Below, piece by piece: positions 1-64,000 of a stretch of DNA of 64,000 nucleotides. Numbering within the stretch: position 1 is the stretch's first letter; every line of letters begins with the position of its first letter. Under the pieces are notes generated by a model. That model did no database searches. It saw nothing but the letters and a program-made list of their open reading frames with translations, and had not been told where the DNA came from. The translations under genes were made by a program, and so were the position numbers. Source of the stretch: Pseudomonadota bacterium (lineage in GTDB: Archaea > Thermoplasmatota > SW-10-69-26 > JACQPN01 > JAJPHT01); NCBI GenBank assembly GCA_021325135.1, contig JAJPHT010000030.1, positions 152,826 to 216,825 on the forward strand. Direction: 5' to 3'.

Positions 1-522
1 CTGGATGGTGCGACGGTCGTTCCCCGCCCCCACGTCACGGAGCCGAAACGGCGGATCGTAGACCCGCCGCGACTCGAGAAAGCGAGAGAACTGCTCTTCG
101 AGGTCTTGGGCACCGCGTTTCAACTCGTCGAGGCTGCTGGGCTCATCGCCCTTCCTCCAAGCCGCGATCGTGACCAGGTGGTGCTTTGGAAGAAGCGAGC
201 CCAACAGCGTGCTCAACGCGCGCCGATCCCCCGTGAGAGTTACCTGGACGAGGTCGAGAGGATCAAACGAGGGCGAGACTTCGGCCAGGAGCTTCGGAGC
301 AACCCGCACGCGGCCTCCTGGAATCCAGACCTGGAGGAGCAACGAGCGGATGCCGGCTGCCGACGCCAAGGCCCAGAGCGAAGCCTCCACGTCGTCGTGG
401 GAACCCACCCGCGCGACGTGCCGGTCGACCAGAGACGCAACGGCGCAACGACCCGAGAGAAGCCACGGGTCCTCTCGCGTTCCGCTGCCTCGAATCTTCA
501 TTGAGATTGTCGTCGCTTCCAT
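1..522 (-). CDS. Hypothetical protein, 3' end runs off the window
   Basis: Open frame MEATTISMKIRGSGTREDPWLL...DRRTIQ from ATG 522 to base 1; missing from the ORF track because it has no stop. Confidence 0.5.
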   Translation of the reverse strand, partial: MEATTISMKIRGSGTREDPWLLSGRCAVASLVDRHVARVGSHDDVEASLWALASAAGIRSLLLQVWIPGGRVRVAPKLLAEVSPSFDPLDLVQVTLTGDRRALSTLLGSLLPKHHLVTIAAWRKGDEPSSLDELKRGAQDLEEQFSRFLESRRVYDPPFRLRDVGAGNDRRTIQ

Positions 523-691
523 GGGGGCCACTCTCGCCTGGCCCTCCACGCGTCCTGTCAACGACCGCGCGCCTCCCCCTCCATGAAGGTTTGGCACACC
601 GCGCCTCAGACCGCGCAAACGGTGCCGTTGACTCCCACGCCGAAAGGAATATTGCGGACACATGCGACACGGCCCGCGTCGCCGATCGGTG

Positions 692-1063
692 ATGGACAGC
701 GCCGAACTCCGACGCAACAAGGCCCAGGAGCACGCCCAGCATGCGCTCAGATCCGAGAATGCGAACCCCCACCCGCGACGCAGACCGCCGCCTCACCATG
801 AAACCGGCGTTCAGGATGGCGCCATGACAGACGCTCTCCCCAGCGACGCGCGCTCGTACTACAAACGCCTCTCGCTGCGACTCCAAGATGCGATGTCGCT
901 TCGGGGAGACAGCCGGCCCATCGGTGTGGGTCAAATGGTCCGCCTCATGGCGCTCTATGATCAGCGCTTGCCCCTCACGGGAGCGGATGCCCTCACCGCG
1001 AAGCGCCTGGACGTTCTCCGCGAGATCCTCGCGAGCGACCGACTCACCCCCATCACGAGGTAA
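692..1063 (+). CDS. Hypothetical protein of the element (start may be further downstream at MTDALPS)
   Basis: Protein-like C-terminal half (RSYYKRLSLRLQDAM...LDVLREIL); followed closely by a small ORF. Confidence 0.45.
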   Translation: MDSAELRRNKAQEHAQHALRSENANPHPRRRPPPHHETGVQDGAMTDALPSDARSYYKRLSLRLQDAMSLRGDSRPIGVGQMVRLMALYDQRLPLTGADALTAKRLDVLREILASDRLTPITR

Positions 1064-1068
1064 AGCTC

Positions 1069-1203
1069 ATGGCTCCAGATCAGGCCAGCATCGTTCGAGC
1101 GCTTCGCAGCCTCGTCTTCACCGACAAGCTTCTCAAGATCGAGGACGCGTGGCGCTACCTCGACCTGCTTGGACTTCCCCGAGATGCTCTCGACGACAAG
1201 TGA
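1069..1203 (+). CDS. Small hypothetical protein (44 aa)
   Basis: MAPDQASIVRALRSLVFTDKLLKIEDAWRYLDLLGLPRDALDDK; GAGGT SD just upstream; below the ORF-track size cutoff. Confidence 0.45.
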   Translation: MAPDQASIVRALRSLVFTDKLLKIEDAWRYLDLLGLPRDALDDK

Positions 1204-1444
1204 GCAATACGCCCATTCGGAGTCGAATCCCCGCCATCACGTCGCTCTCGCGCTCGTGAGTCCCGCCAGATACGATCGCGTTTGAGGAAGACGGGCAGAG
1301 ACAGCATCCCGCCCGGCGTCGGCGAGGCCGCAGCGCTTCGGCATGCAGCAGATTCCGAACCCGTGGTCGTCACGAATCAGGATTTCGCGAGCGTCGTCCG
1401 GGGCGAGCGAGTGGACCGCGACCCGCTTGGGCCGGCGCCCGCGC

Positions 1445-3037
1445 TTATGCGGAGGCCGGCCCGCCCGCGCGTAAGACCTGGATGGCCTGCTTGTATCTGG
1501 TCGTGAGGTCGTCCTTGGCGAACTCACGTCCATCGCTGCGCGATTCGGGATCGGGAGCGAGTTCGAAGACCTCTTGCGGCCTTGAGATGCGCAGGGCGAA
1601 GAGGAGGGCGGCCGCGACGCGCCGCGGGATGAAAAAGCGCTCGCGACTGCTGACAAGCTCCACAGAGGAGGCCTGCACGAGCCGCCGCCTTGAGGCCGAC
1701 ATGCGGTCGATCTCCGAGAGGAGCGTCGTCTCGTGCATCAAGGACTCGCCGACCTTGCCGCCCCCCATGCGCGGCGCGTTGGGCAGCGGCATGAACCCCA
1801 AGATGGGGACGAACTCGTGGTACTTCTGCCGCACCTCCTCCGGCTTCGGCCTGAAGTATTTCTTCCTGGCGTCCTTCAAGAGGTCGCCGCGAAAGTGCTT
1901 GCTCCAGTTGTCCGGAACATCGTGCATCTCGCACACCTGCTCGCCGAAGTGCCGCTGGCAGTGGCACGTCCAGACGCGAAGCGGGTCACGCAGATCCTTC
2001 TCCGTCATGAGCCCAAGGCGCAGGCAGTCGTCCGTGAACAAGGTCCGGTACATCTGGCCCTGCACGAGCGGCGTCCCGCGGTCGCTGAGCCACAACGTGG
2101 AGTAGAGCGGCACGCCGTCCTTGTCGCGGCGGACCTTGCTCTCCCACCACGCGAGGTGCTGCTCCAAGATCGGGCGGAGCTCAGCATCGATCACGCTCCA
2201 GCGGTTCCCCTTGCGCTTCTCCCGCATCCGCTCCCCGTTCGGCTTCGTCTTGAACGGGATGTACACCATGTCCCCGCCCTCGTCGAAGGCCTTAACGTGT
2301 GGGTGCTTCCGGAAGCCCTCCTCGAAGCCCCGAGGCATCGGCAAGCCCTTCGGCATCGGGAGACCGAAGCTCGCGTAGCGGTCGAGCAGGAACATCTCGT
2401 TGGGCCGGAACCACCACTTCGCCGAGCATGCGTAGAACGCCCGCCGCTGCGCGTGCGCCGTCTCGTTGACGAGCCGCACCTGCTCCTCCACGGTCGGGTT
2501 GCGGCGCCGTTCCGAATCGTCCGGGTCGATGGGATCCTCTTCCCAGAACTCGGAAACGACATCCGCCATGATATTGAAGGGGACCGCTCCGATCTTGGCG
2601 AGGAACTTGAAGAACTTGCTCAACGCGTTGACGCGGTGCGAGACCATGGGCTTCGTGAAAAGGGGGCACCCCTGGCAGTTCTCGCGGGCCGCGACCGCGG
2701 CCGGCTTCGATCCCAGCCAGACTTGGCGGCGGCATACCGCATGCTCCTCGATGAACGGCATCGGGCGGAAGCTGCCGCAGTAGTTCGCCTCGACGAAGTG
2801 CAGATGCGCCCAGATGTCGGCCTTCGTCCAGTTCCGGAGCGGAATCTCCTCGCCATCAGGTTTCCGCATGTAGTTGAGCGCGTCCCGGATGCTGCACAGG
2901 TACCCTGTCAGGGTTGGCTTTGCGAGGTGCACGGTCCGGCTGAACGTATCCAGCAACTCAGCGTTGGTCACGTTGTTGCGGACGCCCGGCCGCACAGGGA
3001 CGATCTCGACGCGTTGCCGAAGGCGCGGGTCGATCAC
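1445..3037 (-). CDS. Tyrosine recombinase/integrase, archaeal RGD type
   Basis: Catalytic motifs WFRPNE (R), CHCQRH (HxxR), HFRGD, KKYF (Y); SAM-like NALSKFFKFL; GTG start overlaps the upstream stop (GTGA) with a GGAGGTG SD. Confidence 0.85.
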   Translation of the reverse strand: MIDPRLRQRVEIVPVRPGVRNNVTNAELLDTFSRTVHLAKPTLTGYLCSIRDALNYMRKPDGEEIPLRNWTKADIWAHLHFVEANYCGSFRPMPFIEEHAVCRRQVWLGSKPAAVAARENCQGCPLFTKPMVSHRVNALSKFFKFLAKIGAVPFNIMADVVSEFWEEDPIDPDDSERRRNPTVEEQVRLVNETAHAQRRAFYACSAKWWFRPNEMFLLDRYASFGLPMPKGLPMPRGFEEGFRKHPHVKAFDEGGDMVYIPFKTKPNGERMREKRKGNRWSVIDAELRPILEQHLAWWESKVRRDKDGVPLYSTLWLSDRGTPLVQGQMYRTLFTDDCLRLGLMTEKDLRDPLRVWTCHCQRHFGEQVCEMHDVPDNWSKHFRGDLLKDARKKYFRPKPEEVRQKYHEFVPILGFMPLPNAPRMGGGKVGESLMHETTLLSEIDRMSASRRRLVQASSVELVSSRERFFIPRRVAAALLFALRISRPQEVFELAPDPESRSDGREFAKDDLTTRYKQAIQVLRAGGPASA

Positions 3038-3411
3038 GCTTGCACCTCCTGCTGGAGGAACCGGGCCACGACCTCCGCCCCGGTTGGGAGGCCGTGCAAC
3101 AGGACGATCAGCTTCTCGCGCTGCTCCTGGAGCCGCCGGTTCTGCTTCCGGTACTCCTCCGTCTCCTCGCGTGCCGTCTCCAGCCACCGCCGCAGCCGCT
3201 CGACCTCTTGCTTCAGGCTCTCAACGTACTCCGGCGGGAACACCGACCCACTGATCGCGTTCGCGACCATCTGGACCACCCACGCGCTGAAGTCCGACCC
3301 GAAACCGGCCAGCCGCGCCTGCTCCTTCCGCGCGCGCAGGTCCATCAGCGTGGGCCAATAGACCGTCGAGGAGCGATCCCGCCGTTCCTTCCAATACTCG
3401 GACGCTGCCAT
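3034..3411 (-). CDS. RHH-like/coiled-coil accessory protein translationally coupled to the integrase
   Basis: N-terminal strand-helix-helix pattern (STVYW...FSAWVVQMV), heptad coiled coil; 4-nt overlap with the integrase. Confidence 0.7.
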   Translation of the reverse strand: MAASEYWKERRDRSSTVYWPTLMDLRARKEQARLAGFGSDFSAWVVQMVANAISGSVFPPEYVESLKQEVERLRRWLETAREETEEYRKQNRRLQEQREKLIVLLHGLPTGAEVVARFLQQEVQA

Positions 3412-3461
3412 GTGCGAATCACCATCGTGTCTGCTTCACACGAGATGGGCATTCCCACGCC

Positions 3462-3497
3462 GGCCCGACAAGCCCGACCGGCTCGACGGGCCGAACG
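3462..3497. repeat. Four tandem degenerate 9-bp repeats upstream of the integrase operon
   Basis: GGCCCGACA/AGCCCGACC/GGCTCGACG/GGCCGAACG. Confidence 0.55.
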
Positions 3498-3639
3498 CCC
3501 GCCCCCAATCCAGCTAGCCCGTAGGCGTACGGGAGCTAGCTACTTTGCTTCACTTGGGAAGAAGTAAGGCGCGGGAACTGGCTCCTCCGTGCAGGCAACG
3601 TGGGGCTTCCGACCAGGTAGCCCTGCGCGCACCCGTTTT

Positions 3640-3765
3640 GTCGCGTTCTCTTGGCGTTTCCGCCTCCCGTTTTCTGCTGAGGTTTTCGGCTCGGGCGTTC
3701 CCCGCCCAGATCGTCGCGCCGATTCGGCTCGACGCCGCGCGCGCTCGGGCGGGAGCAGAGCCTGG
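3640..3765. repeat. Conserved non-coding motif, copy A (copy B at ~63843-63960)
   Basis: Core 3688-3731 matches 63890-63934 at 38 of 45 aligned positions; flanks also alignable. Confidence 0.75.
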
Positions 3766-3879
3766 TCGAGAAGGTCGGCCCTCTTGAGCACGGTCCTCGC
3801 CGCGGTCGCGACGCAAGGTTTCAACGACGCGACCAAGGGGTTGATGTCTTCCACGCTTTCTGCCGGCGCGCCTGTTGGC

Positions 3880-4227
3880 ATGGAGAGGCTTCCCTTGAAG
3901 ACAACCGCCCTCACGCTCGCGTTCACCCTGCTCGCCCTCGCCACGCTCGCGCCGCTCGCTGCCGCGGGGCCCCTTGACGCCGTTGCCACGCCGCCCCTGC
4001 CCAGCGTCCGCGCCGGCGCGTCCTTCTCGGAGGGGCAGCTCGCCTACCACGTCGCGGTCGGTGACAACGGGGCCACGGGCTCCGGGCCCTCCCTCGATCT
4101 GCCCCCGGGCAAGTATTTCGCGGATTGCGTCGGCGGCAAGCTCTACATCTACAACGTCATCGGCGTGCTCGTGGGCCGCGGCGCGTGCGATGGAACGTGG
4201 TTCGAGGCCTTCATCGTCACGGCTTGA
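3880..4227 (+). CDS. Small secreted hypothetical protein
   Basis: Signal peptide LKTTALTLAFTLLALATLAPLAAA; two Cys. Confidence 0.7.
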   Translation: MERLPLKTTALTLAFTLLALATLAPLAAAGPLDAVATPPLPSVRAGASFSEGQLAYHVAVGDNGATGSGPSLDLPPGKYFADCVGGKLYIYNVIGVLVGRGACDGTWFEAFIVTA

Positions 4228-4426
4228 AGCAAGGACGGGGCTCGGATTGACTCGCTCGGGGGTGCGGGCGATGCTGCGGCGCTCCCGGCGGGCGTGCGCG
4301 TCCGACCCCGTCGTCGGGTCGGCCCACGGATTCTTCTCGCTCCCGGGCAGCGCCCAAGCCACGCGCCCCGCCCGCATGCCCGGTGGCCAAAACGCTGTTG
4401 CATGCTCCACCCTGCTGCGGACCTGC

Positions 4427-4897
4427 ATGGCCTACTCTCCGACCCAGAACGCGAACGTCAGGACCGGCAATGCGACGGCGGACGAGAACCTCAAGACGTT
4501 CGATCGTCTCGACTTCGAGTCCTGGAACACGAGGGACATGGACGTCTTCGAGGAGATCCACGCGCCCGGCGTCATCGTCCATTATCCCGACGGGACGAAG
4601 ACGGAAGGCTACGACGCGCACGCGAAGTGGGCGCAGGGGTTCTTCGCCGCCTTCGACTCGAAGATCCTCACGCACCCCATCAAGACCGCGACGGGGGATT
4701 GGACGAGCGTCGTGGGCGAGATGGAGGTCACCTTCGCGCGGCCCATGAAGACGCCCGACGGCAGGACCCTCCAGCCCACGAGAAAGACGTGGAAGGGCCG
4801 GATGTGCACGGTCGCGCGCTGGAAGGAGGGCCGCATCGAGGAGGAGATCCTCTTCTGGGACAACGCGGCGCTCTTCAAGGCCGTCGGCCTGGCGTAG
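4427..4897 (+). CDS. SnoaL-like ester cyclase (NTF2 fold)
   Basis: FDRLDFESWN...HAPGVIVHYPDG...EEILFWDN pattern. Confidence 0.85.
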   Translation: MAYSPTQNANVRTGNATADENLKTFDRLDFESWNTRDMDVFEEIHAPGVIVHYPDGTKTEGYDAHAKWAQGFFAAFDSKILTHPIKTATGDWTSVVGEMEVTFARPMKTPDGRTLQPTRKTWKGRMCTVARWKEGRIEEEILFWDNAALFKAVGLA

Positions 4898-5107
4898 CCG
4901 GCTGGCCGTGCGCGCCGCGGCGATGACAAGGAGAGCCGCAAGGGGTCGACCGGTCCGGAGCTCGGGGATTGGCGGCCAAGCGGGGGAGGTGGGGACCGCC
5001 CTTGCGGCAGCTCGCACGGGCGGCGGAGGAGCAAAGCCCTGCCGGGGCCGCCTCGCGCCGGATGCGAGCCCTTCGGTTGCGCCGCGCACCTTGCGGGCTG
5101 CGCGGTG

Positions 5108-6328
5108 CTATCGCGGAAGGGGCGCGGCGTCGTGGCCCCCCGCGGGGAAGGGCGCGCGGCGCGCGACCCACCAGAGCCCCACGCTCGTCGCGAGGTCCGC
5201 GGCGAGGATCACGAGGAAGCAGTACGCAGGGAAGCGCTCGGTGCCCGGCACGCCCATGGCGACGGGGATGGCGGCGATGACGGCGGTGGCGAGGCCGCGG
5301 GGCATCATCGCGAGCAGCAGGCCGCGGGAGGGGGAGCGCCGCGCGGCGAGGCCGATGCCCACGACGCGGGCGAGGAGCAGCGCGGCGAGGAGGCCGAGGC
5401 CCGCGAGGGCGAAGCCGGGCGTCAGCACGGAGCGCGGGATGCTGAGGCCCAGGAAGACGAAGTAGATGCTGCGCAGGAGGAAGATCAGCTCGCTCTGGAG
5501 GCCGCGCGAGGCGGAGGGAAGAGGAGCGAGGTCGTCGATGCCGCCCAGGCGCATGAGGGCGGGCGCGTTGCCCAGCGTGAGGCCGAAGGCCAGCGCGGCG
5601 AGGTAGCCCGAGCCGCCGAGGCGCTGCGTGACGACGTAGGCGAGCAGGAGCGCGGCCAGCGTCACCATGTAGGCGTGCTTCTCGGGGCGCCAGCGGTGGA
5701 GGAGGCGCGCCCACGCGAGGCCCGCCAGGAGCCCGACGGCGGCGCCCACGGTAAAGCGCGCGGCGAGGAGGCCCAGCCCCTGCGCGGGCGAGCCGTGGGC
5801 GAGCATCATGCCCGCGACGGTGGTCACGACGACGGCGCTGAGGAGGTCGCCCAGGCTCGTCTCCACGGTGAGGATGACGCGCGCCTCGGTGGGCGCGTTC
5901 ACCTGCTGGAGGAGCGGGATCACGACGAGCATGCCCGTCGCGGCGACGGCGTAGCCGAAGAGGAGCGCCAGCGCGGGGGGGAGGCCCAGGAGGAGCCACG
6001 CGGCGCCGCCCACGAGGACGCCCGTGAGCGCCCAGGTGGTGAGCCCCATGCCCAGCGCCCGGTTGGCGTGCGCGCGGATGTCCTCCCAGGCCAGCTCCAG
6101 GCCGCCCTCGAAGAGGACGACCACCAGCGCGAGGGGCGAGAGGAAGGGGATCGCGGGCGCCAGGGGCCCCGGGTCGACGAGGCCCAGGACGGGGCCCGCC
6201 AGGATGCCCAGCGCGATGAGGAAGCTCACGTCGCTGACGCGGAAGCGCCGGAAGACGAGGTGCCCCGCGTAGCCGGCCGCCAGGGCTCCGCCCAGGAGGG
6301 TGATGAAGCCCAGGCTCGCGTCCGCCAC
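5108..6328 (-). CDS. Cation:proton antiporter (CPA1/NhaP type)
   Basis: Multi-TM; LFEGGLEL, VETSLGD, FVFLG, MMPRGLATAV motifs. Confidence 0.9.
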   Translation of the reverse strand: MADASLGFITLLGGALAAGYAGHLVFRRFRVSDVSFLIALGILAGPVLGLVDPGPLAPAIPFLSPLALVVVLFEGGLELAWEDIRAHANRALGMGLTTWALTGVLVGGAAWLLLGLPPALALLFGYAVAATGMLVVIPLLQQVNAPTEARVILTVETSLGDLLSAVVVTTVAGMMLAHGSPAQGLGLLAARFTVGAAVGLLAGLAWARLLHRWRPEKHAYMVTLAALLLAYVVTQRLGGSGYLAALAFGLTLGNAPALMRLGGIDDLAPLPSASRGLQSELIFLLRSIYFVFLGLSIPRSVLTPGFALAGLGLLAALLLARVVGIGLAARRSPSRGLLLAMMPRGLATAVIAAIPVAMGVPGTERFPAYCFLVILAADLATSVGLWWVARRAPFPAGGHDAAPLPR

Positions 6329-6381
6329 CCCGGCCCCTCTCTTGGCTCCCCCCTATGAACCCTGCCCCAGGGTCCCCCGGG

Positions 6382-7188
6382 CTAGGGCGGGGTGAGGCGC
6401 GCCTCGGCCACGGCGGAGTCGGGGATCATGGTCACGATGGGCTGCCCCGCGCTCGTCTTGGGCCCGTCGAAGTCGAACACGTAGTAGGTCCCGTCCGAGT
6501 GCGCCAGGAGGCGCCAGTCCTGCCGCTCGTGCGAGGCGTTGTCCACGAACTCGAAGTGCACGCGCAGGAGGGTCGACTTGTCCCCCGCGGCGTCGATGGA
6601 GCCGTTGGAGTCGCCCAGGAGGCTCCCCAGGAGGAGGGTGCAGGTGAGGAGCCCCACGACGACGATCGCGACGAGGGCGACGTCGTAGGTGCGCGAGCGC
6701 CCCAGGGTCGGCCCGTGGGGGAGCTCCCGAAAGAAGGACCACGCCAGCCGCGCGAGCAGCGCGAGCAGGATCACCACCGCGACCAGCAGGAGCCAGGCGT
6801 GCGCCTTCGCGAGGTCGAACGCGATCATCGCGGTGCGGACGGCGGCGAACGTGAAGATGGCGAAGGGGACGAGCATCGCGAACGCGCGGAGGGACCGCTC
6901 CGTCTTGCCGCCTTTCGAGAGGCCCCCCTCGGAGGCCGCGAAGAGCCACAGGAGGAAGACGAGGATGAAGGCGCCTCCGGCCTCGAACCCCTTCTCCAGC
7001 AGCACGCTGGTGTCCCAGCCGGGCTCCCCCGCGGGGAGGCGCCAGTGGCCGAAGTACGCGTCGCGTTGGGCGTGGCCCCCGGCGTAGGCGATGGCGGTGA
7101 GGATCGCCACCAGGAGGGAGGCGTCCCCCAGGAAGCCCAGCGAGCGGGGCCTCATCTTCTCGTCCGCGTCCGTCACGTCGCAGGCCAC
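6382..7188 (-). CDS. Hypothetical membrane protein
   Basis: About 5 hydrophobic segments plus a soluble C-terminal domain. Confidence 0.65.
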   Translation of the reverse strand: MACDVTDADEKMRPRSLGFLGDASLLVAILTAIAYAGGHAQRDAYFGHWRLPAGEPGWDTSVLLEKGFEAGGAFILVFLLWLFAASEGGLSKGGKTERSLRAFAMLVPFAIFTFAAVRTAMIAFDLAKAHAWLLLVAVVILLALLARLAWSFFRELPHGPTLGRSRTYDVALVAIVVVGLLTCTLLLGSLLGDSNGSIDAAGDKSTLLRVHFEFVDNASHERQDWRLLAHSDGTYYVFDFDGPKTSAGQPIVTMIPDSAVAEARLTPP

Positions 7189-7230
7189 TCCGCGACGGGC
7201 GAATAACTTGTCGGAACCGCGCGGGGTGCG

Positions 7231-8925
7231 TTACGACGGGGAGGAGGGCGGCGCGTCCGCGTAGGCCGAGCCGGGGAGGTCCACCACGGGCAGCGTGACG
7301 AGGGAGGGGCCCAGCTTCACGGTGTTGGTGGCGCCGGGCTTGTCGGGGAGGACGTACTTGTCGCTGGAGGCCAGCGTGAGGACGAGCCTGTGCCCCTTGT
7401 CCACGTGGAAGTCGCGGCTGTGCATCGGCCATGCGTAGAGGAGGTCCTTGCCCGGGATCACGTCCACGCCGTGGTCGAGGCCTTCGCGGTGGCGCGCGTC
7501 GAGGTAGCCGCGGGTGATGAACGCGCTGGTGCCGTCGGGGGCCTCGTCGAAGAGGAGCACGTCCCACTGGGTGCTCGTCGCGCTGCTGGCGGCGGTGAGG
7601 TTCACGCGCGGCGCGCCGGAGAGGTGCAGCGGCGCGGCGAGGGGGGCGCTCTCGAAGCGGAGGAACGTGCCGTCGGCGGGCACGTTGGCGTCGCGGACCT
7701 CCTGCACGGCGCGCGGGTCGTCGGTGTACGTCGCGCTGCCGGAGGCGGGGGGAGCGTCCGCGAGCTTGCCGCCCGCGCCCAGCCAGAAGGTGGCCTCGTG
7801 CGCGTCGGCGGGGGGCCACGCGGTGGCGTTGTGGTACTTGCCGCGGTTGTCCTCGACGACCACGGGGGGAAGGTCCATGGCGCCGTTGTCGCGGCCCAGC
7901 ATCCAGTGGTCGAGCCAGCGGTGGACGTAGGCGTGGTAGTCCTTGAACGAGGCCGGCACGCCGTGGCCGTGCTGCTGGAGCCACGCGCGCTTCTCGCCGG
8001 GGTACGCGTTGAGGAAGTCGGTGACCAGCGACGTGGGCGTGTTCTCGTCGAGGAAGCCGTGGGCGTAGAGCATGGGCGCGGTGGCGTTGGCGAGGTCCTT
8101 CACGTAGTCGCGCGCCATCCAGTACGCGTCGTAGTCGCTGTCCTTGGCGTAGGCCTCCTGCATCTGCGCGGAGCCGCACTGGGCGTTGCCCGGCACGCCC
8201 TCGGCGTAGGCCACGGGGTCGCGCGGCTTGGGGACGAGCCCCGTCGCGGCCCAGATGGGCTGGTCGGTGTAGACGACGCCGAAGGGCAGCTCGCCGAAGA
8301 AGCGGGGCACGCCGTTCTCGAAGTAGTAGCGGTACCACTCGGAGACGCCCGAGACGGGGACGATGGTCGTGAGGTGAGGCGGGTGGAGCGTCGCGGTGCT
8401 GATGGGCGTCGTGCCCACGTAGGACGTGCCCATGAGGGCGACCTTCTTGGAGGACCACGACTGGTTGGCGACCCACTCCACCAGGGAGTAGCCGTCGCGC
8501 GCCTCGTCGGGGCCGCCGGTGCTGAAGCAGCCGCCGCTCTGGCCGCTGCCGCGGACGTGGGCGATGGCGACGGCGTAGCCGTAGGGGACGTACTCGCTGG
8601 CCAGGGCGTCTCCGCTCTTGCCCGACGTCTCGCCCCACGCCTCGTCGTTGGGGTTGAGGCTGCTGGAGTAGGGCGTGTACTGGATGAGCGTCGGGAAGGG
8701 GCCCGAGCCGTTGGGGAGCTGCACGTCGATGTGCAGCGGCACGCCGTCGTAGGCGGGCACGTCCTCCGAGAGGAACGAGCCCAGGGTGTGCGTCGCCGTG
8801 GTGAGGGGGTCCCGCCCCTTGGCGGGCGCGGCGGAGGGGGTCGCGGTGGGCGCGTCCGCAAGGCAGCCCGCGAGGAGGGGGGCCGCGACGAGGAGGAGGC
8901 CGAGGAGGGCGGCCCGGGTCTGCAT
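7231..8925 (-). CDS. CocE/NonD family (peptidase S15-like) hydrolase, lipoprotein
   Basis: Lipobox LAGC; RGSGQSGG, GTSYVG nucleophile motif, PepX-type C-terminal domain. Confidence 0.9.
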   Translation of the reverse strand: MQTRAALLGLLLVAAPLLAGCLADAPTATPSAAPAKGRDPLTTATHTLGSFLSEDVPAYDGVPLHIDVQLPNGSGPFPTLIQYTPYSSSLNPNDEAWGETSGKSGDALASEYVPYGYAVAIAHVRGSGQSGGCFSTGGPDEARDGYSLVEWVANQSWSSKKVALMGTSYVGTTPISTATLHPPHLTTIVPVSGVSEWYRYYFENGVPRFFGELPFGVVYTDQPIWAATGLVPKPRDPVAYAEGVPGNAQCGSAQMQEAYAKDSDYDAYWMARDYVKDLANATAPMLYAHGFLDENTPTSLVTDFLNAYPGEKRAWLQQHGHGVPASFKDYHAYVHRWLDHWMLGRDNGAMDLPPVVVEDNRGKYHNATAWPPADAHEATFWLGAGGKLADAPPASGSATYTDDPRAVQEVRDANVPADGTFLRFESAPLAAPLHLSGAPRVNLTAASSATSTQWDVLLFDEAPDGTSAFITRGYLDARHREGLDHGVDVIPGKDLLYAWPMHSRDFHVDKGHRLVLTLASSDKYVLPDKPGATNTVKLGPSLVTLPVVDLPGSAYADAPPSSPS

Positions 8926-9039
8926 GCCGGCCGGAGCCCCAGGAGGGATAGGTAAGCCTTGTTGTGGCCTGGACCCGCCCGCCATTCCTCAACAAGGCCT
9001 CCAACAAGCTTATCAGCCCTCGTCCGGGCTTTGGCGGCC

Positions 9040-10134
9040 ATGCACGGCAGGCTGTCGGGGATCGTTCCCGCCCTCCTTCTCCTCGCGCTGGCCTTCACGG
9101 GCTGCATGGGCCAGGGTCCGCACTTCGAGAACGCGGGCGTCAAGGAGGTCTCTGCCAAGCGGAACGCGGACCTCGCGGCCAGCGCCGCCAAGGCGTGGGA
9201 CAAGTCCGCGGCGCTGGTGGCTGTGGGCGGCGCCGAGGCGCAGGACGCGCCCGACCCCGACCTGCCCGCCGACCCCGACGTGGGCAACGGCCTGGCCACC
9301 CAGTGGACCTACGTCTACCAGTCGGCCGAAGGCAAGTCGCGCGCCTTCGAGGTCAGCGCGGACGGCACCGTCGTCTCCAAGAACGAGTCCGAGGCCTTCG
9401 ACGACTACGGCAGCTACGCCGGGAGCTACGCGGCGGCCTACCAGTCCTACCGCGCCCAGTCCGCGGACGGCAAGCCCCTGGGCAACTGGTCGTGGGACTC
9501 GGATGCTGCGCTCGCCGCGGCGCTGAAGAACGAGACCTTCCGCGGCGCGGCGCGCGCGCCCAACTCCACCCTGGCCGAGGCGCTGGGCAACACGGGCGTC
9601 CCCGACGCGTGGGTCTTCATGGCCAGCTCGCCCGAGCGCTCCGTCATCGCGGCGGTCAACGCCACCAGCGGCGAGATCGTGGGCATCCACGACCTCTCGC
9701 GCTACTCGTGGCAGGGCAGCATGGAGACGCAGGCCGCGGTCGCGCCCCCGACGCCGCCCACGCCCCCCTCCACGCCCAACGCCACGGCCGCGCCCCCGGT
9801 CCACCTCCACGAGTCGGGCTCCCTCACGCCCGCGCAGTCCACCGACACGTTCCGCTTCCACCTCGCGGCGCCCGAGTCGGGCCGGCTCAACGTCACCATG
9901 GTCTCCAGCGGCGACGTGCTCTCCTACGGCTGGAGCCTCATGCAGGGCGAGAAGGTCATCAAGACCGACAACTCGGGCACGTTCTCCCTCTCGGGCGTCA
10001 ACGACGCCATGCGCCTTGCCCTCGACAAGCCCGGCGACTACTCGCTCGTGCTGGACATGTCCTACGTCCAGGGCGCGGTGCCCCTGGCCAAGGTCAGCTA
10101 CGACGTCGGTCTCGACCTCGTGCCCTCCAACTGA
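9040..10134 (+). CDS. Hypothetical lipoprotein
   Basis: Lipobox AFTGC; Pro/Thr linker; beta-rich C-terminal domain. Confidence 0.75.
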   Translation: MHGRLSGIVPALLLLALAFTGCMGQGPHFENAGVKEVSAKRNADLAASAAKAWDKSAALVAVGGAEAQDAPDPDLPADPDVGNGLATQWTYVYQSAEGKSRAFEVSADGTVVSKNESEAFDDYGSYAGSYAAAYQSYRAQSADGKPLGNWSWDSDAALAAALKNETFRGAARAPNSTLAEALGNTGVPDAWVFMASSPERSVIAAVNATSGEIVGIHDLSRYSWQGSMETQAAVAPPTPPTPPSTPNATAAPPVHLHESGSLTPAQSTDTFRFHLAAPESGRLNVTMVSSGDVLSYGWSLMQGEKVIKTDNSGTFSLSGVNDAMRLALDKPGDYSLVLDMSYVQGAVPLAKVSYDVGLDLVPSN

Positions 10135-11983
10135 GCAGGGCGGCCACTGCGAGGGGCGCCCACGCGCCCGCGCCCGGCGTCGCCTTCTCGGGCGGGCGCC
10201 AGGCCCAGTCCTGCTCCATCCTCCCGCGCATCCACGCCGCCGCCTCCGTCGCGTTCCACAGGATGGCGCCCGCCTCGCGGTTCTCCGTCGCGCTGGCGCG
10301 GCCCCAGTTCATGCTCCCCACGTAGAGCGAGCCGTCGGCCACGACGGCCTTGGCGTGGAGCGTGCGGCCCGACGCGTCGACGCGCGCCGCGAGCGGCAGC
10401 CCCTCGCGCTGCGCCAGCGCGGAGAGGCGCTCCGCGTCCGCGCGGTTGCGCCCGTCGTCGTCCCGGCCGTCCAGGAGGAGCCGCACCTCGACGCCCCGGC
10501 GCGCGGCGTCCACCAGCGCGTCGAGGAACGGATCGGGCACGTCGCCGAAGCGCGCGTCGGCGAAGAGCATCTCCACGTCGACGCGCTGCCGCGCCTCGCG
10601 GATCATGCGCAGCAGCGTGGCGTTGGACGCGCCGTCGTCGGGGGACAGCACCAGGGAGACGTTCCACGCGCCTTCCGCCCGGAAGAGGGGGCCCTCCGCG
10701 GCGCCGGCCCCGGGCGCGAGGTCCGCGGGCGGCGCGTCGCCCGCGTCGGGATGCACGTCGGGCCAGGGCGCCATGTCGGCGTCCATCACGGCCGCGAGGC
10801 GCGAGGCGAAGGTGGCGTTCTCCACCACCAGGCCGAAGCCGCGCGTCGAGCCCGCGCCGGGGACCGCCGGGAACGATCCCGCGTGGAGGTTGTCGGTCGA
10901 TATCAAAGCCCGCTCGCGGTCCACGACGAGCGCCTTGGCGTGGAGCGTCGGGTAGCGCGCGGGGAAGCCGGGCGCGCCGCCCAGCCACGCGACGCGGGCG
11001 CCCCGCGCCACCAGGGCGGAGACGATCCCGGGCTCCTCGGCGGGGCGGCCCCCCACGGGCGCGCCCTCCAGCAGCGCGCGCACCTCGACGCCCCGCGCAA
11101 GGGCGCGCGAGAGCGCGGCGGCCACGTCGGGGCTGGTCAGCGTGTACGCCTCCACGAGGACCTCCCGCCGCGCGCCATCGAGAAGGGAGACGACGGGCGC
11201 CGCGCCCGCGTCGGGCGTCGCGAAGAGGGCGATGGCGCCTTCGATCTCCAAGGGGGCCCCGTCCTCCGCGGTCCGCCCGAGGCGCACGATCCCCTCCGCG
11301 CGCAGCGCCTCGCCTGGGCCTGGCGCGGGGCCCTCCAGCGCGGCCTCGACGCGGCCCGCCGCGCGCAGCGTCCACGGCCCGTGGCGCGGCGCCTTGGCCT
11401 CGAACGTCTCGCCCGGCGCCAGGGTGATATCAGGCAGGGGCGCTCCGAGGGCGCGGCCCGCGAGGCGCAGCGGCCCCGCGCCGTCGTTGCGCAGGATGGC
11501 CGCCCCCTGGCGGACCTCGACGAGGGCGGGCCGGTCGGGCGGAGGGAGCGCGTGGTCCCCTGTGTCATCGCGCCACCCGGCGGCGCCGGGCAGGAGCGGC
11601 AGCAGCGCGGTGCCCTCCACGACGGGCACCCGCAGGATGATATCACCGTCGCGGCCCACCAGGGAGGCGTTGCCCGCGGCGGCGACCGAGGCCAAGGGGG
11701 AATCCACCAACGAGACGCGCGCCGAGGCGGCGGCTTTCGCGCTGCCGCCGCCCGCGGGCCGCAGCCGCGCCGTGAGGTCCGCGCCGCTGGCCGCCAGCGT
11801 GGAGCATCCCGCCTCCACGGGCGCGTATCTTGCGGGCTCCAGGCGCAGCTCGCCGGGCCGGTCCACGCACGCCTCCACCAGGTAGGGGAGCCCCGCGCCG
11901 GCCTCCGCGGGGGCGTGGAGCGTCACGGACCAGGCCGAGGCCACGGGGCTGAGCAGCAGGGCGACCAGCAGCGGGCGGAGCAC
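10094..11983 (-). CDS. Secreted phospholipase D family protein with C-terminal anchor
   Basis: Two HKD motifs (LHAKALVVD, LHAKAVVAD..GSMN); C-terminal TPG-hydrophobic-basic tail. Confidence 0.88.
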   Translation of the reverse strand: MLRPLLVALLLSPVASAWSVTLHAPAEAGAGLPYLVEACVDRPGELRLEPARYAPVEAGCSTLAASGADLTARLRPAGGGSAKAAASARVSLVDSPLASVAAAGNASLVGRDGDIILRVPVVEGTALLPLLPGAAGWRDDTGDHALPPPDRPALVEVRQGAAILRNDGAGPLRLAGRALGAPLPDITLAPGETFEAKAPRHGPWTLRAAGRVEAALEGPAPGPGEALRAEGIVRLGRTAEDGAPLEIEGAIALFATPDAGAAPVVSLLDGARREVLVEAYTLTSPDVAAALSRALARGVEVRALLEGAPVGGRPAEEPGIVSALVARGARVAWLGGAPGFPARYPTLHAKALVVDRERALISTDNLHAGSFPAVPGAGSTRGFGLVVENATFASRLAAVMDADMAPWPDVHPDAGDAPPADLAPGAGAAEGPLFRAEGAWNVSLVLSPDDGASNATLLRMIREARQRVDVEMLFADARFGDVPDPFLDALVDAARRGVEVRLLLDGRDDDGRNRADAERLSALAQREGLPLAARVDASGRTLHAKAVVADGSLYVGSMNWGRASATENREAGAILWNATEAAAWMRGRMEQDWAWRPPEKATPGAGAWAPLAVAALLSWRARGRDRRRS

Positions 11984-12105
11984 GGGAGAGGGAGCGCGCG
12001 GGAGGGCTTGACCCTCCTCCCGGAATCACCCGTCGCAGCCGCGCAACGGTGAACCCTCTGGGACGTGGGAGCGCCCATCAAATACCTCCCCCGGGCTGCT
12101 GGGGC

Positions 12106-13008
12106 GTGCTCCGCCGCGACCTTCTCCTCGGCATCGCCCTCCTTGCCCTCGTCCTGGGGGGCCTCTACATCTACACGGGCACGTGGCCCCCCGCCGTCAT
12201 CGTGGAGAGCGGGAGCATGATGCACGCGGACTCGGAGGTCACCTACGGCCGCATCGGCACCATCGACCCGGGCGACCTCGTCCTGGTGAAGCACGTCAAG
12301 GGGCCCGAGGACGTGGGGACCCTCGTCGAGGGCTCGCGGGGGAGCTACGGGAAGCCGGGCGACGTGCTGATCTACCACCCGGGGGGCGACGCCGCCGCGA
12401 CGCCCATCATCCACCGCGCGCTGGCCTACATCGAGGTGCGCCCCGGCCCCCTCTACTGGGTGCGCTGGTCCGACGAAGCGCCCTGCGAAGGGGGCGCGTC
12501 CAAGGCGCGCGACGAGGGGCACTCGTGGTGCGTCTACGCGGGCAACGGCGTGCTGGTGCCCTCCGCCTCGCTGGGCGTCCCGGGGCCGGGCGGGAGCCTC
12601 CAGCCGTACCGGCCGCAGGCGACGGGCTTCGTGACCAAGGGGGACCACAACGCCTACATCGACCCCGTGGGGCCCATCTCCCACGACGCGCAGGGGCGCC
12701 CCTCGCCCGTCCTCGCGGGCTGGATCGAGGGCAAGGCGCGCGGCGAGCTTCCCTGGCTGGGCCTCGTGAAGCTCGCCCTCGCCGGGAAGCCCAACCAGCC
12801 CGACCCGCCCGCGGATTGGACCAAGGTGGGGAGCGCCTACGCGCCCCGCGACCTGTGGGTCATGCTGGCCGTGTCGCTGGGGCTCCTCGTGGGCGCCCCC
12901 CTGGGGTGGGACGCGTGGCGCGCGCTCCAGAGGAGACGCAGGTCGCGGGAGCCGGTTCCTTCCCAGGGAGCGAAGCCTCAAGAAAGAGGCCCGCCTCCCG
13001 GGACGTGA
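12106..13008 (+). CDS. Signal peptidase I (S26, archaeal type)
   Basis: VIVESGSM (Ser), IDPGDL, PIIHRA (His), TKGDHN. Confidence 0.9.
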   Translation: MLRRDLLLGIALLALVLGGLYIYTGTWPPAVIVESGSMMHADSEVTYGRIGTIDPGDLVLVKHVKGPEDVGTLVEGSRGSYGKPGDVLIYHPGGDAAATPIIHRALAYIEVRPGPLYWVRWSDEAPCEGGASKARDEGHSWCVYAGNGVLVPSASLGVPGPGGSLQPYRPQATGFVTKGDHNAYIDPVGPISHDAQGRPSPVLAGWIEGKARGELPWLGLVKLALAGKPNQPDPPADWTKVGSAYAPRDLWVMLAVSLGLLVGAPLGWDAWRALQRRRRSREPVPSQGAKPQERGPPPGT

Positions 13009-13970
13009 TGTCCGTCCACAAGGTGGTGATCGTCGGGTCGGGCCCCGCCGGCCTGACGGCCGCGCTCTACGCCGCCCGCGCCAACCTCGACCCCCTCGTC
13101 ATCGCCGGCTACGAGGCGGGCGGCCAGCTCATGATCACCACCGAGGTGGAGAACTACCCCGGCTTCCCCGAGGGCATCCAGGGCCCCGAGCTGATGGAGA
13201 AGTTCCGCAAGCAGGCCGAGCGCTTCGGCACGAAGTTCATCGACAAGAACGTCACCAGCGTGGACTTCTCCAGGCGCCCCTTCACGCTGGACGTGGAGGG
13301 CGAGAAGATCCAGGCCAAGAGCGTCATCGTCGCCACCGGCGCCTCCGCCAAGTGGCTGGGCCTCGCCAACGAGACGCGCCTGCGCGGCCACGGCGTGAGC
13401 GCGTGCGCGACGTGCGACGGCTTCTTCTTCAAGGGCAAGGAGATCGCCGTCGTGGGCGGCGGCGACACCGCCATGGAGGAGACCAGCTTCCTCACCAAGT
13501 TCGCCAGCAAGGTCTACCTCATCCACCGGAGGAACGAGTTCCGCGCCTCCAAGATCATGCAGGAGCGCGTCCTCTCCAACCCCAAGGTGGAGGTCGTCTA
13601 CGACACCGTCGTCGAGGACGTGCTGGGCGAGAAGACCGTCGAGGCGCTCGCGCTGAGGAACCTCAAGACCGGCGCCAAGAGCAAGCTCGCCGTGGGCGGC
13701 TTCTTCCTCGCCATCGGCCACCAGCCCAACACGCAGATCTTCCAGGGCCAGCTGGACATCGACGAGAAGGGCTACATCCGCACGCACGGCCCCCTGGAGA
13801 CGCGCACCAACGTCGAGGGCGTCTTCGTCGCGGGCGACGTGTTCGACCAGCGCTACCGCCAGGCCATCACCGCCGCGGGCTCCGGTTGCAAGGCGGCCAT
13901 CGACGTGGAGCGCTGGCTCCACGAGCACGACGCCACGCACCCGCCCATCAACACGGAGAAGAACTGGTAG
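13008..13970 (+). CDS. trxB: Thioredoxin-disulfide reductase
   Basis: GSGPAG, CATCDG, GGGDTA, AGDV..YRQAITAAG. Confidence 0.97.
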   Translation: MSVHKVVIVGSGPAGLTAALYAARANLDPLVIAGYEAGGQLMITTEVENYPGFPEGIQGPELMEKFRKQAERFGTKFIDKNVTSVDFSRRPFTLDVEGEKIQAKSVIVATGASAKWLGLANETRLRGHGVSACATCDGFFFKGKEIAVVGGGDTAMEETSFLTKFASKVYLIHRRNEFRASKIMQERVLSNPKVEVVYDTVVEDVLGEKTVEALALRNLKTGAKSKLAVGGFFLAIGHQPNTQIFQGQLDIDEKGYIRTHGPLETRTNVEGVFVAGDVFDQRYRQAITAAGSGCKAAIDVERWLHEHDATHPPINTEKNW

Positions 13971-15522
13971 GCCGCGACACCATCGTCGGCCGGGCTCCCG
14001 CGCGCACGACGCGCCCCTCCTCCGCGAGCCGGTCCAGGTGGTGGCTCAACAGCTGCCGCGAGACGCCCACCCGCTCCCGCAGGTCGCGCACGTCCAGGGG
14101 GGCGCCGTCCTCCGGAAGCGCGTCGAGGATGCGCTGCGCGACGGGGTGCAGCGCGGCGGCGACGGTCTGGGCCCCGGCGGGGTAGACGCGCGCCCGGCCG
14201 CCGCGGCGGTCCAGCCGCAGGAGGCCTCCCTTCTCCAGCATGCGGACGTGGAAGCGCGCGACGCTCCACGAGAGGCCCGCGCGCCGGCCAAGCTCCCTCA
14301 GGTGGAGGCCCGGCTCCTGCCGCGCGATCTCGTGCAGCCGGCGCCGCCGCTCATGGAGGAGCAGGTCGCGGGGCGCGAGGCGCGTGTAGAGGGGTGCGAG
14401 CACGCGCAGGAGCACCAGCAGCGCGACGCCGACCAGGGTCGCCTCCACCGCGGGCGCGGCGAGGCCGGCGCGCGGCGACGCGTCCACCACCGGCGCACCG
14501 CCCACGGAGAGCGCGTCGAAGCCGCCGGAGGCCGCGTAGGGGAACGGCCCCAGGGCGGCGCTCCGCTCCAGGGGTGATATCACGAGGTCGCCCGAGGCGT
14601 GGAGCGGCTCGTCCTGGAACGGGTGGCCGCCGCGCTCGTCGCGGTACTCGCCGGTGGCGTGCGGCGCGTCCAGCGTCCCGCGCAGCCGCCACTGGACGGT
14701 GGGGCCCGAGATCCCCCAGTGGCCGGTGACGGGGATGGACGCGCGGCGCGCCTCGCCGTGGAAGAGGAGGCGCGTCTCGCGCTGGACGACGCCCCCGGGC
14801 GAGGTGGACTCGGTGTGGTTGCCCAGCTGCACCGTCTGGAGCGTGCCGTTCCCGTCGAGGAACGTCGCGACGCCGCCGATCACCATGAGGCTCACCGGGC
14901 CGCTGGCGTTGATGGCGTCTCCCGCGAGGACGGGGAAGCCCTCGGCGGAAGCCTGCGGATAGTCGCCCGCGAAGAGCCAGCCCGCCTGCCACGTCCAGTC
15001 GACGTAAGGGGGCGGCCGGTAGGGGAGGAAGGGGGTGGGGTCCACCTGCGAGGCGGCGTAGCCCGCGTAGGCGTGCGCGAGCCTCACGGGGAATCCCGCA
15101 AGGTGCCCCGCGCCCTCCAGCGAGACGACGCCGCCGGGCTGCGCCACGAGGGTGAAGCGCAGAAGCTCGTCGTCCATCCTCACCGAGAGATGCGAGGAGC
15201 GCACGGAGAAGTTCTGGTCCTTCGCAGAGCCCAGGGGCGGGTTGTAGGAGCCGTACTGCGCGGGCACGTTGGCGTGGGCGACCTCCCACGCGCTCACGGT
15301 GATGGTGCCGTTCCCCAGCTCAAGCGCGAAGGCTCCGCTGGCGTGGGCGTCCTCCATCTCCACGATGCCCTCCGGCGCCCTCGCCTCCACCACGCCGTCC
15401 ATCTCCACAGAGGCGGAGGAGGACCACGACAGGCCGTCGACGGCGGCGGAGGCGAGGGGCAGGAGAAGGAGGAGAACGACTCCTCCCGGGGCCAGAAGCC
15501 TCCGCACGATGCGTCCTCGCAA
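13948..15522 (-). CDS. Membrane-anchored regulator: large extracytoplasmic domain, TM, tandem winged HTH
   Basis: Signal peptide, TM followed by PLYTRL, PGLHLRELGR..HVRMLE and VSRQLLSHHLDRL. Confidence 0.8.
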   Translation of the reverse strand: MRGRIVRRLLAPGGVVLLLLLPLASAAVDGLSWSSSASVEMDGVVEARAPEGIVEMEDAHASGAFALELGNGTITVSAWEVAHANVPAQYGSYNPPLGSAKDQNFSVRSSHLSVRMDDELLRFTLVAQPGGVVSLEGAGHLAGFPVRLAHAYAGYAASQVDPTPFLPYRPPPYVDWTWQAGWLFAGDYPQASAEGFPVLAGDAINASGPVSLMVIGGVATFLDGNGTLQTVQLGNHTESTSPGGVVQRETRLLFHGEARRASIPVTGHWGISGPTVQWRLRGTLDAPHATGEYRDERGGHPFQDEPLHASGDLVISPLERSAALGPFPYAASGGFDALSVGGAPVVDASPRAGLAAPAVEATLVGVALLVLLRVLAPLYTRLAPRDLLLHERRRRLHEIARQEPGLHLRELGRRAGLSWSVARFHVRMLEKGGLLRLDRRGGRARVYPAGAQTVAAALHPVAQRILDALPEDGAPLDVRDLRERVGVSRQLLSHHLDRLAEEGRVVRAGARPTMVSRPTSSSPC

Positions 15523-15544
15523 GGATCGTAGGCTTCGCGCGGCT

Positions 15545-16018
15545 TCAACGCTTTTGCGGCCCAGCGGTTTGCCTTTCCTCGTCGAGGAGCCTCACGCCGA
15601 TGGGCCGCGGCTCGCGCGCGGCGCGGACGAGGCTGCCCAGCACGGCGACCGCGCCCGAGGGGTCCTGGAGGTCGCGCACGCGCAGGGGCCTGCCCGAGGC
15701 GCGCGCCACCACGAGGTCGGTGCTCCACAGGTCCCGCTCCAGCCGCACGGCGCGCACGTCCGCGAAGCGCACCGCCTCCTCGCGCCACGCGCGGCGCACC
15801 ACGAGGCGACGCCGCGTGGCGATCACCTCCGCGCGCAGGCGCAGGCCCGCGACGCCGTAGGCGGCGGCCAGCAGCACGACGACGCCGGCGGCCCACGGCA
15901 GGCGCAGCGCGGCCAGGAGGAGCGCGAACGCACAGCCCAGCGCCGTGCCCAGGAGGGGGAGGCCCGCGCTCTGCGTCAGCCGATAGAGCGGCTCGTCGGA
16001 GTCGCCGGGCGCGGCCAT
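15545..16018 (-). CDS. Bacterial PH-domain membrane protein
   Basis: Two TM then IATRRRLVVRR...VRFADVRAV. Confidence 0.7.
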   Translation of the reverse strand: MAAPGDSDEPLYRLTQSAGLPLLGTALGCAFALLLAALRLPWAAGVVVLLAAAYGVAGLRLRAEVIATRRRLVVRRAWREEAVRFADVRAVRLERDLWSTDLVVARASGRPLRVRDLQDPSGAVAVLGSLVRAAREPRPIGVRLLDEERQTAGPQKR

Positions 16019-16105
16019 GGAAGGGCCTCTCCCCGCGCATGGATGAAGCGCACGCCTTTCCTGAACCTCCCCAAGGCTCAAGGGGGGTCTCCCCGGTGCG
16101 CGGCC

Positions 16106-16519
16106 ATGCGCGTCAAGCGGATCGACCATCTGGGCGTCGCGGTCGCCGACCTCGCCGCCGCGAAGCGCCTCTACGAGGACCTGCTGGGCCTCAAGCTCAC
16201 CCACGAGGAGGTCGTCCAGGACCAGGGCGTCCGCACGCTGTTCTACCCCCTGGCGGGCGTCAAGCTGGAGCTGCTGGAGTCCATCACGCCCGACGGCCCC
16301 ATCGCCAAACACCTCGCGAGCCGCGGCCCCGGCATCCAGCACCTCGCCGTCGAGGTGGAGGACATCGACGCCGCCATCGCGGAGCTGAAGGCCAAGGGCG
16401 TCCGCATGATCGACCAGGAGCCGCGCCGCGGCGTCGAGAACAGCCGCATCGCCTTCGTCCACCCCAAGGACACCCACGGCGTCCTGCTGGAATTGGTGGA
16501 GCTGCCCCCCAAGGTCTGA
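16106..16519 (+). CDS. mce: Methylmalonyl-CoA epimerase
   Basis: IDHLGVAV, ELLE, GIQHLA, FVHPK..GVLLEL. Confidence 0.92.
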   Translation: MRVKRIDHLGVAVADLAAAKRLYEDLLGLKLTHEEVVQDQGVRTLFYPLAGVKLELLESITPDGPIAKHLASRGPGIQHLAVEVEDIDAAIAELKAKGVRMIDQEPRRGVENSRIAFVHPKDTHGVLLELVELPPKV

Positions 16520-16596
16520 CGCTCGAGGGCATCCATTTCGTTCGGTGAAAGGGGCCCGTCGGCGAAGAAACCGCATCTTCGGCCTCCGAAGAGGAT

Positions 16597-16857
16597 ATGT
16601 CCATGGTGGCGCACGCGCGCCTGACGATGCCCTCGCACTCCCTCTTCCACGACCCGCCCCTCACGCCGCCCCGGCCCGGCCGCGAGCAGCGCGACCACGA
16701 GAGGTATCTCCTGGACACAGCCGCCTCGCGAGGCGGCTTGTCGGCACTGTTGCCTGCGGGCAACCGCGCCGACACGCACGCCGAGCGCCGCGCGCCCGAC
16801 CGGCCGCGCCGCCCCCTCCTCGCGCGCGCCCTCGCCCTCGTGGGCGTCCGCTCCTGA
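16597..16857 (+). CDS. Small hypothetical protein
   Basis: GAGGA SD upstream; converges on the Lrp gene. Confidence 0.4.
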   Translation: MSMVAHARLTMPSHSLFHDPPLTPPRPGREQRDHERYLLDTAASRGGLSALLPAGNRADTHAERRAPDRPRRPLLARALALVGVRS

Positions 16858-16860
16858 GGC

Positions 16861-17346
16861 TCAGCGCGACACCACGGGCAGCGCCGCCGGCTCCACCGGC
16901 AGGTGCCCCGTCTCCTTCTTCGTGCCCAGCACCACCGTCGTCTTCGTGCCCACGACGGCCGGAACCGCGGCGATCTTCTCCGAGAGCAGCGCCCGCAGCC
17001 CCTCGATGTCCGCCACGCGCACCTTGAGGAGATAGCAATCCTCCCCCGCGATGGTGTGGATCTCCAGGATCTCCGGCACGCGCGAGAGCGCCTCCGCCAC
17101 GCCGCCGTGCTCGCGCCCCTCCGTCTTCACCTGGATGAACGCCACCAGGCTGCGCCCCAGGAGCCTCGGGTTGAGCCGCGCCTCGTACCCCAGCACGTAG
17201 CCGCGCTCCTCCAGCTTCCGGATGCGCTCCAGGATCGCCGAGGGCACCATGCCCAGCTGGCGGGCGATCTCCGCGTTGGAGACGCGGGCGTTCTGCTGCA
17301 GCGCGCGCAGGATCTTCCGGTCCACGTCGTCCAGGGTCGTGGGCAT
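16861..17346 (-). CDS. Lrp/AsnC family regulator
   Basis: LDDVDRKIL..NARVSNAEIA; AGEDCYLLKV RAM domain. Confidence 0.95.
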   Translation of the reverse strand: MPTTLDDVDRKILRALQQNARVSNAEIARQLGMVPSAILERIRKLEERGYVLGYEARLNPRLLGRSLVAFIQVKTEGREHGGVAEALSRVPEILEIHTIAGEDCYLLKVRVADIEGLRALLSEKIAAVPAVVGTKTTVVLGTKKETGHLPVEPAALPVVSR

Positions 17347-17391
17347 GACCCCTCCACCCTCGCCGGATCGTCATAAGGGTGCCCGAAACGG

Positions 17392-17407
17392 CGACGAACG
17401 TTCGTCG
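17392..17407. promoter_or_regulatory. Perfect 16-bp palindrome upstream of the Lrp gene (candidate operator)
   Basis: CGACGAACGTTCGTCG. Confidence 0.5.
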
Positions 17408-17464
17408 GAGGATGGATATCCTGCGCCGAACGACTGTCGTGACGAATCGTCGGCGACGGCTGCA

Positions 17465-17520
17465 CGGGTGGGTCCGGGTGGCGCCAGGCGTGCACGCCTG
17501 GCGCCACCCGGACCCACCCG
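17465..17520. repeat. Perfect 56-bp spacerless palindrome
   Basis: CGGGTGGGTCCGGGTGGCGCCAGGCGTG|CACGCCTGGCGCCACCCGGACCCACCCG. Confidence 0.95.
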
Positions 17521-17719
17521 CCGCCGTGCGGCGTGACGATCCGTCGCCCCCGCGACCCGAACCTCCAAGCCCCCGTCGCGCGGCTCCTTCGGGCATGCTG
17601 CACGGCTCGCCCCCCTTCGAGCGCCCGGCCGCCGACCGTCTGCCTCCCGAGACGAGGCGGGCGCTGCAGCTGGAGCGCGTGACCACGCCCATTATGCGGG
17701 AGGGGCGCGTCGATCGGGC

Positions 17720-18571
17720 GTGGACCTTCCGCGGATGGATGGCAAGGTCGTTCTGGTCACGGGCGCGAGCAGCGGCATCGGCCTGGAGACCGCGCGGGGG
17801 CTCGCGCGGCTCGGGGCCTCGGTCGTGATGGCGGTGCGCGACGTCCGCAAGGGGGAGGCGGCCGCGGCGGAGATCCGTCGCGGGCTGCCGGACGCGCGGC
17901 TGGAGGTGATGCGCGTGGACCTGGCGGACCTGGACGACGTGCGCCGCTTCGCTCGGGAGTTCGCGGCGGGCCACGGCCGGCTTGACGTGCTGGTGAACAA
18001 CGCGGGCTTCCACGTGGCCGGCTTCGAGCGGACGAAGCAGGGCTTCGAGAGCACGTTCGGCGTGAACCACCTGGGCCACTTCGTCCTGACGCGGGAGCTT
18101 CTTCCTCTTCTGGAGCGCAGCGCGCCCAGCCGCGTCGTGACGGTGGCCTCGGAGGCGCACCGCGGCGCGCGCGTCGACTGGGACGACCTTCAGCTGGAGC
18201 GACGCTGGAGCGGCATGCGGGCCTACGCGAACAGCAAGCTGCTCAACGTGTGGTTCGCGCGCGAGCTGACGCGGCGCCTGGCGGGCACGGGCGTCACGAG
18301 CAACGCGCTGCATCCGGGCAGCGTGCGCACGCAGTGGGGGCGCCGGCCCGAGTCGGGGCTCTTCCGCTGGGGCGTCAAGGTCGCGACGCCGTTTTTGATA
18401 TCGCCAGAGAAGGGGGCCGACACCTCGATCTGGCTCGCGGCGAGCCCCGAGGTGGCGGGCGTCACGGGACGCTACTTCCACCGGCGCCGCGAGGTGGAGC
18501 CCAGCGCGCTCGCGCGGGACGACGCGCAGGCGCGGCGGCTCTGGGACGTCAGCGAGGCGCTTGCGGGCTGA
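17720..18571 (+). CDS. Short-chain dehydrogenase/reductase (retinol-DH-like)
   Basis: TGASSGIG, NNAG, YANSK, LHPG. Confidence 0.95.
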   Translation: MDLPRMDGKVVLVTGASSGIGLETARGLARLGASVVMAVRDVRKGEAAAAEIRRGLPDARLEVMRVDLADLDDVRRFAREFAAGHGRLDVLVNNAGFHVAGFERTKQGFESTFGVNHLGHFVLTRELLPLLERSAPSRVVTVASEAHRGARVDWDDLQLERRWSGMRAYANSKLLNVWFARELTRRLAGTGVTSNALHPGSVRTQWGRRPESGLFRWGVKVATPFLISPEKGADTSIWLAASPEVAGVTGRYFHRRREVEPSALARDDAQARRLWDVSEALAG

Positions 18572-18577
18572 AGGCGC

Positions 18578-19309
18578 TCAGCGGCCCAGGCGATAGCGCA
18601 CGAGCGCCATGCCGATGCGCAGGCCGTCGCGGACGCTCCCGAGCTTGGTCTCCCCGGCGCGGCAGCCGTAGGTGATGGGAAGCTCCGTGATGCGCAGGCC
18701 CGCCACGACGCTGCGGGCGAAGAGCTCGGCCTCCACCTCGAAGTGCTTGCTCGTGAGGCCCAGGCCGCGCACGACGTCGCGGCGGAACGCCCACATGCCC
18801 GTGCAGACGTCGGTGCAGCGGCGGCGGAAGAGGACGCTCGCCAGGGCGGAGAGGCCGTGGTTGCCGACGCGGTTCACCGTCTTCATGGCGCCCGGCTCGA
18901 TGCGGCCCAGGAAGCGCGAGCCCATGACGACGTCGTATCCCTCGTCCAGCGTCGCGATGAAGGCCGGGATGGCGCGCGCGGGGTACGTCGCGTCGGCGTC
19001 GAGCATGACGACGTAATCTCCCTTCGCGATGTCGAGGGCCGTGCGCACGCCGCGCCCCTTGCCGGAGCCAAGCTGCTGGATGACGCGGGCGCCGTGCCCC
19101 TCGGCGACGTCGCGCGTGCGGTCGTGGCTGCGGCCGTCCGCCACGAGGATCTCCACGGGGTAGCCAAGCTCCAGGAGGCGCGGGATGGGCAGCGCGCTGA
19201 AGGTGGCCTCGATGCCGTCCTCCTCGTTCTTGGCGGGCAGGAGGATCGTGACGGAGGGGCGGCGCAGGGCGGCGGTCTGGCCCTTCTGCGCAAGCTGGGG
19301 GAACATCAT
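18578..19309 (-). CDS. GT2 glycosyltransferase (Dol-P-sugar synthase-like)
   Basis: LPAKNEE, DGRSHDRT, LDADATY, GSRF. Confidence 0.92.
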   Translation of the reverse strand: MMFPQLAQKGQTAALRRPSVTILLPAKNEEDGIEATFSALPIPRLLELGYPVEILVADGRSHDRTRDVAEGHGARVIQQLGSGKGRGVRTALDIAKGDYVVMLDADATYPARAIPAFIATLDEGYDVVMGSRFLGRIEPGAMKTVNRVGNHGLSALASVLFRRRCTDVCTGMWAFRRDVVRGLGLTSKHFEVEAELFARSVVAGLRITELPITYGCRAGETKLGSVRDGLRIGMALVRYRLGR

Positions 19310-19314
19310 GGCCT

Positions 19315-20994
19315 TCACCTCACCTGGTAGACGCGCCACTGGCCGGCCTGCGAGACGAGCCTCGCGCCCGAGAGCCACGACTCGTCGGCCTTGCCCTTCT
19401 GCGCGTCCTTGTCGGTGTACTTGTCGACGACGGCGTAGAGCGCGCCGTGCGACTCGGACATGGCCGCCGATCGCTGCGCCTCGTCGCGATAGCAATCGGG
19501 GCAGTAGCGCACCTGGTCGGGGTTGCCCGTCGCCTTCAGGAAGAGGCCGGGCTGCCACGAGTAGACGATGATGCGCGCGCCGGGGTCCTTGTCGACCATG
19601 GCGTTCGTGTCCTTGATGAGCGAGTATTCGGCGTTGGTGTAGAGGCGGTACCACGGGTAGGGGTGGGCGGGCGCGGCCTGCACGGCGCCCGCGACGAGGA
19701 GCACCGCCGCGATGGAGGCCACGGGGGCGATCCACGAGGCGCGGCGCGGGGCCCGCAGCGGGCGCCACGCGAGCAGCGCGCCCACGACGGTCGCGACGGC
19801 GGCGCCCGCGAGGAGCGCCACGCCCAGCGAGAGGTAGACCACCGTGCGCTGCGGCCAGAACGAGCTGTTGAACACGTTGAGGGCCGTGAGCGGGTAGGTG
19901 AACGCGCAGAGGCCCACGCCCAGGTCGCCCAGGGACGAGGGGGCGATGAACGCCACCGCGAGCCCCGCGAGGCCCAGGTCCAGCGCGACGCGGCCCAGCA
20001 TGTTGCGGTAGTTGACGCCGGGCTGCGGCGTGCGCGCGAGCAGCTGCACCGCGGCGAGCGCGACCGCGGCGCACGCGATGCCCAACGCGATGCGCGTGGG
20101 GCGCGAGAGGCGCACGCGGGCGAGGCCCGCCACGAGGAGGACGCCGGGCGCGGCGACGAGGCCCAGCACCACGACGAAGACCGGGAAGAGCAGGACGCCC
20201 GGCAGGCTCAGCGCGGAGAGGACGCGCAGCGGCCCCAGGTGGTCGAAGAACGACGCGAAGCCGCTGTCCGTGTGGTCCCAGCGCGACGCGATGGCGAAGG
20301 AGGCGCCCAGCACGACCATGATGGCGCCGGGCAGGAGGCGGCGCAGCGAGGGCTCGAAGGGCGCGCCCTCGCGCAGCACGCGGAGCGCCAGCCAGATGGC
20401 CGCGGGGACGAGCATGAGGGGCACGACCCACGGGTGCGCGAAGGCGAGGGCCGCCGTGAGCACGGCGAAGAGCGCGATGGCGCCCCCCTGCTGCGAGCGC
20501 GAGGCGCCGCTCTCCGTCGCCAGGACGAAGGCGAGCAGGTAGGCGGGGATCATCGCCATGTCCAGCGCGGTGGGGAAGTAGAGCTCCGTGCGGAAGATGT
20601 GCTCGGGCATGACCGCCACGAGCAGCGCCGCCACGAGGCCCGCCACGGGGCCGGAGAGCTTGTTGGCCAGCGCGAACGTGCCGACGATGGCCAGCGCGCC
20701 GAACGCGATGGGCGCGAACATGACCCACGTCTCCAGGGGCGTCCCGGAGTCCGCGGCGAGCACGCCGCCCAGCGCGTGGAGGCCGGGAGGATATCCGGTC
20801 CCTCCGAGCCACTGCGAGCCGCCGAACCAGCCGCGCGCCAGCGCCTCCTTGGTGAGGACGAGGTGCGTGTAGGGGTCCTCGGCGCCGATGACCGGCGTGG
20901 AGAGGGGGTCGTGGAGCCGGAGCGCGCACCCGAGCACGACGATGCCGAGCAGCAGGGCCGGGCCCGCGACGTCCATGACGCGGACGCGAGACAT
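19315..20994 (-). CDS. Multi-TM GT-C fold glycosyltransferase
   Basis: AEDPYTH, YPPGLH motifs; more than 10 TM; in glycosylation locus. Confidence 0.75.
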   Translation of the reverse strand: MSRVRVMDVAGPALLLGIVVLGCALRLHDPLSTPVIGAEDPYTHLVLTKEALARGWFGGSQWLGGTGYPPGLHALGGVLAADSGTPLETWVMFAPIAFGALAIVGTFALANKLSGPVAGLVAALLVAVMPEHIFRTELYFPTALDMAMIPAYLLAFVLATESGASRSQQGGAIALFAVLTAALAFAHPWVVPLMLVPAAIWLALRVLREGAPFEPSLRRLLPGAIMVVLGASFAIASRWDHTDSGFASFFDHLGPLRVLSALSLPGVLLFPVFVVVLGLVAAPGVLLVAGLARVRLSRPTRIALGIACAAVALAAVQLLARTPQPGVNYRNMLGRVALDLGLAGLAVAFIAPSSLGDLGVGLCAFTYPLTALNVFNSSFWPQRTVVYLSLGVALLAGAAVATVVGALLAWRPLRAPRRASWIAPVASIAAVLLVAGAVQAAPAHPYPWYRLYTNAEYSLIKDTNAMVDKDPGARIIVYSWQPGLFLKATGNPDQVRYCPDCYRDEAQRSAAMSESHGALYAVVDKYTDKDAQKGKADESWLSGARLVSQAGQWRVYQVR

Positions 20995-21146
20995 TGCGGG
21001 ACGCTTCACGGAGCGGGCCAAGGCGGTTCAGGTACACTCTTCGAAACACGAGGCCCTCCGGAGCGCGCGCTGCCTGCCTGCACGCTCTCCCGGGCTTCGA
21101 TGCTCGTCAGGCAAACGTTTTCCCCGAAGAGGCCCAGGGGCGCCGC

Positions 21147-22439
21147 GTGGCCTCGCTGCGAGAGCACCTGCGCGACCCGCTCTACGCCAACGGCTATGCC
21201 CTGGTCGCCAACGCGGGCGCCTCCGCGCTCCTGGGCTTCCTCTTCTGGATCGTCGCCGCGCGCCGCTTCGCGCCCGAGAGCCTGGGCGTGGGCGCCGCCG
21301 TCGTGAGCGCCGCCACGCTCGCGGCCCTCGTGGGGAAGGCGGGCTTCGACGCCGCCATCATCCGCTACGGCCCGGGCCTGGGCCGCCGCGAATTGGAGCG
21401 TCTCCTCGCCCGCGCCGCGGCCGCGACGCTCCTCCTCACGGGCCTCGTGGCCCTCGTCGTGCTGGCCTTGGCGGTGGAGGGCGTCGAGACGCTGGACGCG
21501 CTGCGCGCGCCCGTCGCCGCGCTGGGCTTCGTGCTCCTCGCCGTGGGCACCGGCGCCGCGTGGGTGTTCGACGCCTACTTCGTGAGCGAGCAGGCGGGCG
21601 TCCTCGTCTTCGCGCGCAACCTCGCCTTCAACGGCCTCAAGCTCGCGGCGCCCTTCGTCGTCGCGGCGAGCCTGGGCGACGAGGCGGTGCCCGTGGCGTG
21701 GGGCCTGGGCCTGGCCGCCTCGCTGGCGTTCGCCTTCGCCGTCACGCTGCCGCGCCTCGCGCGCCACCCCGCGCAGGGGCTGCCCGCCGCGCCCGCGCGC
21801 GAGATGCTGGGCTACGCGGCGCGCAACTACGCGCTCAACCTCAGCGAGTTCCTGCCGGGCCTCGTCTTCCCCATCCTGGTCCTGGGCGCCATGGGCCCCG
21901 CGGAGAACGCGCGCTTCTACCTTGCCTGGACCGTCGCCACCGTGGCGTTCCTCGCGAGCAAGGCCATCACGCAGTCGAGCTTCGCCGCGCTGGTGCGCCC
22001 CGGCCCCGCGGGCCCCGCGCTGCGCAAGGCGTTCCTTCTCTCCCTCATCGTGCTGGGGCCCATGATGGTGGGCCTCTTCGCGCTGGGGGGGACGCTCCTG
22101 GGCGTCTTCGGCGACCACTACGCGCAGGGCGCGGAGCTGCTGCGCATCCTCGCGATCTCCATCGCGCCGGTCGCCATCTCCAACGTCTACCTCTCCTACC
22201 TCAAGGCGCGCCGGCCCGCGCTGGAGCTGACACTCCTGCCCGCGATCACCATGGCCGCGCTCCTTGCGCTGACGCCCTTCGCCCTGGTCCGCCTGGGCAT
22301 CCTGGGCGTCGGCTTCGTGTGGCTCGGCGTGCAATCGCTCGCGGGCCTCTACTCCGCCGTCCGCCTTGTCGCCATCCTGAGGAGGTCCTCCGTTGACGAA
22401 CCCCGAACCGCTCTCCGTGGTCATCCTCACGAAGGATGA
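21147..22439 (+). CDS. Oligosaccharide flippase (Wzx/RfbX-like)
   Basis: LLGFLFWIVAAR, about 12 TM, FGDHYAQG. Confidence 0.85.
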   Translation: MASLREHLRDPLYANGYALVANAGASALLGFLFWIVAARRFAPESLGVGAAVVSAATLAALVGKAGFDAAIIRYGPGLGRRELERLLARAAAATLLLTGLVALVVLALAVEGVETLDALRAPVAALGFVLLAVGTGAAWVFDAYFVSEQAGVLVFARNLAFNGLKLAAPFVVAASLGDEAVPVAWGLGLAASLAFAFAVTLPRLARHPAQGLPAAPAREMLGYAARNYALNLSEFLPGLVFPILVLGAMGPAENARFYLAWTVATVAFLASKAITQSSFAALVRPGPAGPALRKAFLLSLIVLGPMMVGLFALGGTLLGVFGDHYAQGAELLRILAISIAPVAISNVYLSYLKARRPALELTLLPAITMAALLALTPFALVRLGILGVGFVWLGVQSLAGLYSAVRLVAILRRSSVDEPRTALRGHPHEG

Positions 22440-23337
22440 GGCAGTGAATTTGCCCGAATGCCTCGACGCCACGCTCGCGCAGATGCGCGGCGAGGACGAG
22501 GCGATCGTGGTGGACTCGGCCAGCCGCGACGCCACCGTCCCCCTGGCCGAGGGCTATGCGCAGCGCGAGCCCGGCCGCGTCCGCGTGAAGGCCTATCCGG
22601 TCAACGTCAGCTTCGGCGCCGCGCGCAACGCCGGCATCGAGATGGCGCGCCACGACCTCATCGTGTTCGTGAGCGCCGACGCCGTCCCCGAGCCGGGCTG
22701 GCTCGACGCCATCCGCCGCGCGGCGGGGAACGCGGACATCGTGTACGGCCGCCAGCGCCACGCGCCCCCCACCGACAACGCGGCCACCGTCTCGCGCGGC
22801 CTGCGCTATCGCCACTTCGAGGTCGCAAGCGACGGCCTTCCCGAGCGCTACGCCTCCAACGTGAACGCGGCCTACCGGCGCTTCGCCTTCGACACGCTGA
22901 GCTTCGACGAGCACGCGCAGGGCGCGGAGGACGTGGCCTTCGCCAAGGAGGCGCGCCTCGCGGGCCTGCGCATCGCCTACGCGCCCGACGCCGTCGTCCG
23001 CCACAAGGACGTCGCCTCGTGGAAGGGCGAGTGGCGCAAGCACCAGCGCGAGGGCGCGGCCTACGCGCAGCTCCACCGCCTGCTGGGGGCGCCCAAGGGG
23101 CACCTCGCCTGGGCGGTCGCCGTGGCCGGCATGGGGCTCATCGCCGTCGTGAGCGGCAACCTGTGGGTCCTGGGCGGCACGCTCCTCGTCTTCTTCGCGC
23201 CGACGCTGCGCCGCCTCGCCAGCCCCGTCGCGCGCAAATACAAGCCGCTCCCCCTGCTCAAGGGCGCCGCGGCCTCCCCCCTCTTCGACCTCGCCTTCGT
23301 CAGCGCGTACCTCAAGCGGAGGATCGTCCATGCCTGA
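22393..23337 (+). CDS. GT2 glycosyltransferase
   Basis: SVVILTKDE, VDSASRDAT, ARNAG, SADA, AEDVAF. Confidence 0.9.
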   Translation: MTNPEPLSVVILTKDEAVNLPECLDATLAQMRGEDEAIVVDSASRDATVPLAEGYAQREPGRVRVKAYPVNVSFGAARNAGIEMARHDLIVFVSADAVPEPGWLDAIRRAAGNADIVYGRQRHAPPTDNAATVSRGLRYRHFEVASDGLPERYASNVNAAYRRFAFDTLSFDEHAQGAEDVAFAKEARLAGLRIAYAPDAVVRHKDVASWKGEWRKHQREGAAYAQLHRLLGAPKGHLAWAVAVAGMGLIAVVSGNLWVLGGTLLVFFAPTLRRLASPVARKYKPLPLLKGAAASPLFDLAFVSAYLKRRIVHA

Positions 23338-24676
23338 AGCCCCCAAGCCCCGAGAGACCACCTTCCTCCTCATCCTCGACGCCTGCCGCCGCGACTACCT
23401 GACGCCGGAGAACGCGCCCTTCCTGCACGGCCTCATGGAGCGCGGCCTCACCGCCAGCATCGAGAGCCCTCCGGGCTTCACGCAGCGCACGACCATGTTC
23501 ACCGGGACGTATCCCGACACCAGCAACGCGTTCAGCGCGTTCGGGTACGACCCCGAGAACTCGCCCTTCAAGTGGGTGGGGAAGCTCGGCCCGGTCGCGC
23601 GCGCCTACCAGCCGCGCAAGGTGATGTACCCCATGCGCATGGCGGTGAAGCGCATCAGCCGCTGGGCCAGCGGCCAGTACCACACCGACCCCGCGTGGAT
23701 CCCCGGTCCCTACCTGCCCGCGTTCAGCGTCGTGGAGGACCACAAGCCCATCTTCGAGGAGAACGCGATGCCGCTCACGGGCATCTTCGACCTCCTGCGC
23801 GCGCAGGGCCGGACGTTCAAGTACCTCGCGCACCCCATCAGCGGGAACGACGACGAGATCCACAAGATGGTCCTCGACACGTTCCGGCAGCGCGAGGACC
23901 ACGCCTTCGTCTTCGCGCAGTTCAGCAACCTCGACGAGGGCGCGCACCACAAGGGGCCCCTGGTCCCCGAGGGTTTCGTGCCCGCCAAGACGCAGACCGA
24001 CGCGGACCGCGCCTTCATGGCCAAGGAGATCCGCGAGATCGACCGCAAGTGCCGCGAGATCCACCAGACGCTCGCGGAGAACTACCAGACGTTCCACTTC
24101 CTGGCCATCGGCGACCACGGCATGGCGCCCGTCATGGAGAAGGTGAACGTGCTGAAGATGGTCGAGTCGCTCCCCCTCAAGGCGGGGCGGGACTACACGC
24201 TGTTCCTCAACAGCACCATCGCCAACGCGTGGTTCCACACCGAGAAGGCCGAGCGCGAGATCCGCGCCCTCTTCACCGACAAGCCCTACGGGCGCATCAT
24301 CGAGGCCGAGGAGCGCCGGCAGCGCCGCATCCCGCTGGACCGCCGCTACGGCGACCTCCTCTTTGCCGCGGACCCGGGCGTCCTCTTCTGGCCTGACTAC
24401 TTCCACGTCGTCGAGCACGACATCAAGGGGATGCACGGCTACCTGGAGAAGGGCATCCACGGCGACGAGCCGCCCCGCGCGGGCCAGGAGACGTGGGGCG
24501 CCGAGACGACGGGCGTTCTCTGCATGGACTCGCCCCTCGCCCGCGAGCGCAAGGACCTCGGCCTGCGCAACCTCGTCGACGTGTTCCCGACGCTCTGCGC
24601 GCTCGCGGGCGTGGACGTGCCCGGCCACAACGAGGGGCGCTCCTTCCTGGAGGGGCCCGGCCTCGCGCTCGCGTGA
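23330..24676 (+). CDS. Alkaline phosphatase superfamily (nucleotide pyrophosphatase/phosphodiesterase-like)
   Basis: ILDA, LDEGAH, GDHGM, GMHGY, VDVFPTL metal-binding motifs. Confidence 0.85.
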   Translation: MPEAPKPRETTFLLILDACRRDYLTPENAPFLHGLMERGLTASIESPPGFTQRTTMFTGTYPDTSNAFSAFGYDPENSPFKWVGKLGPVARAYQPRKVMYPMRMAVKRISRWASGQYHTDPAWIPGPYLPAFSVVEDHKPIFEENAMPLTGIFDLLRAQGRTFKYLAHPISGNDDEIHKMVLDTFRQREDHAFVFAQFSNLDEGAHHKGPLVPEGFVPAKTQTDADRAFMAKEIREIDRKCREIHQTLAENYQTFHFLAIGDHGMAPVMEKVNVLKMVESLPLKAGRDYTLFLNSTIANAWFHTEKAEREIRALFTDKPYGRIIEAEERRQRRIPLDRRYGDLLFAADPGVLFWPDYFHVVEHDIKGMHGYLEKGIHGDEPPRAGQETWGAETTGVLCMDSPLARERKDLGLRNLVDVFPTLCALAGVDVPGHNEGRSFLEGPGLALA

Positions 24677-24688
24677 GGTGCGGGCCGC

Positions 24689-25615
24689 ATGCTCGACTTC
24701 GCGTTCACCGAAGGCTCCGACCCCGCCGCCCGCGAGCGCGTGCGCCGCGACCTCGCGCGCATCGTGGACGCCTGCCGCGCCGCGGACGCGCGCCTTCACG
24801 CCCTCGTGCTCACCGGGGGCTTCAGCCGCGGCGAGGGCACCGTGCGCGACGGCGCTCCTGTCAACGACTACGACCTCGTCGCGGTCCGCGCGGCCCCCGG
24901 GGGGCGGGCGCGATATCAGCACGTCTCGGCCGTCCTGACGCAGGACCTTGGCATCGAGGTGGACCTCATGCCCGTCTGGAGCGCGCGCCTGCCCCGCGTC
25001 GGCCGCAAGCTCTTCTGGCTGGACCTGCGCCTGGGCGGCCGCGTGCTCCACGGCGACGAGGGCGTGCTGGGAAGGCTGCCGCGCTTCGACGCGCGCGACC
25101 TCGACCCCCGCGAGCCCGCGCGCCTCCTGGGGAACCGCGCCGCGGGGCTGCTCCTGGCCCTTCCGGAGCCCGGCCAGCCCACCGACGAGCGCCAGGTCGC
25201 CCTCCAGAGCGCGAAGGCCGTGCTCGCGGCCATGGACGCTCGCCTCCTCCACGAGGGGCTCTACGCGGCGCGCCTGCGCGAGCGGCTGGACCTCGCCAAG
25301 GGGCACCCGGACCACGCCCTCTTCGCCCAGGCCGTGGACTGGAAGCTCGCCGACCGCGACCTGCCCGCCCCCTCGTGGGACGAGGCGCGGCGCGCGCTCC
25401 TGGAGGCCGTGCAGGCGACGCGCGCCGAGCGCCACGCGGACGGGTGGACGGAGCGCGCCTTCCATCTCCTGTACGCCCGCCGGTTCCGCGCGAGCCCCAG
25501 CCGCGACGTGCGCCACGCGGCGTGGCAGCTCCTCCGCCGCGTCCACCTCTCGCAGGGGATCGAGCGCAGCGTCAAGGAGGAGTTCTTCGCGGCGCGCGCC
25601 CGGACGCTGCAATAG
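24689..25615 (+). CDS. Pol-beta superfamily nucleotidyltransferase with helical C-terminal domain
   Basis: LTGGFSRGEG...NDYDL...EVDL. Confidence 0.75.
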   Translation: MLDFAFTEGSDPAARERVRRDLARIVDACRAADARLHALVLTGGFSRGEGTVRDGAPVNDYDLVAVRAAPGGRARYQHVSAVLTQDLGIEVDLMPVWSARLPRVGRKLFWLDLRLGGRVLHGDEGVLGRLPRFDARDLDPREPARLLGNRAAGLLLALPEPGQPTDERQVALQSAKAVLAAMDARLLHEGLYAARLRERLDLAKGHPDHALFAQAVDWKLADRDLPAPSWDEARRALLEAVQATRAERHADGWTERAFHLLYARRFRASPSRDVRHAAWQLLRRVHLSQGIERSVKEEFFAARARTLQ

Positions 25616-26723
25616 CCTCCGCGAGCACGCGCTCGGTGCGCTTCGCCAGGTCGTCCCAGCGGTGCTCCGCCAGCACGCGCGCCCTTCCGCGCTGCCCCAT
25701 GGCCGCGCCCATCTTGGGGTCCTCCAGCACGCGCCGGATCGCCTCCTCCAGCGCGGCCGCGTCGCCGGGCGGGGCCAGGAGGCCGTTGTCGCCGTGGCGG
25801 ACGAAGGTGGGGATGCCCCCCATGCGGGAGCCCACCACGGGGCGGCCGCACGCGTTGGCCTCGGCGAGCACCATGCCGAAGCTCTCGGCGTCGCTGAGGC
25901 TGGGCAGCACGACGACGTCGGCGCGCTGGTACTCGCGGGGGAGGTCGTCCTCCTTCACGCGCCCCGCGAAGGAGACGCGCTCCTGGAGGCCCTGCGCCCG
26001 GGCGCGCCACTGGTAGCGGTCCACGAGGTCGCCCTGCCCCACGACGCGCAGGCGCGCCTCCGGGAGGTCCCTCGCCAGGCGCGCGAACGCCTGGAAGAGC
26101 GTCTCGAACCCTTTCCACTCGTAGGCGCGGTCCACGGGGCCCACGTAGAGGATGCGCCCCGGAACGGGCGGGGGGCCCGGAGCGAAGCGCTCGGCGTCCA
26201 CGCCAGGCGGGACGATGGTGCAGGCGCGGTGGCCGAAGACGCGGTCCGCGACGTACTCCGACACCGCGATGCGCGCCGCGGCGCCCGAGAGGAGCGCGCG
26301 CTCGGGGCCCGCGCGATGCGCCCACGCGGCGAGGGCGAGGGGGCTCCCCTTGGGCGCGGCCAGGCGGCCCGCGTGGTACGTCACGACGTAGGGCACGCGC
26401 GCCTGGCGCGCCGCCAGGGCGGCCAATTCCGCGGCGCCCGGGACCGGCGTGTGGACGACGACGACGTGGGGCCGCGTCTCGCGCAGGAGCCGGCGCGCCT
26501 CGGAATGATATCTCAGGGAGAGGGGCGTGTTGGAGAGTCGCGCCCGGGGCAGGACGCCCACCTGGCGGGCGCCGCCCTCGACGCGCTCGAAGCGGGCCGT
26601 CGCGTGGCCGATCTCGGCGACCTCGTGCCCCGCGGCGGCGAGGTGGGCCGAGATGGAGCGCGCGTACCGCTCCAGGCCGCCCCCCTGGGGGAAGAGGTAG
26701 GGCGTGGCGACGAGGAGCCTCAC
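25572..26723 (-). CDS. GT4 glycosyltransferase
   Basis: GGLERY, PPGVD, KG, ESFGMVLAEA; GTGA overlap with upstream gene. Confidence 0.93.
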   Translation of the reverse strand: MRLLVATPYLFPQGGGLERYARSISAHLAAAGHEVAEIGHATARFERVEGGARQVGVLPRARLSNTPLSLRYHSEARRLLRETRPHVVVVHTPVPGAAELAALAARQARVPYVVTYHAGRLAAPKGSPLALAAWAHRAGPERALLSGAAARIAVSEYVADRVFGHRACTIVPPGVDAERFAPGPPPVPGRILYVGPVDRAYEWKGFETLFQAFARLARDLPEARLRVVGQGDLVDRYQWRARAQGLQERVSFAGRVKEDDLPREYQRADVVVLPSLSDAESFGMVLAEANACGRPVVGSRMGGIPTFVRHGDNGLLAPPGDAAALEEAIRRVLEDPKMGAAMGQRGRARVLAEHRWDDLAKRTERVLAEAIAASGRAPRRTPP

Positions 26724-27847
26724 GACCGCGGGCCCCCCGCGTCCGAGATCGCCATGGCGTGGACGGCCTCCAGGCGCTCCACGACGCGGGCCCAGGCGTA
26801 CTCCTTGGCGACGCGGTCGCGGACGTCGGCGGGCGAGCCGAAGCGCTCCGGCGCGCGCCACGCCTCCACGAGCTTCGCGGCCAGGTCCTCGGGGTCGCCG
26901 GGCGTCGCGACGAGGCCCGAGAGGAGCGCCACCTCGCGCACGCCGGGAAGGTCGCTGGCGACGACGGGCGCGCCCGACGCCATGGCCTCCAGGAGCGCGA
27001 TGCCGAAGGCCTCCTGGGAGTTGATACTAGGGAGCACGCACACGCGGGCCTCGGCGTAGAGGCGGCGGAGCTCGTCGCGCGGCACGCGGCCCAGGAACTC
27101 CACGGGGGCCTTCAGCGACTCGGCGAGGTCGCGCAGCCGCCGCTCCTGGGGGCCGCTGCCCGCGACGAGGATGGGCGCTCCGGTCTCGCGGCGCACGTCG
27201 CGCGCGGCGCGCAGGAGCACGTCGACGCCCTTGTAGGGCACCAGGCGGCCCACGCAGAGGATCGCCTCGCCGCGGGGGCGCGTCGCGTCGAACTCCTCCA
27301 GGTCGACGCCGTTGGGCACCCAGTCGACGCGGCCCGCGGGGAAGGCGCGCAGCACGGGGGAGGCGCGGGCGTACTCCATGCTCTTGGCCACGACGCGCGT
27401 GGCGCGCCGCATGAGGCGCCCCGCGGTGCGGGCGTGGGCCGCGGCGGCCGCGCGCATGGGCCACGAGGTGCCGTGCACGTCGAAGTGGTAGTCCAGCACC
27501 GTCGCGCGGCCGCGCTTCGCCTGCCGGGCCAGGAGCACGTCCGAGAAGCCCGGGTACGTCGCGGGGACGTGCACGACCTCGGCGTCCTCGGGGATCGCGC
27601 GCCCCAGCGCCGCGATGGGGTTGCGGAAGAGGGCGCCCAGGCGCCGCACGCGCACGAGGCGGACGCCCTCGGGGGTCTCCTCGACGCCGGAGGAGCGCGC
27701 GCTGGCCACCAGCGTGACCTCGTGCCCGCGGGCGGCGAGGCCGGAGGCCGCTCGGTCGAGGGCCTCCTCGACGCCGCCGCGCAGCGCGTGGGGATCGTCG
27801 CCCTCCTTCGGACGGGGATCGTACGGGCTGACGATGGCGACGCGCAT
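26720..27847 (-). CDS. GT4 glycosyltransferase
   Basis: GGVE, PNGVD, GRLVPYKG, EAFGIALLEAMA. Confidence 0.93.
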   Translation of the reverse strand: MRVAIVSPYDPRPKEGDDPHALRGGVEEALDRAASGLAARGHEVTLVASARSSGVEETPEGVRLVRVRRLGALFRNPIAALGRAIPEDAEVVHVPATYPGFSDVLLARQAKRGRATVLDYHFDVHGTSWPMRAAAAAHARTAGRLMRRATRVVAKSMEYARASPVLRAFPAGRVDWVPNGVDLEEFDATRPRGEAILCVGRLVPYKGVDVLLRAARDVRRETGAPILVAGSGPQERRLRDLAESLKAPVEFLGRVPRDELRRLYAEARVCVLPSINSQEAFGIALLEAMASGAPVVASDLPGVREVALLSGLVATPGDPEDLAAKLVEAWRAPERFGSPADVRDRVAKEYAWARVVERLEAVHAMAISDAGGPRS

Positions 27848-28027
27848 CGCGCCGGAGCGCGGCTCGGCGGGGAGGGGGTTTCTGGTTCGATCGGCGAAAA
27901 CCGCCCCTTCAGGCCGCTTGTGGTACGCTTCTTGACCAGGCCGCTTCCACGAGGGAAGCGTCGTGCGGGGGTCACGCGGCGCGGGGGGAATGGGCCCCTG
28001 GGCGCCCCTTGTCGATGGGCGGCGGCG

Positions 28028-28408
28028 TCACGGCCTCTCGACGCGGCGGATCGGCTCCTTGTCTCCCGCCGCGTCGATGGCCACGAAGACGCCCGTGACG
28101 CGCAGGACCTCGCGCTCGTCCGGGTCGGCGGGGTGCGCCGCGGTGACGCGCAGGTCGATGGCGAGGCTCGTGCGCCCCACGCGGGCGACGCGGCCGTAGA
28201 AGCTCACCATGTCGCCGGGCGCCACGCGGCTCTGGAAGTCGATCTCGGTGAACGCCTTGGTGACCATGTAGCGGTTCGCCACCTGGCGGCCGGCGTAGAT
28301 GGCGCCCGCCTCGTCGACCCACGCCATCATGTTGCCGCCCCAGAGGACTCCGGCGTGGCCCGTGTCCTTGATGAGGCAGAGGCGCCGCGTGATCAGCTCG
28401 AACTCCAC
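28028..28408 (-). CDS. Acyl-CoA thioesterase (hotdog, YciA-like)
   Basis: GVLWGGNMMAWVDEAG, VGRTSL, FVAID. Confidence 0.88.
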   Translation of the reverse strand: MEFELITRRLCLIKDTGHAGVLWGGNMMAWVDEAGAIYAGRQVANRYMVTKAFTEIDFQSRVAPGDMVSFYGRVARVGRTSLAIDLRVTAAHPADPDEREVLRVTGVFVAIDAAGDKEPIRRVERP

Positions 28409-28654
28409 GCGCGCGGATGCCGCCCCGAGAGGAAAAACCCCCTCGGCGCGCGCCGAAGCGGCGCCGCCCCATAGGAATTCCATCGGAAGCGGGGGTGGCG
28501 ATGCTGGGCCTTCGATTGCGCCGATTCGACCAGGGGAAATTGAACATGTATCGATTCTTCGTCCCCGTCTTCTTTCCCCTGGCGTCTCTTGGGCCGATAT
28601 AAAAGGACAACCTTATGCACCCTTGGAACGCGTGACGTTTCCACAGGGATTTCC

Positions 28655-29146
28655 ATGCCCTTCCAGAAGGACGGTTACACGCTGTACAGCCGGACGGTCA
28701 CCCTGAAGGGCGGCCGCCAGCAGACGATTTACTTCTTCGCGCGCAACAAGCCCAAGTCGGGCTCGCCCGCGGAGCTCCCCCAGGGCTACGAGGTCGCGAC
28801 GACCACGCGCACCGGCCTGCCCATCCTGCGCCGCAAGGGCGGCAGCAAGTGGCGCGAGCAGCGCGCCGAGGCCAAGAAGCGCGCCGCCGAGCGCAAGGCG
28901 AAGCGCGAGGCCAAGCGCAAGGCCATGATGGAGGAGCGCAAGGCCCGCGCCAAGGCGCGCCGCGAGGCCGCCAAGGCCAAGAAGGCCTCCAAGCCCGGCA
29001 AGAAGGCGCGCAAGGGCGCCCGCAAGGCCGCCCCCAAGAAGGCCGGCCGCAAGGCGGGCAAGAAGGTCGCCAAGAAGGCGGGCAAGAAGACCGCCAAGAA
29101 GGGCGGCGCCAAGAAGGCCAAGAAGGCCAAGGGCAAGCGCCGCTAA
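28655..29146 (+). CDS. Small globular domain plus histone-H1-like Lys/Ala-rich tail
   Basis: YTLYSRTVTLKGGRQQTIYFF...LPQGYEV...RTGLPIL followed by ~100 aa of KKA/RKA repeats. Confidence 0.8.
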   Translation: MPFQKDGYTLYSRTVTLKGGRQQTIYFFARNKPKSGSPAELPQGYEVATTTRTGLPILRRKGGSKWREQRAEAKKRAAERKAKREAKRKAMMEERKARAKARREAAKAKKASKPGKKARKGARKAAPKKAGRKAGKKVAKKAGKKTAKKGGAKKAKKAKGKRR

Positions 29147-29163
29147 GCCTTCCTTCGTTTTGG

Positions 29164-29186
29164 GACGCCCCGGACCGGGGCGTCCA
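29164..29186 (+). terminator. GC hairpin after the basic-tail gene
   Basis: GGACGCCCCGG-A-CCGGGGCGTCC preceded by a T-run. Confidence 0.5.
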
Positions 29187-29222
29187 ACAACCTTTCTATA
29201 TCGCCTTGCCGACTGCCCGCGC

Positions 29223-30743
29223 ATGCGTGGCCTGGGGTGGCTGGGCGTCCTTCTCCTGCTGGCCTCAGCCCTCCCCCTCTCGGCCGAGGCGCGCGCCCAG
29301 CCCGTCGCCCCCTGGTGGACCGACGTCTCCTTCGACCGCGACCACGACGGGATCGACGACGCCCTCGCCGCCAGGCTGGGCTCCTCCGACCCGCTCACCG
29401 TCCTCGTGGACTACGCCAGCATGCCCACGCCCGGCCAGCGCGCCGCGCTGGACTCCCTGGGCGTGCAGGTGACCAGCGCCTATGCGCACTTCCCCATCCT
29501 CGCCGTCCGCGCGCTCCCCTCACAGGTCCCCGCGCTGCGGGCGCTCCCCGGCGTCGTCATGCTGGAGCACGACGACGCGATCTACCGCCTTCTCAAGGAC
29601 TCGGTCCCCCTCATCGGCGCGCCCACGGTCTGGAAGGACTACGGCGTGACCGGCAAGGGGGAGACCATCGCGATCCTGGACGACGGCGCCTTCGAGCAGC
29701 ACCCCGACCTCCAGGGCAAGGTGGAGGCCGACTTCGACGCCGGCTCCCCCAGCACGCCCCTGGGCGGCTCCCCCGTCACCGTCGTCGCCCCCGCCGGCAC
29801 GGAGGGGCACGGTACCCACGTCGCGGGCATCGCGGTGGGTGACGGCGCCCAGTCCCAGGGCCTCTACAAGGGCGTGGCCCCCGACGCGAAGTTCGCCAAC
29901 GTGAAGGTCTTCAGCGCCGCCAACGCCACCACCTCGGAGCTGGTGCTCCGGGGCCTCGACTGGGTGCTCTCCAACGCCAAGGCGCACAACATCCGCATCG
30001 CCAGCATGAGCCTGGGCGGCTCCCCCTCCGACGGCAACGACGCCATCTGCCGCGCCGTGGACCACGCCGTGGACGAGGGGCTCGTCGTCATCGCGGCGGC
30101 GGGCAACGCCGGCCCCGACGCCAGCACCATCACGGCCCCCGGCGCCGCCGCCAAGGCCATCACCGTGGGCGCGGTGGACAAGCAGAAGCGCATCGCGTCC
30201 TACTCCAGCCGCGGGCCCACCATCGCGACGAAGCTGCTGAAGCCCGACGTCGTGGCGCCCGGCAGCGACATCACCAGCGCGGTGCCCCCCTCCACCACCA
30301 GCGTGTCGGGCCTCTTCGGCGACCGCTCCGCCGGCTTCTACGGCACCTTGAGCGGCACCAGCATGGCGACGCCCCACGTCGCGGGCGTGGCGGCCCTCAT
30401 GCTGGAGGCCAACCCGGCGCTGACGCCCGCGGACGTGAAGAAGATCATCCTCGTCACGGCGCAGGACCTCGGCCCCAAGGGGCGCGACAACGACACGGGC
30501 TTCGGCTTCGTGAACGCCATCGCCTCCGTCCAGGCCGCCAAGGACCCCACCATCCTCGACCAGCCGCAGTTCGCCTCGCTCCTCGCGGTCGTCCCCGACG
30601 CGCCCCACGAGAGCGCGCTGGACCAATTCCAGTACGACGTGGCCGCCATGATCCGCCAGGGGCAGACCTCGCTCCTCGTCGCGGTCGCCGTGGGCTCGGT
30701 GGGGGCCGTGTTCATGGGCGTGGCCATCGCCCGCAGGAAGTAG
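29223..30743 (+). CDS. S8 subtilisin-like serine protease, secreted with C-terminal TM
   Basis: ILDDG, HGTHVAG, AAGN, GTSMATP. Confidence 0.95.
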   Translation: MRGLGWLGVLLLLASALPLSAEARAQPVAPWWTDVSFDRDHDGIDDALAARLGSSDPLTVLVDYASMPTPGQRAALDSLGVQVTSAYAHFPILAVRALPSQVPALRALPGVVMLEHDDAIYRLLKDSVPLIGAPTVWKDYGVTGKGETIAILDDGAFEQHPDLQGKVEADFDAGSPSTPLGGSPVTVVAPAGTEGHGTHVAGIAVGDGAQSQGLYKGVAPDAKFANVKVFSAANATTSELVLRGLDWVLSNAKAHNIRIASMSLGGSPSDGNDAICRAVDHAVDEGLVVIAAAGNAGPDASTITAPGAAAKAITVGAVDKQKRIASYSSRGPTIATKLLKPDVVAPGSDITSAVPPSTTSVSGLFGDRSAGFYGTLSGTSMATPHVAGVAALMLEANPALTPADVKKIILVTAQDLGPKGRDNDTGFGFVNAIASVQAAKDPTILDQPQFASLLAVVPDAPHESALDQFQYDVAAMIRQGQTSLLVAVAVGSVGAVFMGVAIARRK

Positions 30744-30765
30744 GAGCGATATCGGTCGCGGCGGC

Positions 30766-30795
30766 GCTGCGCCCCCCCCCCGGAACCCCCCGCTT
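30766..30795. repeat. Single degenerate copy of REP-like repeat (see 53598-53685)
   Basis: GCTGCGCCCCCCCCCCGGAACCCCCCGCTT versus GCTGCGCCCCCTGAAACCCCCGCTT. Confidence 0.6.
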
Positions 30796-31340
30796 CAGGA
30801 CCACTTGATCGAGCACCCGATGGCCCACGTCTGGTCGCGCTTGGGAGGTCGTCCCGCCAGCAGCGCGTCGACCACGTCGGGGAGATATCGTTCCTTGACC
30901 TTGGTCCCCTCGCGGTCGTCGTCGAAGCGCCCCTGATAGCAGAGGTGGAAGCCCGAGTCGAACACGAGGAAGTGGGGCGTGCACTGCGCGCCGTAGAGCG
31001 TGGCCGCGCTCTGGTTCGCGTCGCGGAGGTAGGGGAAGGGGTAGCCCTGCTCCTGGGCGCGGGCCACCATGTGGTCGAGGGAGTCCTCGGGGTAGTTCGG
31101 CTCGTCGTTGCTGTTGATGGCGACGACGCCCACGCCGCGCTTGCGCGCCTCGTCCGCCCATTCCACGAAGCGCCGCTCGTAGCTGCGCACGTAGGGGCAG
31201 TGGTTGCACCAGAACGCGACGACGAGGGCCTTGCTCCCCGCGAAGTCCGAGAGGGCGATGCGCCGGCCATCGACGTTGGGCAAGTCGAAGGGGGGCGCGC
31301 GCTCGCCGGTCTTGAGCTTGTAGCCACCGCTGACTTCCAT
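30795..31340 (-). CDS. Thioredoxin-fold AhpC/TSA family protein
   Basis: FWCNHCPYV, INSND..YPEDS, YQGRFDD, IGCSIKW. Confidence 0.93.
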   Translation of the reverse strand: MEVSGGYKLKTGERAPPFDLPNVDGRRIALSDFAGSKALVVAFWCNHCPYVRSYERRFVEWADEARKRGVGVVAINSNDEPNYPEDSLDHMVARAQEQGYPFPYLRDANQSAATLYGAQCTPHFLVFDSGFHLCYQGRFDDDREGTKVKERYLPDVVDALLAGRPPKRDQTWAIGCSIKWS

Positions 31341-31378
31341 GCGCGGAGCCACGCGTCGCGAGGGCAAGAGCGTGGCGG

Positions 31379-32059
31379 TCAGGAGGGGCCGTCCAGCAGG
31401 CGGGCGATCCAGCCGGGGTCGAGGCTCAGGCGCGCCCGTCCGGGGTCGTCCACCTCGTCGAGGATGGCGTCGAGGTCGCCCCCCTCGCGCATGAGGGCGT
31501 TCATGCGCATCAGGTGGATCGCAAGGAACGCCAGCACGGCGACGAGGAGCGCGCCGTAGGCGACGCCCGCCCACGCGCGCCACGCCCAGAGGCGGGCGGC
31601 GCCCTCGTACCCGCCGGCGAGGTAGGCCGCGACGAGGACGCCGTAGCCCAGCCACGAGGCCGCGACGGTGGGCGGGACGCGCCGCGCGAAGGGGCTCTTG
31701 CGGTCCTTGAGGCGCCAGAGCTTCGCGGCCGTCCCCGACTCCCACAGGAGGGCGCGCGCCCCGAGGCGGGCGTTGACGCGGCGCTCCAACCGCTCCAGGT
31801 GCTTGCCCATGATGAGCGTCTGCGCGCCGTCGTTGAGGAAGAGCATCGCGAAGGTGACGCTCAGGAGCGGCGCCGCGAGCAGCGTCAGGTCCGTGACCAC
31901 GGGGAGGCCCAGCTGCGTCGCGACCGCGAAGGCCGAGAGCACGCCCACCATGACGACGTAGTGCTGGCGCATGCTCGACTTGTGGAGGCGGATCTCCTCC
32001 CGCAGCGCGTCGTACTCGTGGAGCATCGCCTCGACGGCGTCATCCCCCATGCCTCGCAC
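31379..32059 (-). CDS. Hypothetical membrane protein
   Basis: EYDALREEI then 4 TM. Confidence 0.7.
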   Translation of the reverse strand: MRGMGDDAVEAMLHEYDALREEIRLHKSSMRQHYVVMVGVLSAFAVATQLGLPVVTDLTLLAAPLLSVTFAMLFLNDGAQTLIMGKHLERLERRVNARLGARALLWESGTAAKLWRLKDRKSPFARRVPPTVAASWLGYGVLVAAYLAGGYEGAARLWAWRAWAGVAYGALLVAVLAFLAIHLMRMNALMREGGDLDAILDEVDDPGRARLSLDPGWIARLLDGPS

Positions 32060-32096
32060 CCTCTGGCCACGTCGACGCGGTGCGCCTACTTCACGG

Positions 32097-32372
32097 TTAC
32101 CCGGGCTGCGCGCCCACGGCGTCCGCGACGGCGCGGTCCAGCAGCGCCCGGACCGCAGGCTTCGCCAGCGCGCCCTCCGCCCACGACTCGTCGCCCGAGT
32201 AGTCCGCGAACGTCTCGCCGGGGAGCGCCCACGCGCCCTGCTCCAGCGCGGCGAGGAGGCGCTCCTTGGTCGTGGGGAGCGGCTTGCGCGGCGCGAGGGC
32301 CGCCGCCACGCGGGGCATCGCGGTGCGGAAGAGGACGCCCACCAGCACGACGCGCGCCTGCGCGTCCTTCAG
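32097..32372 (-). CDS. Small hypothetical protein, possible CTG start
   Basis: Protein-like frame beginning at a CTGA overlap with the upstream stop; fills the operon gap. Confidence 0.45.
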   Translation of the reverse strand: MKDAQARVVLVGVLFRTAMPRVAAALAPRKPLPTTKERLLAALEQGAWALPGETFADYSGDESWAEGALAKPAVRALLDRAVADAVGAQPG

Positions 32373-33490
32373 AGGATCGCCCCCAGCGTGGGCAGCGAGT
32401 GGAAGCTCGTCTCGTAGGCGGAGACGGCGCGCCGGGCCAGCGCGGCGTCGATCTCCTCCGCGCCGGCCTCCGCGCCAAGCAGGCCCGCGCGGAGGACCAC
32501 CTGGAGCGCGGCCTCGCCCAGCACGCGGGCGTAGGCGGCGGGGAGCGTCGCCTGATAGCCCGACGCGTCCACGAGCCACGCCGCGGCGCCCTCCGCGTGG
32601 TCGCGCCCGCAGAGCCTCGCGAGGTAGGACGCGAGCGTCGCGCTGGCCTCCTCGCTCCAGTCCAGGGGCAGGCTGTCGAGGGCGAGGCGGCTCTCGCGCG
32701 GGCCGCGGGTGAGGAGGACCTCGGAGCCGCGCACGCGCGCCTGCGTCCACGCGAAGCCGGCGGGCTCCACCCAGAGCACGGTCTCCGGCTCGTCGAAGGC
32801 GTCGGCCGCGGCGTCCGGGAGCAGGTCGTCGAGCCCCGCCTCGGCCTCGGCGTCGAAGAGGCGCGACACGGCGTCGGGCGCGTCGAGGAGGAGGTCGCCC
32901 TCCGCGAGCCCCGCGAAGAAGGCGGGCAGCATGGGCGGGCGCGCCAGCGCGGCGACGTGCGGCAGGAACGCGCCGCGCAGCTTGTCGGGCGGCGCGTGGA
33001 CGCCCCACTCTTTCATGCGGCGGTCGAACTCGGCGAACGTCTCCTTCGCGCGCTGCGCCTGCTCCGCCGCGCCGGGCTGCGCAAGGGCCAGCTCCGCCGC
33101 CCGCCGCGCGCCGTCCTCGGCCCGGCTCGCCACGCCGAAGGGGTGCCTCGCGTCGCCGTCCGTGTCGGGCTCGTCGGCCCGGTGCGCCTCCGCGACGCCG
33201 GGGCACGCCAGCGTGACCGACACCTGGATGCGCCGCCCCGCGTGGACCTGGTACGGGTAGAGGTGGCACACGCTGGGGCGTGCCTCGTACACGCCGCACG
33301 CGCGGTCCTCGCGCAGCGCGCCGCAGGCGGGCCCCTTCATCGGGATGCGCAGCGTGCCGTCCGCGGCCTTGACGACGAGGGGGCCCAGCGGGCTCCGCTC
33401 GTGGGGCAGCACCAGCGGCGTCGCGGTGCAGCAGAACCCACAGCCGGGCTGGCACTCGAAGGTGAGCCCCTTGGCGTCCGCGACGTTCAC
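32369..33490 (-). CDS. YkgJ/CxxCxxCC cysteine-cluster protein
   Basis: FECQPGCGFCC...CGAL..CGVYEARPSVCHLYP. Confidence 0.85.
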   Translation of the reverse strand: MNVADAKGLTFECQPGCGFCCTATPLVLPHERSPLGPLVVKAADGTLRIPMKGPACGALREDRACGVYEARPSVCHLYPYQVHAGRRIQVSVTLACPGVAEAHRADEPDTDGDARHPFGVASRAEDGARRAAELALAQPGAAEQAQRAKETFAEFDRRMKEWGVHAPPDKLRGAFLPHVAALARPPMLPAFFAGLAEGDLLLDAPDAVSRLFDAEAEAGLDDLLPDAAADAFDEPETVLWVEPAGFAWTQARVRGSEVLLTRGPRESRLALDSLPLDWSEEASATLASYLARLCGRDHAEGAAAWLVDASGYQATLPAAYARVLGEAALQVVLRAGLLGAEAGAEEIDAALARRAVSAYETSFHSLPTLGAIL

Positions 33491-33570
33491 GGCCGCCCCA
33501 CGGCGCTTCCCCCATGAAAGGGCTCCGCCATGGAAAAACGCCTAAGCCAAGCCCGGCTGGTGGAGGAGGC

Positions 33571-35205
33571 ATGGCCGACATCCACGGCGGCAAGCACGTC
33601 GCCCGCGCCCTCAAGGACGAGGGCGTCACGCACATCTTCACCCTCTGCGGCGGCCACATCATGCCCATCTACGAGGGGTGCCTCGACGAGGGCATCCGCG
33701 TCGTCGACGTGCGCCACGAGCAGGCCGCCGTCATGGCCGCCGACGCCGTGACGCGCCTCACCCGCAACCCGGGCGTCGCCGCCGTCACCGCGGGCCCCGG
33801 CGTCATGAACGGCGTGACCGGCGTCGCCAACGCCCGCGCCGCGGACTCGCCCGTCGTCGTGCTGGGCGGGCAGAGCGACTTCGCGCGCTTCGGGCAGGGC
33901 GCGCTCCAGGAGGGCCCGCAGGCGTCCGTGCTCGCGCCGCTGTGCAAGTGGACCGCCTCGTGCTACGAGTCGCGGCTCCTCCAGGACTACGTGCACACCG
34001 CGTTCCGCGAGGCCACGAGCCCCCGCGCGGGCCCCGCCTTCCTGGAGGTGCCCTGGGACGTGCTCTTCGCCGAGTCGCCCGAGCCCGTCTACCCCCGGGG
34101 CCGCCAGCGCGTGCCGTTCCGCGCGACGCCCGAGGACGTGGACCTGCGCCGCGCGGCCGACCTCCTCGCGCAGGCGCAGCGGCCCGTCGTCGTCGCGGGC
34201 TCCGGCGTCTGGTGGGGCCACGGCGAGAACGCGCTGAAGGCGCTCGCAGAACGCTATCAGGCCCCGGTCTACCTCAACGGCCTCGCCCGCGGCATGCTGC
34301 CGCGCAGCCACAGGCACTTCCTCGTCCACTCGCGCGGCAAGGCCCTGGCCGAGGCCGACGTCGTGCTGGACCTCGCGACGCCCTTCGACTTCCGCATGAG
34401 CTTCGGCGAGGGCGTGAACCCCGACGCGGCCATCATCCACGCCGACACCACCGCGGCCGCGCTGGGCCGGCGCCCCGTGGAGGTCGGCCTCGTGGGGAGC
34501 CTCGGCCTCACGCTGGAGGGCCTGCACGCGCTCCTCCACGGCCGCCCGCAGCCCGACCGCGCCGCGTGGCTTGCCCAGCTTCGCCGCCACGACGAGAAAA
34601 AGATCGCCGAGAACGAGGCCGCCATGGCCGAAGGGGGCGACCCCATGCACGCCCTCGCCATGCTCAAGGGCCTCAACGACGCCATCGACGAGGACACGCT
34701 GGTGGTGGGCGACGGGGGCAACATCGTCGCGCTGGCGGGCAAGGTGCTGGAGGTCTCGCAGCCGGGCCACTGGCTGGACCCCGGCCCCTACGGCACGCTG
34801 GGCGTCGGCCTCCCCTTCGCCATGGCCGCGAAGCTCGTCCATCCCGCCAAGAAGGTCCTCGTGCTCTCGGGCGACGGCGCGTTCGGCCTCAACGGCATGG
34901 AGATCGAGTCGTGCGCGAGGCAGGGCATCCCGGTCACGGTCGTCGTCGCCAACGACGGCGCGTGGAACCAGATCCGCGACCCGCAGCTCACCTTCTACGG
35001 CGAGGAGCGCGCCGTCGCGACGGGGCTCTCCCAGAAGGTCCGCCACGACCAGATCGCCCTCGCGTGCGGCGGGCACGGCGAGCGCGTCGTGGACGCCAAG
35101 GAGGTGGCGCCCGCCATCGAGCGCGCCTTCGCCAGCGGCAAGGCCGCGGTGGTGGACGTCGTCATCGACCGCGCCACCAACAAGGGCTCAGGCAAGCCGA
35201 TGTGA
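33571..35205 (+). CDS. Thiamine-diphosphate enzyme (acetolactate synthase/2-hydroxyacyl-CoA lyase-like)
   Basis: RHEQAA, TAGPG, GDGAFG...ND ThDP motif. Confidence 0.92.
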   Translation: MADIHGGKHVARALKDEGVTHIFTLCGGHIMPIYEGCLDEGIRVVDVRHEQAAVMAADAVTRLTRNPGVAAVTAGPGVMNGVTGVANARAADSPVVVLGGQSDFARFGQGALQEGPQASVLAPLCKWTASCYESRLLQDYVHTAFREATSPRAGPAFLEVPWDVLFAESPEPVYPRGRQRVPFRATPEDVDLRRAADLLAQAQRPVVVAGSGVWWGHGENALKALAERYQAPVYLNGLARGMLPRSHRHFLVHSRGKALAEADVVLDLATPFDFRMSFGEGVNPDAAIIHADTTAAALGRRPVEVGLVGSLGLTLEGLHALLHGRPQPDRAAWLAQLRRHDEKKIAENEAAMAEGGDPMHALAMLKGLNDAIDEDTLVVGDGGNIVALAGKVLEVSQPGHWLDPGPYGTLGVGLPFAMAAKLVHPAKKVLVLSGDGAFGLNGMEIESCARQGIPVTVVVANDGAWNQIRDPQLTFYGEERAVATGLSQKVRHDQIALACGGHGERVVDAKEVAPAIERAFASGKAAVVDVVIDRATNKGSGKPM

Positions 35206-35682
35206 GCCCCGCGTCCTTGCGCCGGTGGGCGCCCGGCCCCGGCGCGGCGCGGGCTCCTCGTCCGCCTCGTGCCCGTGCGCGTCCAAGTCCTCGTCGTCCC
35301 ACGCGTCCGCGTAGACCACGCCCACCTGCAGCGCGCTGCGCGTGCCGCGCAGGGCGTCCACGAACCCGCGCACGCGCTCCGCGGGGCCCTCCACGACGAA
35401 GATCTCGATGCACGCCTTCCGCGCGTGGCCGTGCATCATGCTCCGCACGACGTCCGTGTATTCGTGGCGGATGCGCGCGAAGGGCTTCTCCTCCCCGTGC
35501 GGGTAGACGAGGGTGACGCTGGCCGAGCGCGCGCCCCCGCGCTCCTCCGCGGCGGTCGCGACGAGGTAGTCGCGCACGCAGGCGCGCAGGAGCTCGCTGC
35601 GGCCCGAGAAGCCCCGCTTGTCGATGAGGGCGTCCGCCTTCCGCAGGAGCGCGTCGGGGATGCTGATGCTCACGACGGCCAT
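35188..35682 (-). CDS. NikR/CopG family RHH-ACT metal regulator
   Basis: VVSISIPDALL..SGRSELLR; HEY, MHGH, CIE ligands; His/acidic tail. Confidence 0.85.
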   Translation of the reverse strand: MAVVSISIPDALLRKADALIDKRGFSGRSELLRACVRDYLVATAAEERGGARSASVTLVYPHGEEKPFARIRHEYTDVVRSMMHGHARKACIEIFVVEGPAERVRGFVDALRGTRSALQVGVVYADAWDDEDLDAHGHEADEEPAPRRGRAPTGARTRGSHRLA

Positions 35683-35759
35683 GGATTGGCAAGGATTCAC
35701 AGGTTCAAAGCGTTTCCTATGAATTCTGGGCCACCTCCTCCTTTCCCCGCCGGTCCGCG

Positions 35760-35836
35760 GGCCTGCGTTCGCAATCCGGCTGCGAGAGTTTCCTAGCTTT
35801 ATGGAAATGGCTATGACCCTCCCGCGAATGCAGGCC
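35760..35836. promoter_or_regulatory. Long-spaced inverted repeat around the znuA promoter
   Basis: GGCCTGCGTTCGC ... GCGAATGCAGGCC (12/13) enclosing TTTCC-TAGCTTTAT-GGAAA. Confidence 0.4.
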
Positions 35837-35838
35837 GC

Positions 35839-36762
35839 ATGCGCGCCACCGCGATGCTCCTCGTCGCCGCCGTCACGCTCCCGGCCCTCGCGGGCTGCGC
35901 GAGCCCCTCGGGAGGTCCGGCCTCGTCCGGCTCTAGGGCGCCCGACGTCATGGCGACGTTCTACCCGCTCCAGTTCCTGGCGCAGCGCGTCGCCGGCCCC
36001 GACCTCGTCGTGGGCAGCGTCGTGAGGCCGGGCGTCGAGCCGCACGACTACGAGGCCACCGCCGACGACGTCGTGAAGATCCACGACGCGAAGGCGCTCG
36101 TCGTCATGGGCGCGGGCTTCGAAGCGTGGCTCCAGACCGCGCGGTCCCAGGCGCCCGACACGAGGCTGATCGTGTCCACGGAGGGCCTCAGGACCCGCGC
36201 GAACCCCGACGAGGAGGAGGCGAAGAGCCTCCCCGCGGACCCGCACACGTGGATGTCCCCCGTGCTGGCCCAGCAGATGGCGCGCAACGTCCAGGCGGGC
36301 CTCGCCGCCGCCTGGCCCGACAAGGCCGCGACGTTCCGCGCGAACGCCGACCAGCTCGTCGCGGACCTCAAGGAGCTGGACCGCGAGTACCGCCTCACGC
36401 TCGCCAACTGCTCGACCCCCTTCGCCGTCACGAACCACGCGGCCTTCGGCTACTTGGCCGAGGAGTACAACTTCACGCAGATCCCCATCGCGGGGCTCGA
36501 CCCCGAGGCGGAGCCCGACCCGCAGACGGTCGCGCACGTCGTGGACGAGGCGAAGGCGCACAACGTGACTGTGGTCTTCTTCGAGGACAGCGTGAGCAGC
36601 AAGGTGGCGCAGACCATCGCGGACCAGGCGCACGCGACCACGCGCGTCCTCTCGCCCATCGAGATCGTCCCCGAGGAGAGGCAGAGGCAAGGGGTGGACT
36701 ACTTCACGGTCATGCGCGAGGACATGGTCGCGCTCCACGATGGGATGGGGTGCAGCCCGTGA
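35839..36762 (+). CDS. znuA: Zn/Mn ABC transporter substrate-binding lipoprotein
   Basis: LAGC; EPHDYE, DPHTWMSP, HAAFGY, FFE. Confidence 0.9.
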   Translation: MRATAMLLVAAVTLPALAGCASPSGGPASSGSRAPDVMATFYPLQFLAQRVAGPDLVVGSVVRPGVEPHDYEATADDVVKIHDAKALVVMGAGFEAWLQTARSQAPDTRLIVSTEGLRTRANPDEEEAKSLPADPHTWMSPVLAQQMARNVQAGLAAAWPDKAATFRANADQLVADLKELDREYRLTLANCSTPFAVTNHAAFGYLAEEYNFTQIPIAGLDPEAEPDPQTVAHVVDEAKAHNVTVVFFEDSVSSKVAQTIADQAHATTRVLSPIEIVPEERQRQGVDYFTVMREDMVALHDGMGCSP

Positions 36763-37532
36763 CGCACGAGCCGGCGCACACGCACGCGCCCAACCCGCCC
36801 GGGAAGCCCGTCCTGGAGCTTCGCGACGTGTGCGTCAACCTGGGCCGCGAGCGCGTCCTCTCGGACGTGAGCCTCCTCGTCCGCGAAGGCGAGTTCGTCG
36901 GCCTCGCGGGCCCCAACGGCGGCGGCAAGAGCACGCTCCTGCGCGCCATCCTGGGCCTCGTCCCCACGAGCTGCGGCTCCATCCAGCTCTTCGGCGTCCC
37001 CGCGCACGAGTTCCGCGACCGGAGGCGCATCGGCTACGTCGCGCAGAACGCCGCGCACGTCGAGACGGCGTTCCCCGCCAGCGCGGAGGAGATCGTGCGC
37101 CTGGGCCGCGTCGCGCCCCGCGGCCTCCTGCGCCGCCTCAACGGCGAGGACAAGCGGCTGGCGCTGGAGGCGATGCGCGAGGTGGGCGTCGAGAAGCTGG
37201 CCAGGCGGCAGATCGGCGCGATGAGCGGCGGCCAGCGGCAGCGCGTCCTCCTCGCCCGCGCGCTGGCCAGCAGGCCCGACCTCCTCGTGCTCGACGAGCC
37301 CATCACCGGCATCGACCCGCAGGCGCGCGACGACTTCACGCACCTCCTCGTGCGCCTCAACCGCGAGAAGGGCCTGACGACGCTCCTCGTGAGCCACGAC
37401 ACGGACATCCTCAGCCACGCTGCGACGCGGCTCGTCGTCATCGATCGCAAGGTCCAGTACGACGCGCCCATCGACCCCGACGCGCCCCTGCCGGGCCACC
37501 TCCACCTGCACGACCCGAGGCTGCGGCCATGA
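36759..37532 (+). CDS. znuC: Zn/Mn ABC transporter ATPase
   Basis: GPNGGGKST, MSGGQRQR, LDEP, SHD. Confidence 0.92.
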   Translation: MTHEPAHTHAPNPPGKPVLELRDVCVNLGRERVLSDVSLLVREGEFVGLAGPNGGGKSTLLRAILGLVPTSCGSIQLFGVPAHEFRDRRRIGYVAQNAAHVETAFPASAEEIVRLGRVAPRGLLRRLNGEDKRLALEAMREVGVEKLARRQIGAMSGGQRQRVLLARALASRPDLLVLDEPITGIDPQARDDFTHLLVRLNREKGLTTLLVSHDTDILSHAATRLVVIDRKVQYDAPIDPDAPLPGHLHLHDPRLRP

Positions 37533-38374
37533 ACTTCCTCGACATCCTCCTCCACTACGAGTTCCTCCAGCGCGCGCTCCTGGCCGGCGTCCTCGTGGCG
37601 ATCCTCTGCGGCATGCTGGGCGTCTTCCTCGTGCTGCGGCAGATGAGCCTCCTGGGCGACGGGCTCGCGCACGTCAGCTTCGGCGGCGTCGCCATCGGCC
37701 TCGCCTTCGGCTTCTACCCCATCGGCGTCGCGCTTGTGGGCAGCGTCCTCGCGGGCGTCGCCATCTACCTCCTGCGCGACCGGGGCATCGTGAAGGGCGA
37801 CACGGCCATCGGCATCCTCTTCACCGCGGGCCTCGCGCTGGGCATCCTCGTCGTGAGCGCGACGGGCGGCTTCACGGTGAACGCCAACAGCTATCTTTTC
37901 GGCAACATCCTCGCCATCACGACGCAGGACCTCCAGGTCGTCTTCGGCGTGGGCCTCCTCCTCGTGCTGCTGGTGTACGCCTTCTTCAAGGAGTTCTTCA
38001 GCATGACCTTCAGCGAGGAGGCGGCCAAGGTCACGGGCCTGCCCGTGGGCCTGCTCAACGTGGTCTTCGTGAGCCTCACGGCGGCCACCATCGTCGTCGC
38101 GAGCCGCATCGTGGGCGTCCTCCTGGTGAGCGCGCTCATCATCGTTCCCGCGGCCACGAGCCTCCAGATCGCGCGGAGCTTCCGCGTCGCCATCGCGCTG
38201 AGCGTGGCGATCGGCGTCCTCAGCGTCGTCGCGGGCATGGTCCTCGCCGTCCAGGAGGGGTGGGCGACGGGTGCCAGCATCGCCATCGTCGCCATCGCCC
38301 TCTTCGTGCTGACCCTCGCGGGGAAGCGCGTCTTCCGCGAGCCCGTCGTCGAGCCGGAGCACCCCCACGGCTGA
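37529..38374 (+). CDS. znuB: Zn/Mn ABC transporter permease
   Basis: GDGLAHVSFGG, YLFGNIL, VGVLLVSAL. Confidence 0.92.
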   Translation: MNFLDILLHYEFLQRALLAGVLVAILCGMLGVFLVLRQMSLLGDGLAHVSFGGVAIGLAFGFYPIGVALVGSVLAGVAIYLLRDRGIVKGDTAIGILFTAGLALGILVVSATGGFTVNANSYLFGNILAITTQDLQVVFGVGLLLVLLVYAFFKEFFSMTFSEEAAKVTGLPVGLLNVVFVSLTAATIVVASRIVGVLLVSALIIVPAATSLQIARSFRVAIALSVAIGVLSVVAGMVLAVQEGWATGASIAIVAIALFVLTLAGKRVFREPVVEPEHPHG

Positions 38375-38444
38375 CGCGGGGCGGCGATACTTTCAGCGGA
38401 CCCTCCGCGAAGCCCAAGCCTGCAACGTCCCGTCGAGGGCGCCC

Positions 38445-38978
38445 ATGGCCGCCACGCGCCTGATGGAGTGCGCGGACTGCTCCGTCCTCGTCCACGCCCC
38501 CGCGCGCGGCGCCGCCGGGTGCCCGGAGTGCTCGGGCCGGCTCTCTCCGGGCCTGCGAGACGTGGGCTTCGCGGACGCCGCGCGCGTCTACGGAGAGCCT
38601 GGCGCGCCCTTCGTCCCGCCCCCCGAGGAGGCGCCGACGGAGCCCGCCCGCAAGCCGGCCAAGCTGCGCTGCGCGGACGGCCACCGCGTGCGCTCCAAGC
38701 CCGAGCGCGCCGTGGACGACTGGCTCCACGCCAACGGCATCCTCCACGAGCTGGAGCCGCGCCTCAAAGGCATGCGCCCCGACTGGAGGATCGGCAACGT
38801 GTACGTCGAATACTGGGGCCTCTCCGGCCAGCAGGGGTACGAGGCGCGCCGCGAGGAGAAGCTGGCGCTCTACCGCAAGCGGAGGCTCAGGCTCGTGGAG
38901 CTGTTCCCCGACGACGTGGCCGACCTGGAGCCCAAGCTGGGCTTCTTGAGAAGGGCGCAGCCCGCGCGGCTGTTCTGA
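38445..38978 (+). CDS. Zn-ribbon plus PD-(D/E)xK-like nuclease domain protein
   Basis: CADC/CPEC; RSKPE..DDWL..E..PDW...VEYWG. Confidence 0.7.
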   Translation: MAATRLMECADCSVLVHAPARGAAGCPECSGRLSPGLRDVGFADAARVYGEPGAPFVPPPEEAPTEPARKPAKLRCADGHRVRSKPERAVDDWLHANGILHELEPRLKGMRPDWRIGNVYVEYWGLSGQQGYEARREEKLALYRKRRLRLVELFPDDVADLEPKLGFLRRAQPARLF

Positions 38979-38981
38979 GCC

Positions 38982-39152
38982 TCAGCGCAGGGGGAAGATC
39001 AGCGTGATCGCGATGACGATGATCGCCACGCCGAACGCCATGCCCAAGACGATGCGCGGGTCGATCTTGATGGAGGTCTCCTCTTCCGCGTCGAAGTAGC
39101 GGATGAGGCCGGCCGCCTGCTGGAAGCCCGCGTTCTTGTTCTGCTTCGCCAT
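38982..39152 (-). CDS. secG: Preprotein translocase subunit Sec61beta
   Basis: AAGLIRYFD...IKIDP followed by one TM; TTTATA box at 39184-39189 (minus strand). Confidence 0.92.
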   Translation of the reverse strand: MAKQNKNAGFQQAAGLIRYFDAEEETSIKIDPRIVLGMAFGVAIIVIAITLIFPLR

Positions 39153-39242
39153 GGGGGTCGGGCCTGAAGCGCGGCCTGGGGCATATAAATGCTTCCTGGA
39201 CGCGGAGCCCGGTTCGAAACGTATTTGTGAATTAGCAAATCT

Positions 39243-39965
39243 GTGAATCTGATGCGAGACCCTGGCCTTCTCCTCCGCCCGGTGTCCTTGCGCATACTGA
39301 CCGCTCTCCTGGGAGGACCGCTGACCTTGACCAGGCTCGCCGGAGAAGCCAAGCTCACGAAACCGGCCCTCTACCGCTATCTTCGAGGCCTCGAGGAGCT
39401 GGGCTTCGTCGAGCGCCGGACCATCGCCACTGGCCAGGCCCGCGAAGTGGAGCTTGCGCTGACCGGAGGATCGCTCCACTTGGAGCTTCGGCCCTCCGCA
39501 AGGTCGGCCATCGCCTGGGTCAGCCCGGGGCCCGTCGACCACGACCTGCCCTTGGCGAGCCAGATCCGGGACGTCGAGGCCCGAAGGGAGGTCACCCTCG
39601 CGCTTCATGGGCTTCGGGCCACGCTCGAGACCGTCAGCATCCTGCGATGGATGCACGTCTTCGTCATCCTGTTCGGCTCCTTCGCCCGCGACGAGCAGAC
39701 GTGGAAGAGCGACATCGACGTGCTGGTCCTCACCGATGACGGGCTCGAAGAGCGCGAAGCGGACCTCATCGGAGAGATGCTTCCCACCATCAACGACAAC
39801 CTCGACCATCGGCTTCAGGCGCACTTCGCGACTCGCGCCGAGTTCATCGCCCAGAAGAAGGAGATCTTCCGCGAGGCCGCCGAGGATGGCATGGTGATGC
39901 ACGATCCAAGTGGGGAGGAAGAGCTTTGGCAGAAGCTCCAGAGGTACAAGGCCATCTCGCTCTGA
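39243..39965 (+). CDS. HTH plus minimal nucleotidyltransferase (MNT antitoxin)
   Basis: ArsR-like HTH; LFGSFAR...SDIDVLV. Confidence 0.88.
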   Translation: MNLMRDPGLLLRPVSLRILTALLGGPLTLTRLAGEAKLTKPALYRYLRGLEELGFVERRTIATGQAREVELALTGGSLHLELRPSARSAIAWVSPGPVDHDLPLASQIRDVEARREVTLALHGLRATLETVSILRWMHVFVILFGSFARDEQTWKSDIDVLVLTDDGLEEREADLIGEMLPTINDNLDHRLQAHFATRAEFIAQKKEIFREAAEDGMVMHDPSGEEELWQKLQRYKAISL

Positions 39966-40313
39966 GCCGCGAGTTCCTGGGCACGGCCACCGCGGCCCTG
40001 GAGCGCGGCGAGCTGTTCCCGGCGCGCTTCAACGCCCTGCACGCCTTGGAGCTTGGGGTCAAGGCCGCGCTGCTTGCGAAGACGGGCCGCATCCCCCGGA
40101 CGCACAACGTGGGGGGCGAGTTCGCCCGGCACTTCCGCGGCCAGGTCGGCGATGCGCTCTGCAGCGAGGTCAACCGCGCCCTGGACGCCTACTCGGCAAG
40201 CCGATACCCCGACGCGCCTCCCGTGAGCCGGGACAAGCTTGCAAAGGAGATTGCCCGTCGAGCGCGTCGTGCTCCACGTCGTCCCCACCCTCGTCAAGGC
40301 TCAAGGCGAATGA
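39926..40313 (+). pseudogene. HEPN toxin, frameshifted near 40256
   Basis: HALELGVKA, PRTHN, SRYP; the likely native tail VERVVLHVVPTLVKAQGE* lies in the +1 frame and ends at an ATGA overlap with alkA. Confidence 0.7.
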
Positions 40314-40984
40314 GGGGCCTGCGACCGCCCGTGCCCGACCCTCTCCTCGACCTGCTCCCCAAGGCCCGGCGCAGGTGGGCCCGGACGGACCCCGTGCTGC
40401 ACCGCATCGCCAAGGAGCACCCGCCCGCCGCCCGCAGCGTGGAGTGGGGGCCCCCCTTCGAGGCGCTGGTGGGGAGCATCACGCACCAGCAGGTGAGCCT
40501 CGCCGCGGGGCGCACCATCTTCCGCCGCGTCGAGGAGGCCTCCGGGAGCGCCGTGACGCCGGAGGGCATCCTGGCGGCGGGGCCCGACCGGCTGCGCGCG
40601 GCGGGGCTCTCGCGCCCCAAGGTGGCCTACGTCCTGGACCTGGCCGAGAAGACCGCCAAGGGGGAGGTGGACTTCGCGCGCCTCGCCGCGGCGCCCGACG
40701 CGGAGGTCGTGGAGACGTTGACCGAGGTCAAGGGCATCGGCGTGTGGACGGCCAAGATGTTCCTCATCTTCCACCTGCACCGCCCCGACGTGCTGGCGCC
40801 CGAGGACCTGGGCCTCCAGATCGCCGTCGCGCGGGCGTACCGCGTGCCGCGCAAGTCCGCCGTGAGGAAGATGGAGAAGATGGGCCCCCTGTGGGCGCCC
40901 TACAACAGCGTCGCCGCGCTGACGCTCTGGAACTGGCGGCACGTCATGGACGCTCAGGAAGGGAGCGCGCTCTCGCACACGTGA
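40310..40984 (+). CDS. alkA: DNA-3-methyladenine glycosylase II (HhH-GPD)
   Basis: SITHQQVS, GLSRPK, VKGIGVWTA, DLG, WAPY; alternative GTG start at 40331. Confidence 0.9.
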   Translation: MRGLRPPVPDPLLDLLPKARRRWARTDPVLHRIAKEHPPAARSVEWGPPFEALVGSITHQQVSLAAGRTIFRRVEEASGSAVTPEGILAAGPDRLRAAGLSRPKVAYVLDLAEKTAKGEVDFARLAAAPDAEVVETLTEVKGIGVWTAKMFLIFHLHRPDVLAPEDLGLQIAVARAYRVPRKSAVRKMEKMGPLWAPYNSVAALTLWNWRHVMDAQEGSALSHT

Positions 40985-40986
40985 GC

Positions 40987-41391
40987 CTACGGCGAGGGCG
41001 TCCGGTCCACGGGCCTGACGTCAATGACCGCCCCGTCCAGGTCCACCGGCGCGCGGAAGCCACCCTCGCGCCAGGCGCGGGCGATCTCCCGCAGGAGCGT
41101 CAGCGTCGCGAAGGGGATGAGGTCCACGCCCGGGATGAGGTCGACGCCCACGAAGAGGAGCGAGTAGCTCGTGGTCCCCGTGACGCCCATGAGGAACGCG
41201 GCCTCCAGGACGAAGGCCAGCGCCATGGAGAGGGGTCCTCCCAGGATGTCCAGCGGCGAGTCCAGGGCGTCGAGGAAGAGCGCGACCGGCAGGAGCATGA
41301 GGAGCCCCACGGGCGCGCGCCCGTGGCGGATGCGCGCGACGCGCTGGATCAGCTCGGCGAGCGCCGAGACGCCCGGGATCTTGGCGATCAT
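40987..41391 (-). CDS. Hypothetical membrane protein
   Basis: Hydrophobic segments; DLIPGVDLIPFATL motif. Confidence 0.65.
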   Translation of the reverse strand: MIAKIPGVSALAELIQRVARIRHGRAPVGLLMLLPVALFLDALDSPLDILGGPLSMALAFVLEAAFLMGVTGTTSYSLLFVGVDLIPGVDLIPFATLTLLREIARAWREGGFRAPVDLDGAVIDVRPVDRTPSP

Positions 41392-41531
41392 GCCGCGGCG
41401 CTTGTCGTGGCGGATGGCATTGCGAGGCAAGGCGAGCGGGGCTTTCGCCGGCCTGGAGGATAAGCGCGTCGGCAGGCCGGCTGGCCGCGGAAACGTTCAA
41501 GGCGGGCGCCGGCTTGGGCCAGGATGCCCGC

Positions 41532-41762
41532 ATGACCACCCTGGAGCGCATCAACGCGGCCCTGGAGCGCATCCGCCCCGCCATGCAGATGGACGGGGGC
41601 GACATCCACCTCGTGGAGTGGCGCGAGGAGGAGGGGCTCGTGCGCGTGGCCCTCTCGGGCGCGTGCCACGGCTGCCACATGAGCACGATGACCATGACGC
41701 TGGGCGTCGAGCGCACGCTGAAGTCGCTCGTCCCCGAAGTGCAGATGGTCGAAGCGATCTGA
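41532..41762 (+). CDS. NifU C-terminal domain protein
   Basis: IRPAMQMDGGD, GACHGC, TLGVE. Confidence 0.93.
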   Translation: MTTLERINAALERIRPAMQMDGGDIHLVEWREEEGLVRVALSGACHGCHMSTMTMTLGVERTLKSLVPEVQMVEAI

Positions 41763-41770
41763 AGGGACCC

Positions 41771-42934
41771 ATGCGCGCCTCCCTGTGGCTCGCGGCCGGC
41801 GCGGCGCAGGTCGCCGTCGGCCTCCTCCTGGCCATGTTCGTCTCCTCGGGGAGCGCCATCGCCCCGCCTTCCGCGCACGTCGTCCTGCTCGCGGTAGGGC
41901 TCCTCCTCGCGGCCGGCGGGCTCGCCCTGGGGCTCTCGCCGCCCTTCCTGCGCCGCGCCGCGGACGTGCCTCTCCTGGGCGCCGCCACCGTCGCGGCCTC
42001 CTTCGCGGGCGACCTCGCGCTGCCCGTCTCGGTGCGCGCGTTCGGCGCCCTGCAAGGGCTCGCGCTCCTGCTCCTCGTGGCCCACCTGCCCGCGGCGCTC
42101 CTCCGGGGCGCGCGCTACGACGGGGACGACCTCTTCGCGCCGGAGCAGCCCTTCCGCGTGGGGGACCGCGTGGCGGCGGCCGCGCTGGCGACGGGCGCCG
42201 CGGCCACCCTCGCCTCGGGCGTCCTCCTCGTGGCGCCGCCCCGCGACGTGCCCACCAGCGCGCTCGCCCTGGCCATCCTCGTCGCGCTCCCCGCGATCCT
42301 CCTGGGCGCGCTCGCGTTCCTGCTGCCGCGCCTCGCGCGCGCGCCCCTCTCGGGCGCGACGCTGCTCTCGGCCTCGCTGGTGCTGGGAGGGCTAGGCGGC
42401 GTCGCGCTGGCGTTCGCCTACGCGCGGCCGCTCGCGACGGACTTCCGCTACCCGGCCACCGCCGTCGCGCTCGCGGTGGCGCTCGCCCTGCTGGCGCTCC
42501 TGCGCGTGCGCCTCCCCGCGGACCTGGACCTGCGCTTCGCCCCCGCGCGGCCGCTGCTCAAGGGCGCCTTCGTCCTCGCGGGGCTGGGCGCCCTCCTCCT
42601 CTTTCTCGCGATGCTGGGCGGCGCGCCCAGCGTGCTCAGCCCGCTGGCCGCCTACCTTCTGCTGGCCTTCACCGCGGTGGGCGTCGCCGCCGTCACCCTC
42701 GCCGCCGGGCCGCTCCTCTTCCCGGGAGCGCCCGCGGGGACGGGGTGGGCGCGCTGGAGCGCGGCCCTGGCCATCGCCGCGATGTTCCTCGTGGCGCCCG
42801 CGTTCCAGTACCCGCGCAGCGCGTTCCCCGGCGCCGTCGTGGCGGCCGTCGCCTTCGCCCTCGCCGTGGCCGGGCTCTGGCCCCTGGCGCGGCCGGCGGC
42901 CTCAAGGGGCGGGCGCCGCATGCGCCGCCGATGA
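41771..42934 (+). CDS. Multi-TM hypothetical protein
   Basis: About 12 TM; operonic with the NifU gene. Confidence 0.7.
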   Translation: MRASLWLAAGAAQVAVGLLLAMFVSSGSAIAPPSAHVVLLAVGLLLAAGGLALGLSPPFLRRAADVPLLGAATVAASFAGDLALPVSVRAFGALQGLALLLLVAHLPAALLRGARYDGDDLFAPEQPFRVGDRVAAAALATGAAATLASGVLLVAPPRDVPTSALALAILVALPAILLGALAFLLPRLARAPLSGATLLSASLVLGGLGGVALAFAYARPLATDFRYPATAVALAVALALLALLRVRLPADLDLRFAPARPLLKGAFVLAGLGALLLFLAMLGGAPSVLSPLAAYLLLAFTAVGVAAVTLAAGPLLFPGAPAGTGWARWSAALAIAAMFLVAPAFQYPRSAFPGAVVAAVAFALAVAGLWPLARPAASRGGRRMRRR

Positions 42935-43224
42935 TGCATCGCATCGAGACGTTCGAGGTCAGGAAGGAGGGCCTCGACGCCGCGCGCAAGGCCGTCGCGG
43001 CGTTCGCTGACGAAGTGGGCCGCAAGGAGGGGGGCACCGCGTCCTTCCTCGCCCTCCAGGAGACGGACGCGCCCACGCGCTTCGCCCTGGTGATGGCGTT
43101 CCGCGTCCCCAGCGCCGCGCAGTACCACGACGGGACCGCGTGGGCGAAGCGCTTCCGGGAGACGATTGCGCCCCTCTGCGTCCAGCCGCCCGAGGCGCGC
43201 AGCCTCGCCCCCGTGGCCCCCTGA
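42931..43224 (+). CDS. Antibiotic biosynthesis monooxygenase (ABM)-like protein
   Basis: EGGT..F, PTRF, H....WAKRF pattern; ATGA overlap. Confidence 0.7.
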   Translation: MMHRIETFEVRKEGLDAARKAVAAFADEVGRKEGGTASFLALQETDAPTRFALVMAFRVPSAAQYHDGTAWAKRFRETIAPLCVQPPEARSLAPVAP

Positions 43225-43262
43225 GGAAAACCCTAATCAGGAGAGCCCCGATGGGCGCGGCG

Positions 43263-43907
43263 ATGCCTCGGCTGAAGCTCGCGGTCCTCGTCTCCGGGAA
43301 GGGGACGAACCTCGAGAGCCTCCTGCGCGCCTCGCGCGAGGGGAGGATGGACGCGGACGTGGCGCTGGTGCTGAGCAACCGCGCCGAGGCGCCCGCCGTG
43401 CAGGTCGCGCGCCAGGCGGGCGTCCGCACCGTGGTCGTCGAGAGCGCGGGCCGCAGCCGCGAGGAGCACGAGCGCCTGGTGCGCGAGGCCCTGGACGCCG
43501 CGGCGCCCGACCTCGTGCTGCTGGCGGGCTACATGCGCATCCTCACGCCCGCGTTCATCCGCGGCCACCAGGGGCGGCTCGTCAACATCCACCCCAGCCT
43601 CCTGCCCGCGTTCCCGGGCCTGGAGGCGCAGCAGCAGGCGCACGCGGCGGGCGTCCGCGTCGCGGGCTGCACGACGCACTTCGTCACCGAGACGGTGGAC
43701 GCGGGGCCCATCCTCATGCAGGCCGCCGTCGCGATCCCGCCGGGCGCCACGCCCGAGGAGGCGCGGCTGCGCATCTTGGAGGCCGAGCACCGCGTCTACC
43801 CCGCGACGGTGCAGCTCCTCGCGGAGGGCCGCGCGCGCTGGGATGGAGGCAAGGTCGTCTTCCGCGACCTGCCGCCCACGACGAAGGAGGTCTTGCTATC
43901 ACCATGA
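43263..43907 (+). CDS. purN: Phosphoribosylglycinamide formyltransferase
   Basis: SGKGTNL, LAGYMRIL, NIHPSLLP, DAGPI. Confidence 0.96.
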   Translation: MPRLKLAVLVSGKGTNLESLLRASREGRMDADVALVLSNRAEAPAVQVARQAGVRTVVVESAGRSREEHERLVREALDAAAPDLVLLAGYMRILTPAFIRGHQGRLVNIHPSLLPAFPGLEAQQQAHAAGVRVAGCTTHFVTETVDAGPILMQAAVAIPPGATPEEARLRILEAEHRVYPATVQLLAEGRARWDGGKVVFRDLPPTTKEVLLSP

Positions 43908-45163
43908 GCGAGGCCGAGGCCCTGGCGCTCCTTGACGCGCGTGCCCGCTTCGGCATGAAGCCGGGCCTCGACACCATCCGCGGCATGCTCGCGGCGCTTG
44001 GCAACCCCGAGCGGCGCTTCAAGGTCGTCCACGTCGCGGGCACCAACGGCAAGGGCTCCTGCTGCGCGCTCATGGCCGCCGCGCTCCAGGAGGCGGGGCA
44101 CAAGACCGGACTCTACACCTCCCCGCACCTCGTCCGCTTCCACGAGCGCATCCGCGTCGAAGGCCGCGACATCACCGGCGCCGGGATCGCGCGCGGCATG
44201 GACCGCCTGCGCCCCGCGCTGGAGGCGTTCCCCGAGGCGACGTACTTCGAGGTCGCCACCGCGCTGGCGCTGCAGCACTTCGCGGACGAGGGCGTCGAGG
44301 TCGCGGTGCTGGAGACGGGCCTGGGCGGCCGGCTCGATGCGACCAACGTCGTGGACTCGCCGCTCGCGACGCTCATCACCAACATCTCGCTGGAGCACAC
44401 GGAGGTCCTCGGCTCCACCGAGGCCGCCATCGCGCGGGAGAAGGCGGGCATCGTCAAGCCTGGCGTGCCCCTCGTCACGGGCGCCACGGGCGAGGCGCTG
44501 GAGGCCATCCGCGCCATCGCCGCGGAGCGTGGCGCCCCCGTGCGCGTGCTGGGCGACGACTTCGTGCCCGCTCCCGCGAGGCCCCAGGCGCTGGAGGTCC
44601 ACGGCCTGCGCGAGTACCCCGAGGTGCAAATCCCCTTTGCGGGCGCGCACCAGATCGAGAACGCCGCGCTGGCGATGGCGACGCTGGACGCCGTCGACGC
44701 GCGCGGGCTCCCCGTGCCCGTGGAGGCCGTCGCGCGCGGCTTCCCCAAGGCGCGCTGGGCGGGGCGCCTCCAGCGCGTCGCGGGTAAGCCCGCGCTCCTC
44801 CTCGACGGCGCGCACAACCCCGCGGGCATGCGCACGCTGGTCGCGTACCTCGTGGCCGAGAAGCTGCGCCCCGTTGCGGTCTTCGGCGCGCTGGCCGACA
44901 AGGACTGGCCGCAGATGGTGGAGATCCTCGCGCCCCACGTCCGCGACGCGGTCGTGACGCGCGTGCCCTCCTCCCGCGCGCTCGATCCGCAGGAGGCCGC
45001 GCGCGCGTTCAGCATGAACGGCCTCTTCGGCATCACCTCCGAGGACCCGGGCCACGCGCTGCGCACCGCCGAGGGCATCGCGGGCGAGGACGGGCTCGTG
45101 CTGGTGACGGGAAGCCTTTACCTCGTGGGGCGCGTGCTGGGCATGCTGGAGGACGCTCCGTGA
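43904..45163 (+). CDS. folC: Folylpolyglutamate/dihydrofolate synthase
   Basis: GTNGKGS, TSPHL, ETGLGGRLDATN, DGAHNP, GSLYLVG. Confidence 0.96.
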   Translation: MSEAEALALLDARARFGMKPGLDTIRGMLAALGNPERRFKVVHVAGTNGKGSCCALMAAALQEAGHKTGLYTSPHLVRFHERIRVEGRDITGAGIARGMDRLRPALEAFPEATYFEVATALALQHFADEGVEVAVLETGLGGRLDATNVVDSPLATLITNISLEHTEVLGSTEAAIAREKAGIVKPGVPLVTGATGEALEAIRAIAAERGAPVRVLGDDFVPAPARPQALEVHGLREYPEVQIPFAGAHQIENAALAMATLDAVDARGLPVPVEAVARGFPKARWAGRLQRVAGKPALLLDGAHNPAGMRTLVAYLVAEKLRPVAVFGALADKDWPQMVEILAPHVRDAVVTRVPSSRALDPQEAARAFSMNGLFGITSEDPGHALRTAEGIAGEDGLVLVTGSLYLVGRVLGMLEDAP

Positions 45164-45996
45164 CCCGCGCCTGGCGCATCCGCGGCGGCTCGATCCCGCT
45201 GGACCGCACGCGCATCATGGGGATCGTGAACGTCACGCCCGACAGCTTCAGCGACGGCGGGCGGCACGCCACCCAGGACGCCGCCGTCGCGCACGGGCTT
45301 GCGCTCCTCGCCGAGGGCGCGGACGTCCTCGACGTGGGCGGCGAGAGCACGCGCCCCGGTGCGCAGCCCGTCCCCGCGGAGGAGGAGGCGGCGCGCGTCG
45401 TCCCCGTCGTCCGCCGGCTCGCGGAGGCGGGCGCTATCATCTCCGTCGACACCATGAAGGCCAGCGTCGCGCAGGCCGCGCTGGCCGCGGGCGCGCGCAT
45501 CGTCAACGACGTCACCGCCGGGCGCGACCCCGCGATGCTTCCTCTGGTCGCGCGCGAAGGCGCGGGCGTCGTCCTCATGCACATGCAGGGCGAGCCGCGC
45601 ACGATGCAGCAGGCTCCCCGCTATCACGACGTCGTGAAGGAGGTCGCGCAGCACCTCCACGAGCGGGCGCGCGCCGCCACGGCCGCGGGCGTCGCGCCGG
45701 AGGCCATCGCCCTCGATCCCGGCATCGGCTTCGGCAAGACGCAGGAGCACAACCTCGCGCTGCTGCGCGGGCTCCCCGAGATCGCGATGCTGGGATATCC
45801 CGTCCTCGTGGGCGCCTCGCGGAAGGGATTCCTGGGCGCGCTCACGGGCGTCGCGGACCCCGCGGACCGCGTGGAGGCCAGCCTCGCGGCGCACGTGCTC
45901 GCGGCCGAGCGCGGCGCGTCCATCGTCCGCGTCCACGACGTGAAGGCGCACAAGCGCGCGCTGGCCGTGGCGGACGCGCTCCTGGAGGGGCCCTGA
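45160..45996 (+). CDS. folP: Dihydropteroate synthase
   Basis: NVTPDSFSDGG, GESTRPG, DPGIGFGK, SRK, RVHDV. Confidence 0.97.
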   Translation: MTRAWRIRGGSIPLDRTRIMGIVNVTPDSFSDGGRHATQDAAVAHGLALLAEGADVLDVGGESTRPGAQPVPAEEEAARVVPVVRRLAEAGAIISVDTMKASVAQAALAAGARIVNDVTAGRDPAMLPLVAREGAGVVLMHMQGEPRTMQQAPRYHDVVKEVAQHLHERARAATAAGVAPEAIALDPGIGFGKTQEHNLALLRGLPEIAMLGYPVLVGASRKGFLGALTGVADPADRVEASLAAHVLAAERGASIVRVHDVKAHKRALAVADALLEGP

Positions 45997-46347
45997 ATGG
46001 ACCGCGTGAGCCTGCGGAACATGCGCGTCTACACCCACGTGGGCTGCACGCACGAGGAGCGCAAGGTGGGCCAGCACCTGGAGATGGACTTCGACGCGTT
46101 CCTGGACGTCTCGCAGGCGGGCGACCGCATCGGCGCCACGCTGGACTACGCCGAGGCGTACCGCCGCATCCGCGCGGCCGTGGAGAACCACGAGGCCAAC
46201 CTGCTGGAGACCATCGCCGAGCGCGCCGCCGCCGCGCTGCTGGCCCTGGGCGCGCGGGAGGTCGTCGTGCGCGTCCGCAAGCCCGCGCCCCCCATCCCCG
46301 GCGCGCACGCGGACGCGGCGGAGGTCGAGATCCGTCGGCGCGCCTAG
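45997..46347 (+). CDS. folB: Dihydroneopterin aldolase
   Basis: HVGC..EER..GQ, LDYAE, LLETIAE, VRKP. Confidence 0.92.
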   Translation: MDRVSLRNMRVYTHVGCTHEERKVGQHLEMDFDAFLDVSQAGDRIGATLDYAEAYRRIRAAVENHEANLLETIAERAAAALLALGAREVVVRVRKPAPPIPGAHADAAEVEIRRRA

Positions 46348-46392
46348 ACGCTAAGAAGAACCGATTTATCCCCCTGGGGGTTTCGGCGGACC

Positions 46393-46839
46393 GTGAAGGC
46401 CTGGCTCCCCCTGCTGGTGGCCGCCGCCGCGCTCAGCGGCTGCGCCGCGGGGCAGCCCGCATCGCCCAACCCCAACCTTGCCGCGCCCAAGCTCGTGGTG
46501 GCCGCGCGCGCGGACGGCAACTTCACCGTGTTCATGCATGCTGCGTTCGGCGACCGGGCCTACGACTGGTTGACCCTCTCCCTGGACAACGCCAGCGTGG
46601 CCAACCGCACGTCCGCCTACTCGCTGGAGCAGGCCGTGAACGGCACGGGCTTCTTCCTGGACGTGGGCGCGTCGTCCCAGGGCCAGCTCTACCAGTACCG
46701 CGCGCGCATCGACGTGATCCCCGGCGCTTCGGGCGACCGCCTGAAGGCCAGCGTGCTCGACGACGAGGGGCGCTGGAGCGAGCCGCGCACGTTCAACATG
46801 CCCTTCGAGCAGATCCTCGACCACCCGAGGTCGCCCTGA
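46393..46839 (+). CDS. Hypothetical lipoprotein
   Basis: Lipobox LSGC. Confidence 0.75.
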   Translation: MKAWLPLLVAAAALSGCAAGQPASPNPNLAAPKLVVAARADGNFTVFMHAAFGDRAYDWLTLSLDNASVANRTSAYSLEQAVNGTGFFLDVGASSQGQLYQYRARIDVIPGASGDRLKASVLDDEGRWSEPRTFNMPFEQILDHPRSP

Positions 46840-47162
46840 TGGCGCGCCGCTTCCCCCTCTCCTACTGGATCCTCGCGGGGGCCTTGCTGGTCGCGGCCGC
46901 GTTCATCGCCCTGGTCTGGCTGGGCGTGCCCCCCTTCGACAACCTCGCCCTCTTCGTCCTCACGCAGGCCGTGGGCTTCGTGCTCCTCCTCGTCCTGGGC
47001 GTCGTGGGCGGCGCCTTCGTGGGCATGCTTCTGGCCCACCGCATCCTGGCCAACCGCCAGTTCACCCCCTTCGAGCGCACGATGCTGGAGGGGCTGGAGG
47101 AGATCCGCGAGAGGCTCGACCGCCTGGAAGGAAAGGAGCCTCCCGAGCGCCTGCGGCGCTAG
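46839..47162 (+). CDS. Hypothetical membrane protein
   Basis: 2 TM plus coiled C-terminus; overlaps upstream stop. Confidence 0.7.
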   Translation: MARRFPLSYWILAGALLVAAAFIALVWLGVPPFDNLALFVLTQAVGFVLLLVLGVVGGAFVGMLLAHRILANRQFTPFERTMLEGLEEIRERLDRLEGKEPPERLRR

Positions 47163-47389
47163 GCCAGGGAGCGGGCGGGGACGCGGGCGCGGGGCGCCAT
47201 CTCGACGAAGCCCCAGAGGCTTGCCGAGGTGAAGAAGAGGAGCAGGTCGCGCGCCGCCAGGGAGACGACCACCAGCGAGCCCATGAGGATGCGGCGGCGC
47301 TGCGCCGAGGTGAGGGCCGCCCACGCCTTGCCGAGCCGTCCCGGGGCCGTGCGCGCGTTCACGCGAAACCAGTCGGCAGCGACGGGCAT
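47159..47389 (-). CDS. Small hypothetical membrane protein
   Basis: One hydrophobic segment; lies downstream of tRNA-Thr. Confidence 0.35.
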   Translation of the reverse strand: MPVAADWFRVNARTAPGRLGKAWAALTSAQRRRILMGSLVVVSLAARDLLLFFTSASLWGFVEMAPRARVPARSLA

Positions 47390-47470
47390 AAGCCTTCCGG
47401 CAGGACGGAACGTCCCGACCTCCCATCCTCAGGGGGGAATTGATATCTCCACGACGGTGGGAGAAAGAAG

Positions 47471-47544
47471 AGCCACCTGAGGGGTTCGAACCCTCGACCT
47501 GCTGATTACGAATCAGCTGCTCTACCAGGCTGAGCTAAGGTGGC
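47471..47544 (-). tRNA. tRNA-Thr(CGT)
   Basis: GCCACCT acceptor, TAGCTCAG..TGGTAGAGC D-arm, GCTGA-TTCGTAA-TCAGC anticodon arm, GGTTCGAA T-loop; no encoded CCA. Confidence 0.97.
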
Positions 47545-47652
47545 GGACGGGCCGCGCCCCGGAGGCGGACGCCCCTGGGGACACCCCCGGAGAATCCCGC
47601 CCCCCTCTAAAAGGTTCCGACGGCGCAAGGGGACCACAACGCATCGGGGGTC

Positions 47653-49233
47653 GTGGGACAGGTCAAGGAACTGTTTTCTACTTCCCGAGGTCTGCGGGGT
47701 CGGGAGTGTTGTAACTTTGGGAGCGTCGGCTTCCCTCAGGGGTTGCTCCGTGCAGCCCGTTGTGCGAGGGGTGGGAATCTGAGCTTCACCGAGCTGGTGG
47801 TGGAGGTGGGCGACGCCCGCTCCCCGCTGATCCGCGCCACGCGGGCGCCCCACGAGGGGTTCGCGGTGGTCCGCATCCTGGACGACGGGCAGGCCTCGCG
47901 CCGCTGCCGTCTTCTCGTGGCGTGCCACGGCCCCGCGGAGGAGTTCGACGGCCTCGCCCGCGACCTGCGCGCCGCGCGCCCGCAGGACGACGTGGAGGTC
48001 GCCTTCCAGGGAGGACAGCTTCTCGTGCTCCAGATGGTGGCGCCCCTCGCCGAGGGGGCCGTCGCCCTGGGCTTCATGGGCGTCCCCGCCATGCTGCGCG
48101 AGTCGGGCTTCGAGGGCTTCGTGGACCCCATGGTCGTGCGCGGCGGAAGGGCCCGCGTGCGCGTCCTCGTGGCCAAGCACCTGGAGGCGCCGGAGGCCCT
48201 GCGCGCCCTCCAGGAGGTCCAGCGCGCGCTGGGCGCCACCGACTTCCGCGTCGTGCGCGTCGGCCCCGTGCAGCCCGCGGAGCTGGCCCACGTCATCCGC
48301 CGCATGCTCCCGCCCGAGCAGGAGGAGCTTCTCCGCCTCGCGGCCTCCATGGGCTACTACGACACGCCCAAGCGCTCCACCCTGGAGAACATCGCCGCCA
48401 AGGTGGGCCTCTCCATCTCCCCCGTCCACAAGCGCCTCAAGGCCGCGGAGGAGACGCTGGTGTGCGCCCACGTCCAGCCCGCCGCCAAGGGCTCCGGCGG
48501 GAGGCGCCGCAGCCGCGCGGACCCCCTGGCCGTCGACCCGGCGCAGCCCTGGGAGATCACGCTGCGCGTCCGCGCGCCCGACTTCGGCCCCGCGGGCTTC
48601 GCGCACGCCGTCCCCGGCAGCACGCTCATCCTCCAGCCCCTCTCGGAAGACCGCGCCGCGGGCGTCACGCGCCACCTGGTGGCGGCCCTCGTCCCGGACG
48701 ACCTCCAGATGAAGTTCCTCTCGGGCGTCGAAGGGCGCCCCGAGGTCTCCCACGTCCACGTCGTGGGCCGCGAGCGCGGCTGCATCGCCGTGCGCGTCGA
48801 GGCCCGCGGCCGCTCCGGCTACGGGCTTGGCTGGTGGAGCGAGGTCTGGGGGGGCGACGCCGCCCTGCGCCCCATCCTCGTCGAGGGGGACGACATCCTC
48901 CTGCGCGTCGTGCTCACCCGGCCCCACGCCGAGGATCGTCTCCTCGCCCGGCTCTCGGAGTCCGCCCGCGCGGGCCACTGGCTGGAGCACGAGATCCTCC
49001 ACGCCCGCCCCCTGGGAAGCCCCGGCGCGCCCCCGGAGGTCACGGACCCCCTCACCACGCGCCAGCTGGAAGTCCTCCGCGTCGCCCACGCCCTGGGCTA
49101 CTACCAGACCCCGCGCGGCTGCACCCTGGAGGGCGTCGCGAAGACGCTGGGCGTCAGCGCCAACGCCATCCACAAGAACCTCGTCCTGGCGGAGTCCAAG
49201 ATCATCTCCGCCTACCTGGGCGCGTCGTTCTGA
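47653..49233 (+). CDS. Tandem-duplicated bacterio-opsin-activator (HTH_10) regulator; true start probably 47743-47797
   Basis: Two modules: EQEELLRLAASMGYYDTPKRSTLENIA and LTTRQLEVLRVAHALGYYQTPRGCTLEGVA. Confidence 0.88.
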   Translation: MGQVKELFSTSRGLRGRECCNFGSVGFPQGLLRAARCARGGNLSFTELVVEVGDARSPLIRATRAPHEGFAVVRILDDGQASRRCRLLVACHGPAEEFDGLARDLRAARPQDDVEVAFQGGQLLVLQMVAPLAEGAVALGFMGVPAMLRESGFEGFVDPMVVRGGRARVRVLVAKHLEAPEALRALQEVQRALGATDFRVVRVGPVQPAELAHVIRRMLPPEQEELLRLAASMGYYDTPKRSTLENIAAKVGLSISPVHKRLKAAEETLVCAHVQPAAKGSGGRRRSRADPLAVDPAQPWEITLRVRAPDFGPAGFAHAVPGSTLILQPLSEDRAAGVTRHLVAALVPDDLQMKFLSGVEGRPEVSHVHVVGRERGCIAVRVEARGRSGYGLGWWSEVWGGDAALRPILVEGDDILLRVVLTRPHAEDRLLARLSESARAGHWLEHEILHARPLGSPGAPPEVTDPLTTRQLEVLRVAHALGYYQTPRGCTLEGVAKTLGVSANAIHKNLVLAESKIISAYLGASF

Positions 49234-49307
49234 AGGCCGGGGAACTCCCGAAAGCTTGATCCTGCCTCCGGACAACGTTCGGGGGCGCTCCGACTTGCGC
49301 GGGGCGC

Positions 49308-49323
49308 TTCCTCGGGGGAGGAA
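49308..49323 (+). promoter_or_regulatory. SD-containing palindrome, copy 1
   Basis: TTCCTC-GGGG-GAGGAA ending 3 nt before the start codon. Confidence 0.7.
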
Positions 49324-49326
49324 CAA

Positions 49327-49545
49327 GTGCTGATCGACGACCCCAAGCCGGACGTCAGTCGTCCCAAGGAAGTGAAGGTGAAGATCTCGATGGCGCAGCA
49401 CGTGAAGCTCCACTCCATGAAGGTGCTCACGGGCAAGCCCATCAGCGACGCCGTGAAGGAGGCCCTCGACCTCTACTTCGCGACGCAACCCCTAAGCCGC
49501 GTCCACCTGGACGCCGGCGACCTCGCTTCCGTCGAAGACTCGTGA
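49327..49545 (+). CDS. Ribbon-helix-helix protein, paralog 1
   Basis: KEVKVKI-HVKLHSMKVLTGKPISDAVKEALDLYF. Confidence 0.85.
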   Translation: MLIDDPKPDVSRPKEVKVKISMAQHVKLHSMKVLTGKPISDAVKEALDLYFATQPLSRVHLDAGDLASVEDS

Positions 49546-49725
49546 ACCGCGCTCGGGGGTCCGCACCCCCACTCTTTTTGCTTCTCTCCTTCCCAGGGCG
49601 CGCGCTGCCTCGTTGCGTCCGCCCCGCGCGGGACTTCGGGCCAGGCCCGAACCCGATTCCCTTATGTCTCCCACGCGCCAGAGGGGGTGATAGCAGCCCG
49701 GCGCGAAGCCGGGTGCGAGATGAGA

Positions 49726-49741
49726 TTCCTCGGGGGAGGAA
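49726..49741 (+). promoter_or_regulatory. SD-containing palindrome, copy 2
   Basis: Identical TTCCTCGGGGGAGGAA ending 6 nt before the start codon. Confidence 0.7.
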
Positions 49742-49747
49742 ACTGGT

Positions 49748-49954
49748 ATGATGATCCGCGAACCCAAGGCAGACCCGACCCGCGCGAAGGAAGTCAAGGT
49801 CAAGATCCCCGTGAGCCACCACATCAAGCTCCACTCGATGAAGGTCCTCACCGGCAAGCAGATCAGCGATGCGATCACCGAGGCGCTGGACGTCTACTTC
49901 GCCTCGCGCGGCATCGAGGAGACCCTCACGATGCCGCAGCTTCGCGAGCGCTGA
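49748..49954 (+). CDS. Ribbon-helix-helix protein, paralog 2
   Basis: KEVKVKI-HIKLHSMKVLTGKQISDAITEALDVYF. Confidence 0.85.
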   Translation: MMIREPKADPTRAKEVKVKIPVSHHIKLHSMKVLTGKQISDAITEALDVYFASRGIEETLTMPQLRER

Positions 49955-50007
49955 GTCAGAGCAGACGCACACGGCCGCGCCTCCGGGCCCGGCCTGTCGT
50001 CATCCGC

Positions 50008-50697
50008 CTACGGGCGGATGACGACGTCTCCGGCGAGCACGCGGTGCCGCCGGCCCTCCTTGTCCTGCACCACGAGGGCGCCGTCCTCGGCGACGTCGAC
50101 GGCGACGCCCTCTCCCTTCTCCCACGACACCTTGCGGCCCAGCGTCGCGCACGTCGCGCGCAGGCCCGCGAGGGTCGCCTCCGGCCCGTCGCGCTCCAGC
50201 GCGGCGACGCGAGCCACGAGCGCCTCCGCGATGCGCGTCGCCAGCGCGCGCGCGTCGGGGGGCGGCGCGTGCGCGGCGAGCGCCGTGGCGCCTGGCACGT
50301 CCTCGGGCGCGCGCTCCAGGTTGAGCCCGATGCCCACGACGACGAAGCCGTCGCGGTCCACGCGCGCCTCGGCGAGGATGCCGCCCACCTTGCGCCCTCC
50401 GAGGAGCAGGTCGTTGGGCCACTTCACGTCCACGGGGAAGCCCGTAGCGCGCAGCGCAAGCGCGACGTCCAGCGCCGCCGCCAGGGAGAGGAGCCCCCAC
50501 TGCGCGGGCGCGAGCAGCGGCCGCAGCACGACGCTGAGGTACATGCCCCCTTCGGGCGAGGCGAAGGCGCGCCCCGCGCGGCCCCGCCCGTGCGTCTGCC
50601 GGCGCGCGAGGACGGCCGTGCCCGCGGGCGCGCCCACCAGCGCGAGGGCGCGGGCGTCGTCGTTGGTGCTGCCGGTCTCCTCCTTCTCGACGAGCAA
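50008..50697 (-). CDS. birA: Biotin-protein ligase (no HTH)
   Basis: STND, QTHGRGRAGR, KWPND, KVGGIL. Confidence 0.95.
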   Translation of the reverse strand: MLVEKEETGSTNDDARALALVGAPAGTAVLARRQTHGRGRAGRAFASPEGGMYLSVVLRPLLAPAQWGLLSLAAALDVALALRATGFPVDVKWPNDLLLGGRKVGGILAEARVDRDGFVVVGIGLNLERAPEDVPGATALAAHAPPPDARALATRIAEALVARVAALERDGPEATLAGLRATCATLGRKVSWEKGEGVAVDVAEDGALVVQDKEGRRHRVLAGDVVIRP

Positions 50698-50707
50698 CGG
50701 CGGCGCC

Positions 50708-50731
50708 AGCTAGATGCCGGGGCATCTAGCT
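50708..50731. promoter_or_regulatory. Palindrome between divergent birA and DUF3293 genes
   Basis: AGCTAGATGCC-GG-GGCATCTAGCT. Confidence 0.55.
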
Positions 50732-50739
50732 TTGCGTGC

Positions 50740-51171
50740 GTGGACCCCGATCGTCGCGCCGCCCTGGAGCGCGCCTACCGCGCGACCACCTACCGCGCCG
50801 GCCCGCTGCGCCTGCGCGTGGGCGAGCGCAGCGCGGCGCTGGACGCGATGCTCGCGGAGCGCGGCGCGGACGAGTGGGCCTACCTCACCGCGTGGAACCC
50901 GGGCTCGCAGCCCTGCCCCGAGGCGGAGAACCGCGCCGCGCAGGGGCGCCTTCTGGAGCGCCTTGCCGCGTGGCCCACCCTCGCGGGCGAGAGCCGCGGC
51001 GACGATGCCTCGTGGCCCGCCGAGCCCAGCGTCCTCGTGCTGGGGATCGGCCGCGGGGAGGCGATGGCCTTGGCGCGCGAGTTCGGGCAGGCGGCGATCC
51101 TCGCGGGGCGCCGGAGCGGGGCGGCGGAGCTGGTCTGGGTGGAGGGCGGCCAGAAACCTCACGTACCATGA
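50740..51171 (+). CDS. DUF3293-like protein
   Basis: AYRATTY, LTAWNPGS, EN, WPAEPS, FGQAAI. Confidence 0.8.
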   Translation: MDPDRRAALERAYRATTYRAGPLRLRVGERSAALDAMLAERGADEWAYLTAWNPGSQPCPEAENRAAQGRLLERLAAWPTLAGESRGDDASWPAEPSVLVLGIGRGEAMALAREFGQAAILAGRRSGAAELVWVEGGQKPHVP

Positions 51172-51183
51172 TGGTACCATGAT
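51163..51183. promoter_or_regulatory. Candidate vapBC operator
   Basis: GTACCAT-G-ATGGTAC palindrome overlapping a GTACCATGAT direct repeat just upstream of vapB. Confidence 0.6.
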
Positions 51184-51188
51184 ACGAC

Positions 51189-51425
51189 ATGGCTCGGACG
51201 ACCTCCTTCAGCGACGACGCCTTCCGCGCCATGCGCGAGGAGAAGCGCGAGGGCGAGAGCGACAGCGACGTCCTCCTGAGGCTCCTGGCCGAGGCGCGCG
51301 CGCACCGCAAGGACGCCCGCCGCTTCCTGCGCTCCAAGGCGGCCTTCGCCTTCCCGCCCGAGGCCTTCGCCAAGGCCCGCGCCGCCATGCGCCGCGCCGA
51401 CAGGCGCAATCCGTGGACGGAATGA
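51189..51425 (+). CDS. vapB: VapB-type antitoxin
   Basis: TTSFSDDAF..KREGESDSDVLLRL archaeal antitoxin pattern. Confidence 0.8.
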   Translation: MARTTSFSDDAFRAMREEKREGESDSDVLLRLLAEARAHRKDARRFLRSKAAFAFPPEAFAKARAAMRRADRRNPWTE

Positions 51426-51426
51426 G

Positions 51427-51828
51427 ATGCCCGTCCTCGACGCGATGTTCCTCATCGACGTGAGGCGCGGCAAGCACGGCGCGCGCGAAGCGCTGGATCG
51501 CATGGCGTCCCAGCCCGAGGCCATCCTCGTCCCCATGCAGGCCGCCATCGAGTACGCCACGAGCCTCGCGGACGTCGCGCAGGGCTTCCGCGAGCTGGTG
51601 GAGAGCTTCGAGGTCGTCGACCTGGACGAGCCCATCGCCCGCGAGGCCGCGCGCCTCGCCCAGGAGGCCATCCGGAAGGGCAAGTTCCCCGGCTGGGGCG
51701 ACGCGCAGGTGGCGGCCACGGCGCGGCACCGCGGCATGTGGATCGCCTCCACCAACGTGCGCCACCTCCGCGACGCGCTCTCGTGCCGCGTGTGGGACTA
51801 CCGTCGCGAGGCCGAGCCTCCCGAGTAG
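51427..51828 (+). CDS. vapC: PIN-domain toxin
   Basis: VLDAMFLID, E, GDAQVAATA, STNVRH. Confidence 0.88.
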   Translation: MPVLDAMFLIDVRRGKHGAREALDRMASQPEAILVPMQAAIEYATSLADVAQGFRELVESFEVVDLDEPIAREAARLAQEAIRKGKFPGWGDAQVAATARHRGMWIASTNVRHLRDALSCRVWDYRREAEPPE

Positions 51829-52350
51829 TCATCCGATGGGGAACCCGCGCGGCCCCTTCTCCTGGTCCTTCACCGAGTAGGCGCAGCGCCCGGTGGCGAC
51901 AAGGCGCCCTTCCTCGTCCTTGACGTCCACATCGCCGAATTTCCTGCGGGAAATTCGGCTGGCCAGACGTGGTTCAGCCGACTCGTCAGTCGGCTGAACC
52001 ACGTCGACGTCGACGAACGCGATGGTCCTGCCCAGCGACTTGACGCGCGCCTCGGCGAGGATCGCGCGCCCGGCGATGGCGGGGCGCAGGTAGTCGACGC
52101 GCATGTCGATGGTGGGCGTCGGGAACTGGAGGTCGACGAAGAGGGCCGCGCCCCCGGCGAGGTCGATGAGCGCGGCGAGGATGCCGCCGTGCACGGCGGG
52201 GATGAACGGGTTGCCCACGAAGTCGGGGTTGGGCGGGATGCGCAGCACGGCGCGACCCGGCTCCGCCTCCACGGCCTCGACGCCCAGCCAGGCGTGGAAG
52301 GGCGGGTGGCGGATGAGGCCGTCCAGCCGCTCGACGTGCTCGGCGCCCAC
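51829..52350 (-). CDS. PaaI family thioesterase carrying a 26-aa in-frame insert
   Basis: VHGGILAALID, TIDMRVDYLRP, GRTIAFVDVDV[insert]KDEEGRLVATGR. Confidence 0.88.
   Translation of the reverse strand: MGAEHVERLDGLIRHPPFHAWLGVEAVEAEPGRAVLRIPPNPDFVGNPFIPAVHGGILAALIDLAGGAALFVDLQFPTPTIDMRVDYLRPAIAGRAILAEARVKSLGRTIAFVDVDVVQPTDESAEPRLASRISRRKFGDVDVKDEEGRLVATGRCAYSVKDQEKGPRGFPIG
51934..52011. repeat. 78-nt double-hairpin element inserted in frame
   Basis: Perfect 11-bp stem at 51934-51959 and perfect 18-bp stem at 51966-52005; DVDV duplicated on both sides. Confidence 0.85.
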
Positions 52351-52381
52351 GCGGCCGCGAGCGCGCCCCCGCGGGAAAAGC

Positions 52382-52573
52382 CTACTCCATCTGCTTGGGG
52401 TGGACGCTCCCCTGCGCCTCGGTGCCGGGGAGCGCGGTGGCCGTCCTCCGCTCGCGCGCCTTCGTCTCGGCCCTTGGATCGTCGGGGTCGCCCACCGTGG
52501 GGCCTCGCGGGATGGCCTGGCCCTTGGGGCGCGGGTCCCTCGCCAGGCGGTCCGCGGCGCTCTCGTCCGTCAT
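52382..52573 (-). CDS. Small hypothetical protein
   Basis: ATG with GGGGA SD upstream; hydrophilic 63 aa. Confidence 0.45.
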   Translation of the reverse strand: MTDESAADRLARDPRPKGQAIPRGPTVGDPDDPRAETKARERRTATALPGTEAQGSVHPKQME

Positions 52574-52635
52574 GCGTCCCCCACGCGCGGCGCGCGGCCT
52601 CCTTCTTGCCGCTCGATCATCGATATCTCCTTCGA

Positions 52636-52741
52636 CAAGGGTCCAAAGAACGCGATGAACGCCATGAGCGCGAAGGACGCGACGAAAGGAACCGTCGCGA
52701 CCTTGGCGCTCTTCGCGCTCGTCGCGTTCTTTGGACCCTTG
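52636..52741. repeat. 106-bp MITE-like hairpin with 20-bp terminal inverted repeats and internal 9-mer periodicity
   Basis: CAAGGGTCCAAAGAACGCGA ... TCGCGTTCTTTGGACCCTTG. Confidence 0.85.
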
Positions 52742-52751
52742 ACCAGAGGGC

Positions 52752-53558
52752 CTAACCAGGAGCGCGGGCGAAGGGCCCCGCCGCCCAGGTGGCCTCTGCG
52801 ATGGCCTCCTGCCCGGCGAGGGACGGGTGGAAGTCGTCCACGGGTCCGACGTCGACGTCCTGGATGCGCCCGTCGTGGACGGAGGCGTTGTCGAACCAGA
52901 AGCCCGCCGCGGCGGACTCCTCGCGGAGGACCTGGTTGTACGCGTCGATGCGCTGGCGGACCAGGTCGCGGCCGGTGTCGTTGACGGCGTCCGAGAGGAC
53001 CGAGGGGCACACGCGAAGCGCCTGCCACACGTCGTGGACCTGGCGGTCAGAATGATAGCGGTCCCACATGGCGGTGACGTTGGGCACGCCCACCACGAGG
53101 ACCCACGAGGGGGTCGGAAGCCCCTTGAGGACGGCCGCGCCCGCGCGGAACTCGTCGCGGAACGTCTCCACCGGGGTCAGGTTGCCGCGTCCGCACACGT
53201 CGTTGGCGCCCAGCATGACGGTGACGTACTCCGCCTTCGCGTCGACGGCCTGCTGCGCCTGCCGGGCGAAGTCGCGCATGCGGGCGCCGCTCACGGCGAG
53301 GTCCGCCGCGTGCCCCTGGATCGCGGGGTGGAGGGCGAGGAGGCGCTCGTAGTGGCTGGTCACGCCGTCGTCGGGCGCGTCGCCGACGCTCCACGAGTCG
53401 CCGGGGTTCTCGCCCACCTTGTCGCGCGCCACGTTGACGCCCGCCGTGATGGAGTCGCCGATGGCGGCCATGCTGTCGGGGTACTGCTTGGGGGGCGCGG
53501 CGGCGGGCGACGCGCACCCGGCGAGGAGGACGAGGAGCGCGAGGAGCGTGGCGCGCAC
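52752..53558 (-). CDS. SGNH/GDSL hydrolase lipoprotein
   Basis: LAGC; IGDSI, AVSGA, GAND, DDFHP. Confidence 0.92.
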   Translation of the reverse strand: MRATLLALLVLLAGCASPAAAPPKQYPDSMAAIGDSITAGVNVARDKVGENPGDSWSVGDAPDDGVTSHYERLLALHPAIQGHAADLAVSGARMRDFARQAQQAVDAKAEYVTVMLGANDVCGRGNLTPVETFRDEFRAGAAVLKGLPTPSWVLVVGVPNVTAMWDRYHSDRQVHDVWQALRVCPSVLSDAVNDTGRDLVRQRIDAYNQVLREESAAAGFWFDNASVHDGRIQDVDVGPVDDFHPSLAGQEAIAEATWAAGPFARAPG

Positions 53559-53597
53559 GCGCGGGAGTCGCGGCGGAGGGCTATGGCGCTTGCGATG

Positions 53598-53685
53598 GGG
53601 GGTTCGGGGGGCGCAGCCCCCTGACGTTTTCATCGTCTGCCGGAACGGAGCTTCGCGTCAGGGGGCTGCGCCCCCTGAAACCCCC
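53598..53685. repeat. Inverted pair of REP-like repeats
   Basis: GGGGGTTCGGGGGGCGCAGCCCCCTGACG ... CGTCAGGGGGCTGCGCCCCCTGAAACCCCC. Confidence 0.85.
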
Positions 53686-53688
53686 GCT

Positions 53689-53958
53689 TTAGCTCCATCG
53701 CCGTGCGAAGCCGGGGACGGCCGCGGGGTTGGCCGCGAGGAGGGGCGAGGAGTCGTGGCTTGCCGCGAAGGCGCCCATGAGGAGCCCCATGCCCACGGGG
53801 AGGCGGCGGGGGATGCTGTAGTTCTGGCGCGTGGCGAGGGGCAGGCCGCAGAGACCGCAGGTGTGGAGGCGGCCGTCGTCGGTGACGCCGCGCAGGGCGA
53901 ATCCGCAGGCCGGGCAGTGCGCTTCGAGGATGTCGTGCATGAGCGAGCGAACCACCAT
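53689..53958 (-). CDS. Small zinc-ribbon protein
   Basis: CPACG and CGLCG pairs. Confidence 0.6.
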   Translation of the reverse strand: MVVRSLMHDILEAHCPACGFALRGVTDDGRLHTCGLCGLPLATRQNYSIPRRLPVGMGLLMGAFAASHDSSPLLAANPAAVPGFARRWS

Positions 53959-54136
53959 GCCGCGCTTGGGCATATGACGCGGAGGGTCCCGAAATCGCCA
54001 GTCGCGAAACGCAACGCTCAAGTGCGCGTTTCGGGGCCGCGCGGGGAGAAGGATGGAACGAGGCGGCCCGGACGGTGCGCGTGGCGCGGACCGAAAGCGG
54101 GCTCCCTTTAAGAACCGGCGCGCGTCTGCCCGCGGC

Positions 54137-55204
54137 ATGAGCCTCCTTCGGACCCCGCTCCACGACCTGCACGTGAAGCTGGGCGCGCGCATGGTGCCCT
54201 TCGCCGGCTACGAGATGCCCGTGCAGTACGCGGGCATCCTGGAGGAGCACGAGGCGGTGCGCAAGGCGGCGGGCCTCTTCGACGTCTCGCACATGAGCAA
54301 CCTGTGGGTCACGGGGCCCGACGCCGTCTCCACCCTCTCGAAGGCGCTCGTGGCCGACGTGGGGCAGGTGCCCATGAGCGGCACCAAGTACACGGCGGTC
54401 CTCCACGACGACGCCACCATCGTGGACGACCTCTACGTCTTCCACGCGCCAAAAGGCTATCACGTCGTCCCCAACGCCGGCATGAACCAGGTCGTCGCGG
54501 ACCGCATCCGCCAGATGGGCAAGGCCCCTGTGCAGGACGCCACGCGCGAGACGGCGATCCTCGCCCTCCAGGGACCCAAGGCGCAGCCCATCCTGGAGGC
54601 CGCGCTGGGGCGCAGCTTCGCGGACCTCAAGCGCTTCCACCTCACGCAGGCGCCCGAGCTGGGCGCCGACGCGTTCGTCTCGCGCACGGGCTACACGGGG
54701 GAGGACGGGTTCGAGCTGTTCTTCCCCGGCGTCCGCGCCGTCGAGGTTTTCGAGCGCCTGCTCCACGCGGGCAAGCCCCACGGCCTCGTGCCCACCGGCC
54801 TCGGGGCGCGCGACACGCTGCGCCTGGAGAAGGGCTACTGCCTCGCGGGGCACGAGTTCGCCGGCGGGCGCACGCCCCTGGAGGCGGGCCTCGGGTGGCT
54901 CGTCCACTGGGACCACGACTTCGCCGGCAAGCCCGCCCTCGCGAAGCAGAAGGCCGAGGGCGTGAAGCGCAAGCTCGTGGGCCTGCGCGCGGGCGGCAAG
55001 GGCATCCCGCGCCAGGACATGCCCGTGGCGAAGGAGGGGCGCGAGGTCGGCGTCGTCACCAGCGGCACGCTGAGCCCCACCCTCAAGGAGGGCATCGCGC
55101 TGGCCTACGTGGACGTCGCGCACGCCGCCGTGGGCTCCGAGCTTGACATCATGGTGCGCGGGAAGCCCCTGGCGGCCAAGGTCGTGAAGCTCCCCTTCGT
55201 GTGA
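54137..55204 (+). CDS. gcvT: Glycine cleavage system aminomethyltransferase T
   Basis: [34 protein letters not shown]. Confidence 0.97.
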
Positions 55205-55294
55205 GGGCTGACCCGTCCGGAGCGCAGTCGCCAGGTTGCATCGCTCAAGGCTATGGAGCCCCTTGCGGATGGCCGGGCCTTGGAGCCTGCTTCC

Positions 55295-55627
55295 TTGAAG
55301 CCCACCACCTTGGCCCTCCTCGTCCTCGCCCTCGTCGGCGCCGCCATCGGCATCCTCGCCCCCGCCGCGGACGCCGCGCCCTTCGCGTGCAGCAGCGAGA
55401 TCAGCTCGTCCTGCCCCGGGTTTGTCTGCTACGGCTCGACCACGAGCGCGCCCTTCTGCGTGCAGAACCCGTGCAACGAGATCAACTGCGTGACGCTCGT
55501 GCGCCTCTACTGCATCGAGGGGCGCAACTGCCCCGCCGGCAAGCTCGCGTGCGTGCTTCCCGACACCGCGCGCGTGTGCGTGCCCGACCCCTGCTACACC
55601 ACCGCGTGCTTCGCGCGACCCGAGTAG
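55295..55627 (+). CDS. Secreted cysteine-rich peptide (12 Cys in two 6-Cys repeats); start may be 55253
   Basis: Signal peptide (M)[26 protein letters not shown]; duplicated Cys spacing. Confidence 0.75.
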
Positions 55628-55658
55628 GCCCGTCGCGCCAGGACGGCGCCCGCCGGCC

Positions 55659-56525
55659 TTAGCGCGACGCCAGCGTCTCCGCGAACGTGCGCAATCCGTC
55701 CTCGGGCGTGCCGGGGAGGAGGTCGCCGCCCAGCGCCGCGACGTAGCCGCCCTGGGGCACCGCATCCCTCATCCAGCCCACTTCCTGCGCGAGCCACGCG
55801 GGCGGCGCGAGGAGGAGCGTCGGGTCGAGGTTGCCCACCAGCGGCGCGTCCGGGTGCCGCGCGCGCACGTCCTCCAGCGGCACGCGCCAGTCGATGCCCC
55901 AGGCATGGGCGCCGCAGCGCGGCAGGAGCGGCAGGAGGTGCGGCGTGCCCTGGGGGTGGTAGACGGTCTTCGCGCCGCGGAGCCGCTCCAGCGCGGCGCG
56001 CGTCGCGGGCAGCACGAGGCGCTCGAACTCCTCGGGCGCCAGCCGGTCGGCCCACGGATCGTGAAGCTCCAGCACGTCGGCACCGGCCCGCGCGTGCGCG
56101 TCGAGGTGCGCCACGGCCAGGTCCGCGCAGCGCGCGAGGAGGCGCTCCCACGCGGCGCCGTGCGCGTAGACGAACGCCTTCGCGGGCGCCCACCCGCCCA
56201 GGAGCGTCACGGCGAGCGTGAGCGGCGCGCCGCACGAGGCGACCAGCGCCCGGTGCGGCTCGGCCTCGCGCAGGCGCGCGGTGGGCTCCACGCGCAGCTT
56301 TGCGTCCGCCAGCGCGTCCACGTCCGCGGGCGCGCGCACGCGGCCGAAGGTGGGCAGCGGCGCGACCGCGTCCTCCGTCGCGGCGACGAGGTCGACGGGC
56401 AGCGCCAGCGCGCGCTCGCCCAGCCCGCGGATCCACAGCGGGGGCCGGTCCGTCCTCTCGCCCGACAGCGCGCGGCGGGCGCGCTCGCGTCCATCCACGG
56501 GGCCGCGAAGGCGGAGCGCCCGCAT
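55659..56525 (-). CDS. Uroporphyrinogen decarboxylase-fold protein, divergent
   Basis: DRPPLW, GAPLTLA, AGAD..LHDPWA, GIDW, VGNLDP, LLPGTP; canonical catalytic residues altered. Confidence 0.75.
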
Positions 56526-56622
56526 CGCCCTTTGCCTCCGCGCCGAAGTTCGGCGTCCCCTTTCCGGAAGGCCGGCGCGGCGCGGGCGAAGCGTTATCCG
56601 CCCCGGGGCCCGGTGCGGAGGC

Positions 56623-57171
56623 ATGCTCGACGAGCGCGCCATGCGGGAGGCGTTCTACGCCCGGGACGCGCGATGCGACGGCCGCTTCGTCACCGGCGTC
56701 ACGACCACCGGGATCTACTGCCTCCCCTCGTGCCCCGCGCGCAAGCCCAAGCCCGAGAACGTGCGCTTCTTCCCCACGCCCGAGGCCGCGCGCGCCGCGG
56801 GCTTCCGCGCGTGCCTGCGCTGCGAGCCCGACCGCGCCGCGTCCCGCGAGGCCGCGCTGGCGGCGCGCGCCGCGGAGCTTGCGCGCAGCGACGCGCGGCT
56901 CGGCCGGCCCGGCGCCCTCGCGCGCCACCTGGGCGTCCCGCGCTCGCGGCTCTCCCGCGCCTTCCGCCGCGCGCGGGGCGAGCCCCTCTCGGCGTTCCTG
57001 CGCCGCCAGCGCGTGCTCGCCGCGGCGGACCGCCTCCGCGAAGGCGCCACCGTCAGGGCCGCCGCGCGCGAGGCGGGCTACCGCTCGCTGGGCGCCTTCT
57101 ACGCCGCGTTCCGCCGCCTCAAGGGCGCGCCCCCCGCGGCATGGCGCGCGTCGCAGGAGGCCCGCGCGTGA
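56623..57171 (+). CDS. adaA: Ada Zn-binding methylphosphotriester methyltransferase plus AraC HTH
   Basis: [18 protein letters not shown], AraC-type [17 protein letters not shown]. Confidence 0.88.
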
Positions 57172-57698
57172 CCTCCTACGCGGAAGGCTCCGCGCCCAGC
57201 CCGCTGGGCCCCCTGCGCCTCGTCGTCACGGACGCGGGCCTCGCCTACGTCGGCACGCCCGGAGAGCGCCCCGAGCGCTTCGCAGCATGGGCCGCCCGCC
57301 GCCTCGCGGACGCGCCGCGCGTCGACGACCCCGCCCGCCTCGCCCCCGCCGCCGCGCAGCTCCACGAGTATTTCCAGGGAACGCGCGTCGCGTTCGACCT
57401 GCCCCTGGACCAGGCGGGCACGCCCTTCCAGCGGCGCGTCTGGGACGCCCTCGTGCGCATCCCCTTCGGCGAGACGCGCTCCTACGCCGACCTCGCGCGG
57501 GAGCTTGGCCGCCCCGGCGCCGAGCGCGCGGTGGGCGCCGCCAACGGGGCCAACCCCCTCTCCATCGTCGTGCCCTGCCACCGCGTCGTGGGCTCCGGAG
57601 GCGAGCTGACCGGCTACGCGGGCGGCATGCGCGCGAAGGCGAAGCTCCTCCGGCACGAGCGCGCCCACGCCGGGCAGACCCGCCTCCCGATCCCGTGA
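57168..57698 (+). CDS. ogt: Methylated-DNA-protein-cysteine methyltransferase
   Basis: [23 protein letters not shown]. Confidence 0.95.
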
Positions 57699-57744
57699 GG
57701 CGCCCGCAACGTTCTTATCGGCGGCTAGGCTCCCGAAGGATGCC

Positions 57745-57819
57745 GCTCCTGTAGTGTAGACCGGCCAATCATACAAGCCTTTCAAGCTTGGGACTCGGGT
57801 TCGAATCCCGGCAGGAGCA
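57745..57819 (+). tRNA. tRNA-Glu(TTC)
   Basis: GCTCCTG/CAGGAGC acceptor, CAAGC-CTTTCAA-GCTTG anticodon arm, GGTTCGAAT T-loop; no encoded CCA. Confidence 0.96.
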
Positions 57820-57833
57820 TACGAGCGGGGGAG

Positions 57834-57901
57834 GACGCTCCAGGCGGGATTCGGCCGCCGAACCCTTGGGAATCCGGCGAGCGAATCCCGGCAGGAGCGT
57901 C
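57834..57901. repeat. tRNA 3'-end-derived hairpin (antisense copy plus sense copy)
   Basis: 57882-57898 is identical to 57802-57818; 57834-57853 is the reverse complement of 57882-57901 at 18/20. Confidence 0.85.
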
Positions 57902-58084
57902 GCAGCGGGGGTTCGCTCGCTGCGTTGATGGCGGGGGGATGCTCGCGGAAGGCCGGGATGCCGGCCCTGGGGCCGCCGGGCGTGGCGTCGCGCAGGCGGC
58001 CCGCAAACCTTTGATCCCCACTTGTTATGCCGTCTCGCTAACATGTTAGTTACGCGGGATCTGTTCCCGCTTGGAGACCACCGA

Positions 58085-58489
58085 ATGTCAACTCGATTTG
58101 CCACCCTCGCGCTTGTCTGCATCGTCGGCCTCGCGGCCCTCCCGGGCGTCCACGCGGACACCAGCTTCACGGGCGCCCTCTCGGGCACCGCCTCCGTCTG
58201 GGCGTCCTTCTACGGCACCACCTGCTCGAATTGGCAGTCCGCCTCGTTCAGCGGCGTCTTCGTGCAGGGGAACATCCAGTACGGCTCGAGCAGCAACTCC
58301 CAGTTCAGCATCTCCATCAGCCAGGGGGAGCTGACCTACACGTCGAGCGCGTCCTGGCCCTGCGGCTCGCAGTCGATGCCGATCCTCTCGACGGACGTCA
58401 ACTGCTCCGCGGGAACGGCGCGGATCGACGCGGGCGTCCCCGGCTCGGTGGGCGTCACGTTCCTCCTCACCGGCGCGACTTGCGCCTGA
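58085..58489 (+). CDS. Small secreted Ser/Thr-rich protein, 4 Cys in the mature part
   Basis: Signal peptide ending VHA; upstream palindrome CTAACATGTTAG. Confidence 0.7.
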   Translation: MSTRFATLALVCIVGLAALPGVHADTSFTGALSGTASVWASFYGTTCSNWQSASFSGVFVQGNIQYGSSSNSQFSISISQGELTYTSSASWPCGSQSMPILSTDVNCSAGTARIDAGVPGSVGVTFLLTGATCA

Positions 58490-58612
58490 GGAGACGCAGA
58501 ACCCCCGAAGGCGCCAGGCGAAGGGCGGATCCTCTCGCCTGGCCATTTTCTCCGCCTGAAATGATCGGAGGCCGAATGCGCCCCCGCCGCGCTCCGCGCC
58601 ACCTTGTTCTTT

Positions 58613-59551
58613 CTATGCCGTCTTGGTTGCGGCCGGCCCACACCTCGCCATCTCGCAGGGGCAATCGGGCGACTCCACCTGCACGGTGACGTGGTCGATG
58701 CGGAAGCGCTCGCGGATGGCCTCGTGGATGTCGTGGGTGATCTGGTCGCCCTGGGGCGAGCGGTCGAGGACGACGTGGACGGAGAGGACGTCCGCGCCGC
58801 TGCTGAGGCTCCAGACGTGCAGCTCGTGGATCTCCTGCACGGGAGCCATGGCGCGCAGCGTCGTCTCCAGGTCCTCCATGTCGACGTGCCGCGGCGCGCC
58901 TTCCAGGAGGATGTGCAGCGTCTCGCGCGTGAGGCGCCAGGTGAAGACGAGGATGAGCAGCGTCACGAAGACGGTGAGCGCAGGGTCGGCCCACGTCCAG
59001 CCGTAGAGCCGCACGAGGGCGCCCGCGGCGAGGGCGGCGGCGCTGCCCAGCGCGTCGCTGAGGATGTGCAGGTACGCGGCCTTCACGTTGAGGTTGTGGT
59101 CGCCGCCGCGGCGCAGCGCGAGGGCCAGGAGCACGTTGGCGACCAGCGTGAAGGCGCCCACGGCCATGACCAGCGTGCCGTCCACGCCCGGGGGCGCGCG
59201 CAGGCGGCGGTACGCCTCGTAGAGGAAGTAGGCGGAGAGGCCCCAGAGCGCGGCGGCGTTGACGAAGGCGGCCAGCACCTCGGCGCGCTTGTAGCCGAAC
59301 GTCCGCGCCGCGGTGGCGGGTCGCATGGCGACGGTGATGGCGAGGAACGCGACGCCCACGGCCAGCACGTCGGTCGCGTAGTGGGCCGCGTCGGCGAGCA
59401 GCACCAGCGAGTTCGCGGCGAGGCCGCCCACGACCTCGGCCGCCATGACCGCCAGGCCGCACGCCATGACGATCAGGAGCCGGGTCCGGTTGGACTGGGC
59501 CCCGGGCGCGTGGTCGTGGGCGTGGTCGTGCGCGTGCTCCACGGAGGCCAC
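58613..59551 (-). CDS. czcD: Cation diffusion facilitator (CzcD/ZitB-like)
   Basis: His-rich N-terminus, LADAAH..D, TFGY.RAE, HILSD, ELHVW, HVTVQVE. Confidence 0.92.
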   Translation of the reverse strand: MASVEHAHDHAHDHAPGAQSNRTRLLIVMACGLAVMAAEVVGGLAANSLVLLADAAHYATDVLAVGVAFLAITVAMRPATAARTFGYKRAEVLAAFVNAAALWGLSAYFLYEAYRRLRAPPGVDGTLVMAVGAFTLVANVLLALALRRGGDHNLNVKAAYLHILSDALGSAAALAAGALVRLYGWTWADPALTVFVTLLILVFTWRLTRETLHILLEGAPRHVDMEDLETTLRAMAPVQEIHELHVWSLSSGADVLSVHVVLDRSPQGDQITHDIHEAIRERFRIDHVTVQVESPDCPCEMARCGPAATKTA

Positions 59552-59599
59552 TCGCCGCGGGGGCCCTTCCCCCTTGCGATAGGCACCCGGGCGGGCCTT

Positions 59600-60967
59600 T
59601 TAAGCGGAGGCGCCTCCGACGCGGATCGTCCCCCTCATGCCCCCTTCGGCGTGCCCGGGGACGCTGCACTGGAACGCGTAGTCCCCCGCCGCGGGGAGCG
59701 TCGCCATGACGGTCGCGCTGGCGCCGGGGGGCACCTCGCCTGTGTCCACGCCCAGGGAGGGGATGGAGAAGGTGTGCGGGACGTGGCCGCCGTTGACGAA
59801 GGTCACGTGCAGCATGCCGGGCTGCGCGACCGCGACCAGGGAGGGGGAGAACGACAGCTCGCCCGCCTCGCCCGTGGAGGCCGTGACCGTGACGTCGCCC
59901 TGCGCGGGCGGGCTCCCGGACGGGGCCGGGCTTCCGCCCATTCCCGGCATGCCGGGGGGCGGCGTCGCGTTGCCCTGGGGAAGCTGGAGGCTCCCCTCCC
60001 TGGGCTCGACGATGAAGACGCCGATCATGCCGCCATCCGCGTGGGAGACGACGTGGCAGTGGAAGAGCCAGAGGCCCGGCTCGGTGGGCGTCACCGTGAC
60101 GCGGTTCGCCTCGCCGGGGAGCAGGCCCAGCACCTGCGCGGGAAGCGGCTTGCCGTCGTCCATGTACGCCGTCATGGCGTGGAGGTGGAAGCTGTGCACG
60201 ACGTCGCCGATGTTGACGACGTTGATGCGCATGGGCACGCCGACGCGCCCGTGGAGCGTGGGCACGGTCTTGCCAAGTTGCGCGACGACGCCCGGGACGC
60301 CCTGCTGCGCGAAGATCGTCTCCAGCGCGTGCTCCCCGCCCGGGATGCCCTTGCCGTTCATGACGTAGTAGGGCGCCCTGGGGTCGCTCACGTCGAAGCC
60401 GCGCTCGGCCATGAACACGACCTCGTCGTCGATGGGCGCCTCGCCGGGCGCCTTCACGATGATCGCGCCGTAGAGGCCCTGCGCCATGTGCTCGTGGATG
60501 GTGTGCCCGCCATCCGCGCTGTGGCAGTGGTAGTAGAAGAGGCCGGCCACCGTCGCGGTGAACTCGTAGGTGTACGTCCCGTTGGGCGGGATCATGGCCA
60601 TGCCGCCGATGCCGGTGATGACGTTGAGCTGGCTCCCGTCGTTCTCCAGCCCGTAGGGGGAGAGGTGCGTGTGGAAGCTGTGGGTGACGTTCATCGCGTT
60701 GTGGACCGTGACGCGGACGTGGTCCCCCACGGTGGCCACGAGCGTCGGCCCGGGCACCGTGTGGTTGAACGTCCACGCATGCCACACCATTCCGCCTCCC
60801 ATGTCGATGTCCTGCGGCACGATCTCCAGGAAGAAGTCGCGCGTCTGCGGCGCGGAGGACGCCGAGGCCCCAGGCCCCACTGCCACGCGGCTGGCGAGGC
60901 CCGCGACGCTGGCGCCCACGATGGCGAACGAGATGGCGACGACGACGAGACGCGCGGTGTCGGTCAT
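59600..60967 (-). CDS. Two-domain multicopper oxidase plus C-terminal cupredoxin
   Basis: HSFHTH/YHCH..H....L; HSFHLH/FHCH...H....M; PHTF..CSVPGHAEGGM. Confidence 0.88.
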   Translation of the reverse strand: MTDTARLVVVAISFAIVGASVAGLASRVAVGPGASASSAPQTRDFFLEIVPQDIDMGGGMVWHAWTFNHTVPGPTLVATVGDHVRVTVHNAMNVTHSFHTHLSPYGLENDGSQLNVITGIGGMAMIPPNGTYTYEFTATVAGLFYYHCHSADGGHTIHEHMAQGLYGAIIVKAPGEAPIDDEVVFMAERGFDVSDPRAPYYVMNGKGIPGGEHALETIFAQQGVPGVVAQLGKTVPTLHGRVGVPMRINVVNIGDVVHSFHLHAMTAYMDDGKPLPAQVLGLLPGEANRVTVTPTEPGLWLFHCHVVSHADGGMIGVFIVEPREGSLQLPQGNATPPPGMPGMGGSPAPSGSPPAQGDVTVTASTGEAGELSFSPSLVAVAQPGMLHVTFVNGGHVPHTFSIPSLGVDTGEVPPGASATVMATLPAAGDYAFQCSVPGHAEGGMRGTIRVGGASA

Positions 60968-61010
60968 GATGCTCGCAGGAGCGTGGGCTCGCGAGACAAA
61001 AGATATCGCG

Positions 61011-61028
61011 CCGAACGAGTTCGGTCCG
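61011..61028. promoter_or_regulatory. Palindromic operator CCGAAC-NN-GTTCGG(TCCG), copy 1
   Basis: CCGAACGAGTTCGGTCCG upstream of the oxidase gene. Confidence 0.7.
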
Positions 61029-61592
61029 TCACGGCCCGGTCTTGCGCGTGCGCGCGTCGCCCGCGGGCGCGGAGCCGAAGTCCATGACGCCCTCGCGCAG
61101 GAGGACGCCGTTCTCGTCCTCGGCCGCCAGCGACGAGGGGTAGGAGAAGGAGTCGACGCCCGAGACGGCGCGGGCGCGGCGTTGCGCGAGGTCGAAGGCG
61201 GCCTGCGCGATGGCGATGTGGCCCGCCTCCTCCTTGGCCAGGTCGCGGAAGAGAGCCCGGACGCGCGGGTCGTGGGCCTCCTCGACGCGCTCCAGGTAGA
61301 ACTCGTGGGCGGCGCGCTCGCACTCCAGCACGTCCTGGACCGCCGCGAGGTCGATGGCCGGCTGCGCGCCCTGGGGCAGGGCGGCGTTGAGGCGCTCCAG
61401 CTCGCGCACGACGCGCTCGTGGTGGTCCACGCCCGTGCGCGGGCCCCCGGCGAGGCGCAGCAGCGTCGAGCGCACGTCGGCGTCCTTCACGACGCGCTGC
61501 GCGATCTCCAGCACGAAGCCCTCGTAGGCGACCTCGTACATCTCCGCGAGCTTGAGCAGGCGGACGTCGCGCACGTCCTGGGAGAGGGTCAC
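61029..61592 (-). CDS. Ferritin-like/rubrerythrin family protein
   Basis: E..A..FY and EEAGH motifs; GTGA overlap with the USP gene. Confidence 0.8.
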   Translation of the reverse strand: MTLSQDVRDVRLLKLAEMYEVAYEGFVLEIAQRVVKDADVRSTLLRLAGGPRTGVDHHERVVRELERLNAALPQGAQPAIDLAAVQDVLECERAAHEFYLERVEEAHDPRVRALFRDLAKEEAGHIAIAQAAFDLAQRRARAVSGVDSFSYPSSLAAEDENGVLLREGVMDFGSAPAGDARTRKTGP

Positions 61593-62503
61593 TGGAGGGG
61601 CCCCCGGACGACGAGGACGCTGCTGCGCGCCTCGTGGCACACCTTGGTGCTGACGCTGCCCATGACGAGGCTGCGGACGCGCCCCAGCCCGCGCGCGCCC
61701 ATGACGATGAGGCTCGCGTGGCGCGCGTCGGCCTCGGCGACCACGCGCGCGGCGGGGTCCCCCGTGGCGATAACCTCGGTGAGGCGGCCGCGGACGGCGA
61801 CGTCGATGCCTGCGCGCAGGTCGGGGCGCGCGACGCCGGGGCTCTCGACGTGGGCGAGGACCAGGCCCGCGCCCCAGCGCTCGGCCAGCGCGGCCGCGAC
61901 GCCCGCCGCGCGGGTGGCCGGCGCGCTGCCGTCGATGGCGGCGAGGACGGGGTCGCTGCGCGGCGGCGTCCGGGCGAGGAGGACGCTCGCGCGCGCCTTG
62001 TTGCGCACCGCGTCCGCGACGCTGCCCAGGAGGAGGCGCTGCCCCGCGGTGCGGCCGTGCGTGCCCACGATGAGGAGGTCCGCCTTCACCTCGGCGGCGA
62101 GCTTCGCGATCTCGGAGGCGGGCTCGCCGAACCCCTGGAGCGCCTCCGCACGGGGGGCGTCGAGGAGCCTCAGCCCTTCGTCCAGGAGCGCGCGGCCCGC
62201 GTCGCGGGCGTTGCGCGCCATGGTCTCGGCCACGAGGCCGAACGCCGCGCCGGTGGGGTCCGCCATGGCGGAGAATGGGGGAGTGACGACGTGGAGGAGC
62301 CAGACGCGGACCCCCGGCTCGCGGCCCAGCTCGCGCGCCCACGCGAGGGCGTGCGCGCTGGCCGGGCTGCCGTCGGTCGCGACGAGGATCCTCCGGAAGG
62401 GGAAGGGCGCCGGGGCCGCGTCGCTTCCGGCGGGCGCCTCCGCCAGGCGGTCGAGGGCCCGGCTCACGTCCTGGACCTCCTTCCTTGGGAGCGTGGATGC
62501 CAT
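61589..62503 (-). CDS. Universal stress protein, tandem USP domains
   Basis: ILVATDGS, VGTHGR..LLGSVA; AIDGS, MGARG..MGSVS. Confidence 0.93.
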   Translation of the reverse strand: MASTLPRKEVQDVSRALDRLAEAPAGSDAAPAPFPFRRILVATDGSPASAHALAWARELGREPGVRVWLLHVVTPPFSAMADPTGAAFGLVAETMARNARDAGRALLDEGLRLLDAPRAEALQGFGEPASEIAKLAAEVKADLLIVGTHGRTAGQRLLLGSVADAVRNKARASVLLARTPPRSDPVLAAIDGSAPATRAAGVAAALAERWGAGLVLAHVESPGVARPDLRAGIDVAVRGRLTEVIATGDPAARVVAEADARHASLIVMGARGLGRVRSLVMGSVSTKVCHEARSSVLVVRGPLQ

Positions 62504-62524
62504 GGGGACGGCCTCGACGCTCCT

Positions 62525-63079
62525 TCAGGCGAGGTAGCGGTTCTTCTGGACGAAGGAAAGGCTCTGCCAGTACTTCCCGAGGCCCAGCACGCTGCCGGCG
62601 TTCACCATCGCGAGGCCGATGAGGACCGCCGCGTAGACGAGGTGGTCGTCGACGGCGGGGTTCGACGTGGCGGCGACGCCCACGGTCGCGGCCGCGTACA
62701 TCATGAGCATGAGCAGCGCGCCCGAGACGGCCGCGATGCGCATGCCGACGCCCAGGATCAGCGCGAGGCCGATGCCCAGGAGGGCGAGCATGAAGAGCCA
62801 GTCCGTGACGACGTTGCCGGCGATGGCGTGGAAGAAGCCGGAGAACGTGCCCGTGGTGTGGCTGAGGAACCCGTTGGTGGGGCTGCCGCCGCGGATCCAC
62901 GCGCTGGCGGGCTTGGTGGAGTAGCTCAGGCCGAAGCTCTTGTCCAGGAAGGCCCAGAGGAAGACGAATCCCAGGAGCAGCCGGGCGCCCACCCACGCGT
63001 ACATGTGGCCGGGGGTGTGCTCGCTCTTGACCTTCATCTCCGTCTTGCGGTCATAGGCGGTGGCGTTGAGGGGGGGCAT
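62525..63079 (-). CDS. DoxX/DoxD-like membrane protein
   Basis: RLLLGFVFLWAFLDK.FG, W..GGSPT.GFL, NP.VDDH. Confidence 0.88.
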   Translation of the reverse strand: MPPLNATAYDRKTEMKVKSEHTPGHMYAWVGARLLLGFVFLWAFLDKSFGLSYSTKPASAWIRGGSPTNGFLSHTTGTFSGFFHAIAGNVVTDWLFMLALLGIGLALILGVGMRIAAVSGALLMLMMYAAATVGVAATSNPAVDDHLVYAAVLIGLAMVNAGSVLGLGKYWQSLSFVQKNRYLA

Positions 63080-63166
63080 GGTGGTGTCCTTCTCTTGGCG
63101 GTCCGCGGCCCTCGGCCGCAGGCCTTGCCGAACCCCCATGGGCGCCGCAAGTGGATGGCGTTTCCA

Positions 63167-63184
63167 CCGAACTCGTTCGGTCCG
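63167..63184. promoter_or_regulatory. Palindromic operator, copy 2
   Basis: CCGAACTCGTTCGGTCCG between the doxX-like gene and the regulator. Confidence 0.7.
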
Positions 63185-63263
63185 GGTCGACCCTCTGAGT
63201 GTCCGTTCTGGGCGGAATCCACCTCTTTATGAACGAGGAGCCCCAGAACAGGGGCCTGACACC

Positions 63264-63782
63264 ATGTGGGCCACGATCCTCCAGGTGGACACCCCCGCCT
63301 GCGCCTGGTGCCGCCAGGCCAGCACGCAGTTCCCCGAGGTCGGCCTCAAGGTCGTCTCCTACTACTCGCGCAGCGGCGGCAACGCGCTGGAGGTCGTCGA
63401 GATGGAGGGCCAGCGCTGGCCCGAGGTCGTGAAGGGCATCCAGGCCAACGCGACCGTCGACGAGGTCGAGGTGCTCGACTCCACCGCGCGCGCCGCCAAG
63501 GTGCGCATCGCGGCCCGCTCCTGCGCGCTGCCCGCCGCCATCGAGGCCAGCGGCATCGTGCCGCAACTCCCCTTCGAGATCGCGCAGGGGTGCGACAAGT
63601 GGCTCCTCGTGAGCGAGAAGGCGCACGCCAAGGAGTTCTACGACACCCTGCGCGCGCAGGGCATCGGCGTCACCATCGCCTACAGCGGCGAGTACGCGCC
63701 CGACGCCGCGCTCACGCCGCGCCAGCAGGAGATCCTGGAGGCCGCGATGAAGCACGGCTACTACGACTACAAAAACGCTTAG
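63264..63782 (+). pseudogene. Bacterio-opsin-activator (HTH_10) regulator truncated inside the HTH domain
   Basis: LTPRQQEILEAAMKHGYYDY then KNA*; the PR..TL.ELA..LG.S helix-turn-helix seen in both 47653-49233 modules is missing. Confidence 0.8.
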
Positions 63783-64000
63783 TTCCCCGTGAAGTCCCCC
63801 GTGGGTCCCCATTGGGGAATCCTGAGTTCCCCGGCTTCGTGGTGTCGTTTTCGCCTCCGTTACCCTCCCTGTTTTCGCTTGCTGATCTTGGCTCGGGCCG
63901 TTCCCCGCGTGGATCGTCGCGCCGATCTAGCTCGGGCGCGAGGAGGCGCGCCCGGCGGGGACCTTCGAAAGAGAAAACGGGGGGCGGGGAGGGGGTCGGA
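63771..64000. mobile_element. Start of inserted non-coding DNA, probable mobile-element end
   Basis: Abrupt junction after GYYDY; AGT(T/C)CCCCGTG repeats; motif shared with the integrase upstream region. Confidence 0.6.

Follow-up and report, generated by a model that had tools for sequence, protein, structure and literature searches.

A bat-type regulator gene of a soil archaeon is split by an integrative element carrying a putative attachment-site arm shared by elements with two integrase types

The DNA analyzed here, called the window below, is a stretch of 64,000 nucleotides (C46:152826-216825) from a 3.77-Mb genome bin of an uncultured soil archaeon (51 contigs, 71.6% GC); contig C46 ends at window position 64000. 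Close to this end lies a regulator gene of the bat-type HTH_10 family that stops abruptly and is followed by an array of short direct repeats and a conserved non-coding motif. The features of this region, together with two genes of the same element on contig C26, are as follows.

Window 63264 to 63782, plus strand: truncated HTH_10 (bat-type) regulator gene, taken from the list of open reading frames, matching Pfam HTH_10 at positions 1-21 only and divergent from a DoxX gene.
Window 63761 to 63770, plus strand: attL copy of the 10-bp core CTACGACTAC, the predicted crossover region; the same 10-mer stands at C26:15955-15964.
Window 63771 to 64000, plus strand: left end of the integrative element E1, which continues on C26:1-15964, as judged from the contig overlap, from collinearity with contig C45 and from GC content.
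Window 63781 to 63833, plus strand: direct GTYCCCCG box array, made of two 12-bp tandem units, the imperfect palindrome GTCCCCATTGGGGAA and a third box; homologous boxes accompany the motif in the C45 element and in copy A.
Window 63834 to 63934, plus strand: copy B of the conserved motif (nhmmer E 5e-22; covariance-model search; four-way alignment with invariant columns).
C26:13882-15051, minus strand: E1 tyrosine integrase, 389 aa, 0.9 kb from attR, with matches to PF00589, phrog_1 and XerA.
C26:15052-15837, minus strand: small E1 gene upstream of the integrase, 261 aa, abutting it and co-oriented with it.

The truncated open reading frame retains 169 native codons, up to GYYDY, and then runs into DNA of the element: its end reads ...GGCTACTACGACTAC followed by AAAAACGCTTAG, which encodes K, N and A and a stop. 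Only positions 1-21 out of the 53 of the Pfam HTH_10 profile (PF04967) are covered (C46:216536-216598, 23.2 bits). The original prediction, made from the window alone, was that an integrative element had cut the regulator at its GYY motif, and that an extension to the right should reveal the gene's missing 3' half, a duplicated core and an integrase. All of these were found on C26. A genome-wide HTH_10 search placed profile positions 18-53 at C26:15956-16063 (41.6 bits), 16 kb further on and right behind the tyrosine-integrase module. Positions 18-21 occur in both gene halves, and the full domain of 53 positions is recovered, split over the two contigs. The core CTACGACTAC is identical at both joints: the left joint, at window 63761-63770, reads ...CACGGCTA-CTACGACTAC-AAAAACGC..., and the right joint, at C26:15955-15964 before the 3' half of the gene, reads ...CATAGGAG-CTACGACTAC-CCGCGGCGC.... 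In the protein, this core covers the YDY codons of the GYYDYPR motif.

In silico removal of the 16,153-bp element joined the 5' half to C26:15965-16093 and restored an in-frame gene of 211 codons (636 nt), whose product aligned end to end with intact PF04967-bearing orthologues. The 16 closest orthologues in a database of 5.8 billion proteins (60-82% identity) were all intact, with 205-230 aa and a full HTH_10 domain. The closest one (82% identity, 215 aa) reads ...GYYDYPRRITLSHLAERIGIAKSTLSQSLTMIESEVMKTA, which corresponds nearly residue for residue to the stranded 3' half. Furthermore, the intact orthologue in genome G008 is likewise divergent from a DoxX gene, matching the layout in the window. 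The product left by the insertion is a protein of 172 aa without the 42 C-terminal residues, which form most of the helix-turn-helix domain. Because most of the DNA-binding domain is lost (42 of the 211 residues) and the element supplies only three foreign codons and a stop, the regulator gene is probably inactivated. The insertion is probably recent. In a congener (genome G003), an HTH_10 match at C88:9394-9468 covers only profile positions 5-29, within an open frame of 228 aa; judging from this match, the congener may have a further HTH_10 gene that is truncated or atypical.

The contig ends 230 bp past the break in the gene, the terminal sequence of C46 is related to a repeat on C45, and the source is a metagenome-assembled bin with an estimated contamination of 5.6%, all of which would suit a chimeric join made at a repeat during assembly. 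We nevertheless regard such an artefact as extremely improbable, as the exact complementary 3' half of the gene is present, in frame and with a 10-bp overlap, and lies at the far end of a low-GC island, directly after the integrase module. In addition, the contig that carries it is the very one whose start overlaps the end of C46. This overlap spans 41 bp (C26:1-41), 40 of which are identical and one mismatched, and a paralogous element inside C45 is collinear across the C46/C26 break. From the overlap and its consistency with the C45 paralogue, C26 (L001) appears to continue C46. Taken at the level of sequence, the break in the HTH_10 gene is a site-specific insertion and not an assembly artefact, and the joints show E1 to have been inserted by site-specific recombination within CTACGACTAC. 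The split gene, the duplicated core, the integrase and the low GC are all in agreement with the predicted cut at the GYY motif.

The sequence at which the assembly broke is a GC-rich hairpin repeat (C26:1-363) located 3' of the motif. A stretch of ~360 bp with 81% GC is common to C26:1-363 and C45:67897-68253. It consists of successive perfect GC-rich hairpins with GGTGGRGG between them and is 90% identical in two otherwise unrelated elements. This hairpin cluster (300 nt, E1 and C45) folds much better than shuffled sequences (z = -4.4).

E1 measures 16,153 bp including one copy of the core, is bounded by the 10-bp direct repeat and has a GC content of 67.1% (genome, 71.6%). The joints have only 10 bp in common, and around the core no inverted repeats were seen that would clearly be binding sites. 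Both the circular attP junction (…CATAGGAGCTACGACTACAAAAACGC…) and the empty attB site (rejoined gene, …GGCTACTACGACTACCCGCGG…) are absent from this assembly. The integrase scored 27.2 bits against PF00589 in a six-frame search of the genome (cut-off, 27.1) and 25.5 bits in an hmmscan of the protein. It matched the phrog_1 integrase at 2.3e-16 and XerA (NF040815) at 6e-10, the latter far below the XerA cut-off. Residues R184, H286, R289, H310 and Y335 are invariant in 15 homologues, their catalytic roles being assigned by position, and the closest homologues (P0004-P0006) are 66-76% identical. The cargo consists mostly of secreted proteins without a Pfam match, along with one double winged-helix protein and one weak trypsin-like match; neither a replication-initiator nor any other replication gene nor a capsid gene was recognized in the cargo annotation.

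We then turn to the non-coding DNA at the left end of E1. The two 12-bp tandem units are AGTTCCCCGTGA (63781-63792) and AGTCCCCCGTGG (63793-63804), a third AGTTCCCCG is found at 63825, and the C45 element and copy A carry boxes with the same 12-bp period at the equivalent position. Altogether, the 190 nt from 63771 to 63960 contain four direct GTYCCCCG boxes, where the genome-wide frequency predicts 0.017 (post-hoc Poisson P ~3e-9). The fourth box, GTTCCCCG, is part of the near-invariant 19-nt core of copy B, GGCTCGGGCCGTTCCCCGC, at 63890-63908. Between 63890-63934 and 3688-3731, 38 of 45 columns are identical (one gap, six mismatches), including an identical 15-mer, GATCGTCGCGCCGAT, and a genome-wide blastn gave E 2.7e-7 for a 74-nt alignment of the copies. 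The repeats, the third box and the 38/45 match had all been described from the window, and all are present.

A profile search of the 3.77-Mb genome returned only three significant copies of the motif (window 63834-63934, window 3635-3731 and C45:68276-68362) and nothing else below E 0.1. A fourth copy was found with a sequence-only covariance model on contig C328 of the congener. The motif is therefore not a widespread intergenic repeat without a link to integrases: its three genome copies and the copy in the congener stand by att joints or by an integrase operon, which is in good agreement with the proposal that a conserved terminal cis-motif marks a small family of integrative elements. Homology among the copies begins at the extreme left end of E1, with the 12-bp-period boxes, and goes on to the core GGCTCGGG(C)CGTTCYCCGC. 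Each copy lies at most ~200 bp from a real or apparent attachment joint, on the integrase-distal side; in E1, the C45 element and the congener, it is found 60-200 bp inside this joint. After the motif, E1 and the C45 element carry the GC-rich hairpin cluster; copy A and the congener copy are without it.

The C19 element, which encodes the closest paralogue of the E1 integrase, gave no motif copy in the profile search, indicating that the motif is not essential for the E1 integrase family. No credible copies were found in 15 genomes of the order, where blastn gave only generic GC-rich hairpin matches; covariance-model hits below E 1e-4 in these genomes lay inside coding regions and were rejected. 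Similarly, a pattern scan of IMG/VR returned 10 chance matches in bacterial-phage coding DNA and no credible copy. It had also been suggested that the first bases of the element, AAAAACGCTTAG, resemble a promoter-like sequence at ~33533. The resemblance exists, since AAAAACGCCTAA at window 33534-33545, ~35 nt upstream of the ATG at 33573, matches the terminal 12-mer of E1 at 10 of 12 positions, but it carries little weight. Such a match is not significant by itself, and we treated the kinship as uninformative; AAAAACGCCTAA could be a promoter-like element.

Copy A lies at the other end of the window, next to the following features.

Window 1445 to 3037, minus strand: divergent tyrosine recombinase, 530 aa, as assigned by profile alignment; it has HxxR and RGD boxes, a conserved Tyr and four invariant Cys.
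Window 3034 to 3411, minus strand: small gene, 125 aa, which opens the operon beside copy A and has a coiled-coil region; its paralogues precede every copy of the 530-aa integrase.
Window 3512 to 3541, no strand assigned: imperfect palindrome of 30 bp, AGCTAGCCCGTA-GGCG-TACGGGAGCTAGCT, present only once in the genome and flanked by copy A and the integrase operon.
Window 3635 to 3731, plus strand: copy A of the conserved motif (nhmmer E 3.7e-17; alignments).

As predicted, copy A is located upstream of an integrase operon. The distance is ~225-330 bp from the operon start at 3411, the orientation is divergent, and the second of the two genes has the R...K...HxxR...H...Y pattern of tyrosine recombinases. 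The two genes overlap by 4 nt, and the same pair is found on C46 (in the window), C45, C39 and C7, with R211, K274, R362, H363, H381, R383 and Y394 of the 530-aa protein invariant across the four paralogues. This protein had no sequence hit in Pfam, NCBIfam, PHROG or the PDB, and a PDB profile search was empty. Its AlphaFold model, built on a 4-sequence alignment, reached a pLDDT of 56, which was too poor, and was kept out of the fold search. By hhalign, 320 columns could be aligned between the 530-aa family and the integrase family of E1 (E 9.5e-5, probability 59%), and the 125-aa gene gave a weak, collinear match to the small gene upstream of the E1 integrase (E 6.7e-4, probability 27%). Pairwise BLASTP found nothing between the two integrase types or between the two small partner genes. 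On the profile alignments, we took the 530-aa protein to be a divergent tyrosine recombinase; remote homology is the most that can be claimed for the two small partner proteins.

The palindrome at 3512-3541 takes the position that the att core has in the rejoined circular forms of E1 and of the C45 element, and is a candidate for an unsplit att core. It also has the form of a tyrosine-recombinase core site. Likewise, the layout around copy A (window 3034-3731) is a candidate unsplit att site or tandem-insertion joint. Copy A is situated near the right edge of a low-GC region of ~158 kb. The first ~157.8 kb of C46 (C46:1-152825 plus window 1-4975) have 60-70% GC, compared to 72-77% for the rest, and run off the contig start; they are a very large foreign region. 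At the right border of this region (window ~4900-5100), neither a hairpin-repeat half nor an obvious att site was seen.

The related elements differ from E1 in their targets. The C45 element (~14 kb, low GC3) carries the 530-aa module at one end and the motif at the other. Joining its outer flanks gave GGGGGGTTCGGGGGGCGCAGCCCCCTGACG, a hairpin repeat with 29 exact copies in the genome and none for the reversed control. The C19 element (L005, C19:24220-33480, ~9 kb), whose integrase is 57% identical to that of E1, sits inside a hairpin repeat with the core TCAGGGG, and its rejoined target has 25 exact genome copies. For the congener, the target predicted by joining the flanks of the motif contig and of the integrase contig is a 25-mer with 12 exact copies, or 59 with up to three mismatches (reversed control, 0). 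This element is built like E1, in the order joint, boxes, motif, cargo, integrase and joint, but its insertion site is a hairpin repeat. In the C7 element (L004, 440-690), the joint on the integrase side falls at the same position of the hairpin repeat as in C45; the C39 copy (L003, C39:17674-17868) has no clear repeat at its joint.

The E1 integrase family was not found in 401 sampled Thermoplasmatota genomes, in the GTDB species collection (except for the congener) or in IMG/VR, and a metagenome scan yielded four loci. In two of these, L042 and L043, integrase relatives end less than ~20 nt from a palindromic repeat, at two different genomic places. Of five other contexts of the family, two are in multicopy REP-like hairpins, two border on a palindromic repeat, and the fifth is of insufficient length to be read. 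Unlike these repeats, the rejoined target of E1 is unique in the genome, with no further copies even when three mismatches are allowed.

These contexts bear on the further suggestion that HTH_10 genes, at their conserved GYY codons, are the target of the family rather than tRNAs. The second half of this suggestion holds, as none of the elements has a tRNA gene nearby. As to the first half, the crossover core coincides exactly with the Y-D-Y codons in the best-conserved motif of HTH_10, and the genome offers several HTH_10 paralogues. However, only one paralogue is interrupted and none of the others contains the 10-mer CTACGACTAC, while the 29 other copies of this 10-mer lie in unrelated genes and have no element beside them. 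Moreover, no HTH_10 fragment was found near the C19 integrase or the congener integrase, whose elements are in REP-like repeats, as two metagenome relatives probably are too, and all 16 orthologues at 60-82% identity are full length. With none of the five other contexts in an HTH_10 gene and the relatives in or beside repeats, we consider specific targeting of HTH_10 genes to be very unlikely. Judged by these flanks, the usual target of the element family is a multicopy hairpin repeat and not HTH_10 genes. Because the relatives lie in or beside REP-like hairpin or palindromic repeats, we read the insertion in the regulator as a single event, not as a family habit.

A palindromic repeat of the (GATTCTGAG)n type, which has ~28 genome loci, is found at C26:16096-16278, just after the stop codon of the regulator and 132 bp beyond the right joint of E1. 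Repeats of this type are also those abutted by the integrase relatives at L042 and L043. Such proximity to a copy has a probability of ~0.2% by chance, and the repeat may thus help target choice.

What the motif itself does was addressed by weighing three readings. A small structured RNA, raised in the original prediction, or an origin of replication would each account for a near-invariant 19-nt island amid diverged sequence in four elements. The direct repeats resemble iterons, and the adjacent 300-nt hairpin cluster, 90% identical between E1 and C45, folds well above chance. Yet the motif had no match in Rfam at E up to 1, and its own fold z-scores of -0.6 to +0.8 on the two strands are no better than those of shuffled sequences. 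Compensatory changes were seen in only 2 of the 15 predicted pairs among four sequences, with a covariation term of -0.69 kcal/mol. In addition, copy A and the congener copy do without the hairpin cluster, and no replication-initiator gene was recognized in E1. We consider an RNA or an origin quite unlikely, and the non-coding RNA alternative found no support. Since the motif has no Rfam match, no folding above shuffles and little covariation, we read it as a protein-binding module acting at the DNA level.

In this picture, E1 has entered the chromosome by site-specific recombination, with the crossover in the 10-bp core CTACGACTAC. Integration carried in the integrase and its small upstream partner gene and stranded the 3' remainder of the regulator 16 kb off, beside the integrase. 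The integrase-distal arm comprises, from the joint inward, the direct GTYCCCCG boxes (two of them with 12-bp spacing), the motif of ~100 nt and, in E1 and C45, the hairpin cluster. In the excised circle, this arm would come to lie ~200-330 bp upstream of the integrase operon and divergent from it, in the order integrase, small gene, ~120-200 bp, core, boxes and motif. Copy A (window 3034-3731) shows exactly the order predicted for the circles, in unsplit form. Binding of the arm, whether by the integrase, by its small partner protein or by both, would build or control the recombination complex. By analogy with the P arm of lambda attP, we infer that the arm is an att-site DNA module for protein binding.

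The main rival to this reading is a promoter or operator that acts across the att site and either controls the integrase operon in the circle or drives the first cargo genes rightwards. Integration parts the motif from the integrase genes, so that integrase expression would depend on the state of the element, a logic comparable to lambda sib retroregulation. The position of copy A, ~225-330 bp upstream of the divergent integrase operon and with a gene start 50-110 nt downstream on the other side, would suit such a role. The rejoined circular forms of E1 and of the C45 element give the same geometry, and two GTTTTC elements ~27-36 bp apart precede the core in E1 and in copy A. However, the spacing between the T-rich element and the core varies between copies, C45 being without 7 nt, and no recognizable archaeal TATA/BRE stands at a fixed distance. 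Furthermore, the motif in E1 and C45 is followed by the 360-bp hairpin cluster and not by a gene. We give a cross-att promoter or operator an appreciable chance, without finding it probable.

Overall, we are confident, short of certain, in a reading with three parts: E1 was inserted in the HTH_10 gene, its arm would serve as a protein-binding module of the att site, and the event was a single one rather than a habit of the family. The same arm stands beside the att joints of elements with two distantly related integrase types. A more far-reaching possibility, which we find doubtful in its entirety, is that archaeal elements with different types of integrase swap the arm, with its GTYCCCCG boxes and GGCTCGGGCCGTTCCCCGC core, as an exchangeable cassette that controls recombination. 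Such a cassette would adjoin the integrase operon only in the excised circle, and would hence report the state of the element and gate integration and excision. E1 would then be a case in which a hairpin-repeat integrase family was retargeted to a coding sequence, switching off a regulator.

To our knowledge, almost no mobile elements have been characterized in soil Thermoplasmatota. The present analysis provides precise ends, a core and a target for an undescribed integrative element of this group, whose insertion would knock out the regulator of a stress locus (the gene is probably inactivated). The att-adjacent DNA signature could serve in the search for those ends of related elements that lie far from the integrase and are usually hard to locate. 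That one integrase family is associated with both multicopy hairpin repeats and a unique coding sequence bears on the evolution of target choice in tyrosine integrases, and four natural pairs of att sites are offered for biochemical tests.

The arms of lambda attP contain arm-type Int sites and tandem Xis sites, and lambda also has sib retroregulation. As in lambda attP, the elements described here have short direct repeats on the integrase-distal side of the crossover core, no more than ~150 bp from it, and the repeat array adjoins the integrase genes only in the circular form. Unlike in lambda, the same arm is common to elements with two different integrase types; the arm is a putative binding module, and the integrases are related to lambda Int at the superfamily level only. 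Similarly, the C45, C19, C7 and congener elements resemble REP-specific insertion sequences in sitting at a fixed position of multicopy hairpin repeats; unlike REP-targeting elements, E1 has a target that is not a repeat and is unique in the genome.

The SNJ2-type integration module of haloarchaeal pleolipoviruses combines a tyrosine integrase with two small accessory genes and targets a tRNA-Met gene through a 14-bp core (PMC5861418). Like this module, the integrases studied here are found, by gene layout, in an operon-like unit with a small co-oriented accessory gene and are associated with diverse integrated elements. However, a single small partner gene precedes the integrase instead of two, the core measures 10-11 bp instead of 14 bp, and a tRNA-Met gene is the target of SNJ2 only. 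Neither integrase had a match at E 0.01 among 50,697 phage and virus records searched by tblastn, and a relationship to IntSNJ2 was not recovered in this search.

Archaeal integrated mobile elements in the 3'-distal part of protein-coding genes are on record, for example the thaumarchaeal iMGE NitGar-E6 in a gene for an AsnC-family regulator (PMC6563490; PMC8371274, section 19). Like the thaumarchaeal iMGEs (PMC6563490), E1 is a tyrosine-integrase element with short direct repeats that lies in the distal part of a regulator gene and not in a tRNA gene, and its boundary was verified against uninterrupted orthologues. Unlike in those elements, the insertion of E1 removes 42 of 211 residues, including most of the DNA-binding domain. 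Its integrase also belongs to a different family, nearly unrecognizable to Pfam, whose other members use multicopy hairpin repeats. The presence of an integrative element in the distal part of a coding gene is thus a known kind of event, and SNJ2 provides a precedent for integrases with small partner genes. The new aspects are this family of integrases and elements, the sharing of an att-adjacent arm by two integrase types, and the finding that one family uses repeats as well as a coding sequence.
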